Assembly (NCBI GenBank): GCA_048882045.1
Contig: JBHLRZ010000002.1
Coordinates: 96,001-160,000, forward strand
Source of the DNA: Candidatus Thorarchaeota archaeon
GTDB lineage: Archaea; Asgardarchaeota; Thorarchaeia; Thorarchaeales; Thorarchaeaceae
Direction of reading: 5' to 3'
Length of the DNA: 64,000 bases
Part shown: one piece after another, positions 1-64,000 of the stretch
Numbering within the stretch: the first letter of the stretch is position 1
How the letters are laid out: each line of letters begins with the position of its first letter
The notes under the pieces: model-generated
What the model was told of the DNA's origin: nothing
The model's input: the letters and a program-made list of their open reading frames with translations, nothing else
The model's database searches: none
Translations under genes and position numbers: made by a program

Positions 1-78
1 TTAGAATCCATCTTGCATCTCACCTTTCCCGATTCTCAATAGGGGGATAATCAGCTCTATTTCAATGATTAGGCTTGA

Positions 79-696
79 TTGACGGTAAGATTAAATCCCA
101 AACATTCTGAAGGCCTAATAGGCCGGGGTCTCCTAGTGGCTATGGAGGCGGTCTCGAAAACCGCTGTCTTCGGACCCATGAGTTCAAAGATTTTCACATT
201 TTGTGAAATCGAACAAGTCTCATCCCCGGCGCCATTTCTCTCATTCAGTAAATCGAACTTATCTCATCCGAAGCTCGGAAATTACGAGGTACAGGATTAT
301 TTCATTCCAAGAGTACCATGTCTTAGGAAAATGTGTAGGGACAATGCCACGTCAACCCGACCTGATCCTGAGGGCCTACAGTTTCTTCTTGGGAAAACCC
401 TGGTAGGCTGGGAGGAAATCAGGCAAGCTCTGGAGTTTGTTGAAGAGCATCGCAAGCTTGGAACACACAACCATCTAAGAATAGAGGTGTACGAATATAG
501 TGAGAGTTCGAATCTAAGAGTAACATTCAGAACTGTTTCAGAACTTGACGAATATCTTCAGTCCCGTTTCAGAGAACTGCTTCTGAAGGGTATTGGGGAT
601 TCACTCAAGTTGGAAGATCTTCAGAAGGCATCTGATGAGGTCTATGCAAGGTTCAACGAAATGAACGATGTTCATGGGCTTGTCCTCTTGAACTAA
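79..696 (+). CDS. hypothetical protein (start uncertain, probably further downstream)
   Basis: 205-aa ORF; C-terminal half looks globular; no recognised motif. Confidence 0.45.
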   Translation: MTVRLNPKHSEGLIGRGLLVAMEAVSKTAVFGPMSSKIFTFCEIEQVSSPAPFLSFSKSNLSHPKLGNYEVQDYFIPRVPCLRKMCRDNATSTRPDPEGLQFLLGKTLVGWEEIRQALEFVEEHRKLGTHNHLRIEVYEYSESSNLRVTFRTVSELDEYLQSRFRELLLKGIGDSLKLEDLQKASDEVYARFNEMNDVHGLVLLN

Positions 697-797
697 ATGA
701 AACCTAGGCGAACACACGGGCTAGTTTTTCGTTGCATGCCCTCATTGTACGAAACTCCCCCCTCCTACCACGACCCTGTGTGTTCACCACCTTCTTC

Positions 798-2411
798 TTA
801 TTGCAAATCCTTGACAAGAAATGGACCAAGGTCTACAAAGCCAAGGTTACGATAGTATTCCTTCACACCGATTCCACTGTTTACCAATATCCGACTCACT
901 CCCAGTTCATCACGACTAATTCGTTCAGCGTCAGAGATGAGTTTCTCTCCCAAACCCAAGTGTTGCCATGCTTGTGGGTCTCTCTCTCCAATCTCAACAA
1001 CAGGCCCATAGACCCTCAGTTCACGAATCAATGAACATGGTAGTTCAGAGATTTCAGGTCGATGAGCATCATCACTGGGGAATCTCAGGCGAAGGAATGC
1101 TAGAATCACATCTAGCTCAGGGATTTCATATGAGAGAAAAAATTCCTTACCGTCGGATGCGGCGTAATCTCTGCGGACGAGTTGAATATCATCGACATCC
1201 ACTCTCTGTTTTGACCGCATGGTGAAGTGACCTATTTCTCTGAATCTGATTGTCGGATTTCTCAATCCATCAGATTGCATTTTCCTATGAACAAGTTCAC
1301 GGAGGTTTCCAACGTCGAGACCAGCTTCAATCTGATGGAGAGGTATGTCGCGCTGCATTCGTTGTATGCGTACATACTCAGGCATCCTATTCACTGCCCT
1401 AGAAACCAAATCAACCACTTGATCTGATGTGTAGGGTTTGTATTCACCAGCCAACCACCAGTCGTATAGTTTCGTGTTCTTGACAACAATCGTTGGGTAT
1501 ATCTTCAGCATATCAGGTTGGAATCGAGGATCAGAGAACAGTAGGTCGAAGGTCTTCATATCACTCTCAAGGTCTGATCCAGGCAAGCCTGGCATTATGT
1601 GATAACAGACCTTGAGACCGCTGTCACGGAGCATCTTTGAAGCTACGGAAGTTTCGATGACTCCATGACCCCGCTCCACTCTCTGTAAAACGCTGTCGGA
1701 GAGAGTCTGGACACCAATCTCCACACGCGTAGCACCCATATCGAGCATGCTGTCAATGCTCACATGAGTCACCCAGTCTGGACGGGTTTCGAACGTGAGT
1801 CCGACATTACGCACCTCGGCTGTTTCATTCCTCTTTTTGGCCTGATTGAGGTCTGTACTAGTAGACCTGTTCATGGCATCTAAACAGCCTTTCACAAAGA
1901 ATCTTTGATACTCAGGGGGTTTGGAACACCAATCTCCTCCCATCACAATCAGTTCGACTTTGTTGATACTGTGTCCAATTGTAGCCAGCTGAGTGAGGCG
2001 ACCCTCGACCTGCCGATACGGGTCGAAGTTGTTCTGAATACCTCTCATGGTTGCTGGTTCGTGACCAGTGTAGCTCTGAGGAACACCAAGCTCTGGACCC
2101 CCGGGGCAGTATGCACACTTTCCATGAGGACATTCATGAGGAGTAGTCATGGTTGCGACAACTGCAACACCTGAAACTGTTCGTACTGGACGTTTCTGAA
2201 GGAACGGTCTGAGAATGTCAGCCTCTTCAGGAATTGTAGCCTGAAGAATGTCGGCGTTTGTAGGTGTCTGTGAACGTTTGTATTTCGCACAAACTCTGTT
2301 CTTTATCCGATTGACGACTTTGCGATTGAGAGGTTCATCTGAACTGAGTAGTGCATCTACTATCTCCCGATGAACTTTGTAGTCGTCATCTTGCATGAAT
2401 GTGTCTATCAA
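798..2411 (-). CDS. elp3: Elp3 tRNA uridine(34) acetyltransferase (radical SAM + KAT)
   Basis: RTVSGVAVV, CPHGKCAYCPGG, ETRPD, KIYPT, C-terminal GNAT QHLGLG and GIGVKEYYRNLGF. Confidence 0.95.
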   Translation of the reverse strand: MIDTFMQDDDYKVHREIVDALLSSDEPLNRKVVNRIKNRVCAKYKRSQTPTNADILQATIPEEADILRPFLQKRPVRTVSGVAVVATMTTPHECPHGKCAYCPGGPELGVPQSYTGHEPATMRGIQNNFDPYRQVEGRLTQLATIGHSINKVELIVMGGDWCSKPPEYQRFFVKGCLDAMNRSTSTDLNQAKKRNETAEVRNVGLTFETRPDWVTHVSIDSMLDMGATRVEIGVQTLSDSVLQRVERGHGVIETSVASKMLRDSGLKVCYHIMPGLPGSDLESDMKTFDLLFSDPRFQPDMLKIYPTIVVKNTKLYDWWLAGEYKPYTSDQVVDLVSRAVNRMPEYVRIQRMQRDIPLHQIEAGLDVGNLRELVHRKMQSDGLRNPTIRFREIGHFTMRSKQRVDVDDIQLVRRDYAASDGKEFFLSYEIPELDVILAFLRLRFPSDDAHRPEISELPCSLIRELRVYGPVVEIGERDPQAWQHLGLGEKLISDAERISRDELGVSRILVNSGIGVKEYYRNLGFVDLGPFLVKDLQ

Positions 2412-2441
2412 GCTTTTCAGATTAATAGACTGTGGTGTGGG

Positions 2442-3014
2442 TCACTTCTTGGGAATAGTACTCATTTCATCCAAGGTCGGTTTATTGAGAGTCGAAATCT
2501 CCTCTTCTGAGCCGACATAGACTCCGTGAACCTCAATTCCAAAGCGTTTGCAGACGTCCTGTAGTGTAGAAACAGCAGTCTTTGTCCAACCAGAAACATC
2601 GAGCTCTCCCGGAACTGCTACTTCTCTCACCATTATACTAAATGGCTTGACATGATCTGCAGTCAGTACTCTCGCAACCATTGATAGGACGAGTCTTCTC
2701 TCTTCATTGAGAGACTGTGCATATACTATTATCAGCCTGTCTACAGCCTCAGGAGTTCCTAGGGCAACAAGTGTACTGATAGCTGTTAACCACTCTTCAT
2801 AATCATCTGTACTCAACAACACTTCGCAGTAGTCCATCAGTTGAGGGTCTCGCCGTCGAGCAAGCTCTTGAAGGGCTGGTTTCCTTAGAACAAGATGTAC
2901 GGTTTCATCATTGACCAGATTCCACAGCCGCGCACTATCGACATCAACATAAAGAGGGGTGTAGTTTTCGATACGGGGAGGTGTCGACAAGAGCCGCAGC
3001 TGTGGTCGGGTCAT
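2442..3014 (-). CDS. hypothetical protein, HEAT-like helical repeats
   Basis: 190 aa; AISTLVALGTPEAVDRL resembles a HEAT/PBS-lyase repeat. Confidence 0.55.
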   Translation of the reverse strand: MTRPQLRLLSTPPRIENYTPLYVDVDSARLWNLVNDETVHLVLRKPALQELARRRDPQLMDYCEVLLSTDDYEEWLTAISTLVALGTPEAVDRLIIVYAQSLNEERRLVLSMVARVLTADHVKPFSIMVREVAVPGELDVSGWTKTAVSTLQDVCKRFGIEVHGVYVGSEEEISTLNKPTLDEMSTIPKK

Positions 3015-3318
3015 GTATACCGGTCTAGTTCGATGCTATTAAGGTCGTACAGGAGAGTCAATTGGATAGGTTTTTATGAGAACTTTTCAGACTCACGGTT
3101 AGAGCCCAACAAGGGGATAACAAGATGCCTGGTTCACACGGTTCACTAACAAAGGCTGGAAAAGTTCGCGAGTCAACACCAAAAGTACGGGGTCGTGAAC
3201 GACACACACCAATTCCTCGCATTCGAAATAAGAGGAACTATGTCAAGAGATTTGTGCGTGGACAGACTATTGGTGTAAAGAAGTAGGCAGTTCTTCTTCG
3301 TTCGTAATTTTGCATTAA

Positions 3319-5025
3319 TCATGTCTGATTTAGTTGCTCTTCCACATTCCAAGGACGCCATGGTTTACGTTCTTTCTTGTTCGAATATCTCGACTCATAG
3401 CGATGGTAGGTTTCAGGTGTAATCTCTGATGCCACTGCTGGACAAAACTTCAGGATGATTGACACATCTCCAACTACCTGTCTTGCCAATGTTTCAAGAT
3501 GATTTCTTGTCAGAATTCCAGGATTAGGTTTCATGGTCTTGTAATCCTGTAGAAGATCTTCTATGACCTGCTGTTGCTCCGCAAGTTTTCTCATGTATCT
3601 CCAGATCCTAAACTCGGATCCTATCTGGCCAAACTGGTTTCGTATACTCCTACTCACTAGACCTGTCTTGAAATGGGGTGACAGAGTTGTTCGGAATACT
3701 CCCTTCGGATGTGAGATGACATCTACACTCAGTTTAGTGATAAAACGGTCTTCCAAAGGACCCACAGTAATGAGCTGTTCTGGGGCTTCTATCCCAAGAG
3801 CCTGAAGAGTCTGGTCAGAAATAGAAACATTGGACCAATCCATGTGTAATTGCTTTGCCCTCAGGACCATGGCCTGAGTGAGTGTCTTTAGACCTATGAA
3901 GGGACGTAGGAAGGACTCTGTGGTCTTCTTCTTTACAATATATTTGTCAATCTTGGATGCAGTTTCACGATAGGGTTCAATCTCAATCCATTCACTTCCT
4001 ACAGCTCCTCGTTTTACCAGCCAATAGATATGAATTCCACGAGACCCGCTGAATTTTATCGCAGGAGAAGGCCATTGCAGCTGAGTTCCAAGTTGTAGGA
4101 TTGCATCGACTAGCGTACATTGTAGGGACCAAGTAACCTCTGGACCAAGTAGAGACTGCAATAACCAACGAGAATCTAGGTCGATACAGACCTTACCAAC
4201 TTCGTTGTCTATAGTTTCACATGAACTATAGAATGCATAGAATCCATTCTCCTCAACAAGACTGATGACATCTGAGGGGGTGTTGATCGAAAGGTGCTCT
4301 TTGGAACCCTTGTTGTATAGGTATCGCCTAACTGTCTTCTCTCCCCTTTGAGCCTTGTCCGCCTTCATGTAGAATCCCCTGCACTCCTCCACAATTTGCT
4401 CTGCAACTCCAGGGGTATGAAAGTAGTCAATGGCTTCAGCACGGTTGTCCTCACGCAACCAGTGTTGCCAAGGAATCTTCCTTCCTTTTTCTTGGTGAAC
4501 TATCACATCATCAGGATTGGGAGGAATTGTAGCCCAAGTGGATAGATTTGCACTCTCAGCATACTGGAACCAGTCCGGCGTAATCATCTTGAGTAGAACT
4601 CTCAGCACCATCATCGTGGAGAGGAATGACTCACGGCAAGGTATAGACACCTCGATTGATCTGAGTAGTTGATACTGTCCCTTTCGCACTGCTGTAGTGA
4701 TTCTATGAGGCAGTGTACTGTAAGCAAAGTCCAACACATTGAACATACTAGATCTGAGGTTCGTGATAGCCCAGTCAACATCACTGAATCGTTTGTGTAT
4801 CTTTTCTGTCAGTTTCTCAACTCGGTGGTTCCATCCATAATTGGCGCTTTCCAACAACTCTTGATCAGGATAGACCAAATCAAGTGTACAACCTACATAT
4901 CCGTCAATATGATTCTGAGATGCAAAGTCAGTAAGAGCAGTTATCGCATTGTCAACTAGAGAGTCAAAGTCAATGATCCTATCGAGAAGTTTGATATCAT
5001 AAGTCCGGGTCGTTTTGTAGGTCAC
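3319..5025 (-). CDS. archaeo-eukaryotic primase (AEP) superfamily protein with unknown N-terminal region
   Basis: Motif I CIDLD, motif II FSGSRGIH, motif III region VDVISHPKGVFRTTLSPHFKTGLVS. Confidence 0.75.
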   Translation of the reverse strand: MTYKTTRTYDIKLLDRIIDFDSLVDNAITALTDFASQNHIDGYVGCTLDLVYPDQELLESANYGWNHRVEKLTEKIHKRFSDVDWAITNLRSSMFNVLDFAYSTLPHRITTAVRKGQYQLLRSIEVSIPCRESFLSTMMVLRVLLKMITPDWFQYAESANLSTWATIPPNPDDVIVHQEKGRKIPWQHWLREDNRAEAIDYFHTPGVAEQIVEECRGFYMKADKAQRGEKTVRRYLYNKGSKEHLSINTPSDVISLVEENGFYAFYSSCETIDNEVGKVCIDLDSRWLLQSLLGPEVTWSLQCTLVDAILQLGTQLQWPSPAIKFSGSRGIHIYWLVKRGAVGSEWIEIEPYRETASKIDKYIVKKKTTESFLRPFIGLKTLTQAMVLRAKQLHMDWSNVSISDQTLQALGIEAPEQLITVGPLEDRFITKLSVDVISHPKGVFRTTLSPHFKTGLVSRSIRNQFGQIGSEFRIWRYMRKLAEQQQVIEDLLQDYKTMKPNPGILTRNHLETLARQVVGDVSIILKFCPAVASEITPETYHRYESRYSNKKERKPWRPWNVEEQLNQT

Positions 5026-5425
5026 TGAATCATCTCCAGTCTACATTTTCAGCAAATCGGAAATTCTAAGCAATTTTGGATACGGCGAGTGTCAATTTAC
5101 GCACCTGTAGTTGCAAAAACAATACTTTCGGACATGACCCTACATAGTGTAGTTGTTTGGGGTGCTTATTAGGTGTCGTTGAGCACAGTAATGGGTTTTG
5201 TAGGTCCTTTTCAATGTCAAACAATACTTGATTTTGGTGTATAAGATGTGTAAAACAATAGTTCTCAAGAATGGTACACGATGGAAATCTGTCGGAGAAG
5301 CAGGAAATCATCACATCACCAATGGTGAGATGGTACTCATTTGCCCATCGTGTCACAAAGCGTATGTAGTACAAAGCTGACCATCTGTCCGAATGGTAAT
5401 AAGTCGCGAAACCCCAAGATGAAAC

Positions 5426-6100
5426 ATGACTAGTGAGAACCGTCTCTACGGAACAGCAGGTGTGGATGAGGCTGGTCGAGGTCCAATGATTGGACCACTG
5501 GTCATTTGTGGAATATTAATAGATCCGGAAAAGATTCCTGAGCTAGAAAAAATAGGTGCAAGAGATTCAAAGACACTATCACCATCTCGACGTCTGACTC
5601 TGAACAAGAAGATTAGAAGCATTACCAGAAGAGTTCAGATCAGAGCCGTATCAGCAGCTGCCATCGATCAACTGAGAAAGCGGACAACGTTGAACGAGAT
5701 TGAAGTTACAGAGTTTGTTTCTGTAATCAAGTCTTTGAAACCACAGAAAGTATATCTCGACGCTGCAGATGTGAACGCAAAGCGTTTTGGAAACAAGATT
5801 GGTGATTTGAGTGGCATAACAGCCTTGGGTGCAGTAATCGTTTCAGAACACAAAGCTGACTCAAAGTTTCCTATTGTTTCAGCTGCATCTATCCTAGCAA
5901 AGGTTGAGCGTGACCGTATTATCGAAGAGCTGCATATGAAGTATGGAGATTTCGGTTCTGGATACCCCTCTGACCCAAAGACAATCAGCTTCGTAAGAAA
6001 CCTGTTCGAGAAGGGTCTTGTATTGCCACCAATTATACGACAGAGCTGGGATTCGGTTAGGAAAATTCGCGAGTCGGTAGAACAGTCGACACTTGACTAG
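5426..6100 (+). CDS. rnhB: ribonuclease HII
   Basis: GVDEAGRGP, DSK, KAD...VSAASILAK, GSGYPSDP. Confidence 0.97.
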   Translation: MTSENRLYGTAGVDEAGRGPMIGPLVICGILIDPEKIPELEKIGARDSKTLSPSRRLTLNKKIRSITRRVQIRAVSAAAIDQLRKRTTLNEIEVTEFVSVIKSLKPQKVYLDAADVNAKRFGNKIGDLSGITALGAVIVSEHKADSKFPIVSAASILAKVERDRIIEELHMKYGDFGSGYPSDPKTISFVRNLFEKGLVLPPIIRQSWDSVRKIRESVEQSTLD

Positions 6101-6106
6101 TCTTAG

Positions 6107-7081
6107 CTACTGATTCGACCGCTCCTCAATTATCTTCTTGAGCTCACGAGGTTTATCAATGTGGTCTAGCTCAAGCTGGCGAATTACAGGAAGATCTGAT
6201 ACACACTCTTCAGCCTGCCCCTCTTCAACAATGAGGACAGCATTTGATTCCGTTACCTTTGAAACGCTTTTCAGAATTTCAACACGTTTCTTCAGAGACT
6301 GACTCCTAATTGATCCAACTCCTGACATAAGTGGAAGGCCATCTTCCTTTGCTGCAATGTGAAATGGTGCTCTGTCAGTCCAGAGTACTCGCATCCCTAA
6401 TCTTTCAAAGAAATGGTTCACTCTTAGCTCCAAATCCGGAATGTCCTGTGGACTGACGGGTTGTTTCAGGGTCTTCTCATCAATACGTCCATGCAGCAAG
6501 TCTATAGGAATTATCAGATCTGTTTCGAGAACTTCTTCTAATCGCTCAGCGATGTCTGTACTTACCCCCATCTGATCGTTCTCATATGCAAGCACTGCTC
6601 TGGCTGAAACCTGAACACATTCCGCCAGTCTACCTGTGGATAAGTTCTGTTCCAGTCTTGCCTTGCGTAACTTCTCACCATCTATCGCTACAAATCGACC
6701 ACCTTTCTGACTGAACTCTCTGGGCATCTGCTCTTCCGCAATCATGCTTTGAAAACTGGGTGGTGCGATAGTAGATACTCCATACCGTTTATACACAACT
6801 CCAGGGTCAAGCTCCCCTTTTCTGGTCTTTTCTCCAACTACCAAGGGTGTTGCATTGAAGAAATGTGCAACGAGTTGCAACGCCATCGCATCATGGCTGG
6901 TGAGTACATCGATGTTAGCTAGTACTTTGACAAGAATCAGTTTGTTTCCCTTACGGGCAACCAGATCAAAGCAACTAGGTCTCACATCACACTGTGAAGA
7001 GAGACTGAACCCAGCATCTTCTAACTGTGAAATTACCTCATTTGTTAGCTGGGTACGTGCTTTTGTCAACTTAGACTCCAT
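6107..7081 (-). CDS. archaeal XRE-HTH transcriptional regulator (COG1395-like)
   Basis: SCFDLVARK...KVLANID N-terminus; central HTH LRKARLEQNLSTGRLAECVQVSARAVLAYE. Confidence 0.85.
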   Translation of the reverse strand: MESKLTKARTQLTNEVISQLEDAGFSLSSQCDVRPSCFDLVARKGNKLILVKVLANIDVLTSHDAMALQLVAHFFNATPLVVGEKTRKGELDPGVVYKRYGVSTIAPPSFQSMIAEEQMPREFSQKGGRFVAIDGEKLRKARLEQNLSTGRLAECVQVSARAVLAYENDQMGVSTDIAERLEEVLETDLIIPIDLLHGRIDEKTLKQPVSPQDIPDLELRVNHFFERLGMRVLWTDRAPFHIAAKEDGLPLMSGVGSIRSQSLKKRVEILKSVSKVTESNAVLIVEEGQAEECVSDLPVIRQLELDHIDKPRELKKIIEERSNQ

Positions 7082-7131
7082 GCTCTGTTCCGTGTTGAAC
7101 CTTTTTCAGCCTATCTAATGGTGAAAACAAC

Positions 7132-7596
7132 TCAATTTTCGGCAGTTCGTAACTCTTTTCCTTTGGTTGTCATGGTAATACCGATGGTTGTGGTAGACGG
7201 CAGTTTCCGTCTTAACAACTGAACCTGAGGACGTGCAAGTCGTTCTACTGGTTGCCAGCTCCCAAGCTCCTCCCAGCTTAGGTCAACATATCCTAGGACT
7301 CTATGAATCGTGAACAGCTCTACCTTGCTTCCTGCAACTGTATAGATTCCTTCCCCGTAATCCAATCTACGTAGAAGAACGATAGGAAGGAGAATATCAT
7401 CGTGGAAATTTGGAGGCACCTCTGTCGCTAATTTCACAAGCTCCTCCTTCCTGAATTCGGAGAACTGCCCATCCCGAGTTTTGAATTTTGGCGATTCTAA
7501 TCCAATCAACTCAGAAAGGGGATGTTTAGCTTCAGGCAGATGATCATTGAGAGTATCGATATCTCGTTCAATCATTTTCTCAATAAAGGGACTCAC
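7132..7596 (-). CDS. DUF61/UPF0216 family protein
   Basis: LNDHLP, RDG...F.KEEL, ILLPIVL; usual position next to fibrillarin. Confidence 0.75.
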   Translation of the reverse strand: MSPFIEKMIERDIDTLNDHLPEAKHPLSELIGLESPKFKTRDGQFSEFRKEELVKLATEVPPNFHDDILLPIVLLRRLDYGEGIYTVAGSKVELFTIHRVLGYVDLSWEELGSWQPVERLARPQVQLLRRKLPSTTTIGITMTTKGKELRTAEN

Positions 7597-8288
7597 TTTA
7601 GTTCCTCCGATACTCTACAAACAATGAACCTGTGGTCCTTCTCAAGGGGATTCAAATCCACATTTTCCACTATTTGTAATCCAAAGTTGTCCAGTGTTGC
7701 TATCTCTTTGCTATAGATCTCATCAAGACTTGATGCTGAGTCGATACTTCGAGCCTTGATTGCCAACATGCCCCATGCACCGAAAGAGCAGAAGGTCTTT
7801 AGATTCTCATAGAGAATGTTTGCTTGATCAGGCTGGGCTACATCCTGATACACCACCTCTATGGGTCCTGCAACGACAGATGCATATCTCGTGGGATGTC
7901 GCGCATCTTCGATGATTGGGAAAATATTGGTTCGATCTGCAGCCAGATGAACAAGGTTTCGAGCTGTTCTTTCAGAAAACTCGACAGCATAGATTGATCC
8001 ATTGTTGCCAACAATGTCAGAACAGTGACTCACTGTTGTTCCTGAAGCAGCTCCTAAGTAAAGAATCTTTGATCCAGGCTGAATTGGCATTTCTGAGAGA
8101 CCATTCCTCAATGCAGCAGCTAGTTTTGATCTTCTAGGCGACCAGACTCTGTATTCTTTGTTTTCGATGTTGATGAGTTTCTCCCCGTAGACACTTGATC
8201 CTGGTACAAGAGACTGAGTGCAGAATGATATACGATCATTATCCTTGATCGAAAAGACTCCCGGAAATTTCGATTGCGAAACATTCAT
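7593..8288 (-). CDS. flpA: fibrillarin-like rRNA/tRNA 2'-O-methyltransferase
   Basis: VYGE, YRVWSPRRSKLAAA, LYLGAASGTTVSH, DVAQPDQ. Confidence 0.97.
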   Translation of the reverse strand: MNVSQSKFPGVFSIKDNDRISFCTQSLVPGSSVYGEKLINIENKEYRVWSPRRSKLAAALRNGLSEMPIQPGSKILYLGAASGTTVSHCSDIVGNNGSIYAVEFSERTARNLVHLAADRTNIFPIIEDARHPTRYASVVAGPIEVVYQDVAQPDQANILYENLKTFCSFGAWGMLAIKARSIDSASSLDEIYSKEIATLDNFGLQIVENVDLNPLEKDHRFIVCRVSEELK

Positions 8289-9514
8289 TGTCCACGCCCT
8301 CCGTGTCTTCTTTTTGGTTTTCTTCCTTTTCTAATCTGTTTCTTCTTTTGAGGAGGTTTAGGTTTGGGTGGAGGTGCCTCAGGATTCTGTCGTTTAATCT
8401 CTTCAACTCTTGATAGGAACTCTTCTCTTAGTTTTTCACCTACATTTCTATCAGAATATGCATCAATCCGTGCTGCAATAGACAACTTTCCAGCCAAGGA
8501 TCTGGCGATTTTACCCCTCTGCCAGTATGGTGCAGAATTCACTTCAGCCACACGATAGATTATTCCATGTTTTGGAGGGTCCGTACCAGTCTTAAGACTC
8601 CTAAAGAGTGCCTTTTCTGCTCCAAATACCTGAACTGTACTAGATGGTTTCTGTGCCAGGTCTTTGAGAGAACCAGCCAGACTAATCAGACGCGCTCCAA
8701 TCAGAGGACCTGCTAATGCGCTCAAATTTGGTGCAACGGTTGACATCATTGAAGTGATGTATTCTTCAAGTTCAGTCCTCGTATTATACAAATCATCCAC
8801 AGTATTTGCAAGCCGACTAATAGCCTTGAGATCTGTTTCTGAGAATTCTGCTCCAATATCCCCTGTAATCGCTTTCATTATCTGTTCTGCAACAGTAGGA
8901 GTGACTCCTGCAGCCTTAATTTGATCTTTTGTGATTGAGGATTTCCCTGTACTCGCATTTAGAATGTGGGCAAATTGTTCTTGGTCCTCTACAAGTCTAC
9001 TAAGAGAGGGATGGTGCAGGGAGTACCACTCACGCAGGCGCATCACAAGCAAGTTGATCGACTTGTCAATCTCATCAACAGCATCTATCGCATTCTTCAC
9101 AAGGACATCTCTCTCCTCACTTGCTGCGCTTATCTTGCTCTTGGCCAATCTAATTGAAACATCACGCCTGAAAGCAGAGATATCATTGGATGATGAAACG
9201 ATGCCCTCACTGATCAAATAGTTGTCTTGGCCATCTCTAAACCACCGTGGTGCAGCACCTGCTTCGACTCGTACCTTGAAGTCTTTGACCTTCGAAAGAG
9301 CCCTTGCGAACATAGGGTCTTCAACCACAACATCTTCTGCTTTTAGACTGCTCAGTGCAGATTTCAGATAGTCAGTAAGTTCTTCATTATTTACTGCCAT
9401 CAGATTTGATGCTGCAACGTCTGAATCAGGGTAAAACAGGTGTTTCGAAGTAACTTCCCCTTGTTCATTAACAATAAAGACTCCGAAAGCTGTTAGTGTG
9501 AGATAAGTTGGCAC
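8285..9514 (-). CDS. nop5: Nop5 (Nop56/58) C/D RNP protein
   Basis: RLREWYSLH, APNLSALAG, GAEKALFR, PKHGIIY, RGKIARSLAGK; basic tail. Confidence 0.96.
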   Translation of the reverse strand: MPTYLTLTAFGVFIVNEQGEVTSKHLFYPDSDVAASNLMAVNNEELTDYLKSALSSLKAEDVVVEDPMFARALSKVKDFKVRVEAGAAPRWFRDGQDNYLISEGIVSSSNDISAFRRDVSIRLAKSKISAASEERDVLVKNAIDAVDEIDKSINLLVMRLREWYSLHHPSLSRLVEDQEQFAHILNASTGKSSITKDQIKAAGVTPTVAEQIMKAITGDIGAEFSETDLKAISRLANTVDDLYNTRTELEEYITSMMSTVAPNLSALAGPLIGARLISLAGSLKDLAQKPSSTVQVFGAEKALFRSLKTGTDPPKHGIIYRVAEVNSAPYWQRGKIARSLAGKLSIAARIDAYSDRNVGEKLREEFLSRVEEIKRQNPEAPPPKPKPPQKKKQIRKGRKPKRRHGGRGQ

Positions 9515-9621
9515 TACAAAACCTTCCTAGTGAGTTCTGGCTGCAAGGTCAGTTGATTTGCGGATAAGTGTGTCCATTGTGCTTATTACCGACTGGTAGT
9601 AAGGTCGGAGGAGGTGAACAC

Positions 9622-10497
9622 TTGAAGATACAGGGGTACTGGCTTGCGTCAGGTATCTTGGGAGTCACAGCATCAACAATGAATCGTGTGCTTGAATCAG
9701 GTGCGGATGCTGTTGTTACAAAGTCGATAGGTGCTAGTCCCAGAAAAGGACATCCAGGACCTGTCATAACATCATCGCATGGTGGTCTCCTTAATGCAGT
9801 TGGACTGACCAATCCAGGGATTGACGCTTTTAGTGACGAGATGACTATATTGAGGACGATGAAAGTACCAGTCGTGCTCAGCATCTTTGCTAATACTATA
9901 CAGGAAATCTGTGATGTAGCAAAAAAGGGGGAGTCCATGAAGCCACAAGCTATCGAGCTGAACCTTTCTTGTCCACATGCCGAGATAGGCCAGATTGCAC
10001 ACGACCCTGAGATGACCAGGAAATATGTGGAGGCCGTCAAAAATACAGTAGACTGTCCAGTCTTTGCAAAACTCACCCCAAATGCAGCTGACATCTTAGC
10101 AGTGGGTAGGGCAGCAGAAGAGGCAGGAGCAGATGCAATTGTTGCTGTAAACACTGTCCGAGCAATGAAGATTGATATCTACCAGATGCGCCCTGTGCTT
10201 GGAAACGAGGTTGGAGGGCTTTCAGGAGCGCCAATATTTCCAGTAGCTGTCAGATGTGTCTATGATTTGAGTCAGGTCCTAGACATCCCAGTGATTGGTG
10301 TCGGAGGTGTTTCGACCTGGCAGGATGCAGTAGAAATGCATCTAGCAGGTGCTAGTGCTATCCAGATTGGTACTGCATTAATTGATGGACTAGATGTCTT
10401 CTCAAGAATAAAGAATGGAGTCAAAACTTACCTGAAGGAGAAGGGACTCTCAAAAACTTCTGATATTGTGGGTGCAGCCTGGAGGTCTGAAACATGA
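9622..10497 (+). CDS. pyrD: dihydroorotate dehydrogenase 1B, catalytic subunit
   Basis: LASG, NAVGLTNPG, ELNLSCPH, KLTPN, GGLSG; TTG start after GGAGGTGA (ORF track start 9568). Confidence 0.93.
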   Translation: MKIQGYWLASGILGVTASTMNRVLESGADAVVTKSIGASPRKGHPGPVITSSHGGLLNAVGLTNPGIDAFSDEMTILRTMKVPVVLSIFANTIQEICDVAKKGESMKPQAIELNLSCPHAEIGQIAHDPEMTRKYVEAVKNTVDCPVFAKLTPNAADILAVGRAAEEAGADAIVAVNTVRAMKIDIYQMRPVLGNEVGGLSGAPIFPVAVRCVYDLSQVLDIPVIGVGGVSTWQDAVEMHLAGASAIQIGTALIDGLDVFSRIKNGVKTYLKEKGLSKTSDIVGAAWRSET

Positions 10498-11318
10498 ATA
10501 TTGAGAAACTGATGGGCAATCAGGTGTCCTTACAGGTTTTCAATGTACTCAAAGAAACAGAAAGATCTCGGACGATTAAAGTGAAGATATCAAACCCAGA
10601 GTTTGAAGTAGCACCTGGTCAGTTCTTTATGGTATGGATCGCTGGAGTCGACGAGATTCCAATGAGCATCTCTTTCTGGGACCGACCAAACCTGGGAATC
10701 ACAGTACTTCCAGTCGGTGAAGCCACATCAGCACTAGCATCACTCAAAGAAAGAGATTGGATTGGACTGAGAGGACCTTTTGGGTCGTCATTTGATCTGA
10801 ACTCGAAGAAAGCCCTGGTGGTAGGCGGAGGCATTGGAATGGCGCCTTTGAGACCGTTAGTCTACAATCTACTCGAGAGGAAATCCAGTGTCACACTTTT
10901 GATTGCATCTAAGACCAAACAAGAGTTAGTATTTTTTGATGAGTTCACCAGACTTTCTGATAAGAGATTCACGCTGAAGGTATCGACTGATGATGGGTCT
11001 CTAGGGTTCAAGGGATTTGCAACAGAAGCTGTTCGTGAAGAATTAAACATCCAAGACTTTGACACTGTGTATACTTGTGGCCCTGAACTAATGATGTTTG
11101 GACTCTTTGAACAGACCAAGAATCAAAAGGTTGGATTTCAAGCATCTCTCGAACGGTTCATGAAGTGTGGGTGCGGTATCTGTGGGACTTGTGCCATGGA
11201 CCCAACCGGTACACTGGTCTGTGTTGAAGGACCTGTGTATTCCAAGGAACAACTTTCTGAAATCACAGAGTTTGGTAAGTACCATCGAGATTCAATGGGA
11301 CTGAAGAAAGAGTTGTAG
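10494..11318 (+). CDS. pyrK: dihydroorotate dehydrogenase electron transfer subunit
   Basis: PGQFFMVW, RGPFG, GGGIGMAP, CGP, MKCGCGICGTC [2Fe-2S]. Confidence 0.93.
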   Translation: MNIEKLMGNQVSLQVFNVLKETERSRTIKVKISNPEFEVAPGQFFMVWIAGVDEIPMSISFWDRPNLGITVLPVGEATSALASLKERDWIGLRGPFGSSFDLNSKKALVVGGGIGMAPLRPLVYNLLERKSSVTLLIASKTKQELVFFDEFTRLSDKRFTLKVSTDDGSLGFKGFATEAVREELNIQDFDTVYTCGPELMMFGLFEQTKNQKVGFQASLERFMKCGCGICGTCAMDPTGTLVCVEGPVYSKEQLSEITEFGKYHRDSMGLKKEL

Positions 11319-11324
11319 GTTATG

Positions 11325-11461
11325 TGGTGGGGCGAGTGAGATTTGAACTCACGATCGACGAGTTTCGCCGACTGACGACGGTCATGTTGACCCGTTAGTT
11401 TTGGATGCGAAGTGCATCCAGATCTGGAGCCCGTCGCCATACCGGACTAGGCCACCGCCCC
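11325..11461 (-). tRNA. trnW: tRNA-Trp(CCA) with ~60-nt intron at 37/38 (11364-11423); CCA encoded
   Basis: Reverse strand GGGGCGG..., ACGGG-CT-CCA-G|intron|A-CTCGT, GTGAG-TTCAAAT-CTCAC, TCGCCCC-A-CCA. Confidence 0.93.
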
Positions 11462-11896
11462 GTGTTGAGAGTCACCACAGGTGAACGGGATAAGAACTTT
11501 TCGTCAAAAAACTGGAATCGGATAGGCGGAATATGGGCTAGGTATTTGAAAGGAGTTTGGGCTGACGCTAATAAGGAGCACTAAAGCACGGAACCAATAT
11601 CACCCATATTTGCAAAGATTTCTCATTTTCAAAAGGTCAAACTATCACTTTCACATCTTGTATCCAGATAATTCGTTTTCACTTACATAGAATCAAGTGA
11701 TTGAAAAATGAATAGACCAGAAAGCGCAGGAATACCAGAGCCGTGGTAGGTTCGATGGAATTTCAATAGGTAAATGACGTCGTCCCTCTTTGAGGACGAC
11801 ACTCAGTTATTTTTCATCAATTCAAACTTGATAGTTTGAAAGCAATTCTAAAATACACTTAGTCATGTTTCTTAGTGTGCTTCTTGGGAGTCACTG

Positions 11897-13885
11897 TTGA
11901 TGTCGAATATTGACATAGTCGTAGATACTTGGATTACTTCAGACGAGGTGAAAAAAGGCACTCTCAATGTCAAAGACGGTGAAGTAAAAGTAGTCTTAGA
12001 TTCAGGGAAAGTGATTTCTGGCAAGAATAAGCCCAACATCACATATTCATTATTGAATTACTCCGGTGGACCACTCAATAGAATATTTCTAAATCCAATT
12101 CTAGTAACCGAGTTGTCCTACTCGGCTGACATCGGACAAGTCGCAGAGGACATCTTCCCTCCATCTTCAGGAGGGTTCTATGGACGAATTCGATCGGGTA
12201 AGGAAAAGGCTGTTTTCATCATTCAGAAGATAGTCCATGACACAAGACTTTGGCTCATCATTGGAAACTCTCAAACGGGTAAGATATTCGAAACCCAGAT
12301 TATTCAGCCATATGAAGCGGAAGCACTTGGATTGACTGATGATCAAGAGATACTAGAATCGTGGGATAACGAGTTATGGTCCGACAAAAGAAACTTGTTG
12401 GAAAGAGAGATTCTCAACATTCTTGATGAACCTTCTCCCCATTGGGATATTATTTCAAAACTCTTTGTAGGAGCAGATGTTTCTGATGATCTAGTAAGGG
12501 AAAAAACTATACAAGAAACACTAACTCAACTGGTACCTGACTCCTTCCCTGAAAATGCACGTGTCCATCTAATGGCATTTCTAGCTTATGTCATGATGGA
12601 CAGAATAGAGATTGAAGATCTTCTTGATCCTTCTTCTCATCTTTATGCAGCTCCAATGTTTAGCGCACTAATCCAAGGGCACCTTAGATCCAAGGTTGAC
12701 AATATCAAATGGCCTCCCTATTTGGACCTTATTCAACAATCAGCAAGTGGACAGATTGGACAACCTAAGAGGACACTGCCAGAAACAGCAGACAGTTCCT
12801 TGAGGGTATTGTGGCAGAAGATGATTGAGTCATTTCCCAAGTGGTTTGGAACTGCAATTAGTAGTGCACAGGAATTGAATGAAGCAAACAAAGTAAGGCT
12901 TCGACTACCAATCACGAAATATCAGGCAATGAAATCAAAGCGATTGATGAAGAAACGAATAGCAGCAATGACCTATGGGTTGAGAGTTGGAGGTCACGTC
13001 AATCCAAAAACCATTGGACTGTCAGAACTTGTTTATGTTGGCGTGGCATATAGATGGCCTCACCGACATATGAGGTACATTACTCGCTTGGGAGAAGTGA
13101 GTGATAATCCACCGCATCTACAGGTTATTACCGCACCCCCTTCTGCTGTAGAGCGAATTATTAGAACACTCCCAACTTGTATCAAAATTGCGTGGTCAAA
13201 ACGTGCTGTTAATCTCACACTTTATGACATTGAATCGGATAGTTGGAACATACCCATTGAAAAGATATTGACTTCAGCTAATGAACCGTTATCACAGCGA
13301 AGAATTGTTAGACGGTTCGGTAGCGTTGTTAGCCCGAAAATTCATCAAGTGACTTCTGTTGAAACCAAAGTATTGGGGATCGCGTCTAGTTTGGTGAATC
13401 TTGAAGATTTCGAATTTCCAGGATATTTCAATTATTGGGATTTGACAAGAAAGAATGTTTCTTCAATCATCATGAAATTGCAAAAAGAAGGAGTTCTTGA
13501 CATATCCTATGAGGTTGCTGATCCACGTCTTGTATCACTGGCAACAATCATCCAAGGAAACAACGAGCAAGTCACATCAATAGTGAATGCTCTGCTAAGT
13601 TATGCACCTACCTCTGTAGCTATGTTGAACGAGCAGTTTGACACTGGGGTGGTAATGTCCAAGTTTCCTGAAGACATAGCCTATATTTTGGCTTCCAAAT
13701 TGACCCAATTAGGATTGGAGGCGAAATTAGGAATAAGATGTATGAGACCGCGGACATTCCGTAGTTACACTTCAACACTCTATCATCGTCTTCTTCAACC
13801 AGATAGTACATGGGACGACGATGTGAGTGCCTTTCTCTCACAGGCTAGATCAAAGAGAAGAGAGCTGTCAGAGAGTAATGCTTAA
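11897..13885 (+). CDS. large hypothetical protein, possible C-terminal wHTH/Lrp-like region
   Basis: 662 aa; LTRKNVSSIIMKLQKEGVL resembles a wHTH; looks more AT-rich than its neighbours. Confidence 0.6.
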   Translation: MMSNIDIVVDTWITSDEVKKGTLNVKDGEVKVVLDSGKVISGKNKPNITYSLLNYSGGPLNRIFLNPILVTELSYSADIGQVAEDIFPPSSGGFYGRIRSGKEKAVFIIQKIVHDTRLWLIIGNSQTGKIFETQIIQPYEAEALGLTDDQEILESWDNELWSDKRNLLEREILNILDEPSPHWDIISKLFVGADVSDDLVREKTIQETLTQLVPDSFPENARVHLMAFLAYVMMDRIEIEDLLDPSSHLYAAPMFSALIQGHLRSKVDNIKWPPYLDLIQQSASGQIGQPKRTLPETADSSLRVLWQKMIESFPKWFGTAISSAQELNEANKVRLRLPITKYQAMKSKRLMKKRIAAMTYGLRVGGHVNPKTIGLSELVYVGVAYRWPHRHMRYITRLGEVSDNPPHLQVITAPPSAVERIIRTLPTCIKIAWSKRAVNLTLYDIESDSWNIPIEKILTSANEPLSQRRIVRRFGSVVSPKIHQVTSVETKVLGIASSLVNLEDFEFPGYFNYWDLTRKNVSSIIMKLQKEGVLDISYEVADPRLVSLATIIQGNNEQVTSIVNALLSYAPTSVAMLNEQFDTGVVMSKFPEDIAYILASKLTQLGLEAKLGIRCMRPRTFRSYTSTLYHRLLQPDSTWDDDVSAFLSQARSKRRELSESNA

Positions 13886-13910
13886 AACCAAACGGGAAGA
13901 CCCAACGTCT

Positions 13911-14030
13911 TGATGGCGGCCATAGGGAGCCGGGAAACACCTGAACTCGGCCGAACTCAGCAGTTAAGACGGCTCTCGTTCAAGGAAATGTGCGCTGCGC
14001 GAGCGCGTGACAAGCCTTGAAGCTGCCACA
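13911..14030 (+). rRNA. rrf: 5S rRNA (stand-alone)
   Basis: TGGCGGCCATAG...GGGAAACACC...CCGAAC...AGTTAAG; terminal helix TGGCGGC/GCTGCCA; TTAAAA ~25 nt upstream, pyrimidine tract downstream. Confidence 0.93.
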
Positions 14031-14103
14031 TTCTCCTTCTCTAATATCTTGTACAAAAATGTAGAGATGGAAGTCATTAAAAGAACAACGACAGAAACCG
14101 AGC

Positions 14104-15231
14104 TTGATATTGATGCAGCTAGGAGAAACAAGCGAATTAGGTGTACTGATCAACATCGGATTCTTTGCATTCATTATACTCTTCAGTCTCTATGGAGCAA
14201 AGTTCCAGATCTGGCAGTACCTGAAACAGATTGAAGCAGGACTGCACGAGTTCAAGAAGATGTTCATAGAATCTCGACAGATTGCTATTGACTCTTTCAA
14301 GGAGTATGGCAGGTCTGAAGAGGAGGTCGCAAAGGATCTAGACCGTTGGATGGACTATTTCACCATCATGCCTGTGGACCTGGATCCTGCTGGTATCCTC
14401 AAGAGACTAGACCACCTTCTAGACGAACGGAGGGACAGGTTCCAAGAGTTCGTTGCAGAGGTTGCACCTGAGTCCAGTGTAGGGATGAATCAGAATTTGG
14501 AGAACACTCTTGAAGTAACTCAGGTTCTAGGGCTCATCTATAGGGTCGTTAGGCACTTCTATCTCTTGGGTAAGAAGACTGGCAGTCAGCTCATGATAAT
14601 GCAGGTCCAAATGCAACTACCAGACTTATTGAGGCTAGCCAAGGCATACTTTGATGCTATCAGTGCTTTCGCTGATGGAAAGCCTATTGGAGATGGCATT
14701 GGCCCCCTCGTTGTTACCAAGTTTGCTAGAGAGTATGGAGCAACACCTGAGAGCTATAATCACGAGATATCTCGTGAAGTGGGGTACTACAAGGTCGAAG
14801 CCGAGGGTAGAACAGTCTACGCCATGAGGGCTACCGGTCCTGGAGGTACAGTAGGAAAGCCAGGAGCGGCGGTCAAGAAACTTGTTGACAAGTATGGCGA
14901 CAAGGTCACCCGAATTATCACAATCGATGCTGCATTGAAACTTGAGGGTGAAGAGCTCGGACGAGTATCTGAGGGGACTGGAGCGGCTATAGGTGACCTA
15001 GGTCCAGAGAAACACGCTATGGAGCAGTCTGCGACAGAGCGTGAAATTGGCATTGAAGCAATCGTCATCAAGGAAGATGAAGCTGCTGCAGTAGGTATAA
15101 TGGACAAACGCATCCTTGATTCTGTCCCTGAAGTGATAGAGCGAATCAAAGCATCAATCCTCAAACGTACAAAGCCTGGAGATAGTGTCATCCTCGCTGG
15201 GATTGGAAACACAATAGGCATTGGTCTGTGA
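14104..15231 (+). CDS. DUF1512 family protein
   Basis: N-terminal TM, PVDLDPAG, PIGDGIGP, GPGGTVGKPG, IDAALKLEGE, GIGNTIGIG. Confidence 0.85.
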   Translation: MILMQLGETSELGVLINIGFFAFIILFSLYGAKFQIWQYLKQIEAGLHEFKKMFIESRQIAIDSFKEYGRSEEEVAKDLDRWMDYFTIMPVDLDPAGILKRLDHLLDERRDRFQEFVAEVAPESSVGMNQNLENTLEVTQVLGLIYRVVRHFYLLGKKTGSQLMIMQVQMQLPDLLRLAKAYFDAISAFADGKPIGDGIGPLVVTKFAREYGATPESYNHEISREVGYYKVEAEGRTVYAMRATGPGGTVGKPGAAVKKLVDKYGDKVTRIITIDAALKLEGEELGRVSEGTGAAIGDLGPEKHAMEQSATEREIGIEAIVIKEDEAAAVGIMDKRILDSVPEVIERIKASILKRTKPGDSVILAGIGNTIGIGL

Positions 15232-15241
15232 GGTGCACTAG

Positions 15242-15607
15242 ATGGGAATAGCAGGAAGAATTTTTGGACTAGCATTGGCTGCCAGTGGATTCTTTATTCT
15301 ATGGTTTGGAATGGGTTCTCCCGCAGATCCTCTCTCCTATGTCTACTCGTTTATCGGAATGATTGTCATGGCCATGGGATTTGCCTTTTTGACTTCAGGA
15401 AGCAAGAAAGACGAGAAGAAACCTCCACCACCGACTGTGACCGAGATCAGATGTAATAGCTGTGACTTCAAGGAGATTCGTGATTTTCAAAAGGGGGACT
15501 ATGTTCTAAAACCAGTTGAAACCACATGTCCGAAATGTCAGAGTCCTATGACAATTGAAGGCGTGTACATCGTACGAGAAGAGCCGGACGAAAAAGACAG
15601 AATCTAG
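15242..15607 (+). CDS. small membrane protein with Zn ribbon
   Basis: Two TM helices, CNSC...CPKC, RDFQKGDYV. Confidence 0.75.
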   Translation: MGIAGRIFGLALAASGFFILWFGMGSPADPLSYVYSFIGMIVMAMGFAFLTSGSKKDEKKPPPPTVTEIRCNSCDFKEIRDFQKGDYVLKPVETTCPKCQSPMTIEGVYIVREEPDEKDRI

Positions 15608-16503
15608 TCTGATTTGGTAAGAATGATAGGACCGTCCTCTGAGATATAGACTGTGTGTTCGGTCTGACTTACAGGGCGGTTTTTCTTCTCTATCTGAATT
15701 GGATATCCACGAATCACTTGTTCTTTAAGCAATTTTTTGATCTCTTCTACTACATCGATGTCTTTGCTTCCTGTACCAATCCAGCGTAATGCAAAGGGAT
15801 AGGGTCCATATTTCTCACGAAGATATTTTCTTAGTTTCTCAGTGGTACCTTCGAGTTGTTTGTCCAATCCAGTATTTGCAAATATGTAGACATACTCACT
15901 ATCAATCACTGTTCCTGTACCACTAGTTGCAAAGGGTTCGACTGCATAGTACTCTCCCACTTCGATGGTATCTTTGGTTTTCTTTCTAACATTCGGAACG
16001 ATTTTCCCAGCATGAAGTCGATCCCTCCTCAGTTCATGTCCAGATAGGTTTTTGATAGGTCTGAGACCGTATTCCTTAATCACCTGTTCAATTCTTTTAC
16101 CCACATCACCAAGATTGGTTTCTGGCCGCATTATTTCAATGGCTTCTGTTAGGGCGTCTTCCGTGGATGCTACAAAACCCTCAAGTGTTTCGTCAATATC
16201 AACCGTGGAGGCTGTATCTGCGATGTATCCATCTACGACAACTCCCACATCCAGCTTCACCAGTCCAAACTCCGGAATCTCACTTTTGTCACCGCGCGGA
16301 GATGTACTATGAGCAGCAATATGATTGATTGAAACATTGAGAGGAAAAGCTGGTTGTCCTCCATACTTCTTTATCTTACTCTCCGCAAGTGCACAGATCT
16401 TAATGATTCTCTTTCCAGGCTCAATTTCTTCACGTATCTCACTCAGTACTCGTGCTGCTATCTTTCCTGATTTAATGGCTGAAGGATTTGGCTGGTCAGA
16501 CAC
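15604..16503 (-). CDS. map: type II methionine aminopeptidase (paralog 1)
   Basis: AFP, AAH, KLD...DGYIADTA, SGH, LHAG, EPF, EHT. Confidence 0.92.
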   Translation of the reverse strand: MSDQPNPSAIKSGKIAARVLSEIREEIEPGKRIIKICALAESKIKKYGGQPAFPLNVSINHIAAHSTSPRGDKSEIPEFGLVKLDVGVVVDGYIADTASTVDIDETLEGFVASTEDALTEAIEIMRPETNLGDVGKRIEQVIKEYGLRPIKNLSGHELRRDRLHAGKIVPNVRKKTKDTIEVGEYYAVEPFATSGTGTVIDSEYVYIFANTGLDKQLEGTTEKLRKYLREKYGPYPFALRWIGTGSKDIDVVEEIKKLLKEQVIRGYPIQIEKKNRPVSQTEHTVYISEDGPIILTKSD

Positions 16504-16556
16504 AGTACCACCTAGTACAAAAAATGGCTAGCCACTCTTAAGCGGTTCCATGCACG

Positions 16557-17474
16557 CTAAGAGAGTTCATCGTCACGTCTGGTGGACACAATCGCTCCAT
16601 TCTCTCCAACAAATATACTATGTTCGAATTGGGATACGATACCATTCTTTCCTTCGTATAGAACAGAGTATCCATGAATTGCTCCAGCCCGCTGAAGACT
16701 TTGGATTGCAGAGTCAACATCGATTTCACCACTCTTCGAGTGAATCCATCTTGATGCCCAAGGAAGACTTCCAAACTTACTTCGTGCGATATTTCTTACA
16801 CGAAGAGTATGATCATCAAGCTTCTTGTTGTTCCTCAGGTCGTTGGAGAAGATGTATGCTCTTGGTCCACTCCTAATCGTTCCATTCCCATTTGTAGCAA
16901 AGGGTTCAATCGCAAAGGTCTCTCCAAGACGCATCTTTCCAGTCAGTTTCATTCCGATGTTTGGCACGTTCTTTCCTGCATGGAGAGTCCAGGGTTTTAG
17001 TTGGTGTCCTGTGAGCTGATGGACAGGTTTCAGACCGTATCCCTTGATTGTTCGCTCAATCTCTCTTCCCACATCTCCCAGTGAGATATCTGGAACTATC
17101 ACATCAATTGCAGCATCCAAGGCATCTCTGGCGGCCCCGATGTAGTTCTCATAAGAACCATCAAGGTCTACGGTGATTGCTGTATCTGAAATATGACCAT
17201 TCACATGAGCACCAATGTCAATCTTTACAAGACCCTTGTCAGGGAATACTTTGGAATCATTATGGGGGCTTGTGTAATGTGCCGCTTCATTATCAATAGA
17301 GATGTTTGTAGGGAACGCAATCCCTGTTGCACCAAACTCGAGTATCTTCTTTTCTGTGAGCTTGCAGATTTTCAGCACTTTTACTCCAGATTTAACCTCG
17401 TCCTCAATATAGCTCAATACTTGAGCAGCAATATTGCCTGCCCTCATGAAGTCTGGATGAGGCTTTGTTTCCAT
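16557..17474 (-). CDS. map: type II methionine aminopeptidase (paralog 2)
   Basis: AFP, AAHYT, KIDIGAH..GHISDTA, TGH, LHAG, EPF, QFEHS. Confidence 0.92.
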   Translation of the reverse strand: METKPHPDFMRAGNIAAQVLSYIEDEVKSGVKVLKICKLTEKKILEFGATGIAFPTNISIDNEAAHYTSPHNDSKVFPDKGLVKIDIGAHVNGHISDTAITVDLDGSYENYIGAARDALDAAIDVIVPDISLGDVGREIERTIKGYGLKPVHQLTGHQLKPWTLHAGKNVPNIGMKLTGKMRLGETFAIEPFATNGNGTIRSGPRAYIFSNDLRNNKKLDDHTLRVRNIARSKFGSLPWASRWIHSKSGEIDVDSAIQSLQRAGAIHGYSVLYEGKNGIVSQFEHSIFVGENGAIVSTRRDDELS

Positions 17475-17590
17475 GAATTGTCACTATCTAACTCGGTTCC
17501 TCTATGATGTATTAACTTTCAGATTGAGCATGATTTGAGGAAAAAAGATAGAAGTTGAAAAGACAGACAGAAAACCGGAGATACTGAATC

Positions 17591-18262
17591 ATGAAGGTCA
17601 CTTACTTAGGACATGCATCTTTCAAGATTGAAGAGGATGGAATAATCGTCTACGTGGACCCCTGGCTTCAGGGTCCTACTTCACCAATCACAATAGACGA
17701 TGTTGACAAAGCCGACATTGTATTGGTCACTCACGATCACGCTGACCATGGGTTTGTGGAAGGACGGGATATATGCAAGAAAACTGGAGCTATCTTCGTA
17801 GCCATGAATGAACTTGCAATCAAGGCCGGAGATCAAGGTGTAAAGAACATCCACACACTCAACATTGGTGGAAGTGTAGATATTGGAGGAGTGGTTGTGA
17901 CCCTCGTCCAAGCATTTCACTCATCGGGAGTAGGAGCACCCACAGGATTCATTGTGCGGTTTCCAAGTGGTTCATTCTATCATCCAGGAGATACTGGAGT
18001 CTTTGCCTCTATGAGTTTGTTCGCAGAATTATACTCTCCCCTCGACTTGTTTTTTGCTCCCATAGGATCATTTTACACCATGGATGCACATCAAGCAGCA
18101 CTTGCAGTAAAGTTGCTAAAACCTAGCAACGTCATCCCCATGCATTACAATACATTTCCTGTAATAGAAACGAATCCAGAGAAGTTCAAGGCCCTTGTAT
18201 CAGAAACAAGTCCACAAACAAACGTGATGATCATCAAACCTGGAGAATCAACAGAGATCTAG
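17591..18262 (+). CDS. metallo-beta-lactamase-fold hydrolase (UPF0173/UlaG-like)
   Basis: YLGHA, THDHADH, AFHS, HPGDT, PMHYNTF. Confidence 0.9.
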   Translation: MKVTYLGHASFKIEEDGIIVYVDPWLQGPTSPITIDDVDKADIVLVTHDHADHGFVEGRDICKKTGAIFVAMNELAIKAGDQGVKNIHTLNIGGSVDIGGVVVTLVQAFHSSGVGAPTGFIVRFPSGSFYHPGDTGVFASMSLFAELYSPLDLFFAPIGSFYTMDAHQAALAVKLLKPSNVIPMHYNTFPVIETNPEKFKALVSETSPQTNVMIIKPGESTEI

Positions 18263-18268
18263 AAGAAA

Positions 18269-19005
18269 TGGTGGTTGGTGCCTGTCACCCTGCACACTAA
18301 CTCCCAGCATCACAGCATCAGAGATTACCTCTGGCTCCACTGAGCTGTCTCGTGTCGGGATTTCTGGCACCAACCGGCCCGCCAATGTACGAAACCGGGG
18401 TGACCCGCTCTTCATCTAAAGGACAAACATCCCTATCAAGCGAGTCCGTTATGGCTCATCCTATTGGTGTTTGGCAGGCAAACATTCAGGATGTGACCCG
18501 CCCTATGCGCAACACATCATTGGAAAGACCTCAGTGCGCCCTCGTGAACGGGACAAATTGTTCCTGAACAAGAGAATCTGAATTTCTATTGTTATTAGGA
18601 TTACCACTTGGCGCGAATCCGCATCTTTCAAGTGGTTCTTTAGTACATCAGAGGACAGACTATATGGTGATAGCGACATCTTCAAATACACTCGGGAAAC
18701 AGCCCCAATGTACAGCATGGAGGGTATAACCCATTCATGCTCTGCAAATCATCATATAATCACATCACAGCGCCACGTGGACCCCGGCTATGGACCAAAA
18801 GAATAGTCGGTGAAACACTGCGCAAAGTCTTAGGACGATTATCATTCACAGGATCATCATCACGATTATCATAGCATATGTTCGGGCATGGGTTAGAGTA
18901 GTATCAAATGAGGATTTATTCCAATCACAGTCAAGAGGCATAGGCCAGTCCGTGACAAGACGCAGAAGGACATCACCTCGGTCTATACACGAGGGTACGT
19001 GGTAG
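18269..19005. ncRNA. candidate structured non-coding RNA(s) or long dnaG leader
   Basis: No credible CDS; successive inverted repeats; the minus strand ends in a 10-bp stem plus ACCA and a T-rich tract. Confidence 0.4.
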
Positions 19006-19030
19006 CATGAAATAGGAGACGTGTATAGAA

Positions 19031-20308
19031 ATAGGAACAGACTTCGACCAGAGTACAGCCAAATACGTCATTCGTGCGAGAATAGAAATAGATGGCGTGG
19101 TTGACAAGCCTGATGTAGTAGGCGCAGTATTTGGTCAGACTGAAGGTTTACTCGGTGAAGACCTAGATTTACGAGAACTTCAGCGGACCGGTCGTATAGG
19201 AAGAATTCAGATTGCCATCAGATCAGCAAAGGGCAAGAGCACTGGTGAGATTGTGATACCCGTTTCACTCAACAAGACAGCCACTGCAATACTAGCCGCG
19301 GCACTCGAAACTGTTGACAGAGTTGGTCCTTGCACAGCGAAAGTAATTCTCGAAAAACTTGAGGACATTCGTGGTGCAAAGAGAAGGAAAGTCGTTAGCC
19401 GAGCAATTAGCATATTGAAAGGATGGGAAGAAGACATTTCCCCAGGTGCTGACGAGATAAAGACTGCTGTAACAAAAGGAAGCAAGGTTCCTGTGTCCAA
19501 GTTCGGACCAGACAACCTGCCTGCTGGCCCTGACCTTGAAAAGAGTAAGGAAATCATCATTGTCGAAGGTAGAGCTGACATCATCAACCTAATGAAGTGT
19601 GGAATCACAAACACGGTTGCTGTTGAGGGAACCCACATTCCAAAGAGCGTTGCAGACCTCACAAAGAAGAGAGGCAAGACGGTGACAGCCTTTCTCGATG
19701 GCGATAGAGGTGGCGACCTGATACTAAGGGAACTCATGCAAGTAGCGAAAGTTGATTATATCGCTAGAGCCCCTGAAGGAAAAGAAGTTGAGGACCTCAC
19801 AAGGCGAGAGGTCATAAAAGCACTTCAGACTCATATTCCCGCTGATCAAGCACTTGCACTAGTCAAGGAAAGAAAGACGACCCCTGCAAAACAAAAGAAA
19901 CCTGCAAAGAAACCTACTCGCACCACTCGGACTCAAAGAGAACCGAGAAGAAGGGACGAAAGGCCTGAACGCCGAGCACCTTCCAGCAGAAGACCTGCAC
20001 GCAGTGAACCAATACATGTTGACGAAGCCTACAGTGCAAAAATTGGAGACATCAAAGAGGCATTCAAAGCCATTCTGTTTGATGAGAACAAAAAAGTTCT
20101 TGTGGAATGTGGAGTCGCTGAACTTGCAAAGACCCTCGAAGCGCAAGAAACAGTTCCGGCAATAGTCTTTGATGGAGTTATAACACAACGTCTTGTAGAC
20201 ATTGCTAGTAAGAAAAACACCGAGTTCTTGATTGGAGCTGCTGTGGCTGACATCGAAAACAAACCCGCCAGCATGAAGATTGTAACATTTGACGATATAG
20301 GTCAATAA
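19031..20308 (+). CDS. dnaG: archaeal DnaG (exosome-associated TOPRIM protein); start probably non-canonical
   Basis: KPDVVGAVFGQTEGLLG, VEGRAD, DGDRGG; DnaG-like TAKYVIRARIEIDG lies in frame upstream of GTG 19097. Confidence 0.93.
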   Translation: MGTDFDQSTAKYVIRARIEIDGVVDKPDVVGAVFGQTEGLLGEDLDLRELQRTGRIGRIQIAIRSAKGKSTGEIVIPVSLNKTATAILAAALETVDRVGPCTAKVILEKLEDIRGAKRRKVVSRAISILKGWEEDISPGADEIKTAVTKGSKVPVSKFGPDNLPAGPDLEKSKEIIIVEGRADIINLMKCGITNTVAVEGTHIPKSVADLTKKRGKTVTAFLDGDRGGDLILRELMQVAKVDYIARAPEGKEVEDLTRREVIKALQTHIPADQALALVKERKTTPAKQKKPAKKPTRTTRTQREPRRRDERPERRAPSSRRPARSEPIHVDEAYSAKIGDIKEAFKAILFDENKKVLVECGVAELAKTLEAQETVPAIVFDGVITQRLVDIASKKNTEFLIGAAVADIENKPASMKIVTFDDIGQ

Positions 20309-20416
20309 TGAGGCTCAATGAGCCTCATTCCTCTCTTTTTGGCTTACAAGTAATACTCACAATTATCTCATCGCTCATAGATGTTCATCTACAGAGTAGA
20401 TTAGAGGATCTCCACA

Positions 20417-21856
20417 GTGACTTCGCTTCTGGATGGACTAGAAACAACCGCACAGGTAGAAACCCCCTCAGATCCTTTCCAGAGAATTATCGGACAGGAG
20501 CATGCAGTTTCAATTGTTCGTTCTGCAGTAAAACAGCACAGGCATGTATTACTCTGTGGGGTACCAGGAATTGGTAAATCCATGCTTGCCAAGGCTGCAT
20601 ATACGCTCCTTGAAGAACCGAAAGAGGAGATTCGTCTGCGATACAATCCGTCGCAACCAGACCGACCCGATGTAGTTGTCAGACGCCCTTCTCAGTTGGA
20701 TGCAACAACAGAACAATCCGGTGTCGTCAATGTACTTGACACAATTTACGCCACACCAGACAGAATACCTTTTGACATATCGATAAAGATGGGATTCAGA
20801 TGCCCCGCATGCGGTAGCATCTCAACTCCCGAAGAGAGCTCATGTGCAGAGTGTGGAGTTGAGAAACGTTTTGATTGGACTCACGGTGAGTCGTATCACG
20901 GACTATTCAGAATGCTGGATGTGGTGAGAGAGCCCGCATTGAAAACAGTGACAAACTTGGAAGACATTGGTGGGCGATCTTATCAGGTCACCTATGAACA
21001 TACAAACCAGGGTGAAATCACTATTACAAGAAAGGGCTCTGGTGCCCAGATGGATCATCCATCACATGATACAAACCATGAGGAGCGTATTCTTGTTCCG
21101 CATAATTCCACTCGTTTCATTCGCGTAAGTGGAGCTAGTCCAGTCGAATTGTTAGGAGATGTTAAGCACGATCCTTACGGGAGTGCCGAATCTCTTGGTC
21201 TAGCAGCTCATCATCGAGTAGTTCCTGGAGCAATTCATGAAGCACATGAAGGAATTCTGTATATTGATGAGATTGCAGCCTTAGGAAGTTATCAAAGTCA
21301 TCTTCTTACTGCGATGCAAGATCGTGTTTTCTCCATATCAGGACACAATCCACTCAGCTCTGGAGCTGCAGTTCGAGTGGATGACGTTCCTTGCGATTTT
21401 ATCCTATTTGCATCATCTAATGTTGAGAATCTTGTGAATATTCTCGCACCATTACGATCTCGGATACGCGGATATGGGTATGAAGTTATGTTAGACTCTT
21501 GGATTCTGAAAAGTGAGAAGACTTGCAATGACATTGTGAGATTTGTTTCTCAAACTGTGGAAGAGGATGGTCGAATTCCTCACATGACTGCAAATTCCTT
21601 AGAAATAGTCCTCGAAATTGCAGAGAAGATGGCGTATCAACTCGATGAGGTGAAAGATGCTTTCACTTTACGTTTACGTGAACTGGGGGGTCTCATAAGG
21701 ATAGCTGGTGACCTCGCAGTCCATGACGAGTGTGAGTTTGTCAAGCCAGAGCATGTCAATCGAGCAACTGTTCTAACCAGAGGAATAAGTGATGAAACTC
21801 AATATTACCAAGGACAGAAGACTGAGCCATCTATTAGCAAAGACTATTTCTTCTGA
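20417..21856 (+). CDS. LonB-like AAA+ ATPase lacking the protease domain
   Basis: IIGQEHA, GVPGIGKS, LLGDVKHDPY, GAIHEAHEGILYIDEI, LRSRIRGYGYEV, LRLRELGGLIR; stops before any Ser-Lys protease domain. Confidence 0.85.
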   Translation: MTSLLDGLETTAQVETPSDPFQRIIGQEHAVSIVRSAVKQHRHVLLCGVPGIGKSMLAKAAYTLLEEPKEEIRLRYNPSQPDRPDVVVRRPSQLDATTEQSGVVNVLDTIYATPDRIPFDISIKMGFRCPACGSISTPEESSCAECGVEKRFDWTHGESYHGLFRMLDVVREPALKTVTNLEDIGGRSYQVTYEHTNQGEITITRKGSGAQMDHPSHDTNHEERILVPHNSTRFIRVSGASPVELLGDVKHDPYGSAESLGLAAHHRVVPGAIHEAHEGILYIDEIAALGSYQSHLLTAMQDRVFSISGHNPLSSGAAVRVDDVPCDFILFASSNVENLVNILAPLRSRIRGYGYEVMLDSWILKSEKTCNDIVRFVSQTVEEDGRIPHMTANSLEIVLEIAEKMAYQLDEVKDAFTLRLRELGGLIRIAGDLAVHDECEFVKPEHVNRATVLTRGISDETQYYQGQKTEPSISKDYFF

Positions 21857-21886
21857 CAGACACAGCAGACCGATGATGGTGGCATC

Positions 21887-22975
21887 TTGAAAATCGTTAA
21901 ACGGGTCCTCAAAGAAGGCAAGATTGTGCTGAAGATAGAAACCTTGGATGATCTTTGGCATCTTTACAATGTAGTAGGCCCTAGTGACGTCATAATTTCA
22001 AAAACATCCCGTCGCATACGAATAGGGGATGAGGATAGCAGGAAACAGGACAGCGTAAGAAAGACCATCGTGCTGAAGTTGGAAGTCGAGGAGGTTTCGT
22101 TTCATACATTCTCAAACAGAGTGCGAATCAAGGGGACGATACTCGAGGGTCCTAGGGACCTAGTCAATTTAGGTTCGTATCACACGATAAATATCGAAAC
22201 TGGAGACACACTGACCATAATCAAGGAGCACTGGCCAGGTTTCATTCTTGACAGACTGAAAGAAGCAGAAAAAGCACAACTTCGGCCCATGTGCCTTATT
22301 GTTACTATAGAGGATGGAACAGCCGAGCTGTTCCTAGCCGCAGACTTTGGCATTCGCGAGGCTGTACGCGTCCGTACAACCATTTCCAGAAAGAGAGGGG
22401 ACCAAAAGTCATATGATGCGACAATGAAGGACTTCTTTTCAGACACCATTCTCGCCATCCGTTCACAACTTGAGCAGCACGAGTTTGGCCTGATTGTCAT
22501 TTCTGGTCCCGGATTTGTCAAGGATCACTTTCGCGATCAGCTAATCGCAGCAAAGATCAAGGGACTCCCTCCAGTAGTCGTCGAAAGTACAAATTCTATT
22601 GGTATCCCAGGTGCCAAGGAGATTCTCTTCCGCGGTGTTATCTCAAAAGCCGTGACCGAACTTAAGGTTGAAACCGAAACTCGCCTTGTGGAGAGCCTAA
22701 TTGAACACATCTCGAAAGATGATGGCCTTGGAGCATATGGTAATGATGAGGTTTCTAAAGCTGTCCAATATGGAGCAGTCGAAGATCTTCTAATTACTGA
22801 CAAGAAACTCAGAGAGGGAGATGACAAGACACGTAGATGGATGGACGGATTGATTAGAGCTACTGAGGAGAGCAGGGGAAATTTTCACATCGTGTCCACA
22901 GAACATCCTGCTGGTGATCAGCTACAACGTCTTGGAGGAATGGGAGCAATCCTTCGGTTCAAGATAACCCAGTAG
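21887..22975 (+). CDS. pelA: pelota (Dom34) ribosome rescue factor
   Basis: DDLWHL, GSYHT, GPGFVK, YG..EV..A..YGAV, LGGMGAILRF. Confidence 0.95.
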   Translation: MKIVKRVLKEGKIVLKIETLDDLWHLYNVVGPSDVIISKTSRRIRIGDEDSRKQDSVRKTIVLKLEVEEVSFHTFSNRVRIKGTILEGPRDLVNLGSYHTINIETGDTLTIIKEHWPGFILDRLKEAEKAQLRPMCLIVTIEDGTAELFLAADFGIREAVRVRTTISRKRGDQKSYDATMKDFFSDTILAIRSQLEQHEFGLIVISGPGFVKDHFRDQLIAAKIKGLPPVVVESTNSIGIPGAKEILFRGVISKAVTELKVETETRLVESLIEHISKDDGLGAYGNDEVSKAVQYGAVEDLLITDKKLREGDDKTRRWMDGLIRATEESRGNFHIVSTEHPAGDQLQRLGGMGAILRFKITQ

Positions 22976-24121
22976 TCATAATGGGTCAAACATTGTTTGA
23001 AGGCGATCCCAAGTTGGATACTCAAATGCGATGCCAATCTCAATGTCTCCAATATCAGTTATCATATCTTTGAGAGAGTCAGCAATCTCCTCTAGTACCC
23101 ATGGTGCAATCTCAATCCGATGTCGCTTTTCATCCAGATTAAGCAGGCTTCCAGGAACACCGAACTGATTCAATAATAGTTGATGAATTGATTCCAGATC
23201 CGATATTGACAGTTCACTTCCATGAGGAGCTCTTACAACACCCAGTATAACCAGTGGGTCAGATTCATCACGCTCTTCAAACTCACGTATAGTCTTCTCA
23301 AGCCTCCGTTCGAGTCTGTTTCTCATCTGCACAGAGTCTTTGAACCGAGCAGAGCAGAAATGTACCGAGAGGTCTTGGAGGTTCTCCTTGGCCCACTCCA
23401 AGATACTCAAAGCAGTTGACGCACTACCCTCTATGCTTGCACTCTCCATACTCGTCAGTTTCATTCCAAGAGAAACCAGTCTTTCAAAATTGGTTTCACT
23501 GGCCTCTAGTTCATTGATGTTCAGAAAGGAAACTCCAATTTCCTCGGCACGTTTGGCTACTTTGATGAGATTTTCTTCCTTGCCTGGTATAGCTGGAACT
23601 TCAATACCGACTAGAAATCCTCTCTCTATTGCACGTTCAATTCCTGACCAATCATCTGTCTGTGGATGGAATCGAATCTCATCAAGTCCGGCGTTCATTA
23701 GTTGTTCAAGATCAACATCACTGACATCAGTGAGACTTGTGTAGAGGTGTATGTGAAACTCAGGACCAAACTTATTCTTCAGCAACTGAATATACTCCAG
23801 AGTGCGGTCCATTTTACAGAGTGGATCACCTCCACTGATCCCTGCACCCCTGCTCATGATTGCTCTTGCCTCAAAGAGGATGTCGTTTCTGTCAGAAATT
23901 GGCACCTCATCAGCAAATACTACATCCTGTCCAGTCTTACTCTGCGAAAGGGGACAATAGTAACACGAACTTTCACAAAGACCAGTTACAAAAAGTACCA
24001 TCTTCGCACCCTCAGCGCACAACCGACAGCCTGGTGGCACCTCACCAACAACGCGTGAGCCACCTTGAAGTTGGTCAATCTTCCGACTCAAGCTGTCATC
24101 TCCTTCTCTTGCGACGTTCAA
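22976..24121 (-). CDS. radical SAM protein (COG2108-like)
   Basis: GCRLC..GAKMVLFVTGLCESSCYYCP, GGDP, LDEIRFHP; real start probably downstream of 24121. Confidence 0.85.
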   Translation of the reverse strand: MNVAREGDDSLSRKIDQLQGGSRVVGEVPPGCRLCAEGAKMVLFVTGLCESSCYYCPLSQSKTGQDVVFADEVPISDRNDILFEARAIMSRGAGISGGDPLCKMDRTLEYIQLLKNKFGPEFHIHLYTSLTDVSDVDLEQLMNAGLDEIRFHPQTDDWSGIERAIERGFLVGIEVPAIPGKEENLIKVAKRAEEIGVSFLNINELEASETNFERLVSLGMKLTSMESASIEGSASTALSILEWAKENLQDLSVHFCSARFKDSVQMRNRLERRLEKTIREFEERDESDPLVILGVVRAPHGSELSISDLESIHQLLLNQFGVPGSLLNLDEKRHRIEIAPWVLEEIADSLKDMITDIGDIEIGIAFEYPTWDRLQTMFDPL

Positions 24122-24803
24122 TAGTACGCCTTAGTGCTGGATCACTGTCCTGTAATTGTTTTGCTACCTCTTCAAAACTCTCATCTTCGTCGAGGTTTCT
24201 TGTGAGATAGACTCCTGTTCTCCCTACATTGTCACGTCGAGAGAGAACTCTCACACGTTCTCGTGCTATTCCAGTACTGACTTCAAGTCTCTTTGCAATC
24301 TTGACCTCATGTCCAATGACCCCTTGTTCTATGTGCCCATAATCAGTCGGTTCTATGAGAATCAGACGTTTGTCAACGCCTAGAACTCTTAGGTTGCTCT
24401 CCAAACCAGTTGCATCCATGATGCCTCCCCAGCGATAGAATTCCTCCTCTCTCGGTCTCATTTTGAACAATGGAAATGAAACTACGATATTTCTTGGAAG
24501 GTGAATGTGACCCTTGAGGACCATTGATGGTGTGGCTTGGACAAGCTCTCGTTTAACAGACTGCCCAAGAACGAGTTCCAACCTGTAGCTTGACACTTGG
24601 TGGAGAATGATGATGTCTATATCAGACGACTTGCTGATATCGCCTCTTGCCACAGAACCGTACACATAGGGGGTTACTGACATTGATTCAATTGATCGCA
24701 TCGTCTTTATTGCATTCTCTCTTAAATCACTCAGATGGTCCCAGTGATCCTGATCATAATAGACCTGTCTGAGTTCATGCAGTATTTCGGGCTTCTTAGC
24801 CAC
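24096..24803 (-). CDS. Pol-beta-type nucleotidyltransferase domain protein (COG2413-like)
   Basis: YGSVARGD...SDID, GVDKRL, RTGVY. Confidence 0.85.
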   Translation of the reverse strand: MAKKPEILHELRQVYYDQDHWDHLSDLRENAIKTMRSIESMSVTPYVYGSVARGDISKSSDIDIIILHQVSSYRLELVLGQSVKRELVQATPSMVLKGHIHLPRNIVVSFPLFKMRPREEEFYRWGGIMDATGLESNLRVLGVDKRLILIEPTDYGHIEQGVIGHEVKIAKRLEVSTGIARERVRVLSRRDNVGRTGVYLTRNLDEDESFEEVAKQLQDSDPALRRTIERRKRRR

Positions 24804-24808
24804 TGGGA

Positions 24809-25756
24809 TTAACCCCCTATCTCTTCCAACATCTTACAGGCCTTACAGATTGGAGATGGAGACGGCATACCACATCTCTCACATACCACTGGTTTCCAAG
24901 AGGAAGAGCTTTCAAGAAAGATGTCAGTCATTGTTTCAGCTGATCTCAGAACAGCCAAGAGCGTACCCGGCCTTTTGTGTTCCATTTCGTTCATGAACAA
25001 TCTCAGGTCGTTTCGATAGGCTTCTCCTGCATATGGACATGGAACATCATGGTATGGTAGTTCGAGATGATGTGCATAAGCTACAATATCTCTCTCTGAG
25101 AGTTCGGCAATCGGCTTAACTCGTGGGACCAGTCCTTCAATCGATCTATTACGGGGAACGTTTGTTCTTACGATTCTGCGACTATCTCCTCTCATTATGT
25201 TCATAAGGACAGTCTGAGCCTCGTCATCAAGGTTGTGACCCACAGCAATTACATCTGCTCCAATTCGTTTTGCAGCCTCGTTCAATGTTCGTCTTCGAAA
25301 AACCCCACAGTAAGAACATGCGCCTAGAGAGTTCTCATTTCTTTTTTCTACAATCTCATCTAAGGAATGGCCAATCAGTTCTTGGAACGAGAGGACCTCA
25401 AGTTTGAGATCAAGAGCATTGGTCAACTCTCGAGCGGCTTTTAGTGCCTCATTCCTATATCCTTGGATGCCCTCGTCTACGGTCACAGGTACAATCTCTG
25501 AGTTTGGAAAGTTGCTCTCGATTCTATGAAGGACATCAAGAAGTACTGCACTATCTTTTCCACCAGAGATTGCGACAGCTATTCTATCATCTTCTCGAAA
25601 CATCTTCTGACGATTGATTGTTCTCCGGACTCTATCCAATGTGGTCTGGACTAAGCATGAAATACAAAGCCTCTCTGCAGTATACCTACGCAGATATACC
25701 GCTGGTTCTCCACATTTCGAACATCCGGATTGCATCTTGTCGGCTCCAAGACGCAA
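24809..25756 (-). CDS. tRNA 2-thiolation protein, TtuA/Ncs6 family
   Basis: PP-loop SGGKDS, CSYCGVFRR, GHNLDD, CPY, N- and C-terminal Zn fingers. Confidence 0.92.
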   Translation of the reverse strand: MRLGADKMQSGCSKCGEPAVYLRRYTAERLCISCLVQTTLDRVRRTINRQKMFREDDRIAVAISGGKDSAVLLDVLHRIESNFPNSEIVPVTVDEGIQGYRNEALKAARELTNALDLKLEVLSFQELIGHSLDEIVEKRNENSLGACSYCGVFRRRTLNEAAKRIGADVIAVGHNLDDEAQTVLMNIMRGDSRRIVRTNVPRNRSIEGLVPRVKPIAELSERDIVAYAHHLELPYHDVPCPYAGEAYRNDLRLFMNEMEHKRPGTLLAVLRSAETMTDIFLESSSSWKPVVCERCGMPSPSPICKACKMLEEIGG

Positions 25757-25794
25757 ATCACTTGGATTCTAGTTAAAGATGTTCACATGAACGT

Positions 25795-26217
25795 TCAAGG
25801 CTTGGTCTTTTCGTCTTTCTTCTCTTTCATCTTGATCTCGTCAACAATCTGGACACGTTTGACATGTAGGGCTGCCTTATTGGCTCTGAAACTGGCTGCA
25901 TGAATGATATCATCAACTGTCCTGTGCCATTCAGCAGGGGATAGAATACTATGAATCTCCTTAAACGACTCGCTCAGACGCTCCACACGAGCTAGACACT
26001 CTACTCTGTCCTCAGACAGTCGTTGCTCGTCGAAAATCATCAGAGCATAGCCTTTGAGTGCTTCCCAGTCTACATCGCCATTTGTTTGGAGAAGTATCTT
26101 CAGCTTGGCGAGTGGTTCTTTCCAGGAACCCGGAATAAACATCGTAAGGTAGTCAGCCAATGCTTTTCTGGCTCTTTCTCGAACTTCTTGCTTTGTACCA
26201 ATCTGGTGGGTCATCAT
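25795..26217 (-). CDS. hypothetical protein
   Basis: 140-aa helical ORF, co-oriented with neighbours. Confidence 0.6.
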   Translation of the reverse strand: MMTHQIGTKQEVRERARKALADYLTMFIPGSWKEPLAKLKILLQTNGDVDWEALKGYALMIFDEQRLSEDRVECLARVERLSESFKEIHSILSPAEWHRTVDDIIHAASFRANKAALHVKRVQIVDEIKMKEKKDEKTKP

Positions 26218-26279
26218 CTTTCATCGGACTAACATGCATTTTCATGCTATATTAGGCCCACAGGAACCGAAGAATTCCT

Positions 26280-27446
26280 CTAGAACAATCCTTTACCCAT
26301 TATCAGACTCAGAACTATGCTAAGGACTACAATTAGCAATGCCGCAATCCGCACAGGCCACATGATGTATTTGATTTTCTTCTCATCTTTGATGTACAGA
26401 CTGAGACCATTCGACAGAAGCTTATCTCCATCAAGCGGAGGAATTGGTAGCAGGTTGAACAAAGCCACTGACATAAGAATCAGGTAACACCAGAAGATGA
26501 CCTGATTCAGATGGAAGACGAACATGGGTGTAAGTATTAAATCCCAGCCTGGCTTTGGTTCCCAGTAGTCTGCTCCATATACTCCCATGTATCCTTTAGA
26601 TGCATTGAGCTCGCTCGCCGCAAGTATGATCGTCACATCACCATCGAGAGTATGAATTATCAGTCGATCACCTGCACCAGCGTCTTGCATGAATACACTG
26701 ACAGCAGACCAGTTGGCGATTGTCGTATCATTGAGCCCAATGATGACGTCTCCCACGTCAAGAGCCTGCGCTGCAGGACTCCCATCCTGAAGACTATAGA
26801 TATATGCACCACTGGGTGGGTTGTAGGCAATCGAAACCAATGGATTGAAGTTCAATAGAATTATGAGAAACACAAAACCCCACGCTAGGTTTGAAAAAGA
26901 CCCAGCAGCAAGCATCCGCATTCGGGCTTGAGGAGTCACCTTGTTCTCGAACTCCTCCTCGTCAGGTTCTACAAAAGCTCCAAACAGAACTAGAAAGGCA
27001 AGAAGTCCTGAACTCTTGATAGTGATATCATCTCTCGATGAAGCAAGACCGTGGGCAAACTCATGAGTCAAGAGTGTGATAGCCAATGCAACTAGCATAT
27101 ACAACAATGGAAGTCCTGTAATTGTTATGCCTGGGATTATTGGCACAACCCCTCCCGCGGCTGCTGGTTGGATGAAGAACTTGAGAAGGTTGTCTCCAAA
27201 CATCCAAAATGCGAATATCATCCCACCGAAACCTACAACAATACCAGCATTGAAGAATGCCAGTGGAAACTTCTTCCCCATTCTTGTAAGGAATGCATTC
27301 AAACGCTCCGTACGCCACATAAAGAAGAATGGCATACCCGCATCAATCCCCTTCTCTTGAAGTTTCTCAATGCCGATTGTCTGTGCGATAAAATAGACAA
27401 CAAGCCATGCTATTCCTATAATTGCAAAAATTGTCAATGGATCCAT
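26280..27446 (-). CDS. site-2 protease (M50) with PDZ domain
   Basis: HEFAH, GAFVEPD, NLLPIPPLDG, PDZ GSPAAQALDVGDVI. Confidence 0.93.
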   Translation of the reverse strand: MDPLTIFAIIGIAWLVVYFIAQTIGIEKLQEKGIDAGMPFFFMWRTERLNAFLTRMGKKFPLAFFNAGIVVGFGGMIFAFWMFGDNLLKFFIQPAAAGGVVPIIPGITITGLPLLYMLVALAITLLTHEFAHGLASSRDDITIKSSGLLAFLVLFGAFVEPDEEEFENKVTPQARMRMLAAGSFSNLAWGFVFLIILLNFNPLVSIAYNPPSGAYIYSLQDGSPAAQALDVGDVIIGLNDTTIANWSAVSVFMQDAGAGDRLIIHTLDGDVTIILAASELNASKGYMGVYGADYWEPKPGWDLILTPMFVFHLNQVIFWCYLILMSVALFNLLPIPPLDGDKLLSNGLSLYIKDEKKIKYIMWPVRIAALLIVVLSIVLSLIMGKGLF

Positions 27447-27636
27447 GAACTGTCAATCCGAAGGGTCTGTGGCGCGTCGATGTCGCACACGAATATAATG
27501 CTTATGTACGAGGTATAAGCCCTCTGACATTGTTTTGTACGAGGCCCAACCACAATCCTCATAAAGTGAGTCAATTTGGCTACCGCTGGTGTCCATCGGG
27601 ACCCATTACCACTACTCTAGGTAGGCGAAGCGATAA

Positions 27637-28020
27637 TTGCCATACAAACTTGTGATTTCCGATCCAGAAACTGGAAAGTCCATCCAGTACGAGCTAGACG
27701 ACGCCAAAACAAATGCTCTTGTTGGAAAAGCAGTTGGCGAAATTGTAGAAGGAGATGTCCTCGGACTTCCCGGATACAAATTGAAGATCACTGGAGGAAG
27801 TGACACATCTGGCTTTCCAATCCGACCTGATGTTCATGGTAGCGGTAAGAAACGCGTTTTGATACGGGGGACTCCTGGCTTCAGACCAAAGAGAAAGGGA
27901 ATCGCTAGGAGAAAGACTGTTCGAGGCAGAGAGCTCAGCCCTGACATCTCTCAGGTCAATATGAGAGTTGAAGAAAAGGGTAGCGCACCACTCGAAGAAC
28001 TAGTCATGCAGCCTTCATGA
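27637..28020 (+). CDS. rps6e: 30S ribosomal protein S6e
   Basis: ITGGSDTSGFP, RRKTVRG. Confidence 0.96.
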   Translation: MPYKLVISDPETGKSIQYELDDAKTNALVGKAVGEIVEGDVLGLPGYKLKITGGSDTSGFPIRPDVHGSGKKRVLIRGTPGFRPKRKGIARRKTVRGRELSPDISQVNMRVEEKGSAPLEELVMQPS

Positions 28021-28127
28021 GGTCGCCTTGACCATTTCACAGGTCAAATGCTCGAACAAACCATAGACTTCTTATGGGCAACGTGAAGAAGGTGACTAAC
28101 GCCCTACAAGCCGGAAGTGAAGATTAG

Positions 28128-29369
28128 GTGACCAGAAAGTACGAGGGACAATCAGAAATCAGCATTGGCGCATTGGGTCATGTCGACCATGGCAAGACCA
28201 CACTTGTTTCATACCTCACAGGAGAGTGGACTGACCGTCACTCTGATGAGATACGAAGAGGTATCTCGATTCGACTTGGTTATGCTGCAACCACTCTGAT
28301 GAAATGCACTAATTGTCCCGAACCCGAAGCTTTCACTACATCTCACTTGACAAAGGAAGGTAAATGTAACAAGTGTGGCGGAGATCTAGAAGTTCTCAGG
28401 GAAATCTCATTTGTTGACAGTCCTGGACACGAGTCACTGATGGCAACATGTCTCAGCGGAGCCAGTCTCATGGATGGTGCAATCCTCGTCATTGCGGCCA
28501 ATGAGCCCTGTCCAATGCCTCAGACTTCTGAACATCTGCATGCACTCGAAATCGTAGGTGTGAAGAACATAATCATTGTTCAGAACAAGATTGAGCTTGT
28601 AACAAAAGAACAAGCAAAGGAACACTATCAGCAGATAAAGGACTTCATTCAAGGAACCGCAGCTGAAAATGCACCTGTCGTTCCAGTTTCAGCAATATTC
28701 GGAGCCAATACAGACTTGCTCATCCAGATGATTGAGGAGGTCATCCCCACTCCAAACCGTGATGATGAAGCTCCACCTAAGATGTTCGTAGCTCGTTCGT
28801 TTGATATCAATAGACCTGGAACATTACCTGACAAGATACAAGGTGGAGTGGTTGGCGGATCAATAGTCCAAGGAAAACTCGCAGTCGGAGATGAAATTGA
28901 GATATCTCCTGGTGCAAAGGGTGAGAAGGGATTCAAACCCATAAAGGCTAAGGTCACAAGTCTATTATCCGGTAGTGGAAACCAATTACAAGAGGCCTAT
29001 CCTGGAGGTCTTATTGGAGTGGGAACTGCATTGGATCCTGCGTCCACTAGAGCGGACAGGCTTGTTGGGAATGTAGTGGGTAAAGTTGGCAAGATGCCTA
29101 AGATAATCGATAAGCTCATGATCAAACCAATCTTGATGCAGCGAGTCGTTGGAACTGAATCTAAGAAACAAGTTGAGAATCTCAGACTCAATGAATCAAT
29201 GATGCTTGTCTTAGGGACAGCTCCTACTGTTGGTGTGATCACAAGACTTCATGGTGACGAGATCGAACTCACACTCAAACGACCTGTGGTTGCTGAAAAG
29301 GGTCAGCGAATGGCTATAGGCCGTAGAGTTGAAAACAAGTGGCGACTAATCGGGTATGCCGAGGTCTAA
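28128..29369 (+). CDS. eif2g: translation initiation factor 2 gamma subunit
   Basis: GHVDHGKTT, RGISIRLGYA, DSPGHE, QNKIE, WRLIGY. Confidence 0.97.
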   Translation: MTRKYEGQSEISIGALGHVDHGKTTLVSYLTGEWTDRHSDEIRRGISIRLGYAATTLMKCTNCPEPEAFTTSHLTKEGKCNKCGGDLEVLREISFVDSPGHESLMATCLSGASLMDGAILVIAANEPCPMPQTSEHLHALEIVGVKNIIIVQNKIELVTKEQAKEHYQQIKDFIQGTAAENAPVVPVSAIFGANTDLLIQMIEEVIPTPNRDDEAPPKMFVARSFDINRPGTLPDKIQGGVVGGSIVQGKLAVGDEIEISPGAKGEKGFKPIKAKVTSLLSGSGNQLQEAYPGGLIGVGTALDPASTRADRLVGNVVGKVGKMPKIIDKLMIKPILMQRVVGTESKKQVENLRLNESMMLVLGTAPTVGVITRLHGDEIELTLKRPVVAEKGQRMAIGRRVENKWRLIGYAEV

Positions 29370-29391
29370 GTTGCCACTTTTGGTGAATAAT

Positions 29392-29796
29392 ATGCCACTT
29401 CTAGTGATAATGGACACTAACTTTCTCATAGTGCCTGCACAGTTTGGAGTGGATGTTTTTTCTGAGGCTGAGAGAGTCCTCGAGAGGAGTCTGGATTTTG
29501 TACTACTAGATTCAGTCGTAGAGGAAATAAAATCCAATCTTGAAACTGCTAGTAGGACTGAGGCTCGCATGTTTAGAGTTGCATTAGATTTGGTTGAGAG
29601 ATGCACTTTGGTGAGTGTTGCAGAGATGTCAAAATCTGCTCCAGTAGATGACCAGCTCCTAGAATATACAAAATCCGTAAAGGGAGTTCTAGCTACAAAT
29701 GACCGTGAACTAAGGGAGAGAGCCAGTTCACAAGGAATCCCAGTATTGTTTCTCAGAGGAAAGAAATACCTCGAACTCGAAGGCTCGATAATTTGA
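29392..29796 (+). CDS. PIN-domain protein (Fcf1/Utp24-like)
   Basis: IMDTNFL, VDD, LATNDRELR; usual position after aIF2gamma. Confidence 0.88.
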   Translation: MPLLVIMDTNFLIVPAQFGVDVFSEAERVLERSLDFVLLDSVVEEIKSNLETASRTEARMFRVALDLVERCTLVSVAEMSKSAPVDDQLLEYTKSVKGVLATNDRELRERASSQGIPVLFLRGKKYLELEGSII

Positions 29797-29925
29797 GACC
29801 GTGTCACAACGTTTTTATGTTTTATAAAGCGAATCTGCGCTGAGCCGTCGGGTCAAGGCCTTGGGTTGTTCCCAAGTCTGATTGTTCTGATAATAATCGT
29901 CCTGCTAGGCAAGGAGCGACAATAG

Positions 29926-30516
29926 TTGTACAGCATAGTGACAGTAAAAGATGTGGTGCGAATTCCGCCGTCCCAGTTTGGGTCCCCAATGGAAGAGGCA
30001 GCCATGTTGCATCTACGAAAACAACACGAGAATGTACTTGATCGCGACGTAGGTCTGATGATTGCAGTCATTGGAATCGACGAAATCGGTCAGGGACGTC
30101 TAATGCCCGGCGATGGTGCAACCTATCATTCAGTCACCTATAGAGTGCTCGTGTTCAAACCTCTGCGACATGAACTTGTTGAAGGCAATGTTGTCGAGCT
30201 CATGGACTTCGGGGCTTTCATTAGGATGGGTCCACTGGATGGTCTATGTCATGTAAGCCAGATATGTGATGACTTCATCACTCAAGACTCTAAAGGAAAT
30301 GCCCTGTTGGGCAAGGAAACTGGAAGGACCCTAGCAGAGGGAGACATGGTCAGAGCCAGGGTGACCTCGATAAGCTTTGAATCTGGTAACAAGTCTGGAA
30401 AATTGGGTCTCACAATGAGGCAGCCATTCCTAGGTAAGATCGGTCCCGACAGGTCATGGATTGAAGATGATGTGAAGGCTGCACGAGGAGAATCCAAGAA
30501 GGACAAGAAGAAGTAA
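29926..30516 (+). CDS. rpoE1: RNA polymerase subunit E' (Rpo7)
   Basis: VRIPP, GDGATY, FGAFIRMGPLDGLCHVSQ, LTMRQPFLGK. Confidence 0.96.
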   Translation: MYSIVTVKDVVRIPPSQFGSPMEEAAMLHLRKQHENVLDRDVGLMIAVIGIDEIGQGRLMPGDGATYHSVTYRVLVFKPLRHELVEGNVVELMDFGAFIRMGPLDGLCHVSQICDDFITQDSKGNALLGKETGRTLAEGDMVRARVTSISFESGNKSGKLGLTMRQPFLGKIGPDRSWIEDDVKAARGESKKDKKK

Positions 30517-30539
30517 AGGAGTGGATAGGGATAGCGAAA

Positions 30540-30743
30540 ATGAAAGCATGCAGGGCATGTCACTTCCTCACTTCAGAGAACGTTTGTCCAAATTGTAAAG
30601 CGACAAACCTCACCACTTCATACACTGGAATTGTTGTGATTCTGCCAGGTCAGAAGAAGCGCGAGGATCCTAGAAAGTCATCCTATATCGCTTCACGACT
30701 CAATATCGACAAACCTGGAAAGTATGCACTGAAAGTCCGCTAG
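30540..30743 (+). CDS. spt4: transcription elongation factor Spt4 (RpoE'')
   Basis: ACRAC...CPNC, PGKYALKVR. Confidence 0.95.
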   Translation: MKACRACHFLTSENVCPNCKATNLTTSYTGIVVILPGQKKREDPRKSSYIASRLNIDKPGKYALKVR

Positions 30744-30839
30744 ACAATGCATTGTCTGTGGTGAAAGCTTTATTAGACAACCTCAGGTCGAACGGTTGGC
30801 CCACCCCGGTTGTGGTCTGACTTTCGGTAAGTGATTTCA

Positions 30840-31136
30840 ATGAAAATCGAAATTCTAAATGAACGGGAAAACAAGCCTCTAGCTAGGAGAGAGATTGACT
30901 TCAGAGTCAACCATGCTGGAGCCAGCACTCCTAGTCGTGCAGACGTTCGTGCGAAGATTGTTGCACAGTTTAATGCTGACAAAGAGAGTGTGATAATTAA
31001 GAGTCTTGACACAAAGTTCGGAGCCGGGATGACCGAGGGCCATGCCAGAATCTATTCTGATCCTGAACAGATGAAGAGAATTGAACTTGACCATATCGTC
31101 AAGAGACATGAAGAGAAAGGGGCTGAGTCCGAATGA
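30840..31136 (+). CDS. rps24e: 30S ribosomal protein S24e
   Basis: [24 protein letters not shown]. Confidence 0.95.
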
Positions 31137-31297
31137 CAAAATCACATGAAATGTACAAAGTAGACAAGTCGGGAACTATTACTAGGACCAAAAGGACATG
31201 TCCCCGTTGTGAAAAAGGCACCTTTATGGCCGAACACTTCGACCGTTTTGCGTGTGGTCGTTGTGGATACACCGAGTTCAAACGTAAGGGCAACTAG
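31133..31297 (+). CDS. rps27ae: 30S ribosomal protein S27ae (absent from ORF track; no ubiquitin fusion)
   Basis: [54 protein letters not shown]; ATGA overlap with rps24e. Confidence 0.95.
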
Positions 31298-31298
31298 A

Positions 31299-31556
31299 TT
31301 ATTCACCGACAATAGCCATTACCCATCTTACAAACAGTAGAACTCCAATTATCATTGTAAGCACTACATCGACAAGGAACACTCCTGAGATGTAGACCTC
31401 TGTCCATGCAGCTAGAATGAGCGCAACTGGAAAAGTGACAATGAATGGTAGTGTGGCTACAGTCAATGATATCTCCTCACTGGATACCATTGCATTCACG
31501 AGCAAGACTATCCAGATCGCATAGATTCCAACGAGAAGTGCCACCTGTACCAGCAA
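31299..31556 (-). CDS. small membrane protein
   Basis: 85 aa, three hydrophobic segments. Confidence 0.65.
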   Translation of the reverse strand: MLVQVALLVGIYAIWIVLLVNAMVSSEEISLTVATLPFIVTFPVALILAAWTEVYISGVFLVDVVLTMIIGVLLFVRWVMAIVGE

Positions 31557-31719
31557 TTTACTCCAACTCTAGTCTTCAGGTCATCCAAACTGCACAACAA
31601 TGTGTGTATCACATGAATGTGGCTGATGCTCTCCTTTTCAAGTCATATTCAGATTCTACTTATTGCTTAGATACAAATCCAAATTCCTATCTAAAACATG
31701 TTGAAACGGAGAGATCTTC

Positions 31720-32040
31720 ATGAAGTTATCAAGACTGAAGATTACAGTAGAGAGAATATTCAGCCCTGAGGAAGTGTTTGGACACGAAATGAAACAAGCG
31801 TCGAATGGGGCTTTCATTAAACCATGTCAATTCTTTGAAGTGGGTCAAGAGTTCATCGCAGAGAACAGTTTTTCACGTCCAGAAGGATTCTGTGGGTGGG
31901 CATGGCGAGATCTTACTGTTCGACTTACTAAGTTCGATCTAATTGATGATATGGACTGGCCTGAAAAGGACATTACCTACGTAGCCTGTGGAGATGGAGT
32001 ACGACCAGTCATCTTCAAATTAGAACGTATTGAAGACTAA
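31720..32040 (+). CDS. TIGR04076-like small Cys protein
   Basis: C..FEVGQEF, PEGFCGWAW, CGDGVRPVIFKLER. Confidence 0.85.
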   Translation: MKLSRLKITVERIFSPEEVFGHEMKQASNGAFIKPCQFFEVGQEFIAENSFSRPEGFCGWAWRDLTVRLTKFDLIDDMDWPEKDITYVACGDGVRPVIFKLERIED

Positions 32041-32046
32041 TGGCAC

Positions 32047-32066
32047 AGAAGAAGTTGTAGCAGGTA
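32047..32066 (+). repeat. degenerate copy of the initiator-tRNA 3'-end repeat
   Basis: AGAAGAAGTTGTAGCAGGTA; 17/20 identical to 35154-35173. Confidence 0.65.
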
Positions 32067-32161
32067 TTGTACAAACACGAATCATTCTCAGTCTGGATAT
32101 AATTCACTAAAATACACCGTCATATGTCGGCTATAATCTATAATCAGAATCCTGAGTCATT

Positions 32162-32968
32162 TTGATCATGAGTTCAATGAACATGAAGCTCAGTTTCGCT
32201 GATGAAGTGAAACAAAAAGCATTGGAAGTAGGTTTTGTGTCAGTTGGCATCGCTGATGTACACGCACTCAAGGATCTTCCGTATGGTTGGGTCGGGGAAG
32301 TACGCGAATTGTACAGACCCGAGAATGAACTCCCAGGTGCAAAATCTGTAATCATGCTGGCATTCAACACTTGGGATCGAGCGTACAGTCTAAATGTTGA
32401 ATCGTCGAGCTGGACAAACAATGGGGTTCAGCATCAAGACTCTAGATACGCTCACGGCAGCCTGGGCTACGAGGTGATGAAGAACAAGGCTTGGACCATT
32501 GTTGAGTTTCTAAATGAGAGAGGATTCAAAGCGAGATGGTCATTAGGAATTCCTCTGAAGACAACAGCTGTTCTATGTGGTTTGGGGGCTCAAGGAAAGA
32601 ACTCGCTTCTGATTACACCTGAATTCGGACCAAGGGTATTCTTGATAGCTGTTCTGACCTCTGCTTCTCTGACACCAGACAGTCCCTTTGAGGATGATCT
32701 ATGCAAGAACTGTGATAGATGCATCAAGGTATGTCCTACTAGAGCAATTGAATCCTACAACCCCAGAATTGAACACTGTATGGTGTATCATTTAGAATGT
32801 CCCGATTCCACAAACGTTCCTGACCATGTGAAAGAGAAATCAAGACAGCTCATCAAACGACCAACATCAAACAGCTATATCGAGTGTACAAGATGTGTAG
32901 ATGTCTGCCCCATCGGGAAGGGACACGAAAGCAGTACTCAATATTCTCCCTTTCTCAATCTTGCCTGA
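32162..32968 (+). CDS. QueG/reductive-dehalogenase-like 4Fe-4S protein
   Basis: PGAKSVI, GLGAQGKNSLLITPEFGPRV, CKNCDRCIKVCP, CTRCVDVCP. Confidence 0.85.
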   Translation: MIMSSMNMKLSFADEVKQKALEVGFVSVGIADVHALKDLPYGWVGEVRELYRPENELPGAKSVIMLAFNTWDRAYSLNVESSSWTNNGVQHQDSRYAHGSLGYEVMKNKAWTIVEFLNERGFKARWSLGIPLKTTAVLCGLGAQGKNSLLITPEFGPRVFLIAVLTSASLTPDSPFEDDLCKNCDRCIKVCPTRAIESYNPRIEHCMVYHLECPDSTNVPDHVKEKSRQLIKRPTSNSYIECTRCVDVCPIGKGHESSTQYSPFLNLA

Positions 32969-33069
32969 AAATCACTGGTAAGGTTCCGAAGTAAAGGTGG
33001 GATTGAGTGGTCACAAGTTTTCCAAGCTCACATTCGGCTCATAGTTCTTAGATGAAACAACAACTTTAA

Positions 33070-33105
33070 ATGTAAAGTTTACTTTACGTAAAGTGAACTT
33101 TACAT
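33070..33105. promoter_or_regulatory. 36-bp near-perfect palindrome (two tandem GTAAAG-N4-CTTTAC sites), likely operator
   Basis: ATGTAAAGTTTACTTTAC|GTAAAGTGAACTTTACAT, between TTTAAA (33065-33070) and an XRE gene. Confidence 0.75.
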
Positions 33106-33111
33106 CACAAA

Positions 33112-33363
33112 GTGAGTGTGACTGATGTGATTGTCAACAGAATCAAGGAGCTTCGAGAACTAGAGATGTCGAAGGCATCCAATCATGACGATTGGACTCA
33201 AGAAGGCCTAGCACGTCGTTTGGGTGTCACACGTCAGACTATAATCTCCATCGAAAAGGGTACTTACAATCCTTCCCTTCTGCTTGCGTTCAAACTTTCA
33301 CGCATCTTTGAGATGAAAATTGAAGATATGTTCCAGTACAGAGATGATAAAGATGCAAACTGA
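33112..33363 (+). CDS. XRE/Cro-family HTH regulator
   Basis: TQEGLARRLGVTRQTIISIEKGTYNPSLLLAFKL. Confidence 0.92.
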   Translation: MSVTDVIVNRIKELRELEMSKASNHDDWTQEGLARRLGVTRQTIISIEKGTYNPSLLLAFKLSRIFEMKIEDMFQYRDDKDAN

Positions 33364-33649
33364 AATGGGTGAAACCTTTCTGATGTTCTATGTAACACTT
33401 GGACTTGTTCTTTTGATCAATGCAGTCATTTTGCTATACATCAAGAGAATCCAAGATGAGCGCTATCTACAGATCTTGGGTTTGGGAGGTCGAAACGCGT
33501 TCGTCTTTGTGATGATTATTTTGCCAATAATAAGTGCGTTGCAATTCATGGGTCTTCCTTGGATAGTTCCAGGATTCTCAGTCTTTGTATTATGGATATC
33601 CTCATTCTTTGCTCTCTATGGTTCAAGTTACTATTACTACAGGAGTTAG
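33353..33649 (+). CDS. DUF2178-like membrane protein
   Basis: DER motif followed by RNAF, TM helices, YYYR end. Confidence 0.7.
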   Translation: MQTEMGETFLMFYVTLGLVLLINAVILLYIKRIQDERYLQILGLGGRNAFVFVMIILPIISALQFMGLPWIVPGFSVFVLWISSFFALYGSSYYYYRS

Positions 33650-34036
33650 ATGAAACAAGGAGGAACAATGACAATGAATCGTAGTCTAAAGACAGCCCTG
33701 AGTATTGTAGCAACTGTAGCAATTGTTTTTGTGATACTTTGGATTCTAGGTTTGTACAATCTGAGTAGCTATGGTGGAGCCATCGGAGGTATGGTTGGTG
33801 GTGTTCTTGGAGCGAGCTATATGCGGCGTTTCTATGATGAGCGGTTCACACAGATCATGAATCTCGCTGCAAGGAACGCCTTTGTCTTTCTGGTGATCAT
33901 CCTCCCTCTGACTTCCATTGTTCTTGTTTCAGTTGAAGAAGTCACACTTCAAATCGCAGCAGGTCTTGTCGTTGTGCCGTGGATATCCTCGCTCATCATT
34001 CTCTACCTGTCGCTGTTCTATTACTATCGAAAATAG
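33650..34036 (+). CDS. DUF2178-like membrane protein (paralog of the previous gene)
   Basis: YDERF...AARNAFVF...YYYRK; probable start 33668 after GGAGG. Confidence 0.7.
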   Translation: MKQGGTMTMNRSLKTALSIVATVAIVFVILWILGLYNLSSYGGAIGGMVGGVLGASYMRRFYDERFTQIMNLAARNAFVFLVIILPLTSIVLVSVEEVTLQIAAGLVVVPWISSLIILYLSLFYYYRK

Positions 34037-34044
34037 ACTCTGTT

Positions 34045-34070
34045 CGAATAAGAAAAATGGTAGCGGGTAG
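34045..34070 (+). repeat. 26-bp direct repeat, copy A (contains reverse complement of tRNA-iMet 3' end)
   Basis: CGAATAAGAAAAATGGTAGCGGGTAG, identical to 34422-34447. Confidence 0.92.
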
Positions 34071-34123
34071 CGAAACAAGAATAGCAAAATTCAACTCAGA
34101 TTCATCACGTATTTCCACCACCA

Positions 34124-34447
34124 ATGCAAATCTTTGATCCTGCAACTGGCATAGTTGCAATCCTCGCTGGAGTAATACTCTCCTCGCTCATTGGTGGATT
34201 GTGTCTTAGGTATGTCTACAGAAACTCAGACCATTTGTTTGTTGGTGTAATGATAATCATCTTGGGATCTTTTGGGGTCTTCTGTACTCTATTTGCATGG
34301 TCGTATATATTCTCACATGTAGATTCATTCCTCCCTATAGGAGCTAGAATGACAATCCTCGGATTGGTAGTTCTACTTCCAATAGCCATCGGATTTGTTA
34401 CTACATCGGGTTTCAATAGAACGAATAAGAAAAATGGTAGCGGGTAG
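34124..34447 (+). CDS. small 3-TM membrane protein
   Basis: 107 aa, hydrophobic; its stop codon is the last TAG of repeat copy B. Confidence 0.7.
   Translation: MQIFDPATGIVAILAGVILSSLIGGLCLRYVYRNSDHLFVGVMIIILGSFGVFCTLFAWSYIFSHVDSFLPIGARMTILGLVVLLPIAIGFVTTSGFNRTNKKNGSG
34422..34447 (+). repeat. 26-bp direct repeat, copy B
   Basis: Identical to 34045-34070; core TGGTAGCGGGT equals 35162-35172. Confidence 0.92.
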
Positions 34448-34600
34448 TTTGAAAGGCAAGCTTCTTGACTGCCTTAGTAAAGTAATGGTCTTGAAAGATT
34501 AATATGGTTAGAATTATCAGATGATACTAGGGCATGCAGGACTAAGGAATCTAGCAACAAATTTGATGTCTTTATACAGAATCGTGGAGGAGGATTATTC

Positions 34601-35113
34601 ATAGTTGAAGGCAAAGATGAGCAGCTAGAGAAAGAGCTCTATGACCCGATAATAGCAGTGCTCAGAGAACGCTTTAGTGAAAAAGGTAAGTGCATATTAG
34701 ACACAACCGATCGACTCTTACATACTGATAATAGGATAAATCTAGATAATGTGGCACTTCTGTCCCTTAGCGTTGAGAGAAAGTTCCCTGATCTGATAGG
34801 ATGTCTTGACATCAGTGAAACGATATTTTCAGAGGAAAGTAGACTGATTGTGGTAGAAATAAAGAGAGGAGTTTTGACTCTTGGGGATTTATACCAAGTA
34901 AAGATGTATGCTGAAGTACTTCAGGCTTACTACGCGATTCTGATATCTCCTAGTGGGTTTCAGAGAGAACAAAGAAAGGCCATTATCGAAATTCCCGAAC
35001 TACTCAACTTTTGTGCTCAGGAATATGATCGTCAGATTGTAGTGATGTATTGGAGAGAAAATACTCTTGAAATAGATGAGGAATTATATTATGAGGACCC
35101 ATTAGAAACTTAA
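34601..35113 (+). CDS. PD-(D/E)XK restriction-endonuclease-like protein
   Basis: EKELYDPI upstream of GTG 34658, PDLIG, VVEIK, QVKMY; possible ATA start after GGAGGAGG. Confidence 0.7.
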   Translation: MVEGKDEQLEKELYDPIIAVLRERFSEKGKCILDTTDRLLHTDNRINLDNVALLSLSVERKFPDLIGCLDISETIFSEESRLIVVEIKRGVLTLGDLYQVKMYAEVLQAYYAILISPSGFQREQRKAIIEIPELLNFCAQEYDRQIVVMYWRENTLEIDEELYYEDPLET

Positions 35114-35161
35114 TTCCTTATCAGTTGAGATAATGTAGAGGGGTGAAATGAAAAGAAGAAG

Positions 35162-35303
35162 TGGTAGCGGGTGGAGGATTTGAACCTCCGATCTCGGGGT
35201 TTCCGAAGCGGGAGCTCAAAGCGTCATCGCTTTATGAGCCCCGCGGGATAGGCTTCACCCACGTGCGGACGAATCCACACAGGACTGGCTTCCCCAACCC
35301 GCT
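35162..35303 (-). tRNA. trnM: initiator tRNA-Met(CAT) with 32-nt anticodon-loop intron (35201-35232) and a D-loop insertion; 5' 12 nt duplicated at 35351-35362
   Basis: A1-U72, AGCGGGT/ACCCGCT, CGGGG-CTCATA|intron|A-CCCCG, GGAGG-TTCAAAT-CCTCC, encoded CCA. Confidence 0.88.
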
Positions 35304-35485
35304 TTTATTTAACCGTTCGTTTGAACAAACACAGCGACCGAGTCTGACGACCCCAACCCGCTATGCTTGGACTGGGGTTTGCTAGAGGGAGTTTTAAAGT
35401 TATTCGTAGGAATCTGAGAATCGAATATGTTATAGTCGCGGAATGTTATGATATTGGAAACACATAGGGCAAATGAGGTGTTTAC

Positions 35486-36421
35486 GTGAAGATTTCTGAG
35501 AGTGTCTTGGATGCGATTGGGAATACATCCTTAGTGCAATTGAAGAAGGTGGTTCCTGACAATCATGCAAGAGTATTAGTGAAATTGGAGTGGGAGAATC
35601 CAACGGGGAGCATGAAAGACCGGATGGCCCAGTCCATGATTGAAAAGGCGGAGGAAGATGGAAGATTAAGTGCTGGTGGTACTGTTGTAGAGTATACAGG
35701 AGGAAGCACGGGCACATCGCTGGCATTGATCTGTGCTATCAAAGGATATCGTTTCCAAGTTGTTTCCTCAGATGTATTCAGTCAAGACAAGCTAAACCAC
35801 ATGAAGGCATTGGGCGCAGAACTGACAATCGTCCCAAGTAGGGGACTTGGGATTAGGAGAGAATTAATCGAGGAGATGATAGAAACCGCTCAAAAACTGA
35901 GTGATTCTCCTGGTACCTACTGGACAGACCAACTGAACAACAAGGACAATGTGTCGGGCTATTTTCCGTTGGGTGAAGAGATTTGGGACCAGACAGGTGG
36001 TAAGGTCGATGCTTTTGTGCATGTGGCTGGGACAGCCGGATCTATCATCGGTACTTCAAGAGTATTGAAGGAGCACAACCCGCAGGTGAGAATTGTTGCT
36101 GTTGAACCTAACGAGTCCCCAGTTTTGTCGGGAGGTGAGAGTGGTTCACACGACATAGAAGGAATTGGGATTGGGTTCCTTCCACCCCTCTGGGATGGTA
36201 GCCTTGTCGATGAAGTCGTTCGCATTCCAACTGAAGAGGCTAAAGAGATGGCAAGATTACTAGCAAGAGAAGAGGGACTATGCGCAGGCACTTCATCAGG
36301 TGCAAATGTGGCTGCAGCCATAAAGGTTGCCAAAGAATTGGGTCCTAGCGCAACAGTAGTTACGCTGTTAGTCGATTCGGGTCTGAAGTACTTGAGTACA
36401 GATCTTTACAAATCCAGTTAA
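35486..36421 (+). CDS. cysteine synthase family PLP enzyme
   Basis: KLEWENPTGSMKDR, GTAGS, IEGIG, GTSSGAN, DSGLKYLST. Confidence 0.9.
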   Translation: MKISESVLDAIGNTSLVQLKKVVPDNHARVLVKLEWENPTGSMKDRMAQSMIEKAEEDGRLSAGGTVVEYTGGSTGTSLALICAIKGYRFQVVSSDVFSQDKLNHMKALGAELTIVPSRGLGIRRELIEEMIETAQKLSDSPGTYWTDQLNNKDNVSGYFPLGEEIWDQTGGKVDAFVHVAGTAGSIIGTSRVLKEHNPQVRIVAVEPNESPVLSGGESGSHDIEGIGIGFLPPLWDGSLVDEVVRIPTEEAKEMARLLAREEGLCAGTSSGANVAAAIKVAKELGPSATVVTLLVDSGLKYLSTDLYKSS

Positions 36422-36455
36422 TTAGGTTCTGGGTCATCACAAGGGCTTCAGAGAG

Positions 36456-37082
36456 GTGTGTGAGGAAATGGGAGACTCAGAGATAATCAAGAAGTTTCGT
36501 CGAATACTTGAAGAATGTGAGGAAGAACATGTATTCAATGGCACAATTCTAGAGCTTGACACACCAATAGACTATGCACCATATCGTGTAAGAGGGATAT
36601 CTGTTGAAGCAGCTAGTGGACTTCACAAAGTCAGGTTTTCTAGAAACTTTCGAAATGATCTCGACATAGAGATAGCCCCACTGAACATTGAGGATGAAGT
36701 TGTGGTCTTTGGTCGTCAGAGCAAGCAGAAAGAGAATGAAACATCACCAATAATCATTCTTCTTCCCAAAGAGAGAACCATGATTCTTGCACGAGAGCGA
36801 GAACCAACAGGTTGGCAAGGAGGATGGTCCGAGTGGAGTGTTGTTGGATCTGCTGTGGTTGCTCTGGTTCTCAGCGCAGTAGGGATGTATATAGTGTATT
36901 TTGAAGAATCCAGTTCCTATACACCACTGGAATGGTTTGTGGGTGCATACTTCTTCTTCTTCCTCATGCTTGGACTTGAGTGGTACAACAAGTTCTCAAA
37001 GAGAGAACGAGTAATTCACTGTAATCCAAAGGATTGGGAAATCATCACTGAAGAGGTTTCAAGGAAATACAACATCATGTAG
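36456..37082 (+). CDS. hypothetical membrane protein (possible N-terminal OB-like domain, 2 TM)
   Basis: 208 aa with two C-terminal hydrophobic helices. Confidence 0.6.
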   Translation: MCEEMGDSEIIKKFRRILEECEEEHVFNGTILELDTPIDYAPYRVRGISVEAASGLHKVRFSRNFRNDLDIEIAPLNIEDEVVVFGRQSKQKENETSPIIILLPKERTMILAREREPTGWQGGWSEWSVVGSAVVALVLSAVGMYIVYFEESSSYTPLEWFVGAYFFFFLMLGLEWYNKFSKRERVIHCNPKDWEIITEEVSRKYNIM

Positions 37083-38274
37083 ATGACTTCACGTTCTTAG
37101 CAAACTCCATCCCGAAGTTGACGGCCTGTTCGAGTTCTTTAGCATCTGGAACCCACTTCACAGTGAAAGGCTCCATCACTATGTCCATTTTCCCCTTCTC
37201 CATGGACTCCTGAATCTTCTTCACAGCACCTCCGCCCCACCCATAGGAACCGAATGCAGCACACTTCTTGCCAACAGGTTTTAGCATCTCCAAATCAGAA
37301 AGCACCGATGCTACATTTGGCAGGATGTCATTGTGCATAGTAGAACTCCCAACGAGAATACCTCTTGCCTCCAATAGATCAGCCATGATGTCGTAGCGGT
37401 CACAGTGAGGGATGAGCTTCATAACAGGTTCCAATCCCTCACTTCGTATGCCTTCCGCGATGGCTCTTGCAATCTTTGTCGTGCTCTCCCACATCGTGTC
37501 CCAGGTGATGACCACCTTGTCTTGAAGCCTTTCGCCTTTGGCCCACTCAAGGTATCGGGTCACAATCTGAAGAGGATCTTTTCGCCATATCAGACCGTGA
37601 GATGGAGCTATCATCTTGATAGGGAGCCCCAACTCGACAACCTCCTCAATTTTCCTCTGGACCATTCTACTCAATGGCCAGAGGATGTTAGCATAGTATT
37701 TCTCAGCCTCTCGCCAAAGGACATTCTGTTCCACCTCGTCAGCAAACCTACTTTCAGTGGCATAATGTTGACCAAATGCATCATTTGGCAACAACAGCTC
37801 CTTCTCAACATAATATGTGAACATGGACTCAGGCCAGTGAAGCATTGGTGCCTCATAGAACCTGAGAGTCTTACCTCCCAAGTCTATCTCATCACCTGTC
37901 TTGACTGTTTGAATGTTCCATCCATCACCATAGTGTTTCTTGAGTTGATCAACAGCCTTTGAACTGCAGATGAGTTTGGCATCTGAAGCCATCTCAAGGA
38001 CCTTTGGAGTTGTTCCTGAATGGTCCATCTCTGTGTGATTCGATATCATATAGTCGATTTTCTGTATATCAATGACCTTGGATATTCTCGACAACATCTC
38101 GTCGGCAAACAGACCCATAACAGAATCAACCAGCGCGACTTTTTTCCCTACAATTAGATAGGAATTGTAGGTAGTCCCGTGGTGTGTTGTGTAGCTAAAA
38201 CCGTGGAAATTTCGAATGTTGTAATCTAAGGCGCCTACCCAGTATACATCCTTCATAATCTCAAATGGTTCCAA
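37075..38274 (-). CDS. fprA: flavodiiron protein (FprA family)
   Basis: GTTYNSYL, NHTEMDH, LHWP, DAFGQH, PSHG, C-terminal flavodoxin FGSYGW. Confidence 0.95.
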   Translation of the reverse strand: MEPFEIMKDVYWVGALDYNIRNFHGFSYTTHHGTTYNSYLIVGKKVALVDSVMGLFADEMLSRISKVIDIQKIDYMISNHTEMDHSGTTPKVLEMASDAKLICSSKAVDQLKKHYGDGWNIQTVKTGDEIDLGGKTLRFYEAPMLHWPESMFTYYVEKELLLPNDAFGQHYATESRFADEVEQNVLWREAEKYYANILWPLSRMVQRKIEEVVELGLPIKMIAPSHGLIWRKDPLQIVTRYLEWAKGERLQDKVVITWDTMWESTTKIARAIAEGIRSEGLEPVMKLIPHCDRYDIMADLLEARGILVGSSTMHNDILPNVASVLSDLEMLKPVGKKCAAFGSYGWGGGAVKKIQESMEKGKMDIVMEPFTVKWVPDAKELEQAVNFGMEFAKNVKSST

Positions 38275-38331
38275 AAGAATCTCCTCAACTCTCTATAGTC
38301 AGTTGCAGGATATAAAGAAGAGAATATGGCA

Positions 38332-38742
38332 CTAATTTATCGAATATCTGTCTGATTCAAGCGAAGTATCAACTCGATATTCCCACTCAGGACTCTCTGT
38401 TTCGAATCCTTGGAGGCCTTGACTCCGGTTCACCCATCGCCAGCAGGGTACAGCTCCTACCATTTCAAGCTGATAGAGATTAGCCTTGGTTGCGCTGTAT
38501 CTGATCTCAAGTAGAGTTCCTTCTGGAAGACTATCAATATCTCCCACATCTAGAGATGTTCGTCCATATCCGTCCTTCTCTCCACGCTTTGAGAGGAAGT
38601 ACCTGATATTCCCACCATTGACAGGACTCTTCATGATCACTGCGACATGTGGTCTAGAAATAGGATCCCACCACCTGGGTATACCAGGGCGTCGGATAAC
38701 ATAGTCATTGGTAAATGGTTGATTATGTACGAACATTTGCAT
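38332..38742 (-). CDS. hypothetical protein
   Basis: 136-aa ORF; TATA-like element upstream. Confidence 0.5.
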   Translation of the reverse strand: MQMFVHNQPFTNDYVIRRPGIPRWWDPISRPHVAVIMKSPVNGGNIRYFLSKRGEKDGYGRTSLDVGDIDSLPEGTLLEIRYSATKANLYQLEMVGAVPCWRWVNRSQGLQGFETESPEWEYRVDTSLESDRYSIN

Positions 38743-38978
38743 CCGCAGTCACTCCAACTATATGATTCCAAGTTCTCTATATAAGCGGGCATCGCGTATT
38801 ACGATGCACCACAGGGCTTATTCTGATGAACTCTAACGCCACTCTAAATAGTTAGTAATACCCAGGACTGGAAGACCACTGCAGTGGAAGTGGAGGGAAG
38901 CAAGACAGCATTTTACGTACTTAACAAATGGCCATTTCCATTGATTGACCGTTTGTAAATCTCTACTACCCAAGACTG

Positions 38979-39290
38979 TCAAGTTTCATCTTCAGCCTGG
39001 AGACCAACCACAAGTGACCGACCTTCGAATATAGATTTCGTCACCTTGGCTCTAGCACTGGCCAGAAGTCTCCAGATCGTACCACGCGAAACACCCATCG
39101 ACGCTCCAGCCTGTTCTTGATACATTCCTTCTAGGTCAACTAATCGCAATACCTCTGCTTCTGCCAAGTCGATATGGATGGGCTCACGGGCGCTTGAAGG
39201 TTCAGGTGTCATCTTCTCTGCTAAGGGTTTGCGCCCAATCTTGGGCTGGATAGGGAACCTACCACGGCCTCCTTTTCTTCGCCTGTGCAA
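38979..39290 (-). CDS. DUF134 DNA-binding protein
   Basis: EVLRLVDLEGMYQEQAGASMGVSRGTIWRLLASARAK. Confidence 0.9.
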   Translation of the reverse strand: MHRRRKGGRGRFPIQPKIGRKPLAEKMTPEPSSAREPIHIDLAEAEVLRLVDLEGMYQEQAGASMGVSRGTIWRLLASARAKVTKSIFEGRSLVVGLQAEDET

Positions 39291-39412
39291 TTCAATCCCT
39301 CCAACCCTTATCTATAGGTGAGCTTTCTTATTACGTTTGTCAAGGTAGTAAGAGTGAAGCGTTTATCTCTAGGTGAGGAAATAGAGAACTAGATTTCAGG
39401 AAGTGATATGAT

Positions 39413-40630
39413 ATGGGATTCGTCATTGGCATTGTCGGTAAACCGTCGTGTGGGAAGACCTCGTTCACAAACGCAGCATGCATGACCGATTTCAAGGTGG
39501 GGAGTTATCCCTTCACAACAATAGAAGCCAATGTGGGAGTTACGCATGTCCGGACAGCCTGTGCTTGCGCAGACTTTGATGTTGAGGATAATCCCAAGAA
39601 TAGCATATGTATTGACCGTGTGAGATTGGTTCCAATCAAACTGATAGATGTAGCAGGACTAGTACCTGGAGCACATGAAGGTAGGGGAATGGGGAACCAG
39701 TTTCTCGATGACCTCAGACAAGCAGATGTGCTTATTCATATCGTGGATGCGAGTGGGGCTCTTGATGCAGAAGGACAGGAAGTTGATGCAGGCAGTCATG
39801 ATCCAGTCGACGACGTGAGATTTCTCGAAGAGGAACTGACAGAATGGTTGCTTGGAATCATACAGAAGGACTGGCGTAGAATCACAGGTCGTGTCAGATC
39901 AGAGGGTGCAAAGCTAGAAGAACTTCTCTTGGAAAAGCTGTCTGGTCTAAAGATTACAAGAGCACACATCCTCAAGGCATTGCGTGGCTCGAATCTCAAG
40001 TCTGAAACCGTAGACAAATGGACAGATGATGAAACAAGATCTTTCGTGCAGACATTGCAGAAGATAGCCAAACCCATCATCATTGCGGCGAACAAGATAG
40101 ATAGGCCTAACGCAGAGGAAAACCTGGGGCGTTTGGAAGAAGAATTTCCAGACTATCTTGTTGTACCAGTTAGTGCACTTGCAGAAAAGGTCCTCAAAGA
40201 CCTCGAAAAGAAAGGCGTAATCAAGTACATTCCTGGTGATGATGATTTTGAGATCCTCACACCCGACATCCTCAAGAAGGATGAGCTTGCACAACTGGAG
40301 AAGATATGTGATAAAATCCTGAAAAGGTATGGGGGATCAGGAGTTCAGAACATTCTGAATAGGGCTGTATTCGACTATCTACACATGATAACCGTCTATC
40401 CTGTCCATGATGCAAACTCGCTAACAGACAGTGACGGTAATGTGCTACCCGATGTGTATCTTGTACCAGAGGGGACAACAGCCAAGGAGTTTGCTGGATT
40501 CATCCATACTGACCTCATGGAGTCGTTCATTCATGGAATAGATGCTCGCACTAAGATGCGTATCTCCGACAAACATGAATTAAAGGATCGAGACGTCATC
40601 AAGATTGTAAGTGCTAAGGGGTCAAAGTAA
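39413..40630 (+). CDS. ychF: archaeal YchF/Obg-family NTPase
   Basis: GKPSCGKT, YPFTTI, DVAGLVPGAHEGRGMGNQFL, NKID, TGS domain. Confidence 0.92.
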   Translation: MGFVIGIVGKPSCGKTSFTNAACMTDFKVGSYPFTTIEANVGVTHVRTACACADFDVEDNPKNSICIDRVRLVPIKLIDVAGLVPGAHEGRGMGNQFLDDLRQADVLIHIVDASGALDAEGQEVDAGSHDPVDDVRFLEEELTEWLLGIIQKDWRRITGRVRSEGAKLEELLLEKLSGLKITRAHILKALRGSNLKSETVDKWTDDETRSFVQTLQKIAKPIIIAANKIDRPNAEENLGRLEEEFPDYLVVPVSALAEKVLKDLEKKGVIKYIPGDDDFEILTPDILKKDELAQLEKICDKILKRYGGSGVQNILNRAVFDYLHMITVYPVHDANSLTDSDGNVLPDVYLVPEGTTAKEFAGFIHTDLMESFIHGIDARTKMRISDKHELKDRDVIKIVSAKGSK

Positions 40631-40816
40631 TAGTTTGAGGGACTCAGTACTAGTCCATCCCTTTTATACTCGTCAATTCTGAAAACCATTTGAAACCCTT
40701 AATGGCGTTGAATCACCATGTTGTAGAGCAATCTCATGCAATTGCTGTCTAGTGTTTTCTCTCAGACATCATCCTGATTCAGTAGTGAAAGAAGCTCACA
40801 CAATGGGTGAAATGTT

Positions 40817-41242
40817 TTGGAGATTTTCACAACTCTCGATGAAGCAAAGGAATCAGGCGGTTTCCTTGCACGTTGCGGCCACTTCCCCACAATATACAAA
40901 CGCTATGACAATGAGTACATTCTTGTCAGCAAGGGGGAGTGGCCTCCGAAGAAAGCATGGCCATTTCTCAAGTGGGATGGTGAAGACTGGCTTCCAGTCT
41001 TAGCAAGGATGGAAACTATAGAGGAAGCCTTTGAGGCCACTGGACTGTTTATACTGCTCGGACACAAACCACTGGTCGTTGAATTCCCAGGAATCACTTT
41101 TGATATCTTCTTGAAGGAGGCTCATGTACCCACTGGTGCTTGGATCATCAGTAAATCAGACCCCAACTTCTCAGTTAAATATCTCAAACCGCCGGACTTT
41201 GCCGCTGATGAAGACGAATCCATCGAGATACCTGTTCACTGA
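40817..41242 (+). CDS. hypothetical protein with internal duplication
   Basis: TTLDEAKESGGFLARCGHFP vs ETIEEAFEATGLFILLGHKP. Confidence 0.6.
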   Translation: MEIFTTLDEAKESGGFLARCGHFPTIYKRYDNEYILVSKGEWPPKKAWPFLKWDGEDWLPVLARMETIEEAFEATGLFILLGHKPLVVEFPGITFDIFLKEAHVPTGAWIISKSDPNFSVKYLKPPDFAADEDESIEIPVH

Positions 41243-41790
41243 AGATGTTCGCCCAAAGACCAATATTGCCCATTTAATGGCAAGTATGTGAAAAGGTGTG
41301 CCTTTGAGTTGTCGAATCGACCTCTCTCATCTAATGCATCTTCGTCAATGTGGACTGCTACAATTTCTGCAATGAAAAGATGATGGGCGCCGAGAGGAAG
41401 TATCTGGGTAATCTTGCACTCTATGTTGATTGGACACTCTTTTATCATTGGGGCATCGACCTTCTCTGCCTTTTCAGGAGTAAACCCACACTCAGCGAAC
41501 TTGTCAAAATCCCTGCCGGATTTTGTACCAGCGAATTCAGTTCCTCCCACATGACTGGTTGAGGGAATATTAAGAACAAACTCTTTCGCTTTCTTGACCA
41601 TTTCAAAACTGTGTCTCTCAGGTCTTATTCCTACAACTACTGTCGGTGGTTTACTGCAGACATTTGCCACCCAAGAAAGCGTGATAATGTTTGGTCTGTC
41701 TTCGCCTGCAACACTCAGGAGAACAACTGGACTGGGTGCTACAGCGGCAAATGGATTCATTAATCGTTTCATACGTGAGGACCAGAACAA
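41236..41790 (-). CDS. flavin reductase family protein
   Basis: PSPVVL, EFVLNIP, GTKSGRDFDKF, ECPINIEC, HHLFIAEI. Confidence 0.92.
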   Translation of the reverse strand: MFWSSRMKRLMNPFAAVAPSPVVLLSVAGEDRPNIITLSWVANVCSKPPTVVVGIRPERHSFEMVKKAKEFVLNIPSTSHVGGTEFAGTKSGRDFDKFAECGFTPEKAEKVDAPMIKECPINIECKITQILPLGAHHLFIAEIVAVHIDEDALDERGRFDNSKAHLFTYLPLNGQYWSLGEHLQ

Positions 41791-41872
41791 CTGTGTTAAG
41801 AAAATGTCGGCGCCACATTATTTAAGAAGATGCAGAACTCGCACAGCTCAAAGCATCTAGAGGGTTTTTCCA

Positions 41873-42784
41873 ATGGGACGTGTACTAGTAGCTGATCCAA
41901 TCGATGAGTCTGCTGAAGCCGAAATAAGGGCTGCAGGTCACGAGGTAGTTGTGAGAAATAAAGACACGGATGGACCAATCGAGGAACAGATCAAGGGATT
42001 CGACTGTGTCGTTGTCAGGAGTGCCACAAAGATAACTAGAGAGGTCTTTGAAGCTGCAGACAAGCTGAAACTTGTAGTCAGGGCGGGTGTTGGTCTTGAC
42101 AATGTGGACCAAGAAGCGGCCAAGGAGAAAGGAGTAGCTGTCCAGAACACACCAGAAGCCCCAACAGTTTCTGTTGCTGAAATGGTTTTCTCACTGATGT
42201 TTGCATTGGCCAGAAATATCACTCAGGCAGACAGCTCAATGAAAGATGAGCGCTGGGAGAAGAAGAAGCTGACAGGTACTGAACTCTGGAACAAGAAACT
42301 CGGAATTATTGGTTTTGGAAGAATTGGGTGTGAAGTGGCTTCAAGGGCAAAGGCATTTGATATGGACATCCTGTGCTATGATGTATTGGACATTGAACAG
42401 GTCTGTGCAGACATGGGTACACGACGATGTGGCATTGACGAACTGATAAAGGATGCTGACTACATCACTCTTCATGTACCACTTGTTCCACAGACAAAAG
42501 GCATGATTGGAGAGAAAGAATTCAAGAAGATGAAAAAGACAGCGTTTCTGATCAATACTTCACGTGGCGGAGTTGTGGATGAAAAGGCACTTCTGAAAGC
42601 CCTCAATGAGGGTGACATTGCAGGAGCTGCGCTAGACGTGTTCGAGAATGAGCCACCTCTCGACTGGGAGCTCGTGAAGCATCCGAAACTGGTAGCAACA
42701 CCTCACCTTTCATCATCCACAAATGAAGCCCAGGAGCGAGTGGGAGAACTGACTGCATACAAGGTCATTCAGGGTCTAAAATAG
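41873..42784 (+). CDS. D-2-hydroxyacid dehydrogenase (SerA-like, no ACT domain)
   Basis: RAGVGLDNVD, GIIGFGRIG, NTSRGG, LDVFENEP, TPH. Confidence 0.9.
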   Translation: MGRVLVADPIDESAEAEIRAAGHEVVVRNKDTDGPIEEQIKGFDCVVVRSATKITREVFEAADKLKLVVRAGVGLDNVDQEAAKEKGVAVQNTPEAPTVSVAEMVFSLMFALARNITQADSSMKDERWEKKKLTGTELWNKKLGIIGFGRIGCEVASRAKAFDMDILCYDVLDIEQVCADMGTRRCGIDELIKDADYITLHVPLVPQTKGMIGEKEFKKMKKTAFLINTSRGGVVDEKALLKALNEGDIAGAALDVFENEPPLDWELVKHPKLVATPHLSSSTNEAQERVGELTAYKVIQGLK

Positions 42785-42834
42785 GACTGAGAGCTAGAGC
42801 GTTACACCTTTAAGTGAATATCATGGGTGACGAT

Positions 42835-42950
42835 TAGGTTTCAGACTATGTCTGAACCTATACCATTTCCTTTGTGTTGGCGGATACGTCCGCACGGGAT
42901 GTGGCCCTAGGGGCTGAACCACAAACAAAGCGAATCATTAACTGCAAAGG
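42835..42950 (+). promoter_or_regulatory. structured 5' leader of rpl15e
   Basis: Hairpins TAGGTTTCAGAC/GTCTGAACCTA, GCGGA-TACG-TCCGC, GCCC-TAG-GGGC. Confidence 0.45.
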
Positions 42951-43547
42951 ATGGATTACAAAGTGCCAACAGCATACAAGCACATGCAAGACAGCTGGCT
43001 AGAAGGTCAGAAAGAACGAACTGAGCTAGTAAAAAGTAGGATGATAGTGTGGAGGAAACAAGGAAGCATAGTTAGACTTGACCGCCCCACACGTCTTGGA
43101 AGAGCACGTTCTCTAGGTTACAAGGCAAAACAGGGCTATGTTGTGGTCAGGGTCAAGACGGGTCGTGGACCCCGTGAGAAACCCCGGCCAAGGATGGGTC
43201 GAAAACCAAGAAGCATGGGTGTGACAAAATATACGCCCCAGAAATCTCGAAGATGGATTGCTGAAGAGAGAGTAGGCAGAAAGTTTCCGAACCTACGAGT
43301 GTTGAACTCTTATTGGGTCGGATCTGACCATAAGTGGATCTGGCATGAAGTAATTCTTGTTGATCCCAACCATCCAGTAATCTATAATGACCCAAACATC
43401 AATTGGATCTGTGACTCGGTCCAAAAAGGGCGAGAGAACCGAGGTCTCACATCAGCCGGCAAAAGCAGCAGAGGTCTAAGGAATAAGGGTCGCGGTGCTG
43501 AGAAGGTTCGACCGTCACTCGGTGCCAAGGGCAACGTTGGGAAATAA
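42951..43547 (+). CDS. rpl15e: 50S ribosomal protein L15e
   Basis: [43 protein letters not shown]. Confidence 0.97.
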
Positions 43548-43566
43548 ACAAATCGTGGGATTTCTC

Positions 43567-44031
43567 ATGACGTTCGTTGCCAAGATTGAGGCACGAGCAT
43601 ACTCACGAGCGACAGAGCTACCTGACCGAGTAGAGAGTGCAATACTCAATGTGTTTCCCGAGGAGTTCCAAAAAGACGTCCTAGTGAAATCATCAAGAGT
43701 CGAAAGCCATTCAGGATATGCCATCAAAGTCATTGTGGCCAGTCTTAGGAAGGAAAAGGATTGTGAATCTACACTTGACCACATATTCACTGGATTTGAT
43801 GACCGGGACCGTAGACGTTTGAAGAATTCACTCCTCCGGCGGCTTGATGAGAACTGCTCATTCTTTCTCAGGATTGATAAGCAGGCTGCGTTTCTTGGTA
43901 AGCTAGTCCTAGCAGACGGACCTGATGTAATCAGTGTCAGGATCGACATCAAGCATTATCCAAAGTGTAAACAGGAAGATGCAATTGAAATGCTTGAAAC
44001 TCATCTTCGAACAGCTGGAGGAGAGGACTAG
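43567..44031 (+). CDS. RNA-binding protein, COG1325-like
   Basis: ATE..RV..A, FFLRIDKQAA; usual position between L15e and Rpp30. Confidence 0.8.
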   Translation: MTFVAKIEARAYSRATELPDRVESAILNVFPEEFQKDVLVKSSRVESHSGYAIKVIVASLRKEKDCESTLDHIFTGFDDRDRRRLKNSLLRRLDENCSFFLRIDKQAAFLGKLVLADGPDVISVRIDIKHYPKCKQEDAIEMLETHLRTAGGED

Positions 44032-44726
44032 TGTCATCAATAGACCTTGGTGTATCAATGTCGGATTCAACTAGTGTTGAATCGTTTGTCAAAATGGCAT
44101 CAAGGATTGGACTCAGTGGTATCGCAACTAGTGAATTGGACAATCCTCTCATTGAATTTAAACCGGGTCTCTCATTATTGAAAAGGATAGATCTGAAGGG
44201 TCGAGGTCTGGCTTCCATCAAGAAACAGGTCTCCAGAGTGAGAGGTCAGTCCATGATTCTTGCTATTCCGTTGACAAGTGTAGAAATTGCAAACTGGGCT
44301 TCCAGTGACAATAGAATAGACCTCTTGACACTCGATCCTACAAGGAACCATCGACTTCGAGAGTCGACTGCTCGTCTAGCTGCATGTTCTGGAACTCATC
44401 TTGAGATTCAGTTTGCTCCGCTTTTTGATTCAATTGGTCTGACGAGGTCAAGAATAATCAAGACGTATAGAGAAGCGGTAGGGACTGCTATTGATTCAGG
44501 AATGCCACTAGTACTGTCAAGTGGAGCCAAGCATCCTCTCCATCTGCGTTCAGCAATGGCAATACGACATATTGGGCTTTTACTTGGAATGGACTCCAAG
44601 TATGCTGAAACTGTTGTATGCAAGACACCATTTGAGATTCTGGCACGAAACCAGAAGAAACTCGGACAGGAATATGTGGCTGAGGGAATTGAGATTGTTG
44701 GTGAGAATGATGAAGAAGACTCGTAG
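44031..44726 (+). CDS. rnp3: RNase P protein component 3 (Rpp30)
   Basis: RIDLL, LVLSSGA....LRS; operon context. Confidence 0.85.
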   Translation: MSSIDLGVSMSDSTSVESFVKMASRIGLSGIATSELDNPLIEFKPGLSLLKRIDLKGRGLASIKKQVSRVRGQSMILAIPLTSVEIANWASSDNRIDLLTLDPTRNHRLRESTARLAACSGTHLEIQFAPLFDSIGLTRSRIIKTYREAVGTAIDSGMPLVLSSGAKHPLHLRSAMAIRHIGLLLGMDSKYAETVVCKTPFEILARNQKKLGQEYVAEGIEIVGENDEEDS

Positions 44727-45021
44727 ACGATATCTATCATTTCACCTTCATCGAGAAGGACCTATAATCAAAGACGAAAAGCAACTCGTCAATGCCATCT
44801 GGAAAAATCTGATTTCACTTTATGGAGAGGTCAATGCAGCTGACTCCAAACTGTATTTGGCTAGCTTTGATGGCAACACCGGAGCAGGTGTTTTGCAATG
44901 CACCTCTTCTTCTTTAGAAAAGGTCATCATCTCTGCTGTCCTGATAGGTTCTATTGGGAGCTCTATGGTTTCGTTTGAACCCAAGAAGACTTCTGGAACC
45001 CTCAAGGGACTCAGTCGTTAA
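44707..45021 (+). CDS. rnp2: RNase P protein component 2 (Pop5)
   Basis: RRRYL, LYGE, TSGTLKGL. Confidence 0.85.
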   Translation: MMKKTRRRYLSFHLHREGPIIKDEKQLVNAIWKNLISLYGEVNAADSKLYLASFDGNTGAGVLQCTSSSLEKVIISAVLIGSIGSSMVSFEPKKTSGTLKGLSR

Positions 45022-45437
45022 GACAAGACTAGTCGGACCTCTTCAATCTCGTCATTGACTAGTATGTATGCTCTGCTTTCCCAGGTTCCGCTGTCTTTTG
45101 AGGCAATGAGCCAAACAACGGGGTTGAGTCTCATGTTTCGTCTATCTGTTTTTGAGGGATATGGTGGTGCTGGATGTGAATGAAATATACATACTAGCTC
45201 CTCATTTCGTTCCTCTGCCTCTACCAAGAGTCGATATTGTTCCTCAGGATTCACGTTGAAGGAGGTAACAGTCGAAGAGGACTCATTCAGAACCAACTCA
45301 ACATGCTTTGCATGAATAGAGTTTTCTGATACATTTCCAAAGATGAGCGCTGCAGCTTCGTCTGGCAGATTTGTATCTGCATGTTCATGAAGTAGAAGCA
45401 TCTTATCCATTGATAGATGCAGTGAGCGCTGCATCAT
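45018..45437 (-). CDS. JAMM/MPN+ (JAB) metalloprotease
   Basis: E...FHSHP...PS.TD JAMM motif. Confidence 0.9.
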   Translation of the reverse strand: MMQRSLHLSMDKMLLLHEHADTNLPDEAAALIFGNVSENSIHAKHVELVLNESSSTVTSFNVNPEEQYRLLVEAEERNEELVCIFHSHPAPPYPSKTDRRNMRLNPVVWLIASKDSGTWESRAYILVNDEIEEVRLVLS

Positions 45438-45447
45438 TCTCTCTCCC

Positions 45448-45573
45448 TCAATCAAATGCTGACTTGATCTCTTCTAACACGATGCATGTTTCAGCATCCC
45501 CGACACCAGTTAGACCACCAAGTCGATTTTTAAGAAATTCCTTCAATTCTGAGAGGTTGTCAACTGTTATCGT
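45448..45573 (-). pseudogene. C-terminal fragment of an Lrp/AsnC ligand-binding domain
   Basis: TITVDNLSELKEFLKNRLGGLTGVGDAETCIVLEEIKSAFD*, preceded by in-frame stops. Confidence 0.55.
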
Positions 45574-45635
45574 TCATATATCTTAGCTGTTATGAACGAA
45601 TCCGTAAACAAAAAGACAGCCATGAATTCTTAATT

Positions 45636-46454
45636 CTAGAGAACTCTGAGTTCTTCTGAGATGATTTTGTCTTCACTTGGTGTCATGATTGCATAGAGCT
45701 CTATATGGTCAATCAATGATTTGGCGTTTCGAATCTTCTCTTCAAGCAATTCCTGTATCTGAAAGATGCCTGAAGCATTGTTCATGGTCACTTCGATTCT
45801 CACAGTCTTTGTTTCGCCCTTCTTGATCTCTACCCGTTCAATAGCCATAGCACTTGCACTGTGTATGTTGACGCTTCCAGCTTCAAAGGGGATTCTTGCT
45901 CTACCCTTTGTCATGTCAAGTGCATCAGCGATTCCCACTACTCCAGCTTCGACGGTCAACGGGACTGCAATTTTGTCATGACAGTATATAGCATGCATCA
46001 CATGTCCTCTGATGTGGACCTGTTTGTGTCTGTCTTTAGGATAGACCTTTGCAAGGATTCTATCCAGGATTGGCATGGCTATTACAACTGAAAACTCGTC
46101 GTGATTGACACGACCAACAGCCATACCAATGTCATGAAGGTAGCATCCCAGTAGTACTACAAGCTCGGAATCTTTTATGGTACCAGTTTCCTCTTTCACA
46201 ATCGTAGTCTGTATACCCTTAGCAAGCTCTCTGAGGAGTCGAATTCCATTCAGTGCTACAATTAACGAATGGGTGTGACCATGATCTGAATACCCCATCC
46301 TGTCTATTGCCATACGATTGCTATCTTCCAGTACAGTCTGAACTTCTACATCATTTTCTAGTCCATCAAAAGCAATCTGGCAGAGTTCGTTATCCTTGAA
46401 TGCTCTCCTCACTCTGTCCTTCAATGTGTGTCTTTGTTTTGGGCTTCTTGCCAT
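45636..46454 (-). CDS. HD-domain phosphohydrolase
   Basis: DHGHTH, LHDIG, YCH, ADALDMTKGRAR. Confidence 0.9.
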   Translation of the reverse strand: MARSPKQRHTLKDRVRRAFKDNELCQIAFDGLENDVEVQTVLEDSNRMAIDRMGYSDHGHTHSLIVALNGIRLLRELAKGIQTTIVKEETGTIKDSELVVLLGCYLHDIGMAVGRVNHDEFSVVIAMPILDRILAKVYPKDRHKQVHIRGHVMHAIYCHDKIAVPLTVEAGVVGIADALDMTKGRARIPFEAGSVNIHSASAMAIERVEIKKGETKTVRIEVTMNNASGIFQIQELLEEKIRNAKSLIDHIELYAIMTPSEDKIISEELRVL

Positions 46455-46648
46455 TTTCTCTTGCCCCTTCTTTCTTCTTTCTTTTTCGACTCTGACTATT
46501 GCTGATTCAGTAATAAATGAGATACCAGTTGGAACTTGTTTATGTAGGTCCCCTCGACCTATTCACACTGTCAGGTCTATTCAGATTCTTCTTTCTTGTT
46601 AATCTGGTCAGTGCTTATTCTCATATGAACTAATTGTAACCGGCAGGA

Positions 46649-47494
46649 CTATGCCTTGAGATTGACAAGCTCCTTGACAACAGACTCAATCTCTTTCACT
46701 GTAGCCATCCGTTTTATAACCGGTGTGCCATTGATGATGATTCCCCGATTTAAGCCGTACAATTCCAGGGTCTTTCTGCTATCAGTATTTACAGCTCTTA
46801 CGTTTGCATCATACTTCCTTAGGGCTCTTTTGGCTTTGTCAACCATCCAACCAGACCATGGACATTGATTGTTGAAGAGAATCTCTACCGTTGGTATACT
46901 ATCATCTGACAATTTTCTGATTCTTGGGTGTATGAGAACTGGTATATCGCCTCCACCTAGATCCAGATGCAGCAGGACCCGACTACCATCTCTATCAACT
47001 TCTTTGAAGTCGAATTTCTCAAAGAACGATGCTGGCATGTAGGGAAAAAAGCCAAACCATTTGTCACCCTCATATGCCAGTACACTGATTCCACCTGCTT
47101 TCTTGCCGTCTTCTATTGCATACTTGAGTAAAGCTTTTGCGACTCCTTTATCCCATGCAGGTGGTACTACCCACATGCAGTTTACGAACAGAGTAGTTTT
47201 CCCCAAAACAGGTTCTGATGCATATTGAATCGGGACATATTCTATCAGTCCTCTTCTCCCTCTCCGTGGACCTAGAGCTATCGCCACTGTCAGACCCTTT
47301 GGTATCATAGATGCAAGCCATTTCTTACGAGCATCCATCGAAGACGTCATTGCCTTCTTCCAAGTCTTCGGAACACTTGGATCCAAGCAGACTCCAGTTA
47401 CCATATCAAGATCATTAGATGACACTTCATGGATGCCTATAGATATCCCCTTTGTAGGGCTCAAGTCTACCACCAACTGGAATACACTATCCAA
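46649..47494 (-). CDS. GNAT acetyltransferase with YoaP/thioredoxin-like C-terminus
   Basis: IEYVP, VNCMWV, KGVAKALL, FFEKFDF, QCPW. Confidence 0.75.
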   Translation of the reverse strand: MDSVFQLVVDLSPTKGISIGIHEVSSNDLDMVTGVCLDPSVPKTWKKAMTSSMDARKKWLASMIPKGLTVAIALGPRRGRRGLIEYVPIQYASEPVLGKTTLFVNCMWVVPPAWDKGVAKALLKYAIEDGKKAGGISVLAYEGDKWFGFFPYMPASFFEKFDFKEVDRDGSRVLLHLDLGGGDIPVLIHPRIRKLSDDSIPTVEILFNNQCPWSGWMVDKAKRALRKYDANVRAVNTDSRKTLELYGLNRGIIINGTPVIKRMATVKEIESVVKELVNLKA

Positions 47495-47618
47495 AGCTTC
47501 TCAATAAGAGCTTTCTCGGTCAGTCAGAGTTTACGAGGATGAAATTTCCAACCAAATCATTGGTCATCAAGGTTAATGATTGCCTCTCTCAACAACTCTA
47601 TATGTTCACAATAGTTAA

Positions 47619-48239
47619 GTGTCTCGAGTGAAGATGAAGATTCTAGTGTTATACTACAGCTCATATGGACACATCTTCAATTTGGCACAGGAAATTGTAA
47701 TTGGCGCACTCAGCGCAGGTGCCAAAGTTGATCTGAAGAGGGTACCTGAACTTACACCCAAGGAAATCATTGACAACAATCCAGGATTGAAGCATGGGGC
47801 AGAGATTCAAAATGAAGTTCCAATTGCAGAAATCTCAGAACTCCCCAATTATGATGCAATCATCTTTGGAAGTCCAACCAGATATGGAAACATGACCGCC
47901 CAGATGAAAAACTTCATCGATCAGACAGGACCATTATGGATGGAGGGGAAGCTGGCTAACAAAATTGCTGGCGTCTTCACAGGAAGTGCAACAATGCACG
48001 GTGGGCAGGAAACAACAAACCTCACTATAATGATCACTCTAATGCATCATGGAATGATTATAGTTCCTCTTGGATACACAATACCAGAAGTTTCAACCAC
48101 GGTAGCAGGTGGTACTCCTTATGGACCATCTGTGCTTGCTGGACCAGATGGCTCTCGACAGGCTGATGATGTTGAAAGAAAGATAGCTCGTGAATATGGA
48201 AAACGCATAGCAGAAGTCACAAGGAAATTCGTGGAGTAG
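47619..48239 (+). CDS. wrbA: NAD(P)H:quinone oxidoreductase WrbA
   Basis: YYSSYGH, GSPTRYGNM, HGGQETT, HHGM, GGTPYG. Confidence 0.95.
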   Translation: MSRVKMKILVLYYSSYGHIFNLAQEIVIGALSAGAKVDLKRVPELTPKEIIDNNPGLKHGAEIQNEVPIAEISELPNYDAIIFGSPTRYGNMTAQMKNFIDQTGPLWMEGKLANKIAGVFTGSATMHGGQETTNLTIMITLMHHGMIIVPLGYTIPEVSTTVAGGTPYGPSVLAGPDGSRQADDVERKIAREYGKRIAEVTRKFVE

Positions 48240-48401
48240 TACTATTCCGACCTCGTATGAGAAAATCTGACCTGTTTCAAATATGTTTAGACTTTTTATA
48301 TCCTGACTTGTCCTGTCCAAGCAAAATCTGTAAAAATCCTGTATGAAAAGTTTGGATTCAAAGTAAGCGCGAACCATGCATGCTTGGACATTTATCGAGT
48401 T

Positions 48402-48812
48402 CTACAGTCTGATTGGATTCGGTCCAATTTTTCGAATCTCGTCTGCGAACTTGTTAATCTCAGCAGCAAACTTGTCACCCTCAGCTGCAGACACGAAGAC
48501 CATCTTGACCCGGTCCTCATTAAGCCCCAACTGCCCGATCAGCTTCTTTGCAAACCTGACTCGCCTTTCTGCTCCAAGATTGCCTGTCTTAAAAGCACAA
48601 TCTCCAGGATGACATCCCACAACCAACACTCCGTCAGCCCCTTCCTGCAACGCTTTCAGAAGAAAGTTGATATCCAGTCTCGCTGTACATGGCATCCTGA
48701 TTATCCTGCTCGTGATGTCGTACTGCAGCTTCATTGTTCCCGCTAGGTCAGAGGCTGCATACATACATTGCATACAGCCAAACACGATGATATTCATATC
48801 CTTAGGAGGCAT
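48402..48812 (-). CDS. mvhD: MvhD/FlpD [2Fe-2S] subunit (Cys form)
   Basis: GCMQCMYAASD, MPCTAR, GADGVLVVGCHPGDC, SAAEG. Confidence 0.92.
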   Translation of the reverse strand: MPPKDMNIIVFGCMQCMYAASDLAGTMKLQYDITSRIIRMPCTARLDINFLLKALQEGADGVLVVGCHPGDCAFKTGNLGAERRVRFAKKLIGQLGLNEDRVKMVFVSAAEGDKFAAEINKFADEIRKIGPNPIRL

Positions 48813-49331
48813 CTTTGATTCATTCACCCTGAGAGACGTGTATAAGCGAATTCGATGAGCCATATATTTCTTCAGTTACAATATCCTTTCAGTAAGATTA
48901 TCTTCTTAATCCACTCCAACTTTCAAAACACACACGAAAATCCATGAAATGGATACTAAATGTGCAACCACCCCAGGATTTATTAGCCTATGAATATTAA
49001 CTATAGTTTAGCCACTCAAGAAGTGAGTGATGACAAAGTCTGGGCCTTAAGTGCTGAGCAAGATCATGAACTCAACCAAGAATTATCTTGCGACAAACAC
49101 GGTACAGGGGCAGGTTGACAAACGGATGGACTGAGTGTCAAACTACCGGTTCGATGGTATAAGACGCGCTCAAGACAGTTCCTTCGAGTGAGAGAAATCG
49201 TACCATTGTCAAAACATATTCTTGGGTGGCTTTCCTGCGTTTTGGATATCTATGCTTCTTGATTGAAACTACCACATCAGTACTCTGGTATTCTCCTGAG
49301 ATGACCTAAGTTGATGCATAGAGTTTCTGAT

Positions 49332-49985
49332 TTATGTTCCATCAAGGTGATTTGAGAATATTGTGCGAATCGTTTCAACAAGATTGTCTAGAGCTGAAAC
49401 TGGTTGTAGAACAGTGCCATCCAATAGATTCCTGTCAAGAGTACCTGTACCAATATTGGAAATTATGTAACCATCTCCTATCTGGAAAGTTGTGACATAT
49501 ATCCATGAACCATCAGTATAGGTGATTTCGATACCAAATCCGATGTGTGGACTGGACTCCAATATTATGGATGGTGCTATATCTGATGAGTAAGTAACAT
49601 TCAGTCCTTCATGAAGACTCAGACTGATATTCTCGATTTCCTCTGGGGCTACTGAGAATTCTCTCTCATAGATCTCTGGATTCTCCCAGCCTTCAGAATC
49701 ATCAACAAAACTGGCTGAAATCCTCCAGTCGCTTCCACTCACGACAAGAAAGGCTTCCATGAGTTCAGGATATAGAATGTCTGTGCTGTTCCCACATATC
49801 ATGAGTGATTCAATAATACTTGAATTTGGGGTACCTGGCCAGTTGGGGAAAGAAGAGATATAGATGAAAACAGTAGAGGATACTGCTACCACTAGGATAG
49901 TGGCCAGAGCGATTACTTTGGTACTCTCTTGGGACGTTTCAGACCCCTCCAACTGCAATATAACATTGTGTAAGAGTTGGTTCAT
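49332..49985 (-). CDS. hypothetical membrane-anchored protein
   Basis: N-terminal TM, acidic beta-rich remainder. Confidence 0.6.
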   Translation of the reverse strand: MNQLLHNVILQLEGSETSQESTKVIALATILVVAVSSTVFIYISSFPNWPGTPNSSIIESLMICGNSTDILYPELMEAFLVVSGSDWRISASFVDDSEGWENPEIYEREFSVAPEEIENISLSLHEGLNVTYSSDIAPSIILESSPHIGFGIEITYTDGSWIYVTTFQIGDGYIISNIGTGTLDRNLLDGTVLQPVSALDNLVETIRTIFSNHLDGT

Positions 49986-50029
49986 GAATCTTCTTGTGTA
50001 CGAACAAGGTCATTGGATTAATCACTTAT

Positions 50030-50557
50030 TTACATACTAGACGAGATCTCACCTAGTATTTCGGGAACACCTATGTCCAAAGCATGAGTTAGACCATCCT
50101 TTGTGAAACGATAACCACTACCATCTTTACATTTCTCGAAATGACCTCTGTATGCCTCGAACTGCTTTCGTGAAGCTGTGAAGACCCTAGAAACTCGACC
50201 GCTATTGATTTTCCACTCATCAGCAATAGCTGTTGCTCCCATGCAGCGGTCGAAATTCTTCAACAGTGAAAGGATAACCATCTGATAGTCTCCCGTCAGA
50301 CCGACCTCACTGCGTTCACTATCAGAAAGACCGAAGAGATGTCTGGTTCTAGATTGGGCATCGTTCACCTCCCGAGTTACATCCCCCATCCACGAAAGCC
50401 TCTCCCTGTCTGATTCTAACTTTTCAATCTTCGAACAGATAGCATCAAGACGTCCATATGCTTGTCCAACACTTTCGTTCTCTCTTATTGTAACCCGGAC
50501 AGATATATTTCCAATTTTCCTCTCTAATTCAGTACCCTGAAGATTTTCATCATTCAT
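50030..50557 (-). CDS. hypothetical protein, possible wHTH
   Basis: MGATAIADEWKINSGRVSRV...GYRFTKDG. Confidence 0.55.
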   Translation of the reverse strand: MNDENLQGTELERKIGNISVRVTIRENESVGQAYGRLDAICSKIEKLESDRERLSWMGDVTREVNDAQSRTRHLFGLSDSERSEVGLTGDYQMVILSLLKNFDRCMGATAIADEWKINSGRVSRVFTASRKQFEAYRGHFEKCKDGSGYRFTKDGLTHALDIGVPEILGEISSSM

Positions 50558-50650
50558 CTGTATCGCCCCAATAATTCAGATTTTGACTCGAGCACATATA
50601 CCTCAATGAGGTAAGTAGTAAATCTTTCTCAAAACACGATGATATTCATT

Positions 50651-51019
50651 TCAGACAAGCTCCTCTGCTTCGGGTTGCCACGGAGGACACACGATGCAGA
50701 GGAACTCAAGATCTCCTTCTCCAGTGTTCTCGATATATTGGATTGCCTTAGGTGGAATGTAGATTGTGTCCCCTGGTCCCACCTCATTTGTTTCATCATC
50801 GATATGCATCACTCCCGTTCCCTTGAGGATATAGTAGACCTCTGAAGCAGTGAAGAATCTGTGAGGCAAGGATGACACATTCGGTTCCAATGTTGCATGA
50901 GCAAGGCTATAATTCACAGAGGACAGATCACCTTCGTGAAGCGGGTTCAGCATCTCTTGAATGACAGTGTTATCCAATCCAGTAATTGTCTTGAGTTCCT
51001 TGAGTCGTTTGACAATCAT
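50651..51019 (-). CDS. cupin domain protein
   Basis: PHR...EVYYILKGTG, GPGDTIYIPP, LCIVCPPW. Confidence 0.88.
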   Translation of the reverse strand: MIVKRLKELKTITGLDNTVIQEMLNPLHEGDLSSVNYSLAHATLEPNVSSLPHRFFTASEVYYILKGTGVMHIDDETNEVGPGDTIYIPPKAIQYIENTGEGDLEFLCIVCPPWQPEAEELV

Positions 51020-51131
51020 CCAACTCGCCTTGGTCTTGTCCAAGACAATACTACTCTTGTGTATTCTGCTTCCTCTGTTTATACATCCAGTACGCTGGTA
51101 CAAGTAAACCAAATTCTGTTTGAACTATCTT

Positions 51132-52331
51132 TTAGATGTCAGGAGGTTTCTTGTTGTACCATTTTGGAATCTTTTCCATTGCCGGCTCATATCCACTCAG
51201 GACATGACGACCAAGAATGAGCCGTTGAACCTCACTTGTTCCCTCATAGATCTGATAGAGCTTGGCATCCCTGAAGAGTTTCTCGAGTGGATATTGGTCT
51301 ATGTAGCCATATCCGCCATGGATCTGAAGCGCCTCACTTGCAGTTTCCATTGCTACATCGGTTGCAAAGGCTTTAGCCACACTTGCAGGTACAGTTGCAT
51401 CTCCTATGTTGTCTGTTGTCCAAGCTGCTTTTAGGTAAAGATTCCTTGAAGCCTCAATCTTCATGTACATTTCAGCCAATTTGAACTGAATCACTTCAAA
51501 TTCCCGCAGTTTTTGAGCAAAGACTTCTCTTTTGTTCACATAGTCTCTCGCATATTCCATCGCTACACGGGCGAGACCAGTTGCAAAGGCTGCAATTGAT
51601 GGCCTAGTCATTGCAAATGTCTTCATGGCAATTCCAAATCCTTTCCCTTCAGCTCCCAAGAGGTTCTTCTCTGAAACCTTTGCATCACGGAATATGACTG
51701 ATGATGTGGTAGATGCCCTATGTCCCATCTTCTCAACGGGGCGTCCGGTTTTCACTCCTGGTGTATCAGCATCCACGATGAACGCACAAAGAGCCTTGTG
51801 GCGCTGAGTAGGGTCAAGACTTGCAAAGACAGTGAAATAGTCTGCATGTGGTGCATTAGTAATCCAGAACTTGGACCCGTTCAATACGTAATTGCTTCCC
51901 TCTTTCTTTACACGCGTCTGAATTCCAGCCACATCTGAACCCATTCCTGGCTCAGAACATGCAAAGCTCACAAACTTGAGATCTTCAGTAAGTGGGCGTA
52001 GGTACTTCTCTTTTTGTTCATCAGTACCTGCTACAAGTATAGGCTCTGCACCAAGCGTGTTGACATAGATACTCGTTGTCATTCCTGCGCAGCCCGCAGC
52101 CATCTCTTCAACAACGATACATTGCTCTATGGAACCAAGTTCGAAACCTCCATACTTCTTAGGTATTGACAGGTTCATGAGACCCTCTTCCCAGCACTTC
52201 TGAATAATCGGTCGTGGAAATTCTCCACTCTTGTCGTAGTAGTGTGCGTAGGGAATCATGTACTCTTGTGCGAATCTTCGTGCCTTTTTCTGAAGTTCAA
52301 GTTGTTCATCTGTAAGACTGAAGTCAATCAT
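51132..52331 (-). CDS. acyl-CoA dehydrogenase
   Basis: SEPGMGSD, LNGSKFWITN, KMGHR, QIHGGYGY, IYEGTSEVQR. Confidence 0.95.
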   Translation of the reverse strand: MIDFSLTDEQLELQKKARRFAQEYMIPYAHYYDKSGEFPRPIIQKCWEEGLMNLSIPKKYGGFELGSIEQCIVVEEMAAGCAGMTTSIYVNTLGAEPILVAGTDEQKEKYLRPLTEDLKFVSFACSEPGMGSDVAGIQTRVKKEGSNYVLNGSKFWITNAPHADYFTVFASLDPTQRHKALCAFIVDADTPGVKTGRPVEKMGHRASTTSSVIFRDAKVSEKNLLGAEGKGFGIAMKTFAMTRPSIAAFATGLARVAMEYARDYVNKREVFAQKLREFEVIQFKLAEMYMKIEASRNLYLKAAWTTDNIGDATVPASVAKAFATDVAMETASEALQIHGGYGYIDQYPLEKLFRDAKLYQIYEGTSEVQRLILGRHVLSGYEPAMEKIPKWYNKKPPDI

Positions 52332-52421
52332 TGTGTTCCCTCGTCATGAGTCATGAATTTGTTTGACTCGTTTCCTTTGATTATATACTATAAGTCAGTT
52401 GCTAAGTGGCTGTTTCGAAAC

Positions 52422-54683
52422 TCAAGGAGATGTGGTGATGTGCTTCACTACCTCAGGTAGATTCCATTTCAGTACCAACTCAAGGGCACCACCTTCTGGA
52501 CCTGGACAACGTCTAACACAAGTACGACATGCAACACAGAGCCAGAGGTCGACTTCCACGCTACCAAATCCTGGTGAATCTTTTTCTAAAACTATGTCCT
52601 TGGAAGCTTTCAATGTAGCAAGGTTCTGAACAGTCTTGTAGAACAGAGACCGGTTCGATGGAAGATCTGCCAACTCCTTTTCGGAAATTTCGAAGAACTT
52701 AGGCAGCTCGATTCTCGGTTTCAACTCTATCGCATCTTCAGGACAGGAAATCTCACAGGACTTACAGCCAAGACATTTTGAGATGTCCCAATCCACAGTT
52801 CCAAATCCTAAGAGGGGGGCATACCCCATCTGACTCCTATACTCATCGAGTACTGATGGAACATCGACATCCGCGAGGTCCTCTAGGGTGACTTTTGGCC
52901 TAGTGCTTGGAATCTTGGCACGAGTTCTATACGCAAGAAGGACTGCAGATCGTATCTTTTCTTCGACCTCTACCAGTGTGTCATCATCAACAACTGAGCC
53001 GCTGACTTTGATTGTAACTAGCTTGTCTCTTGCCTTGGCAAAGGTTTCCAGAGATGTAGCAAGCTTACCAATGTCCTGAGCCTTCAATTCTTCAAGAATT
53101 CTCTTGAGTTCACCTTTTGCTTCTGTGAGTTGCAGGGCAAGACTGGATGCAGTCTGAACTGTCAACTCAGTTTCAGTCGGTGTTCTCGGTACATCATAGA
53201 GGATGTATCCATGATCCTCTCCTGCGATAGTGAGGAGTTCATCCCGTTTCATCCGGAGGAGGTGTCGAAGAATTCTGTCTGGGGGTATGGTGGTCCTTTC
53301 AGCGATATCCTTGACTGCCATTGCACCAAGTTCTCTAATCAGAACCAAAATCGTACCCCTCTCGAGTTCGTTCTCAAGATAGGTATCCATCATATTCTTG
53401 TACACTTCAGGATCCAATTTCTCTCCGTATACATTCAGGCCTGATACCAGATTGGGGCCTTTTTCAAGAGTAATCTTCAACCTGAACCTTGCAAATGCTT
53501 CGAGACCAGCAGATACGAGAAGCCTAAGATTCTCCGAATCATCAGATGATTGTGAAGAAAGCAAAGCTTCAGTAGCACTGTCAACAGATTCTCTCAGCTT
53601 TTCCAAGTTCTCAGAAAGCATGGTTTCATCATAAATTCCCAATATCTGTAGACGTTCCAGAAGCTTCTGAAGTCTTTCGAGAGATGATTCAGCAGCAGTT
53701 GCCTCATCACCATCCAAAGACTTGACTATTCCACGGACTTGCTGAACGATTCTCTTTAGAACCATTGTCGAGTTTGGTGTTTCAGTGAGAACCTTTGAGA
53801 AGACAGGAGCATCACTCTCGAGGCTCACCATCTCTACTTCTCCTCTCTGAATCATGGTCACAATAACGTTCTGGACAGTCTGTGGTGAAACATCCATGAT
53901 TTCACCCATCTGAATGACAGTCTTGGAACCCATTTTTCCAAGTATGAACATGATTATTCCACGATAAACCTCATTGAGAATGTTCTCTCTCACAAGTGTT
54001 GAGAAACGTGACTCCTCTATTCGATCCTCCCTTTTCCCTCTCTTCACCTGTGCTGTCGCTCTCAGACCAGCTCCATATCGTGTCTTTGTTCCTATCTTCT
54101 GTAGTTCATCCAATGCAAGGTCTGGGTCTGCCTCTATCTTCTCCTTGGCTTTCTCTAGGTCTTGCATAAGGGAAACCAGCTCTGACTTTGCAGACTCAGC
54201 CTCTGCTTCTGCATTCTCTTCAAACTGCTTTATAATCGTCTCAATCTCAGATGTCAGGTCTGAAACAGTTGAGAGAACCTCGCTCATATCTACTTTAAGG
54301 GCGACTTGCTCTTCCCTTGCAACAGTCATTCTGGATAGTGAGTCTGAGAGTAATGTTTGCAGACTCTTCAAAGGTTCAGATTCTGTGATTGACAGGGACT
54401 TCTCAAGATTTGAGATTGCCTCCTGCAGAATACCCTTGTCGTTGATTTGAGATATCAGATTTGCCTTCTTGAATGCCTTCACAAATTCTTCAAAGTAGGA
54501 GTCCGGAAATGCCAGAATTGAATCAGTAAGAGGTGCAAGTTCTCCCTTTAGGTTCTCCAGCTCTTCCTTGACTTTACTCAGTGGGATGGCGGACTCTTCC
54601 TTTAGTCCTCCTAGAGCTAGGACCATGTCCAGCATACGCTTTCTCTTTGGAGCGATGGTCTTCTCTGGAGTTGAATGACTCAC
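52422..54683 (-). CDS. coiled-coil/winged-helix protein with C-terminal 2x[4Fe-4S] ferredoxin
   Basis: CLGCKSCEISCP and CVACRTCVRRCP; two HTH-like segments; long acidic coiled coils. Confidence 0.75.
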   Translation of the reverse strand: MSHSTPEKTIAPKRKRMLDMVLALGGLKEESAIPLSKVKEELENLKGELAPLTDSILAFPDSYFEEFVKAFKKANLISQINDKGILQEAISNLEKSLSITESEPLKSLQTLLSDSLSRMTVAREEQVALKVDMSEVLSTVSDLTSEIETIIKQFEENAEAEAESAKSELVSLMQDLEKAKEKIEADPDLALDELQKIGTKTRYGAGLRATAQVKRGKREDRIEESRFSTLVRENILNEVYRGIIMFILGKMGSKTVIQMGEIMDVSPQTVQNVIVTMIQRGEVEMVSLESDAPVFSKVLTETPNSTMVLKRIVQQVRGIVKSLDGDEATAAESSLERLQKLLERLQILGIYDETMLSENLEKLRESVDSATEALLSSQSSDDSENLRLLVSAGLEAFARFRLKITLEKGPNLVSGLNVYGEKLDPEVYKNMMDTYLENELERGTILVLIRELGAMAVKDIAERTTIPPDRILRHLLRMKRDELLTIAGEDHGYILYDVPRTPTETELTVQTASSLALQLTEAKGELKRILEELKAQDIGKLATSLETFAKARDKLVTIKVSGSVVDDDTLVEVEEKIRSAVLLAYRTRAKIPSTRPKVTLEDLADVDVPSVLDEYRSQMGYAPLLGFGTVDWDISKCLGCKSCEISCPEDAIELKPRIELPKFFEISEKELADLPSNRSLFYKTVQNLATLKASKDIVLEKDSPGFGSVEVDLWLCVACRTCVRRCPGPEGGALELVLKWNLPEVVKHITTSP

Positions 54684-56854
54684 TCACTCACCTCCATCCA
54701 TTTACCAGCTGTTCCTTCATGTACTGGCGTAGGTCCGAGCTTCTTTGCACGTTTCACCATCTCATTAATCGCATTAGTGAATCTTTCAGGTTCTGCGCTA
54801 AACATTCTGAACATTTCTACACGTTCACCTTTCCAACCAATTGCACTGAGTATGTCTCGCGCTACGTCGACTTGCACTTGAGCAATCTCGTTTCCAGTAC
54901 CTCCGATGTGACAGCGGTCCTTCTCACAAGCGGCAATCATGACGGTACTGGCACCACTTTCGAAACCTTTCAGAATGTCGATTATACTCACTCGTCCAGC
55001 ACACGGTACGGGTATGAAACGAGTACTTGCAGGGTACTCCCTCTTCTGTGTTCCAACTATATCAATCGTTGACACCGAACACTCTTCACAATAGAAACAG
55101 AGTGTGATAGGATACTCTGGACCTGCATTTTCCAAAAGAGCTTCGATCTCAGACCAGAGCTGTTCATTTGAGAGAAAACTGAGCTGGGTTGCTCCAGATG
55201 GACAGAGGCTCTGACAAACTCCACAGGAGTGGCAGTTCAGAGTATCAATTGAAGCCTTAAAGAGAATCTTTTGTTCCTCATCAACTTCTTCAGCCTCAGT
55301 CTGTTCAATCATGAGTGGGACTCCGCGAGGACACTGTTGTGCACATAGACTACACCCAACACAGTCATCAACATCTAGGATTGCGCCTCGTGCTGGAGAC
55401 TCGATCACACCTCCCTGGAGCTCGTTGTGAATGATAAGGGCTCCAGCTTGAGCATCTGTAACAGCCTCAAACACGAACTGCGGTCTCGTCGCTCCTCCCA
55501 CTGCAACTACTCCGCGTCTGCGGGTTTCGTTCCTTCTAAGTTTTCCATAGAGTTCCTTTACATGACCATCGTCCTCAATTGCATAGCCCAGACTCTCAGA
55601 GAGTTCAGAGATTCCATCTGGTGGTAATATTGCAGAGGACAGAACAAGAAGGTCAATTGGAATTTCAAGATACTTGTCCAGAAGAGAGTCGTATATTCTG
55701 ACAAAAGTCTGATTCTCATTCTCCCAGGTCATACTGACCCGACCGCGAATATAATCAACGCCTTTCTCTCTGGACTCTTTGTATATCAGCTCATTTTCGA
55801 ATGGCACACGGATATCCATATACACTATTCGTATGTTCACATCAGGAACCTTTTCCATTAATTCAAGTGAGTTATCAATGGCAAATGTACAACAGAGCTT
55901 ACTGCAGTCCCTTTTGTAGTCCTCCGACCTACTCCCAACGCACTGGACCATCACAACTTCTCTCACAGGTTCTCCATCAGAAGGTCTGACCACTTTCCCA
56001 TCAGAAAGCATTCGGGATAGTTCAAACTGTGTGAGGACATCTGGATTTTTACCGTATCTATACTCGTCCATAGCTTCTGGTTTGAACTCATTGAAACCAG
56101 TTGCCAAGACTATTCCTGAGGTTTTGAGTGTCAGCTCATCCTCATCACCAGACAAATAATGAACTGTAAAGTTTCCCATCTCTCCAGTTACATACTTGAT
56201 TTTCGTCTTTGTCATGACTGTAATGTTCTCTTCTTTCTGGAGAGCCTCCAATCTTCCACTGAGAATCTCCTTCCCAGATTTTCCTGTTGGTGCTACGACG
56301 GGTAGGTCCTTTACATGACCTCCAAGCTCATCTGAAATCTCTAATAGAGCGACCCTGTATCCAAGATTGGCCAGACCAAGCGCAGACTCAATGCCCGCAA
56401 CTCCGCCTCCGATGACTGTCACATGGTTGGGAATCTCTTTCTTTTCCTTTGCTATTGGGCTTGAACGCGCAGACCTTGCTAACGCTCCGCGGATCATGTC
56501 GATGGACTTCTGAGTGGCTTCGTCTGTTTCCTTATGGACCCAGGCTGAATGTTCTCGAATGTTGACAAATTGGATCTGAGAAGGATTGATTCCATTGGAT
56601 TCCAGAAAGTGTTTGATTCGAGGCTGTATCTTTTGACTGGTGCATGCAGCAATGACAAGACGACCATCGTTCTTCTTGAGTAGGTCTGCTATCTTCGTGA
56701 GTCCTTCCTCTTGACAGACTAGGTCATGGACAGTCACTGATGATGCTAGAGCAATTTTTCCAACTTCAGTTTCTAAAGAATCGTACTTCAATGGGAGTTG
56801 TTTGCCACAGGTACAGATGAGAACTGCAGATTTGTTTTCGCTCATCCATATCAC
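54680..56854 (-). CDS. hdrA: HdrA-like flavoprotein with C-terminal ferredoxin and fused MvhD (QmoB-like)
   Basis: ICTCG, AACT, NIREH, GGGVAG, QCVGSR, CSKLCC, two CxxCxxCxxxCP, PCAGR, MFSAE. Confidence 0.88.
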   Translation of the reverse strand: MIWMSENKSAVLICTCGKQLPLKYDSLETEVGKIALASSVTVHDLVCQEEGLTKIADLLKKNDGRLVIAACTSQKIQPRIKHFLESNGINPSQIQFVNIREHSAWVHKETDEATQKSIDMIRGALARSARSSPIAKEKKEIPNHVTVIGGGVAGIESALGLANLGYRVALLEISDELGGHVKDLPVVAPTGKSGKEILSGRLEALQKEENITVMTKTKIKYVTGEMGNFTVHYLSGDEDELTLKTSGIVLATGFNEFKPEAMDEYRYGKNPDVLTQFELSRMLSDGKVVRPSDGEPVREVVMVQCVGSRSEDYKRDCSKLCCTFAIDNSLELMEKVPDVNIRIVYMDIRVPFENELIYKESREKGVDYIRGRVSMTWENENQTFVRIYDSLLDKYLEIPIDLLVLSSAILPPDGISELSESLGYAIEDDGHVKELYGKLRRNETRRRGVVAVGGATRPQFVFEAVTDAQAGALIIHNELQGGVIESPARGAILDVDDCVGCSLCAQQCPRGVPLMIEQTEAEEVDEEQKILFKASIDTLNCHSCGVCQSLCPSGATQLSFLSNEQLWSEIEALLENAGPEYPITLCFYCEECSVSTIDIVGTQKREYPASTRFIPVPCAGRVSIIDILKGFESGASTVMIAACEKDRCHIGGTGNEIAQVQVDVARDILSAIGWKGERVEMFRMFSAEPERFTNAINEMVKRAKKLGPTPVHEGTAGKWMEVSE

Positions 56855-58113
56855 TTCCTGCTCTGCAGAATCTTGGAAACTACTGCGCGCGCCTGCGTTA
56901 CGCTCTCTGGAACCTCTGCTGGGCCCAATGCTGTACCACAGGCGTATACGTGGTCTCCCACTACCACTTCGTTCTCTGATACTGGATCTGAAGGACCAAC
57001 AAAGCCACTTGCAGACTTCAGTCCCAGGGTTTCGATAATTTTGTTTGCATCAGCTGGGGGTTCGAGGGCTGATGAGAGGACAAATAGGTCTACTGAGAAC
57101 TTGAGATACCTATTCAGCAGCGAGTCATAGACAACTATCTCCAGTGAGTCGTCATCTCTGGGAGTGATAAGGGATACTCTTCCACGGATGAATTCCACAC
57201 CAGATTCCCTTGTTTCACGATAGTACCTCTCGTATCTGTCGTAAGTACGGATGTCCATGTATACAACGCTCACTTTGTCTACATCCCGCTCCTGCGTGAT
57301 GATATTGGCATGTTTGAGTGCAAAGATACAACAAATCTTGGAGCAGTAGGGGTAGTAGTTCTCATCCCTGCTCCCTACGCACTGAACCATCATGACATGT
57401 TTTGCTGGTTTACCGTCAGATGGTCTCAGTAATAGTCCACCTGACTCCCCCAGTGGATCGAGAATCTGCGCTAGTTCAAGTTGTGTAATGATATTGGGAT
57501 GTTTTCCATAGCTATACTCTTCTACATTTGTTGGTTGCATTTCATGATATCCCGTCGCAATGACTATGTCTGAAACGGTAACACTCTCTTCGGTGGATTG
57601 AGCACTCAAATCTATGGCACTGGTTGGACACTCCTCAGCTGCCTGTTTAGCTCCTTCATTCCTTCCTTCAGGGTCATAGACCACAGCCTGTGGCTGACAC
57701 TGAGGAGAAAGAAGACGAAAGGCCTCTGACTTCTCCAGACATAACCCACACATTATACACTTCTTCGGATCGACGTACTGAGGACCTACCTTGAGTTTTA
57801 CTGAGAACTTCCCTGGTGTGCCAGATATCTCTTGGACCTCACTGTTCATCTTTAGACTGATATTTGGTTGATCAGTCAGTGCACTCCGATAGAAGCATTT
57901 GCGTATTCCAGGACGCCATCGGTTTCCTTCAAAGCAGTAGAAACAGTCGTCAGTTGGAAATGCTTTGTAGAGGTCTAGTGCATTACCCCCTACGGTGGAA
58001 AGACGCTCAACTAAGACTGTCTGAATACCAGAATCTGCTAGTTGAATGGCAGCAGTCATCCCTGCAACGCCTGCGCCAATGACGAGGACAGGATTAGACA
58101 CTCCTTCTTTCAC
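56851..58113 (-). CDS. hdrA: short HdrA-like flavoprotein (QmoA-like)
   Basis: GAGVAG, FPTDDCFYC, inserted CIMCGLC...CP, QCVGSR, CSKICC. Confidence 0.88.
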   Translation of the reverse strand: MKEGVSNPVLVIGAGVAGMTAAIQLADSGIQTVLVERLSTVGGNALDLYKAFPTDDCFYCFEGNRWRPGIRKCFYRSALTDQPNISLKMNSEVQEISGTPGKFSVKLKVGPQYVDPKKCIMCGLCLEKSEAFRLLSPQCQPQAVVYDPEGRNEGAKQAAEECPTSAIDLSAQSTEESVTVSDIVIATGYHEMQPTNVEEYSYGKHPNIITQLELAQILDPLGESGGLLLRPSDGKPAKHVMMVQCVGSRDENYYPYCSKICCIFALKHANIITQERDVDKVSVVYMDIRTYDRYERYYRETRESGVEFIRGRVSLITPRDDDSLEIVVYDSLLNRYLKFSVDLFVLSSALEPPADANKIIETLGLKSASGFVGPSDPVSENEVVVGDHVYACGTALGPAEVPESVTQARAVVSKILQSRK

Positions 58114-58114
58114 C

Positions 58115-58981
58115 TCAGCCAGTCAGATGGTCAAGAATCGGATCTGCAGGTACCCTGTTCATGCTTAGGCCGATTTCTTCTTCATCCATTCCTAGGGCGA
58201 GTCCAAGGATCTGGGGGTACAAGAGCACTGGTAGACCATACTCCTCTCCATAGGACTCCTTCAGACCAAGTTGTTGTAGATCAAGTTGATTTCCGCATGC
58301 CGGACAGACCACAGTGATAAATACAGCACCGAACTCCTTCATAGACTTCAGCTTATCACGTGCTAGACGTATGGCTAATGATTCGTTCACTGGAAGAACT
58401 GTTGCTCCACAACACTGTTTCCATAGAGGATATTCTACAACTTTAGCACCTGTGGCCTCTACCAGCTCGTTCAGATACTCAGGCTTGAACTCAGTCACAT
58501 CTACAGGACGAAGAACATGGCAGCCATAGTGAATTGCTATTCCTACACCATCAAGAGGTTTGGCAATTTTCTTCTTTATCTCTTCAATACCAACATCTGT
58601 GTAGAGCGCTTCCACAAAGTGACGAGGTGTTATGGATCCTTTGAACTCCAGCCCTTCTTTTTTCAGGACTGCATTGACTTTCTTTCTGTAATCGTCATCA
58701 TGTTTGAGAAAGTGATACACATCTTTGAGTGTGCCAAAACAACCATTGCACGGGGTAACAATATCATGCCCGTTCTTCTCCGCGATTGCCAGGGTCCTTG
58801 CGTTGATGATCAACCATCCCATCATGTCAATAGCTCGTAGATTTGGACTTCCACAACAAGCGACCCCTTCCATGTATTCAAGCTGCATATCAAAAGCTTC
58901 TGCAACCTTGGACATAGCAGCCTCATAATTTGGGTAGTTTGCAGGTACACTACAACCCATGTATAAGTTGTAAACTGGCAT
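58115..58981 (-). CDS. hdrB: heterodisulfide reductase subunit B
   Basis: Two CCG domains: GC...CCG...PCNGC and HYGCH...CCG...CPAC. Confidence 0.93.
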   Translation of the reverse strand: MPVYNLYMGCSVPANYPNYEAAMSKVAEAFDMQLEYMEGVACCGSPNLRAIDMMGWLIINARTLAIAEKNGHDIVTPCNGCFGTLKDVYHFLKHDDDYRKKVNAVLKKEGLEFKGSITPRHFVEALYTDVGIEEIKKKIAKPLDGVGIAIHYGCHVLRPVDVTEFKPEYLNELVEATGAKVVEYPLWKQCCGATVLPVNESLAIRLARDKLKSMKEFGAVFITVVCPACGNQLDLQQLGLKESYGEEYGLPVLLYPQILGLALGMDEEEIGLSMNRVPADPILDHLTG

Positions 58982-59533
58982 CTACTCCTCCCCCTCCACG
59001 AGTTTCTTAGTTCTTGTTTCGGACAGAATCTCCTTAACAGGATCTACTGCAAGACCAGGTACTTCCGGTTCCAGACCCATGTCTTCACGTTCCCAATCTG
59101 CAGTGACTGTATACAGCTGTCCTTTCTCCAACAGCTCTTTTCCCAGACCAACAATATTGGGTGGTACTTTCCCTTCTTCTGCTGCCAAATTTTTGCAGTC
59201 AAAGAAGATGTCAGTGACCCGTACTTTCTGTGGACATCTCTCCTGACATTGGAAACATGTCAGACATAGCCAAATTTCCTCAGAAGAGAGCACTTCTTCT
59301 CGCATACCCAACAATATCATTCGAATCAATTGATGGGGTTTGTATTCCCAGAAGTTTGCGATAGGACATGCAGCCGTGCAGGTCGAGCAAGCAAAACAGG
59401 CTGATAGTTCCTCCCCATTTGGCATGCTATGAATCTCTTCACGAAACTTTCTGTCGAGTTTTGACATGTCTATGGGGTCAATCAATGTGACTGGGGGTCC
59501 GGTTGGTTCAGCTGGTTCATCTTTTTCAGCCAT
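58982..59533 (-). CDS. hdrC: heterodisulfide reductase subunit C
   Basis: CFACSTCTAACP, WLCLTCFQCQERCP. Confidence 0.93.
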   Translation of the reverse strand: MAEKDEPAEPTGPPVTLIDPIDMSKLDRKFREEIHSMPNGEELSACFACSTCTAACPIANFWEYKPHQLIRMILLGMREEVLSSEEIWLCLTCFQCQERCPQKVRVTDIFFDCKNLAAEEGKVPPNIVGLGKELLEKGQLYTVTADWEREDMGLEPEVPGLAVDPVKEILSETRTKKLVEGEE

Positions 59534-59632
59534 GATGCACACCACAAGCATTTGTTAGCTTTTGGCAGATGATAGAGCGATTTTGCATCCCATATTAAAA
59601 GTTTACAGACGTGACGAGTTTTGTGAACTTTG

Positions 59633-59821
59633 CTAGTCTGGTAGTCCTTTGAGATAGATCAATCGTAATATTCCAGTCAATCCAAGTGTGACAAAGCCCA
59701 AGTAGAGAGCTACTTCGATTATCCCCCAAGAGGGTGGGAGATAGACCAGTACCCCCAATACAGCTAGCACAAAGCACACAAAACCAACAAGAAAGAAGGG
59801 CCATGAACGTGGAGCTGACAT
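59633..59821 (-). CDS. small 2-TM membrane protein
   Basis: 62 aa, hydrophobic. Confidence 0.5.
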   Translation of the reverse strand: MSAPRSWPFFLVGFVCFVLAVLGVLVYLPPSWGIIEVALYLGFVTLGLTGILRLIYLKGLPD

Positions 59822-59861
59822 GATATCGCTAGCGCTTAATTGACACTTAGGACTTTCTGTA

Positions 59862-60149
59862 CTATGCTGTCTGGAGTAACTGTAGCACTTTTTCCATTCG
59901 TGTTCTCAGGTGATGATAAGGTTGTATTGAAGATTCCCTCATTTCTGCGCACGTCTTAATCAGATATCCCTTGAGATCTTCACTATCTCCCTTCAGTTTG
60001 GCAAGCGTAGGACTTGTCCCATTTAGAAGACGTAGAGTGTTAGTAAGCGCAATTTGGAACTTGTCATGGTCTAGACTCACTCTGTTTTTTGCTTCTTCGA
60101 TATATTTGATAATTGATGTAATCTCCGTGATGACAGCATCCTTCTTCAT
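59862..60149 (-). CDS. hypothetical protein
   Basis: 95-aa helical ORF overlapping the GINS stop codon. Confidence 0.6.
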   Translation of the reverse strand: MKKDAVITEITSIIKYIEEAKNRVSLDHDKFQIALTNTLRLLNGTSPTLAKLKGDSEDLKGYLIKTCAEMRESSIQPYHHLRTRMEKVLQLLQTA

Positions 60150-60775
60150 TCCATATCCTCCTCAGGAACAAAACGAACAACTGTACCATCGCGCAACCAG
60201 TGACTCACATTGGCTGCTGGAAGTTTGGCAACGGACTCCTTCTTGAAAGGTCCATAGGTTTTCTCATCAAGACCCATTACCTGCTCTTCGATCTCACGTA
60301 AGAACCTGACATAGACATAGTCAATCTCATCAGAGTCTGATGCAAGATCAGAGTCTTTTTTCTTTGCCTCTTTCTTCTGCCTTTTCTTTTTCTTCTTCGT
60401 TGATGGAGTTCCAGCCAGTGAGTCCTTAACGAACTCTGTGTGTCCATCTAGAGCGTTCTGAAACCTGTTATAGAAGTCCTCTTCTGAGAGGGTCATGTCC
60501 CCTCTTGGTCGATGACCTGACAAAGCAGCCCTCAGAATTTTCTGTTTTCGAATATTGAGCAGGTCCTCTATCATGAACTCAAGATTAAGGATCTCTTGTG
60601 TTAGGATATCCGCTTGAATGCGTTCTTCTGAACCAAGAGCCGCTAAGGAGAGTCGTACATTGGAAAGATATGATACCATTTTACTGAGTTTCAAATCACC
60701 CAAATCTTGAAGTCCTTCATTCTCTTGTTCACTCTTCCATGCTGATTGTATGTCTGAATATCCTAGCTCACTCAA
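60146..60775 (-). CDS. GINS complex subunit (Gins51/Gins15 type)
   Basis: Helical A domain (LNIRKQKI, MTLSEEDFY) and B domain VRFL...GLDEKTYGPF; follows priS. Confidence 0.88.
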   Translation of the reverse strand: MSELGYSDIQSAWKSEQENEGLQDLGDLKLSKMVSYLSNVRLSLAALGSEERIQADILTQEILNLEFMIEDLLNIRKQKILRAALSGHRPRGDMTLSEEDFYNRFQNALDGHTEFVKDSLAGTPSTKKKKKRQKKEAKKKDSDLASDSDEIDYVYVRFLREIEEQVMGLDEKTYGPFKKESVAKLPAANVSHWLRDGTVVRFVPEEDME

Positions 60776-62156
60776 TTATAGCAACTCCTTTACACAATGC
60801 AAAAGCTGCAGATGCTGAAGGCAGCTCTACAGATTCACCATGGAATGGACCATATTCTTCATCACCAATTCTGTAACGAGGGACGCCTGGGTCATCGTAG
60901 AGAAATTTGACCCTCATATGTCCTTCATTGAATGCGACTGCATCACGAAATGGGTCGAAATCATCCAATTGTTCACGAGTCAATTTTGTAACTGTAAATC
61001 CGGTCTTGCCATTAAGACTACCTATCAATCGTATAACTCTATGAATATCATGTGTCACAGGCCGGTCAATCTCCCCACCATAATATTCAGCCGCTCGTTC
61101 AGCAATTTCTTGCCATGATTTCAATCCAATAGACTTAGCCTCCTTACTCAGGATTGGAGGTCTTCTGAGAAGACCTTCAAGAGCTGCAACCTTCCCAGCT
61201 TTGAGTGATTTTACCCACCGTTCTGTTCCAGAGTATGAGTCAATGTCACGAATGAACTTGACTATTGCGTCAGCCATCTTCCCAGACCAACCAGGAAAGT
61301 TACGATCAGGAACTCTGTTCACACTTCCTTGCGAAACAATGACTTTTTCCGAGTTCAGTCCGAGACCCATGATGTAGTGCACGATTTGGATTCTGCTGTT
61401 GGAATCAAGTGCATACACAGCTGGATCATGGACCCTTATATGATACCCTCTATGTCCACTATAGTTGAGTTTGATGGTGCTTGGATCAAAACCAAAGTCA
61501 TTGATGAGGAATTCATCATAGAGCTTAACTGTGTGTTTCTTTGCTTCTTTCAGACAGTTTTCGCATACCCATTTTCTTGTACTGAAGCTCTTCCCCTCAC
61601 AGTCAGGGCATTGATCTGGAGGAGGTCCCGAACCGGTCTTGTGGCAGCTATTGGTATTGCATCTCCAAGTGTCATGGTCTGCTGCGCAGGAGAGGTCAAG
61701 ATGATCGGCATCAATGTCAAAGACAAGTTCAGCCCCTGTCCATTCCTTTTCTTCCATAAAGCGGGCAACAGGAATGTTATAGAAAGCAGCTGAATGGTAG
61801 ATACTATGAGGTGCTACAGCGACCAAATCCTTCAATAGCTCTTCTCGGTTCAAATACCCTACATGACGTTTCCACATGGTAGTCTGAATCTCAGTAGAGC
61901 CGCAATTTGGACATGTCGTAACTGGATCAAAGGATTTTCCGGATTGCCCACAACCATAGAATACATCTTTTCCTGATTCATCACGACTTCGTCTCTTTGG
62001 ACAGAACCAGTTGTGTTCCCAACTCTGAATTCCGAACTCCTTGGTATGAATCTTTTCAGGTGTGTCAATAGAATCAGGATTGGATTTGTAGTATTCATGA
62101 AACATGAATCTTAGTTTCAGGACTGTACTTGTGAAACTCTGATTCTGTTTCGACAT
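60768..62156 (-). CDS. priS: DNA primase small subunit with Cys-rich insertions
   Basis: EFG, RH, AELVFDIDADH, YSGHRGYH, ID..VT.DIHR.IRL.GSL..KTG. Confidence 0.95.
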   Translation of the reverse strand: MSKQNQSFTSTVLKLRFMFHEYYKSNPDSIDTPEKIHTKEFGIQSWEHNWFCPKRRSRDESGKDVFYGCGQSGKSFDPVTTCPNCGSTEIQTTMWKRHVGYLNREELLKDLVAVAPHSIYHSAAFYNIPVARFMEEKEWTGAELVFDIDADHLDLSCAADHDTWRCNTNSCHKTGSGPPPDQCPDCEGKSFSTRKWVCENCLKEAKKHTVKLYDEFLINDFGFDPSTIKLNYSGHRGYHIRVHDPAVYALDSNSRIQIVHYIMGLGLNSEKVIVSQGSVNRVPDRNFPGWSGKMADAIVKFIRDIDSYSGTERWVKSLKAGKVAALEGLLRRPPILSKEAKSIGLKSWQEIAERAAEYYGGEIDRPVTHDIHRVIRLIGSLNGKTGFTVTKLTREQLDDFDPFRDAVAFNEGHMRVKFLYDDPGVPRYRIGDEEYGPFHGESVELPSASAAFALCKGVAIIE

Positions 62157-62161
62157 GATTC

Positions 62162-62923
62162 CTACCCACGATCTGCCCTACGTTCTACCCGTGGTGCCAG
62201 AACGAAGCTAATACTACCAGCTTCTGCGATTGAATACTCTAAAAGCATTGGTTTGTTTGATGTGAATTGAAGCATCAGACTGTCACTAGCAATTGCTTTG
62301 GAGATCTCTGAAAGATAATTCAATGCATACATTGCGACTGATTTACCGGACACTTCCAATTGAAACAGCGCTGGTGCATCCCCCTTTGTTGTAAGAGCCA
62401 CATTGGCCTCTCCAGTATCACCTTCTCCTGCAAATGCAAGTTTGTCACCCTCCGCGGTTATTTTCACGTGGCTTGACACAACTGCAATGTCTTTGATTGC
62501 TTGTTTGAAAGTATCAGACAACATCTCAGCCTTAACATCGAAATCGATTCCTGGTTTCTTCGTCTGGTCTTCCGGTGGCTTTAGAAGCTGAAGCTTGAAC
62601 ACTCTGTCTGCTTGACCAATCATCTTGATCTCGAAGCGATTATCATCAAGATTGAATTCAAGATGTTCATCACCTGCCATACGCTTACTGATTTTGGTCA
62701 ATTCATCTATTCCGAGGCAGATATCATGCTCGCCCTTGCATTTGTACTCTTGGAATATGTCTTTAGGAAGGGCCAAGTCGACCATTGCTGCTTTGGATGA
62801 GTCAAGTTGACGAAGTGTTATCCCTGACTCTGAAACACGAAAGTGTGCTTCAGTGAGAAGCGTTGCCAACGAGTCTATAATCTGCTTCCAAGTCTTCGTA
62901 CTATCAAGTGTCGCGTGAAACAT
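62162..62923 (-). CDS. pcn: PCNA sliding clamp
   Basis: LDSSKAAMVDL, YALNYL, FVLAPR. Confidence 0.95.
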   Translation of the reverse strand: MFHATLDSTKTWKQIIDSLATLLTEAHFRVSESGITLRQLDSSKAAMVDLALPKDIFQEYKCKGEHDICLGIDELTKISKRMAGDEHLEFNLDDNRFEIKMIGQADRVFKLQLLKPPEDQTKKPGIDFDVKAEMLSDTFKQAIKDIAVVSSHVKITAEGDKLAFAGEGDTGEANVALTTKGDAPALFQLEVSGKSVAMYALNYLSEISKAIASDSLMLQFTSNKPMLLEYSIAEAGSISFVLAPRVERRADRG

Positions 62924-63039
62924 TCCATTATCTCCAGCTTTGAACTAGATTCTCTGAATGAGTTCAGGATTTAAAATGTACCTCTCGGCAAACCCAAGTT
63001 GATTATTACTATCATATCGAGTTGGAGGTATATGAAGAC

Positions 63040-63411
63040 CTAGCCGCTCATTGTTCGGGCGACCTTCTCTTCCATTTCTAGTGTTTCCTTGTAAAGTTCA
63101 ACATCTAACTCATCGATATTATGAGCAATTGTAACATTGAGTCTGAGCTCCATACCATCTTCTACTTTCTTCTCTGTCACTTCTCCAATTATCATGTACT
63201 TGTGTTTGATCTCAAGAGGGCCTTCAAAACTCACTGGTATCTTCTCTGCTTTCTTTACATCGTCAAAGATATCCTGTATTACAGCAAACCCTGGACCAGA
63301 ATCAACAACGATACCCATCACTCTTACTGGATGATCAGTTTCTATGGATAGGTCTCTGATCCTCATGAGTTTCGATGGTTTACGTTGGAACTTCCCTTTC
63401 TCTTCCGTCAA
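63040..63411 (-). CDS. small OB-fold protein (RPA small-subunit-like)
   Basis: RIRDL...VRVMGIVV...IQD...IIGEV. Confidence 0.65.
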   Translation of the reverse strand: MTEEKGKFQRKPSKLMRIRDLSIETDHPVRVMGIVVDSGPGFAVIQDIFDDVKKAEKIPVSFEGPLEIKHKYMIIGEVTEKKVEDGMELRLNVTIAHNIDELDVELYKETLEMEEKVARTMSG

Positions 63412-63494
63412 GAGTGTTGCACCTCGCAGGTCACATTGGGGTCTAAAATTCGAGGGCTATAAATCTGTGGTCGTGTAGGGTGTAGAACACTTGG

Positions 63495-63824
63495 TCATCC
63501 GCCGTAGTTTCGCCATGTATGCTTACATTTTGTGCATCGGTAGAACTCTGTAGCCCCTTCATCTCCACGTCTTGTCTGAACAGTCCAGTAATATGCATCA
63601 GTATTGTCACACTTCGGGCAGGTTGCTTTTGTGACCGGCATTGGAATCGAGTCATCCTCGACGACGACAATCTTGTCTCTTGGTGTCTTCTCGATGTTCT
63701 GAGAAACTGTCAGTCTTCCTTTGATCTCCTTTGTATGGTCACAACTTCTACATTTCAGGACTCTTGAACCATCCTCCTCGGTCATTGGGACCATCATTGC
63801 ACCGCACTTTTCACAGAATTCCAT
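63495..63824 (-). CDS. tfs: transcription factor S
   Basis: FCEKCG...CRSC; CPKC...QTRRGDEGATEFYRCTKC. Confidence 0.95.
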   Translation of the reverse strand: MEFCEKCGAMMVPMTEEDGSRVLKCRSCDHTKEIKGRLTVSQNIEKTPRDKIVVVEDDSIPMPVTKATCPKCDNTDAYYWTVQTRRGDEGATEFYRCTKCKHTWRNYGG

Positions 63825-63886
63825 AGGAAATCAACTTCTTCGTCGGTTCATGGTGTTTTCAATTAAGCGTTATGACGATAGTCAAT

Positions 63887-64000
63887 CTAAGGTAACGAAC
63901 TAGCGTATTCTTCAAGTAGTTTCTGAAATGAGATTGCTGCAACTTCTCCCTCCCTCTTTCTGCTTGTCTTGGAATTGATATCAAGTGTCTTTGTGAGTGA
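63887..64000 (-). CDS. C-terminal end of a gene running off the window
   Basis: Open frame SLTKTLDINSKTSRKREGEVAAISFQKLLEEYASSLP*. Confidence 0.45.
   Translation of the reverse strand, partial: SLTKTLDINSKTSRKREGEVAAISFQKLLEEYASSLP

Follow-up and report, generated by a model that had tools for sequence, protein, structure and literature searches.

How do single genes come to stand in line behind the 3′ end of an initiator tRNA gene when no integrase accompanies them? This question is raised by positions 31720-35303 of our window, the whole stretch of 64,000 nucleotides of Candidatus Thorarchaeota DNA that was analysed. The best explanation is that insertion units have accumulated in tandem at the 3′ end of the initiator tRNA gene, which is single-copy, and that the window shows the part of this array nearest to the tRNA. 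The gene, tRNA-Met(CAT), lies on the minus strand (35162-35303); the repeated core of the array consists of its last 11 nt (35162-35172). It has the initiator features A1:U72 and GGG/CCC in the anticodon stem. Because of two interruptions, a D-loop insertion of about 33 nt and an anticodon-loop intron of 32 nt, the gene is missed both by ARAGORN at default settings and at the Rfam gathering threshold. With introns allowed, ARAGORN finds it, mislabelled as Leu, and it also does so after in silico removal of the introns. A second copy of the tRNA 5′ end (AGCGGGTTGGGG..., 35344-35362, minus strand; direct repeat D7, 84%) is located 59 nt upstream of the real 5′ end.

The first-pass annotation had placed the last 11 nt of tRNA-iMet within a perfect 26-bp direct repeat and a third, degenerate copy, all close to stop codons, and our analysis bears this out, positions included. 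The direct repeat CGAATAAGAAAAATGGTAGCGGGTAG has two perfect copies on the plus strand, copy A at 34045-34070 and copy B at 34422-34447, and a third family member at 35149-35174 (73%), with spacings of 377 bp and then 727 bp. The 11-mer core TGGTAGCGGGT, which is the reverse complement of the tRNA-iMet 3′ end, occupies 34058-34068, 34435-34445 and 35162-35172. Further out, on the plus strand at 32047-32066, a purine tract and the core TTGTAGCAGGT (32055-32065) make up a decayed copy; its sequence AGAAGAAGTTGTAGCAGGT (32047-32065) matches 35154-35172 at 89%. Given that the related genome G002 has TTGTAGCGGGT at the same position, downstream of the orthologous 106-aa cassette, and that an X1 metagenome contig joins 32039 directly to 35159, we regard the decayed copy as real rather than as a chance match. 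The three copies and the decayed one all share one orientation. Stop codons lie 7 nt ahead of the decayed copy (32038-32040) and 9 nt ahead of copy A (34034-34036), and a TAG falls within copy B (34445-34447). Across the genus, 28 internal copies give a consensus of a purine run, TGGTAGCGGGT and RGTNT. The copies are direct repeats of 11-26 nt, and repeat analysis of the window reported no inverted repeats at the copies and found no terminal inverted repeats at the unit ends.

Could such short repeats be chance similarities, the product of a gene end duplicated locally in tandem, or an artefact of the assembly? The 11-mer is indeed short, the genome is metagenome-assembled, and copies A and B agree at 13 further nt on the core's left side, a pattern that local duplication would give. 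However, the sequences between the copies are mutually unrelated, and the architecture is found again in more than 20 genomes. The 11-mer occurs six times in the 3.6-Mb genome, three of them within 1.1 kb at this locus, and over 28 genus genomes the 13-mer TGGTAGCGGGTRG occurs 35 times as against three for the reversed control; a chance origin of the copies is excluded. An artefact, which would have undone the array as first described, is unlikely as its cause: single metagenome contigs cross both repeats with no differences, and in five runs from two studies (two of the runs may be the source of this DNA) 96-98% of the stretch is present and contigs span the repeats. Taken as a group, these explanations are barely credible. 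The 13 shared nt also count against a simple attP × attB exchange, which does not predict them.

The copies delimit units of accessory genes that are mostly co-oriented, as had been proposed. All genes of the window's array lie on the plus strand. The outermost (31720-32040) encodes a 106-aa protein with no Pfam match that is 92% identical to its G002 counterpart at the amino acid level and 84% at the nucleotide level, compared with 77% for the backbone (two genomes compared). There it forms a single-gene unit between cores 433 bp apart, at a different position in the array. Next stands a gene for a 268-aa, weakly QueG-like 4Fe-4S protein (32162-32968; Fer4_16, 8.5e-8; QueG_DUF1730 below its cut-off), which has no homologue in the related loci compared and is unique to this genome among them. 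It is followed by a module of an XRE-family HTH regulator (33112-33363; HTH_3, 4.7e-12) and two small membrane proteins (33320-33649 and 33650-34036) with homologues in eight relatives. A perfect-spaced palindrome upstream of the regulator gene (inverted repeat I7, 33070-33105, 18+18 nt, 94% complementary) is kept in seven relatives, matching on both strands, and is a likely operator. In the eight relatives the module directly follows a conserved 85-aa gene. Here it is followed by the first full core, and a core or near-core also comes after it in G043, G014, G042 and G002. The only gene of the 377-bp unit encodes a 107-aa small membrane protein (34124-34447) and has its stop inside copy B; in G005, G004 and G002 members of this family take up inter-core units of 340-433 bp. 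Finally, the 727-bp unit holds a gene for a PD-(D/E)XK-type, Cas4-like nuclease (34514-35113; weak HSDR_N_2 match; Cas4, 6.7e-4) with the motif PDLIG...VEIK. Its frame is open from 34505, and the first usual start codon is a GTG at 34658; TTA stands here at the codon where the G004 homologue begins. The GC content is 0.40-0.41 over 33-35 kb and about 0.45 elsewhere.

Comparison with relatives indicates that the copies are where the locus changes. The interval between rps27ae and tRNA-iMet varies strongly, from 0.8 to 16 kb. From one species or strain to another, units have been gained or lost or stand in a different order, and the breakpoints fall at the copies; such gain and loss is what the first-pass annotation had suggested looking for. 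Besides the X1 contig, which is one of the strain variants in the metagenomes, other contigs branch at the copies. Two or more copies stand beside tRNA-iMet in 13 of the 20 genus genomes examined; other genera of the family have tRNA-iMet arrays of up to 12 copies, in which the repeat tracks whichever tRNA allele the host has and extends to about 40 nt, covering the 3′ exon completely. The nuclease block (34432-35172) is 90% identical to that of G004, exactly from core to core, and G004 carries extra units between the nuclease unit and the tRNA, of 377 bp on one contig and 297 bp on another. Units are mostly 0.3-2.3 kb long with one ORF filling each, and G109 has five such single-ORF units, co-oriented. 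From this gain and loss we infer that the copies are functional att sites; at the least, in delimiting units they behave like att-site scars derived from the tRNA 3′ end, as first claimed. Contrary to the first proposal, the order of the units does not simply follow their age, because the 106-aa and QueG-like genes (about 31651-33053) are inserted at its distal end relative to the eight relatives, where the XRE module adjoins the 85-aa gene. The locus comparison found no core at the left edge of this insertion.

We put at roughly 55% the probability that the array grew by recurrent recombination events inside the terminal 11-13 nt of the tRNA gene, through an enzyme that acts in trans or is yet unrecognised. 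Each unit would be added by a site-specific exchange inside these nucleotides (ACCCGCUACCA in the tRNA sense). This would restore an intact tRNA end and leave a duplicate of it at the distal side of the insert together with the purine-rich tract, which on the tRNA strand reads as a T-rich, terminator-like run. The small units would integrate as such, and recombination between copies could later remove units and perhaps move them. The enzyme might come in trans from a plasmid or virus that was not binned, or its family might have escaped recognition.

Which recombinase could be responsible? The 93%-complete assembly contains no match to PF00589, PF16795, PF00239, PF01797, PF01867 or PF00078, and no tyrosine or serine recombinase, HUH transposase, Cas1 or reverse transcriptase was found in it. 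For PF00589 the negative holds for the whole assembly at E≤0.01, in a search that gave matches in 14 of 14 control genomes. The claim that the window lacks an integrase extends from the window to the genome and to about 25 related arrays. The host Xer-type recombinase that had been suggested is unlikely, since PF00589 has no match in this genome nor in 19 of the 28 genus genomes. Among the assembled contigs, neither a circle junction nor an empty-site junction of the small units was seen.

Alternatively, what we see could be remnants only, along the lines of archaeal "gene capture": large integrase-bearing plasmids or viruses would have inserted repeatedly at the tRNA and then suffered internal deletions, leaving immobile fossils bounded by att copies, and species differences would reflect differential loss. 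Loss of the integrase after integration at archaeal tRNA genes was reportedly described by She et al. (2001). One copy in the window is decayed, and the other arrays of this genome have classical repeats of 23-45 nt. Moreover, cassette identity between species is mostly about equal to or below backbone identity, so that a large share of the variation could date far back and stem from differential loss instead of active capture. In G009 a 43-aa relic of a wHTH gene lies directly left of a core; this is the terminal gene of a larger element described below, and it alone fills a 321-bp unit in G022. The G009 unit therefore looks like a decayed element, and the initial idea that units were captured as small circles, rather than left behind as remnants, looks doubtful for some of them. 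Against this stands the absence of any PF00589 or PF16795 relic in a six-frame search of the genome, and of any PF00589 match on the array contigs of 33 relatives. The units cluster in size between 0.3 and 2.3 kb, each being filled by a single intact ORF, the same small units occur with identical boundaries in different neighbourhoods, and close genomes (about 90% identity) differ by 297-377-bp units precisely at the core next to the tRNA. The cargo, too, consists mostly of ordinary or orphan genes and not of virus or plasmid genes. We consider this main rival somewhat unlikely.

The only candidate driver found, and the only mobile-element-type enzyme physically linked to the arrays, is an element of a HerA-like ATPase and a LAGLIDADG nuclease at the tRNA-iMet site of relatives. 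In G009, G005 and G001 a 750-830-aa protein adjoining the ATPase is encoded right at the tRNA-iMet core, and in G172 the pair is found at the far end of the array. The predicted fold of its C-terminal 533 aa (pLDDT 94.9) matches I-DmoI, I-Tsp061I and PI-SceI and no other fold, and the protein has two LAGLIDADG-like motifs with conserved acidic residues. Its family comprises 322 cluster representatives, and the two genes recur together on an unrelated contig, with a direct repeat (17/20 nt) of a Leu-like tRNA 3′ end as their boundaries. Food for a further hypothesis is that the unit-borne nuclease cuts the tRNA 3′ end and that repair copies units from another array, on another chromosome copy or incoming DNA, until synthesis stops by annealing at the next repeat; whole units would then be gained, duplicated or deleted with no site-specific recombinase, in keeping with the lack of a classical one in this genome. 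However, a profile search found no LAGLIDADG-domain member here, where there is only a relative with HTH repeats in place of that domain. The ATPase also matches HerA-type defence models, so the two genes may just as well be carried as cargo, such as a defence system. How new units first acquired their flanking copies would be left unexplained, and we know of no precedent. This route seems to us quite improbable.

The architecture is not confined to tRNA-iMet: similar arrays exist at about four other tRNA genes of the genome, namely tRNA-Leu (C9), a Lys/Gln-type tRNA (C49), tRNA-Phe (C54) and tRNA-Leu (C2:94376), each with 23-45 nt of the tRNA 3′ end at its borders. The family has a hot spot at which single genes, mostly of unknown function, stand in ordered arrays at tRNA genes with no known integration enzyme. 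Even as fossils, the arrays would be a ready marker of accessory-gene turnover in Thorarchaeota, and they would define a new family of tRNA-integrating elements with a HerA-like ATPase and a LAGLIDADG nuclease.

Tyrosine-recombinase elements form arrays by re-use of one site (PMC6563490). The present array resembles such tRNA-gene tandem arrays and archaeal "gene capture" in its insertion at a tRNA 3′ end with the tRNA restored, in direct repeats that equal the 3′ part of the tRNA, in the re-use of the site, in the lower GC content of the acquired DNA and in integrase-less remnants, which are known there. It differs in its units, which for the most part measure 0.3-2.3 kb and carry one ordinary or orphan gene each, in an identity block of only 11-13 nt, in the lack of an integrase or relic in the arrays examined or this genome, and in one architecture that recurs across a whole archaeal family. 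A tyrosine-integrase tRNA element carries its integrase gene inside it, usually beside one att site, a feature absent here. Two other candidates were rejected. An SSV-type ("suicidal") integrase element would leave a split integrase, of which the six-frame PF16795 and PF00589 searches gave no sign, and the ORFs that run into the copies encode small membrane proteins; a casposon is discounted by the lack of a PF01867 (Cas1) match and of terminal inverted repeats at the unit ends. Cis-mobilisable elements are likewise att-bounded and without a recombinase of their own. The CIMEs and IMEs of streptococci and additive flexible genomic islands at tRNA genes are tandem, att-bounded and recombinase-less, and are presumably moved by an integrase in trans; they are bacterial, several kb long, ICE-derived and have a known helper integrase, whereas the units here are far smaller. 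As for free-standing LAGLIDADG homing endonuclease genes of the archaeal, intron-encoded I-DmoI type, the element of the relatives also encodes a confidently predicted double-LAGLIDADG fold, but outside an intron or intein, with acidic and HTH regions fused to it, a HerA-like ATPase as its partner and direct repeats of a tRNA end at its borders, and it is absent from this genome.

The likeness to integrons, including those reported in archaeal MAGs, holds as an analogy. In both, most cassettes hold one gene, are co-oriented and poor in promoters; their functions are diverse or unknown, a recombination site closes each of them, and the content varies between relatives. As a class assignment it fails: neither the surroundings of the array nor the rest of the genome hold an IntI, the sites directly repeat a short piece of a tRNA end in place of the folding imperfect palindromes of attC, and the anchor is an essential tRNA gene where integrons have attI with the Pc promoter. 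That Thorarchaeota possess integron-like gene capture anchored on tRNA 3′ ends, with machinery other than tyrosine or serine recombinases, is a speculative reading and a rather unlikely one; the machinery could possibly be the HerA-like ATPase with LAGLIDADG/HTH elements or an unrecognised recombinase family, and single genes would be stockpiled and exchanged as tRNA-end-bounded units. If the units are still mobile, they point to an unrecognised DNA-integration enzyme and to an archaeal gene-capture route comparable to integrons, built differently.

The locus belongs with the arrays that arise through tRNA-targeted integration. Its fixed point is the single-copy tRNA-Met(CAT) gene (35162-35303, minus strand) of a 3.6 Mb, 93%-complete metagenome-assembled genome (G000; window C2:96001-160000), in which A1:U72 and a GGG/CCC anticodon stem are initiator features. 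Because this gene is interrupted twice, by a D-loop insertion of about 33 nt and by a 32-nt anticodon-loop intron, it goes undetected by a default ARAGORN run and at the Rfam gathering threshold; intron-aware ARAGORN runs or in-silico splicing recover it. Relatives (G009, G012, G014, G010, G001) have tRNA-iMet introns elsewhere, some of them within the T-arm or beside it. The last 11 nt of the tRNA, TGGTAGCGGGT on the plus strand, form the core. This core is part of both copies of a perfect 26-bp direct repeat, at 34045-34070 and at 34422-34447, and a decayed version occupies 32047-32066. Core-to-core spacings of 2003, 377 and 727 bp delimit three units. The first encodes a QueG-like Fe-S protein, an XRE regulator and a pair of small membrane proteins; the second, a single membrane protein of 107 aa whose gene reaches its stop codon within the repeat; and the third, a PD-(D/E)XK, Cas4-like nuclease. 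A 106-aa gene sits upstream of the decayed copy. The nuclease frame is open from 34505, and a TTA occupies the position at which the homologue in the related genome G004 starts. Within 34505-34660 the gene may therefore have lost part of its N-terminal region, starting at the GTG at 34658, or else begin at an unusual codon. An 18+18-nt palindrome before the XRE gene (33070-33105), conserved across relatives, is a likely operator of the XRE and membrane-protein module.

The 11-mer was found six times in a search of G000, three of them in this array. Across 28 genus genomes TGGTAGCGGGTRG gave 35 matches, almost always beside tRNA-iMet, against 3 for the reversed control. Contigs from five sequencing runs of two studies, two of which may be the source of the G000 DNA, cover 96-98% of the stretch and run across the repeats. 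We consider it extremely improbable that chance or artefact accounts for the copies. The consensus over 28 internal copies consists of a purine run, TGGTAGCGGGT and RGTNT. Seen from the tRNA strand, this run of purines is the T-rich tract immediately 3' of CCA, which would act as tRNA terminator after each insertion. The repeat-bounded array described in the first-pass annotation is real, and much wider than was visible from one sequence.

Throughout the genus, tRNA-iMet is linked to S24e, S27ae and a conserved gene for an 85-aa membrane protein. The comparison of this interval proposed by the first-pass annotation gave distances of 0.8-16 kb, with unit boundaries that coincide with cores. Two to five core copies, with at most one or two mismatches, were present in 13 of the 20 species genomes examined, each preceded by a purine-rich tract and in tRNA orientation. 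The nuclease unit of G000 and G004 is 90% identical exactly from core to core (34432-35172), and between this unit and the tRNA G004 has further DNA: on one contig an extra unit of 377 bp with a membrane-protein gene, on a different contig a unit of 297 bp. A third nuclease homologue (E44_bin77) has no recognisable cores around the gene. Units filled by members of the small-membrane-protein family measure 340-433 bp in G005, G004 and G002. In the last of these the 106-aa gene constitutes a 433-bp unit after the XRE module, which it precedes in G000; the two versions share 84% nucleotide identity, above the 77% of the backbone. Strain variation points the same way: one metagenome contig joins 32039 to 35159, which brings the 106-aa unit right up to the tRNA, and further contigs diverge into different units at 34472 and 32053.

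The 5' side of the tRNA is variable too. Genes for a PLP-dependent enzyme and for a 208-aa membrane protein (35486-37082) separate it from a conserved flavodiiron-type gene (37075-38274) that directly follows the tRNA in G043, G042 and G012, and in the two closest relatives the contigs break roughly 200 bp before the gene for the PLP enzyme. The first 12-19 nt of the tRNA are also duplicated 59 nt upstream (within 35162-35362). Rfam matches in the window include a 5S rRNA (13912-14031), an intron-containing tRNA (11328-11461) and, in this Asgard genome, a 'Euryarchaeota'-type eL15 ribosomal-protein leader (42880-42925).

How lively is the array today? Between species, the cassettes are mostly no more similar than the backbone. 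The metagenome contigs compared contain no circle junctions; contigs drop rare forms, so this is uninformative either way as to the circles themselves. The age order proposed in the first-pass annotation does not hold, because a derived insertion, 31651-33053, lies at the array's distal end. Together with at least one unit that is a visible remnant of a larger element, these points argue against lively present-day capture. That same remnant speaks for a reading in which all units are pure remnants of larger elements; single-gene units that recur with exact boundaries speak against it, and we hold this reading to be unlikely, albeit the weightiest of the alternatives.

Arrays of this kind are not confined to one tRNA or one genus. 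At tRNA-iMet in other genera of the family, we found 12 copies over 22 kb in G172, six in G109 (five co-oriented single-ORF units), five in G175 and three in G294; there the repeat is 20-40 nt long and matches the host's own tRNA allele. The search for similar arrays at other tRNAs, suggested in the first-pass annotation, showed such arrays at about four other tRNA genes of G000 itself, each with 23-45 nt copies of the tRNA 3' end as boundaries. A tRNA-Leu array (C9:63434-68197; L100:3434-8197) has five copies of TTCAAATCTCGCCCTCCGCACCA delimiting units of 500, 446, 2570 and 1130 bp, and two of its small membrane-protein genes terminate as ...GAEGEI* inside the repeat; homology between these proteins and those of the iMet array was undetected. 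In a Lys/Gln-type array (C49; L101:818-16547), about 45 nt of the tRNA 3' half recur in five copies across 15.7 kb. The first unit of this array (9 kb) carries genes for a HerA-like protein of 1029 aa and for a protein of 923 aa whose N-terminus is acidic and which contains many HTH repeats. A tRNA-Phe array (C54:9427-12148; L102) has three copies, and a second tRNA-Leu array (C2:94376-94983; L103), which lies 1.0-1.6 kb before the window begins, has two copies 597 bp apart. The cargo is diverse, with metallo-beta-lactamase-fold hydrolases, an M14 peptidase, a histidine kinase, TPR and NosD-like proteins, giant CARDB/PKD proteins and many orphans.

Which enzyme builds these arrays? The G000 assembly contains no tyrosine recombinase (PF00589, PF16795), which bears out the integrase absence noted earlier, and no serine recombinase, Y1 HUH transposase, Cas1 or reverse transcriptase; control genomes were positive in these searches. 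Plasmids and viruses often go unbinned. For this reason, and with the assembly 93% complete, the absence covers the assembly and is not proven for the cell. PF00589 matches occur in only 9 of the 28 genus genomes, none of them on an array contig; G000 has no recognisable XerA, nor do 19 of the 28. The host Xer-type recombinase suggested in the first-pass annotation was accordingly rejected, as were a casposon (Cas1 absent from G000) and a HUH transposon (Y1 transposase absent). A retro-element would account for a core resembling a tRNA-iMet primer-binding site behind a polypurine tract; G000 has no reverse transcriptase, and the tract also makes sense as the strand complementary to the T-rich run downstream of the tRNA, so we rejected this as the main reading. 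Among possible hidden integrases, the 832-aa C9 protein is a beta-propeller/TSP3 surface protein, and nothing recombinase-like was found in the 848-aa C49 and 720-aa C54 proteins. A 15-mer gave at least 120 matches in viral contigs, judged to be about chance level from a rough estimate of the collection size.

Relatives offer a candidate. At the tRNA-iMet site of G009 (L069:8444-15016), G005 (L070:9063-12750), G001 and, in another genus, G172, a unit bounded by short tRNA 3'-end copies carries genes for a HerA-like ATPase, for a protein of 750-830 aa and for small winged-helix proteins. The large protein, encoded in G009 at L069:11428-13926 and belonging to a family with 322 cluster representatives, has acidic, HTH and double-LAGLIDADG parts. 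Its C-terminal 533 aa are predicted to adopt a double-LAGLIDADG endonuclease fold (pLDDT 94.9; best structural matches I-Tsp061I, I-DmoI and PI-SceI), and both LAGLIDADG-like helices terminate in conserved acidic residues. The same pairing of ATPase and nuclease is seen on unrelated contigs, in one of them bounded by a direct repeat (17 of 20 nt) of a Leu-like tRNA 3' end; no relatives of the LAGLIDADG protein were found in viral contigs. This combination of ATPase, LAGLIDADG and winged-helix proteins, for which L114:508-7626 is another example, is an undescribed kind of tRNA-integrated element. The pair is a candidate driver in relatives, and may integrate DNA or be cargo itself. The nuclease domain is absent from G000, where the relative of the LAGLIDADG protein, the 923-aa C49 protein, has HTH repeats in its place and adjoins the HerA-like gene; it was rejected as a LAGLIDADG nuclease, sharing only the acidic N-terminal region with the family. 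Copying between repeats triggered by a nuclease could draw on such an enzyme in relatives, and we judge it improbable, clearly more so than pure remnants.

We favour recombination in the tRNA 3' end because such recombination yields this architecture, and give a probability of roughly 0.55 to site-specific, unit-wise recombination by an enzyme that acts in trans or is as yet unrecognised; a small share of the probability goes to none of the readings considered. The enzyme behind the arrays is a testable question. Arrays formed by re-use of one site are already known (PMC6563490). Compared with these, the arrays described here are unusual in that integrases are absent throughout, the block of identity is very short, units are of integron-like size with one gene each, and the same units recur with exact boundaries.
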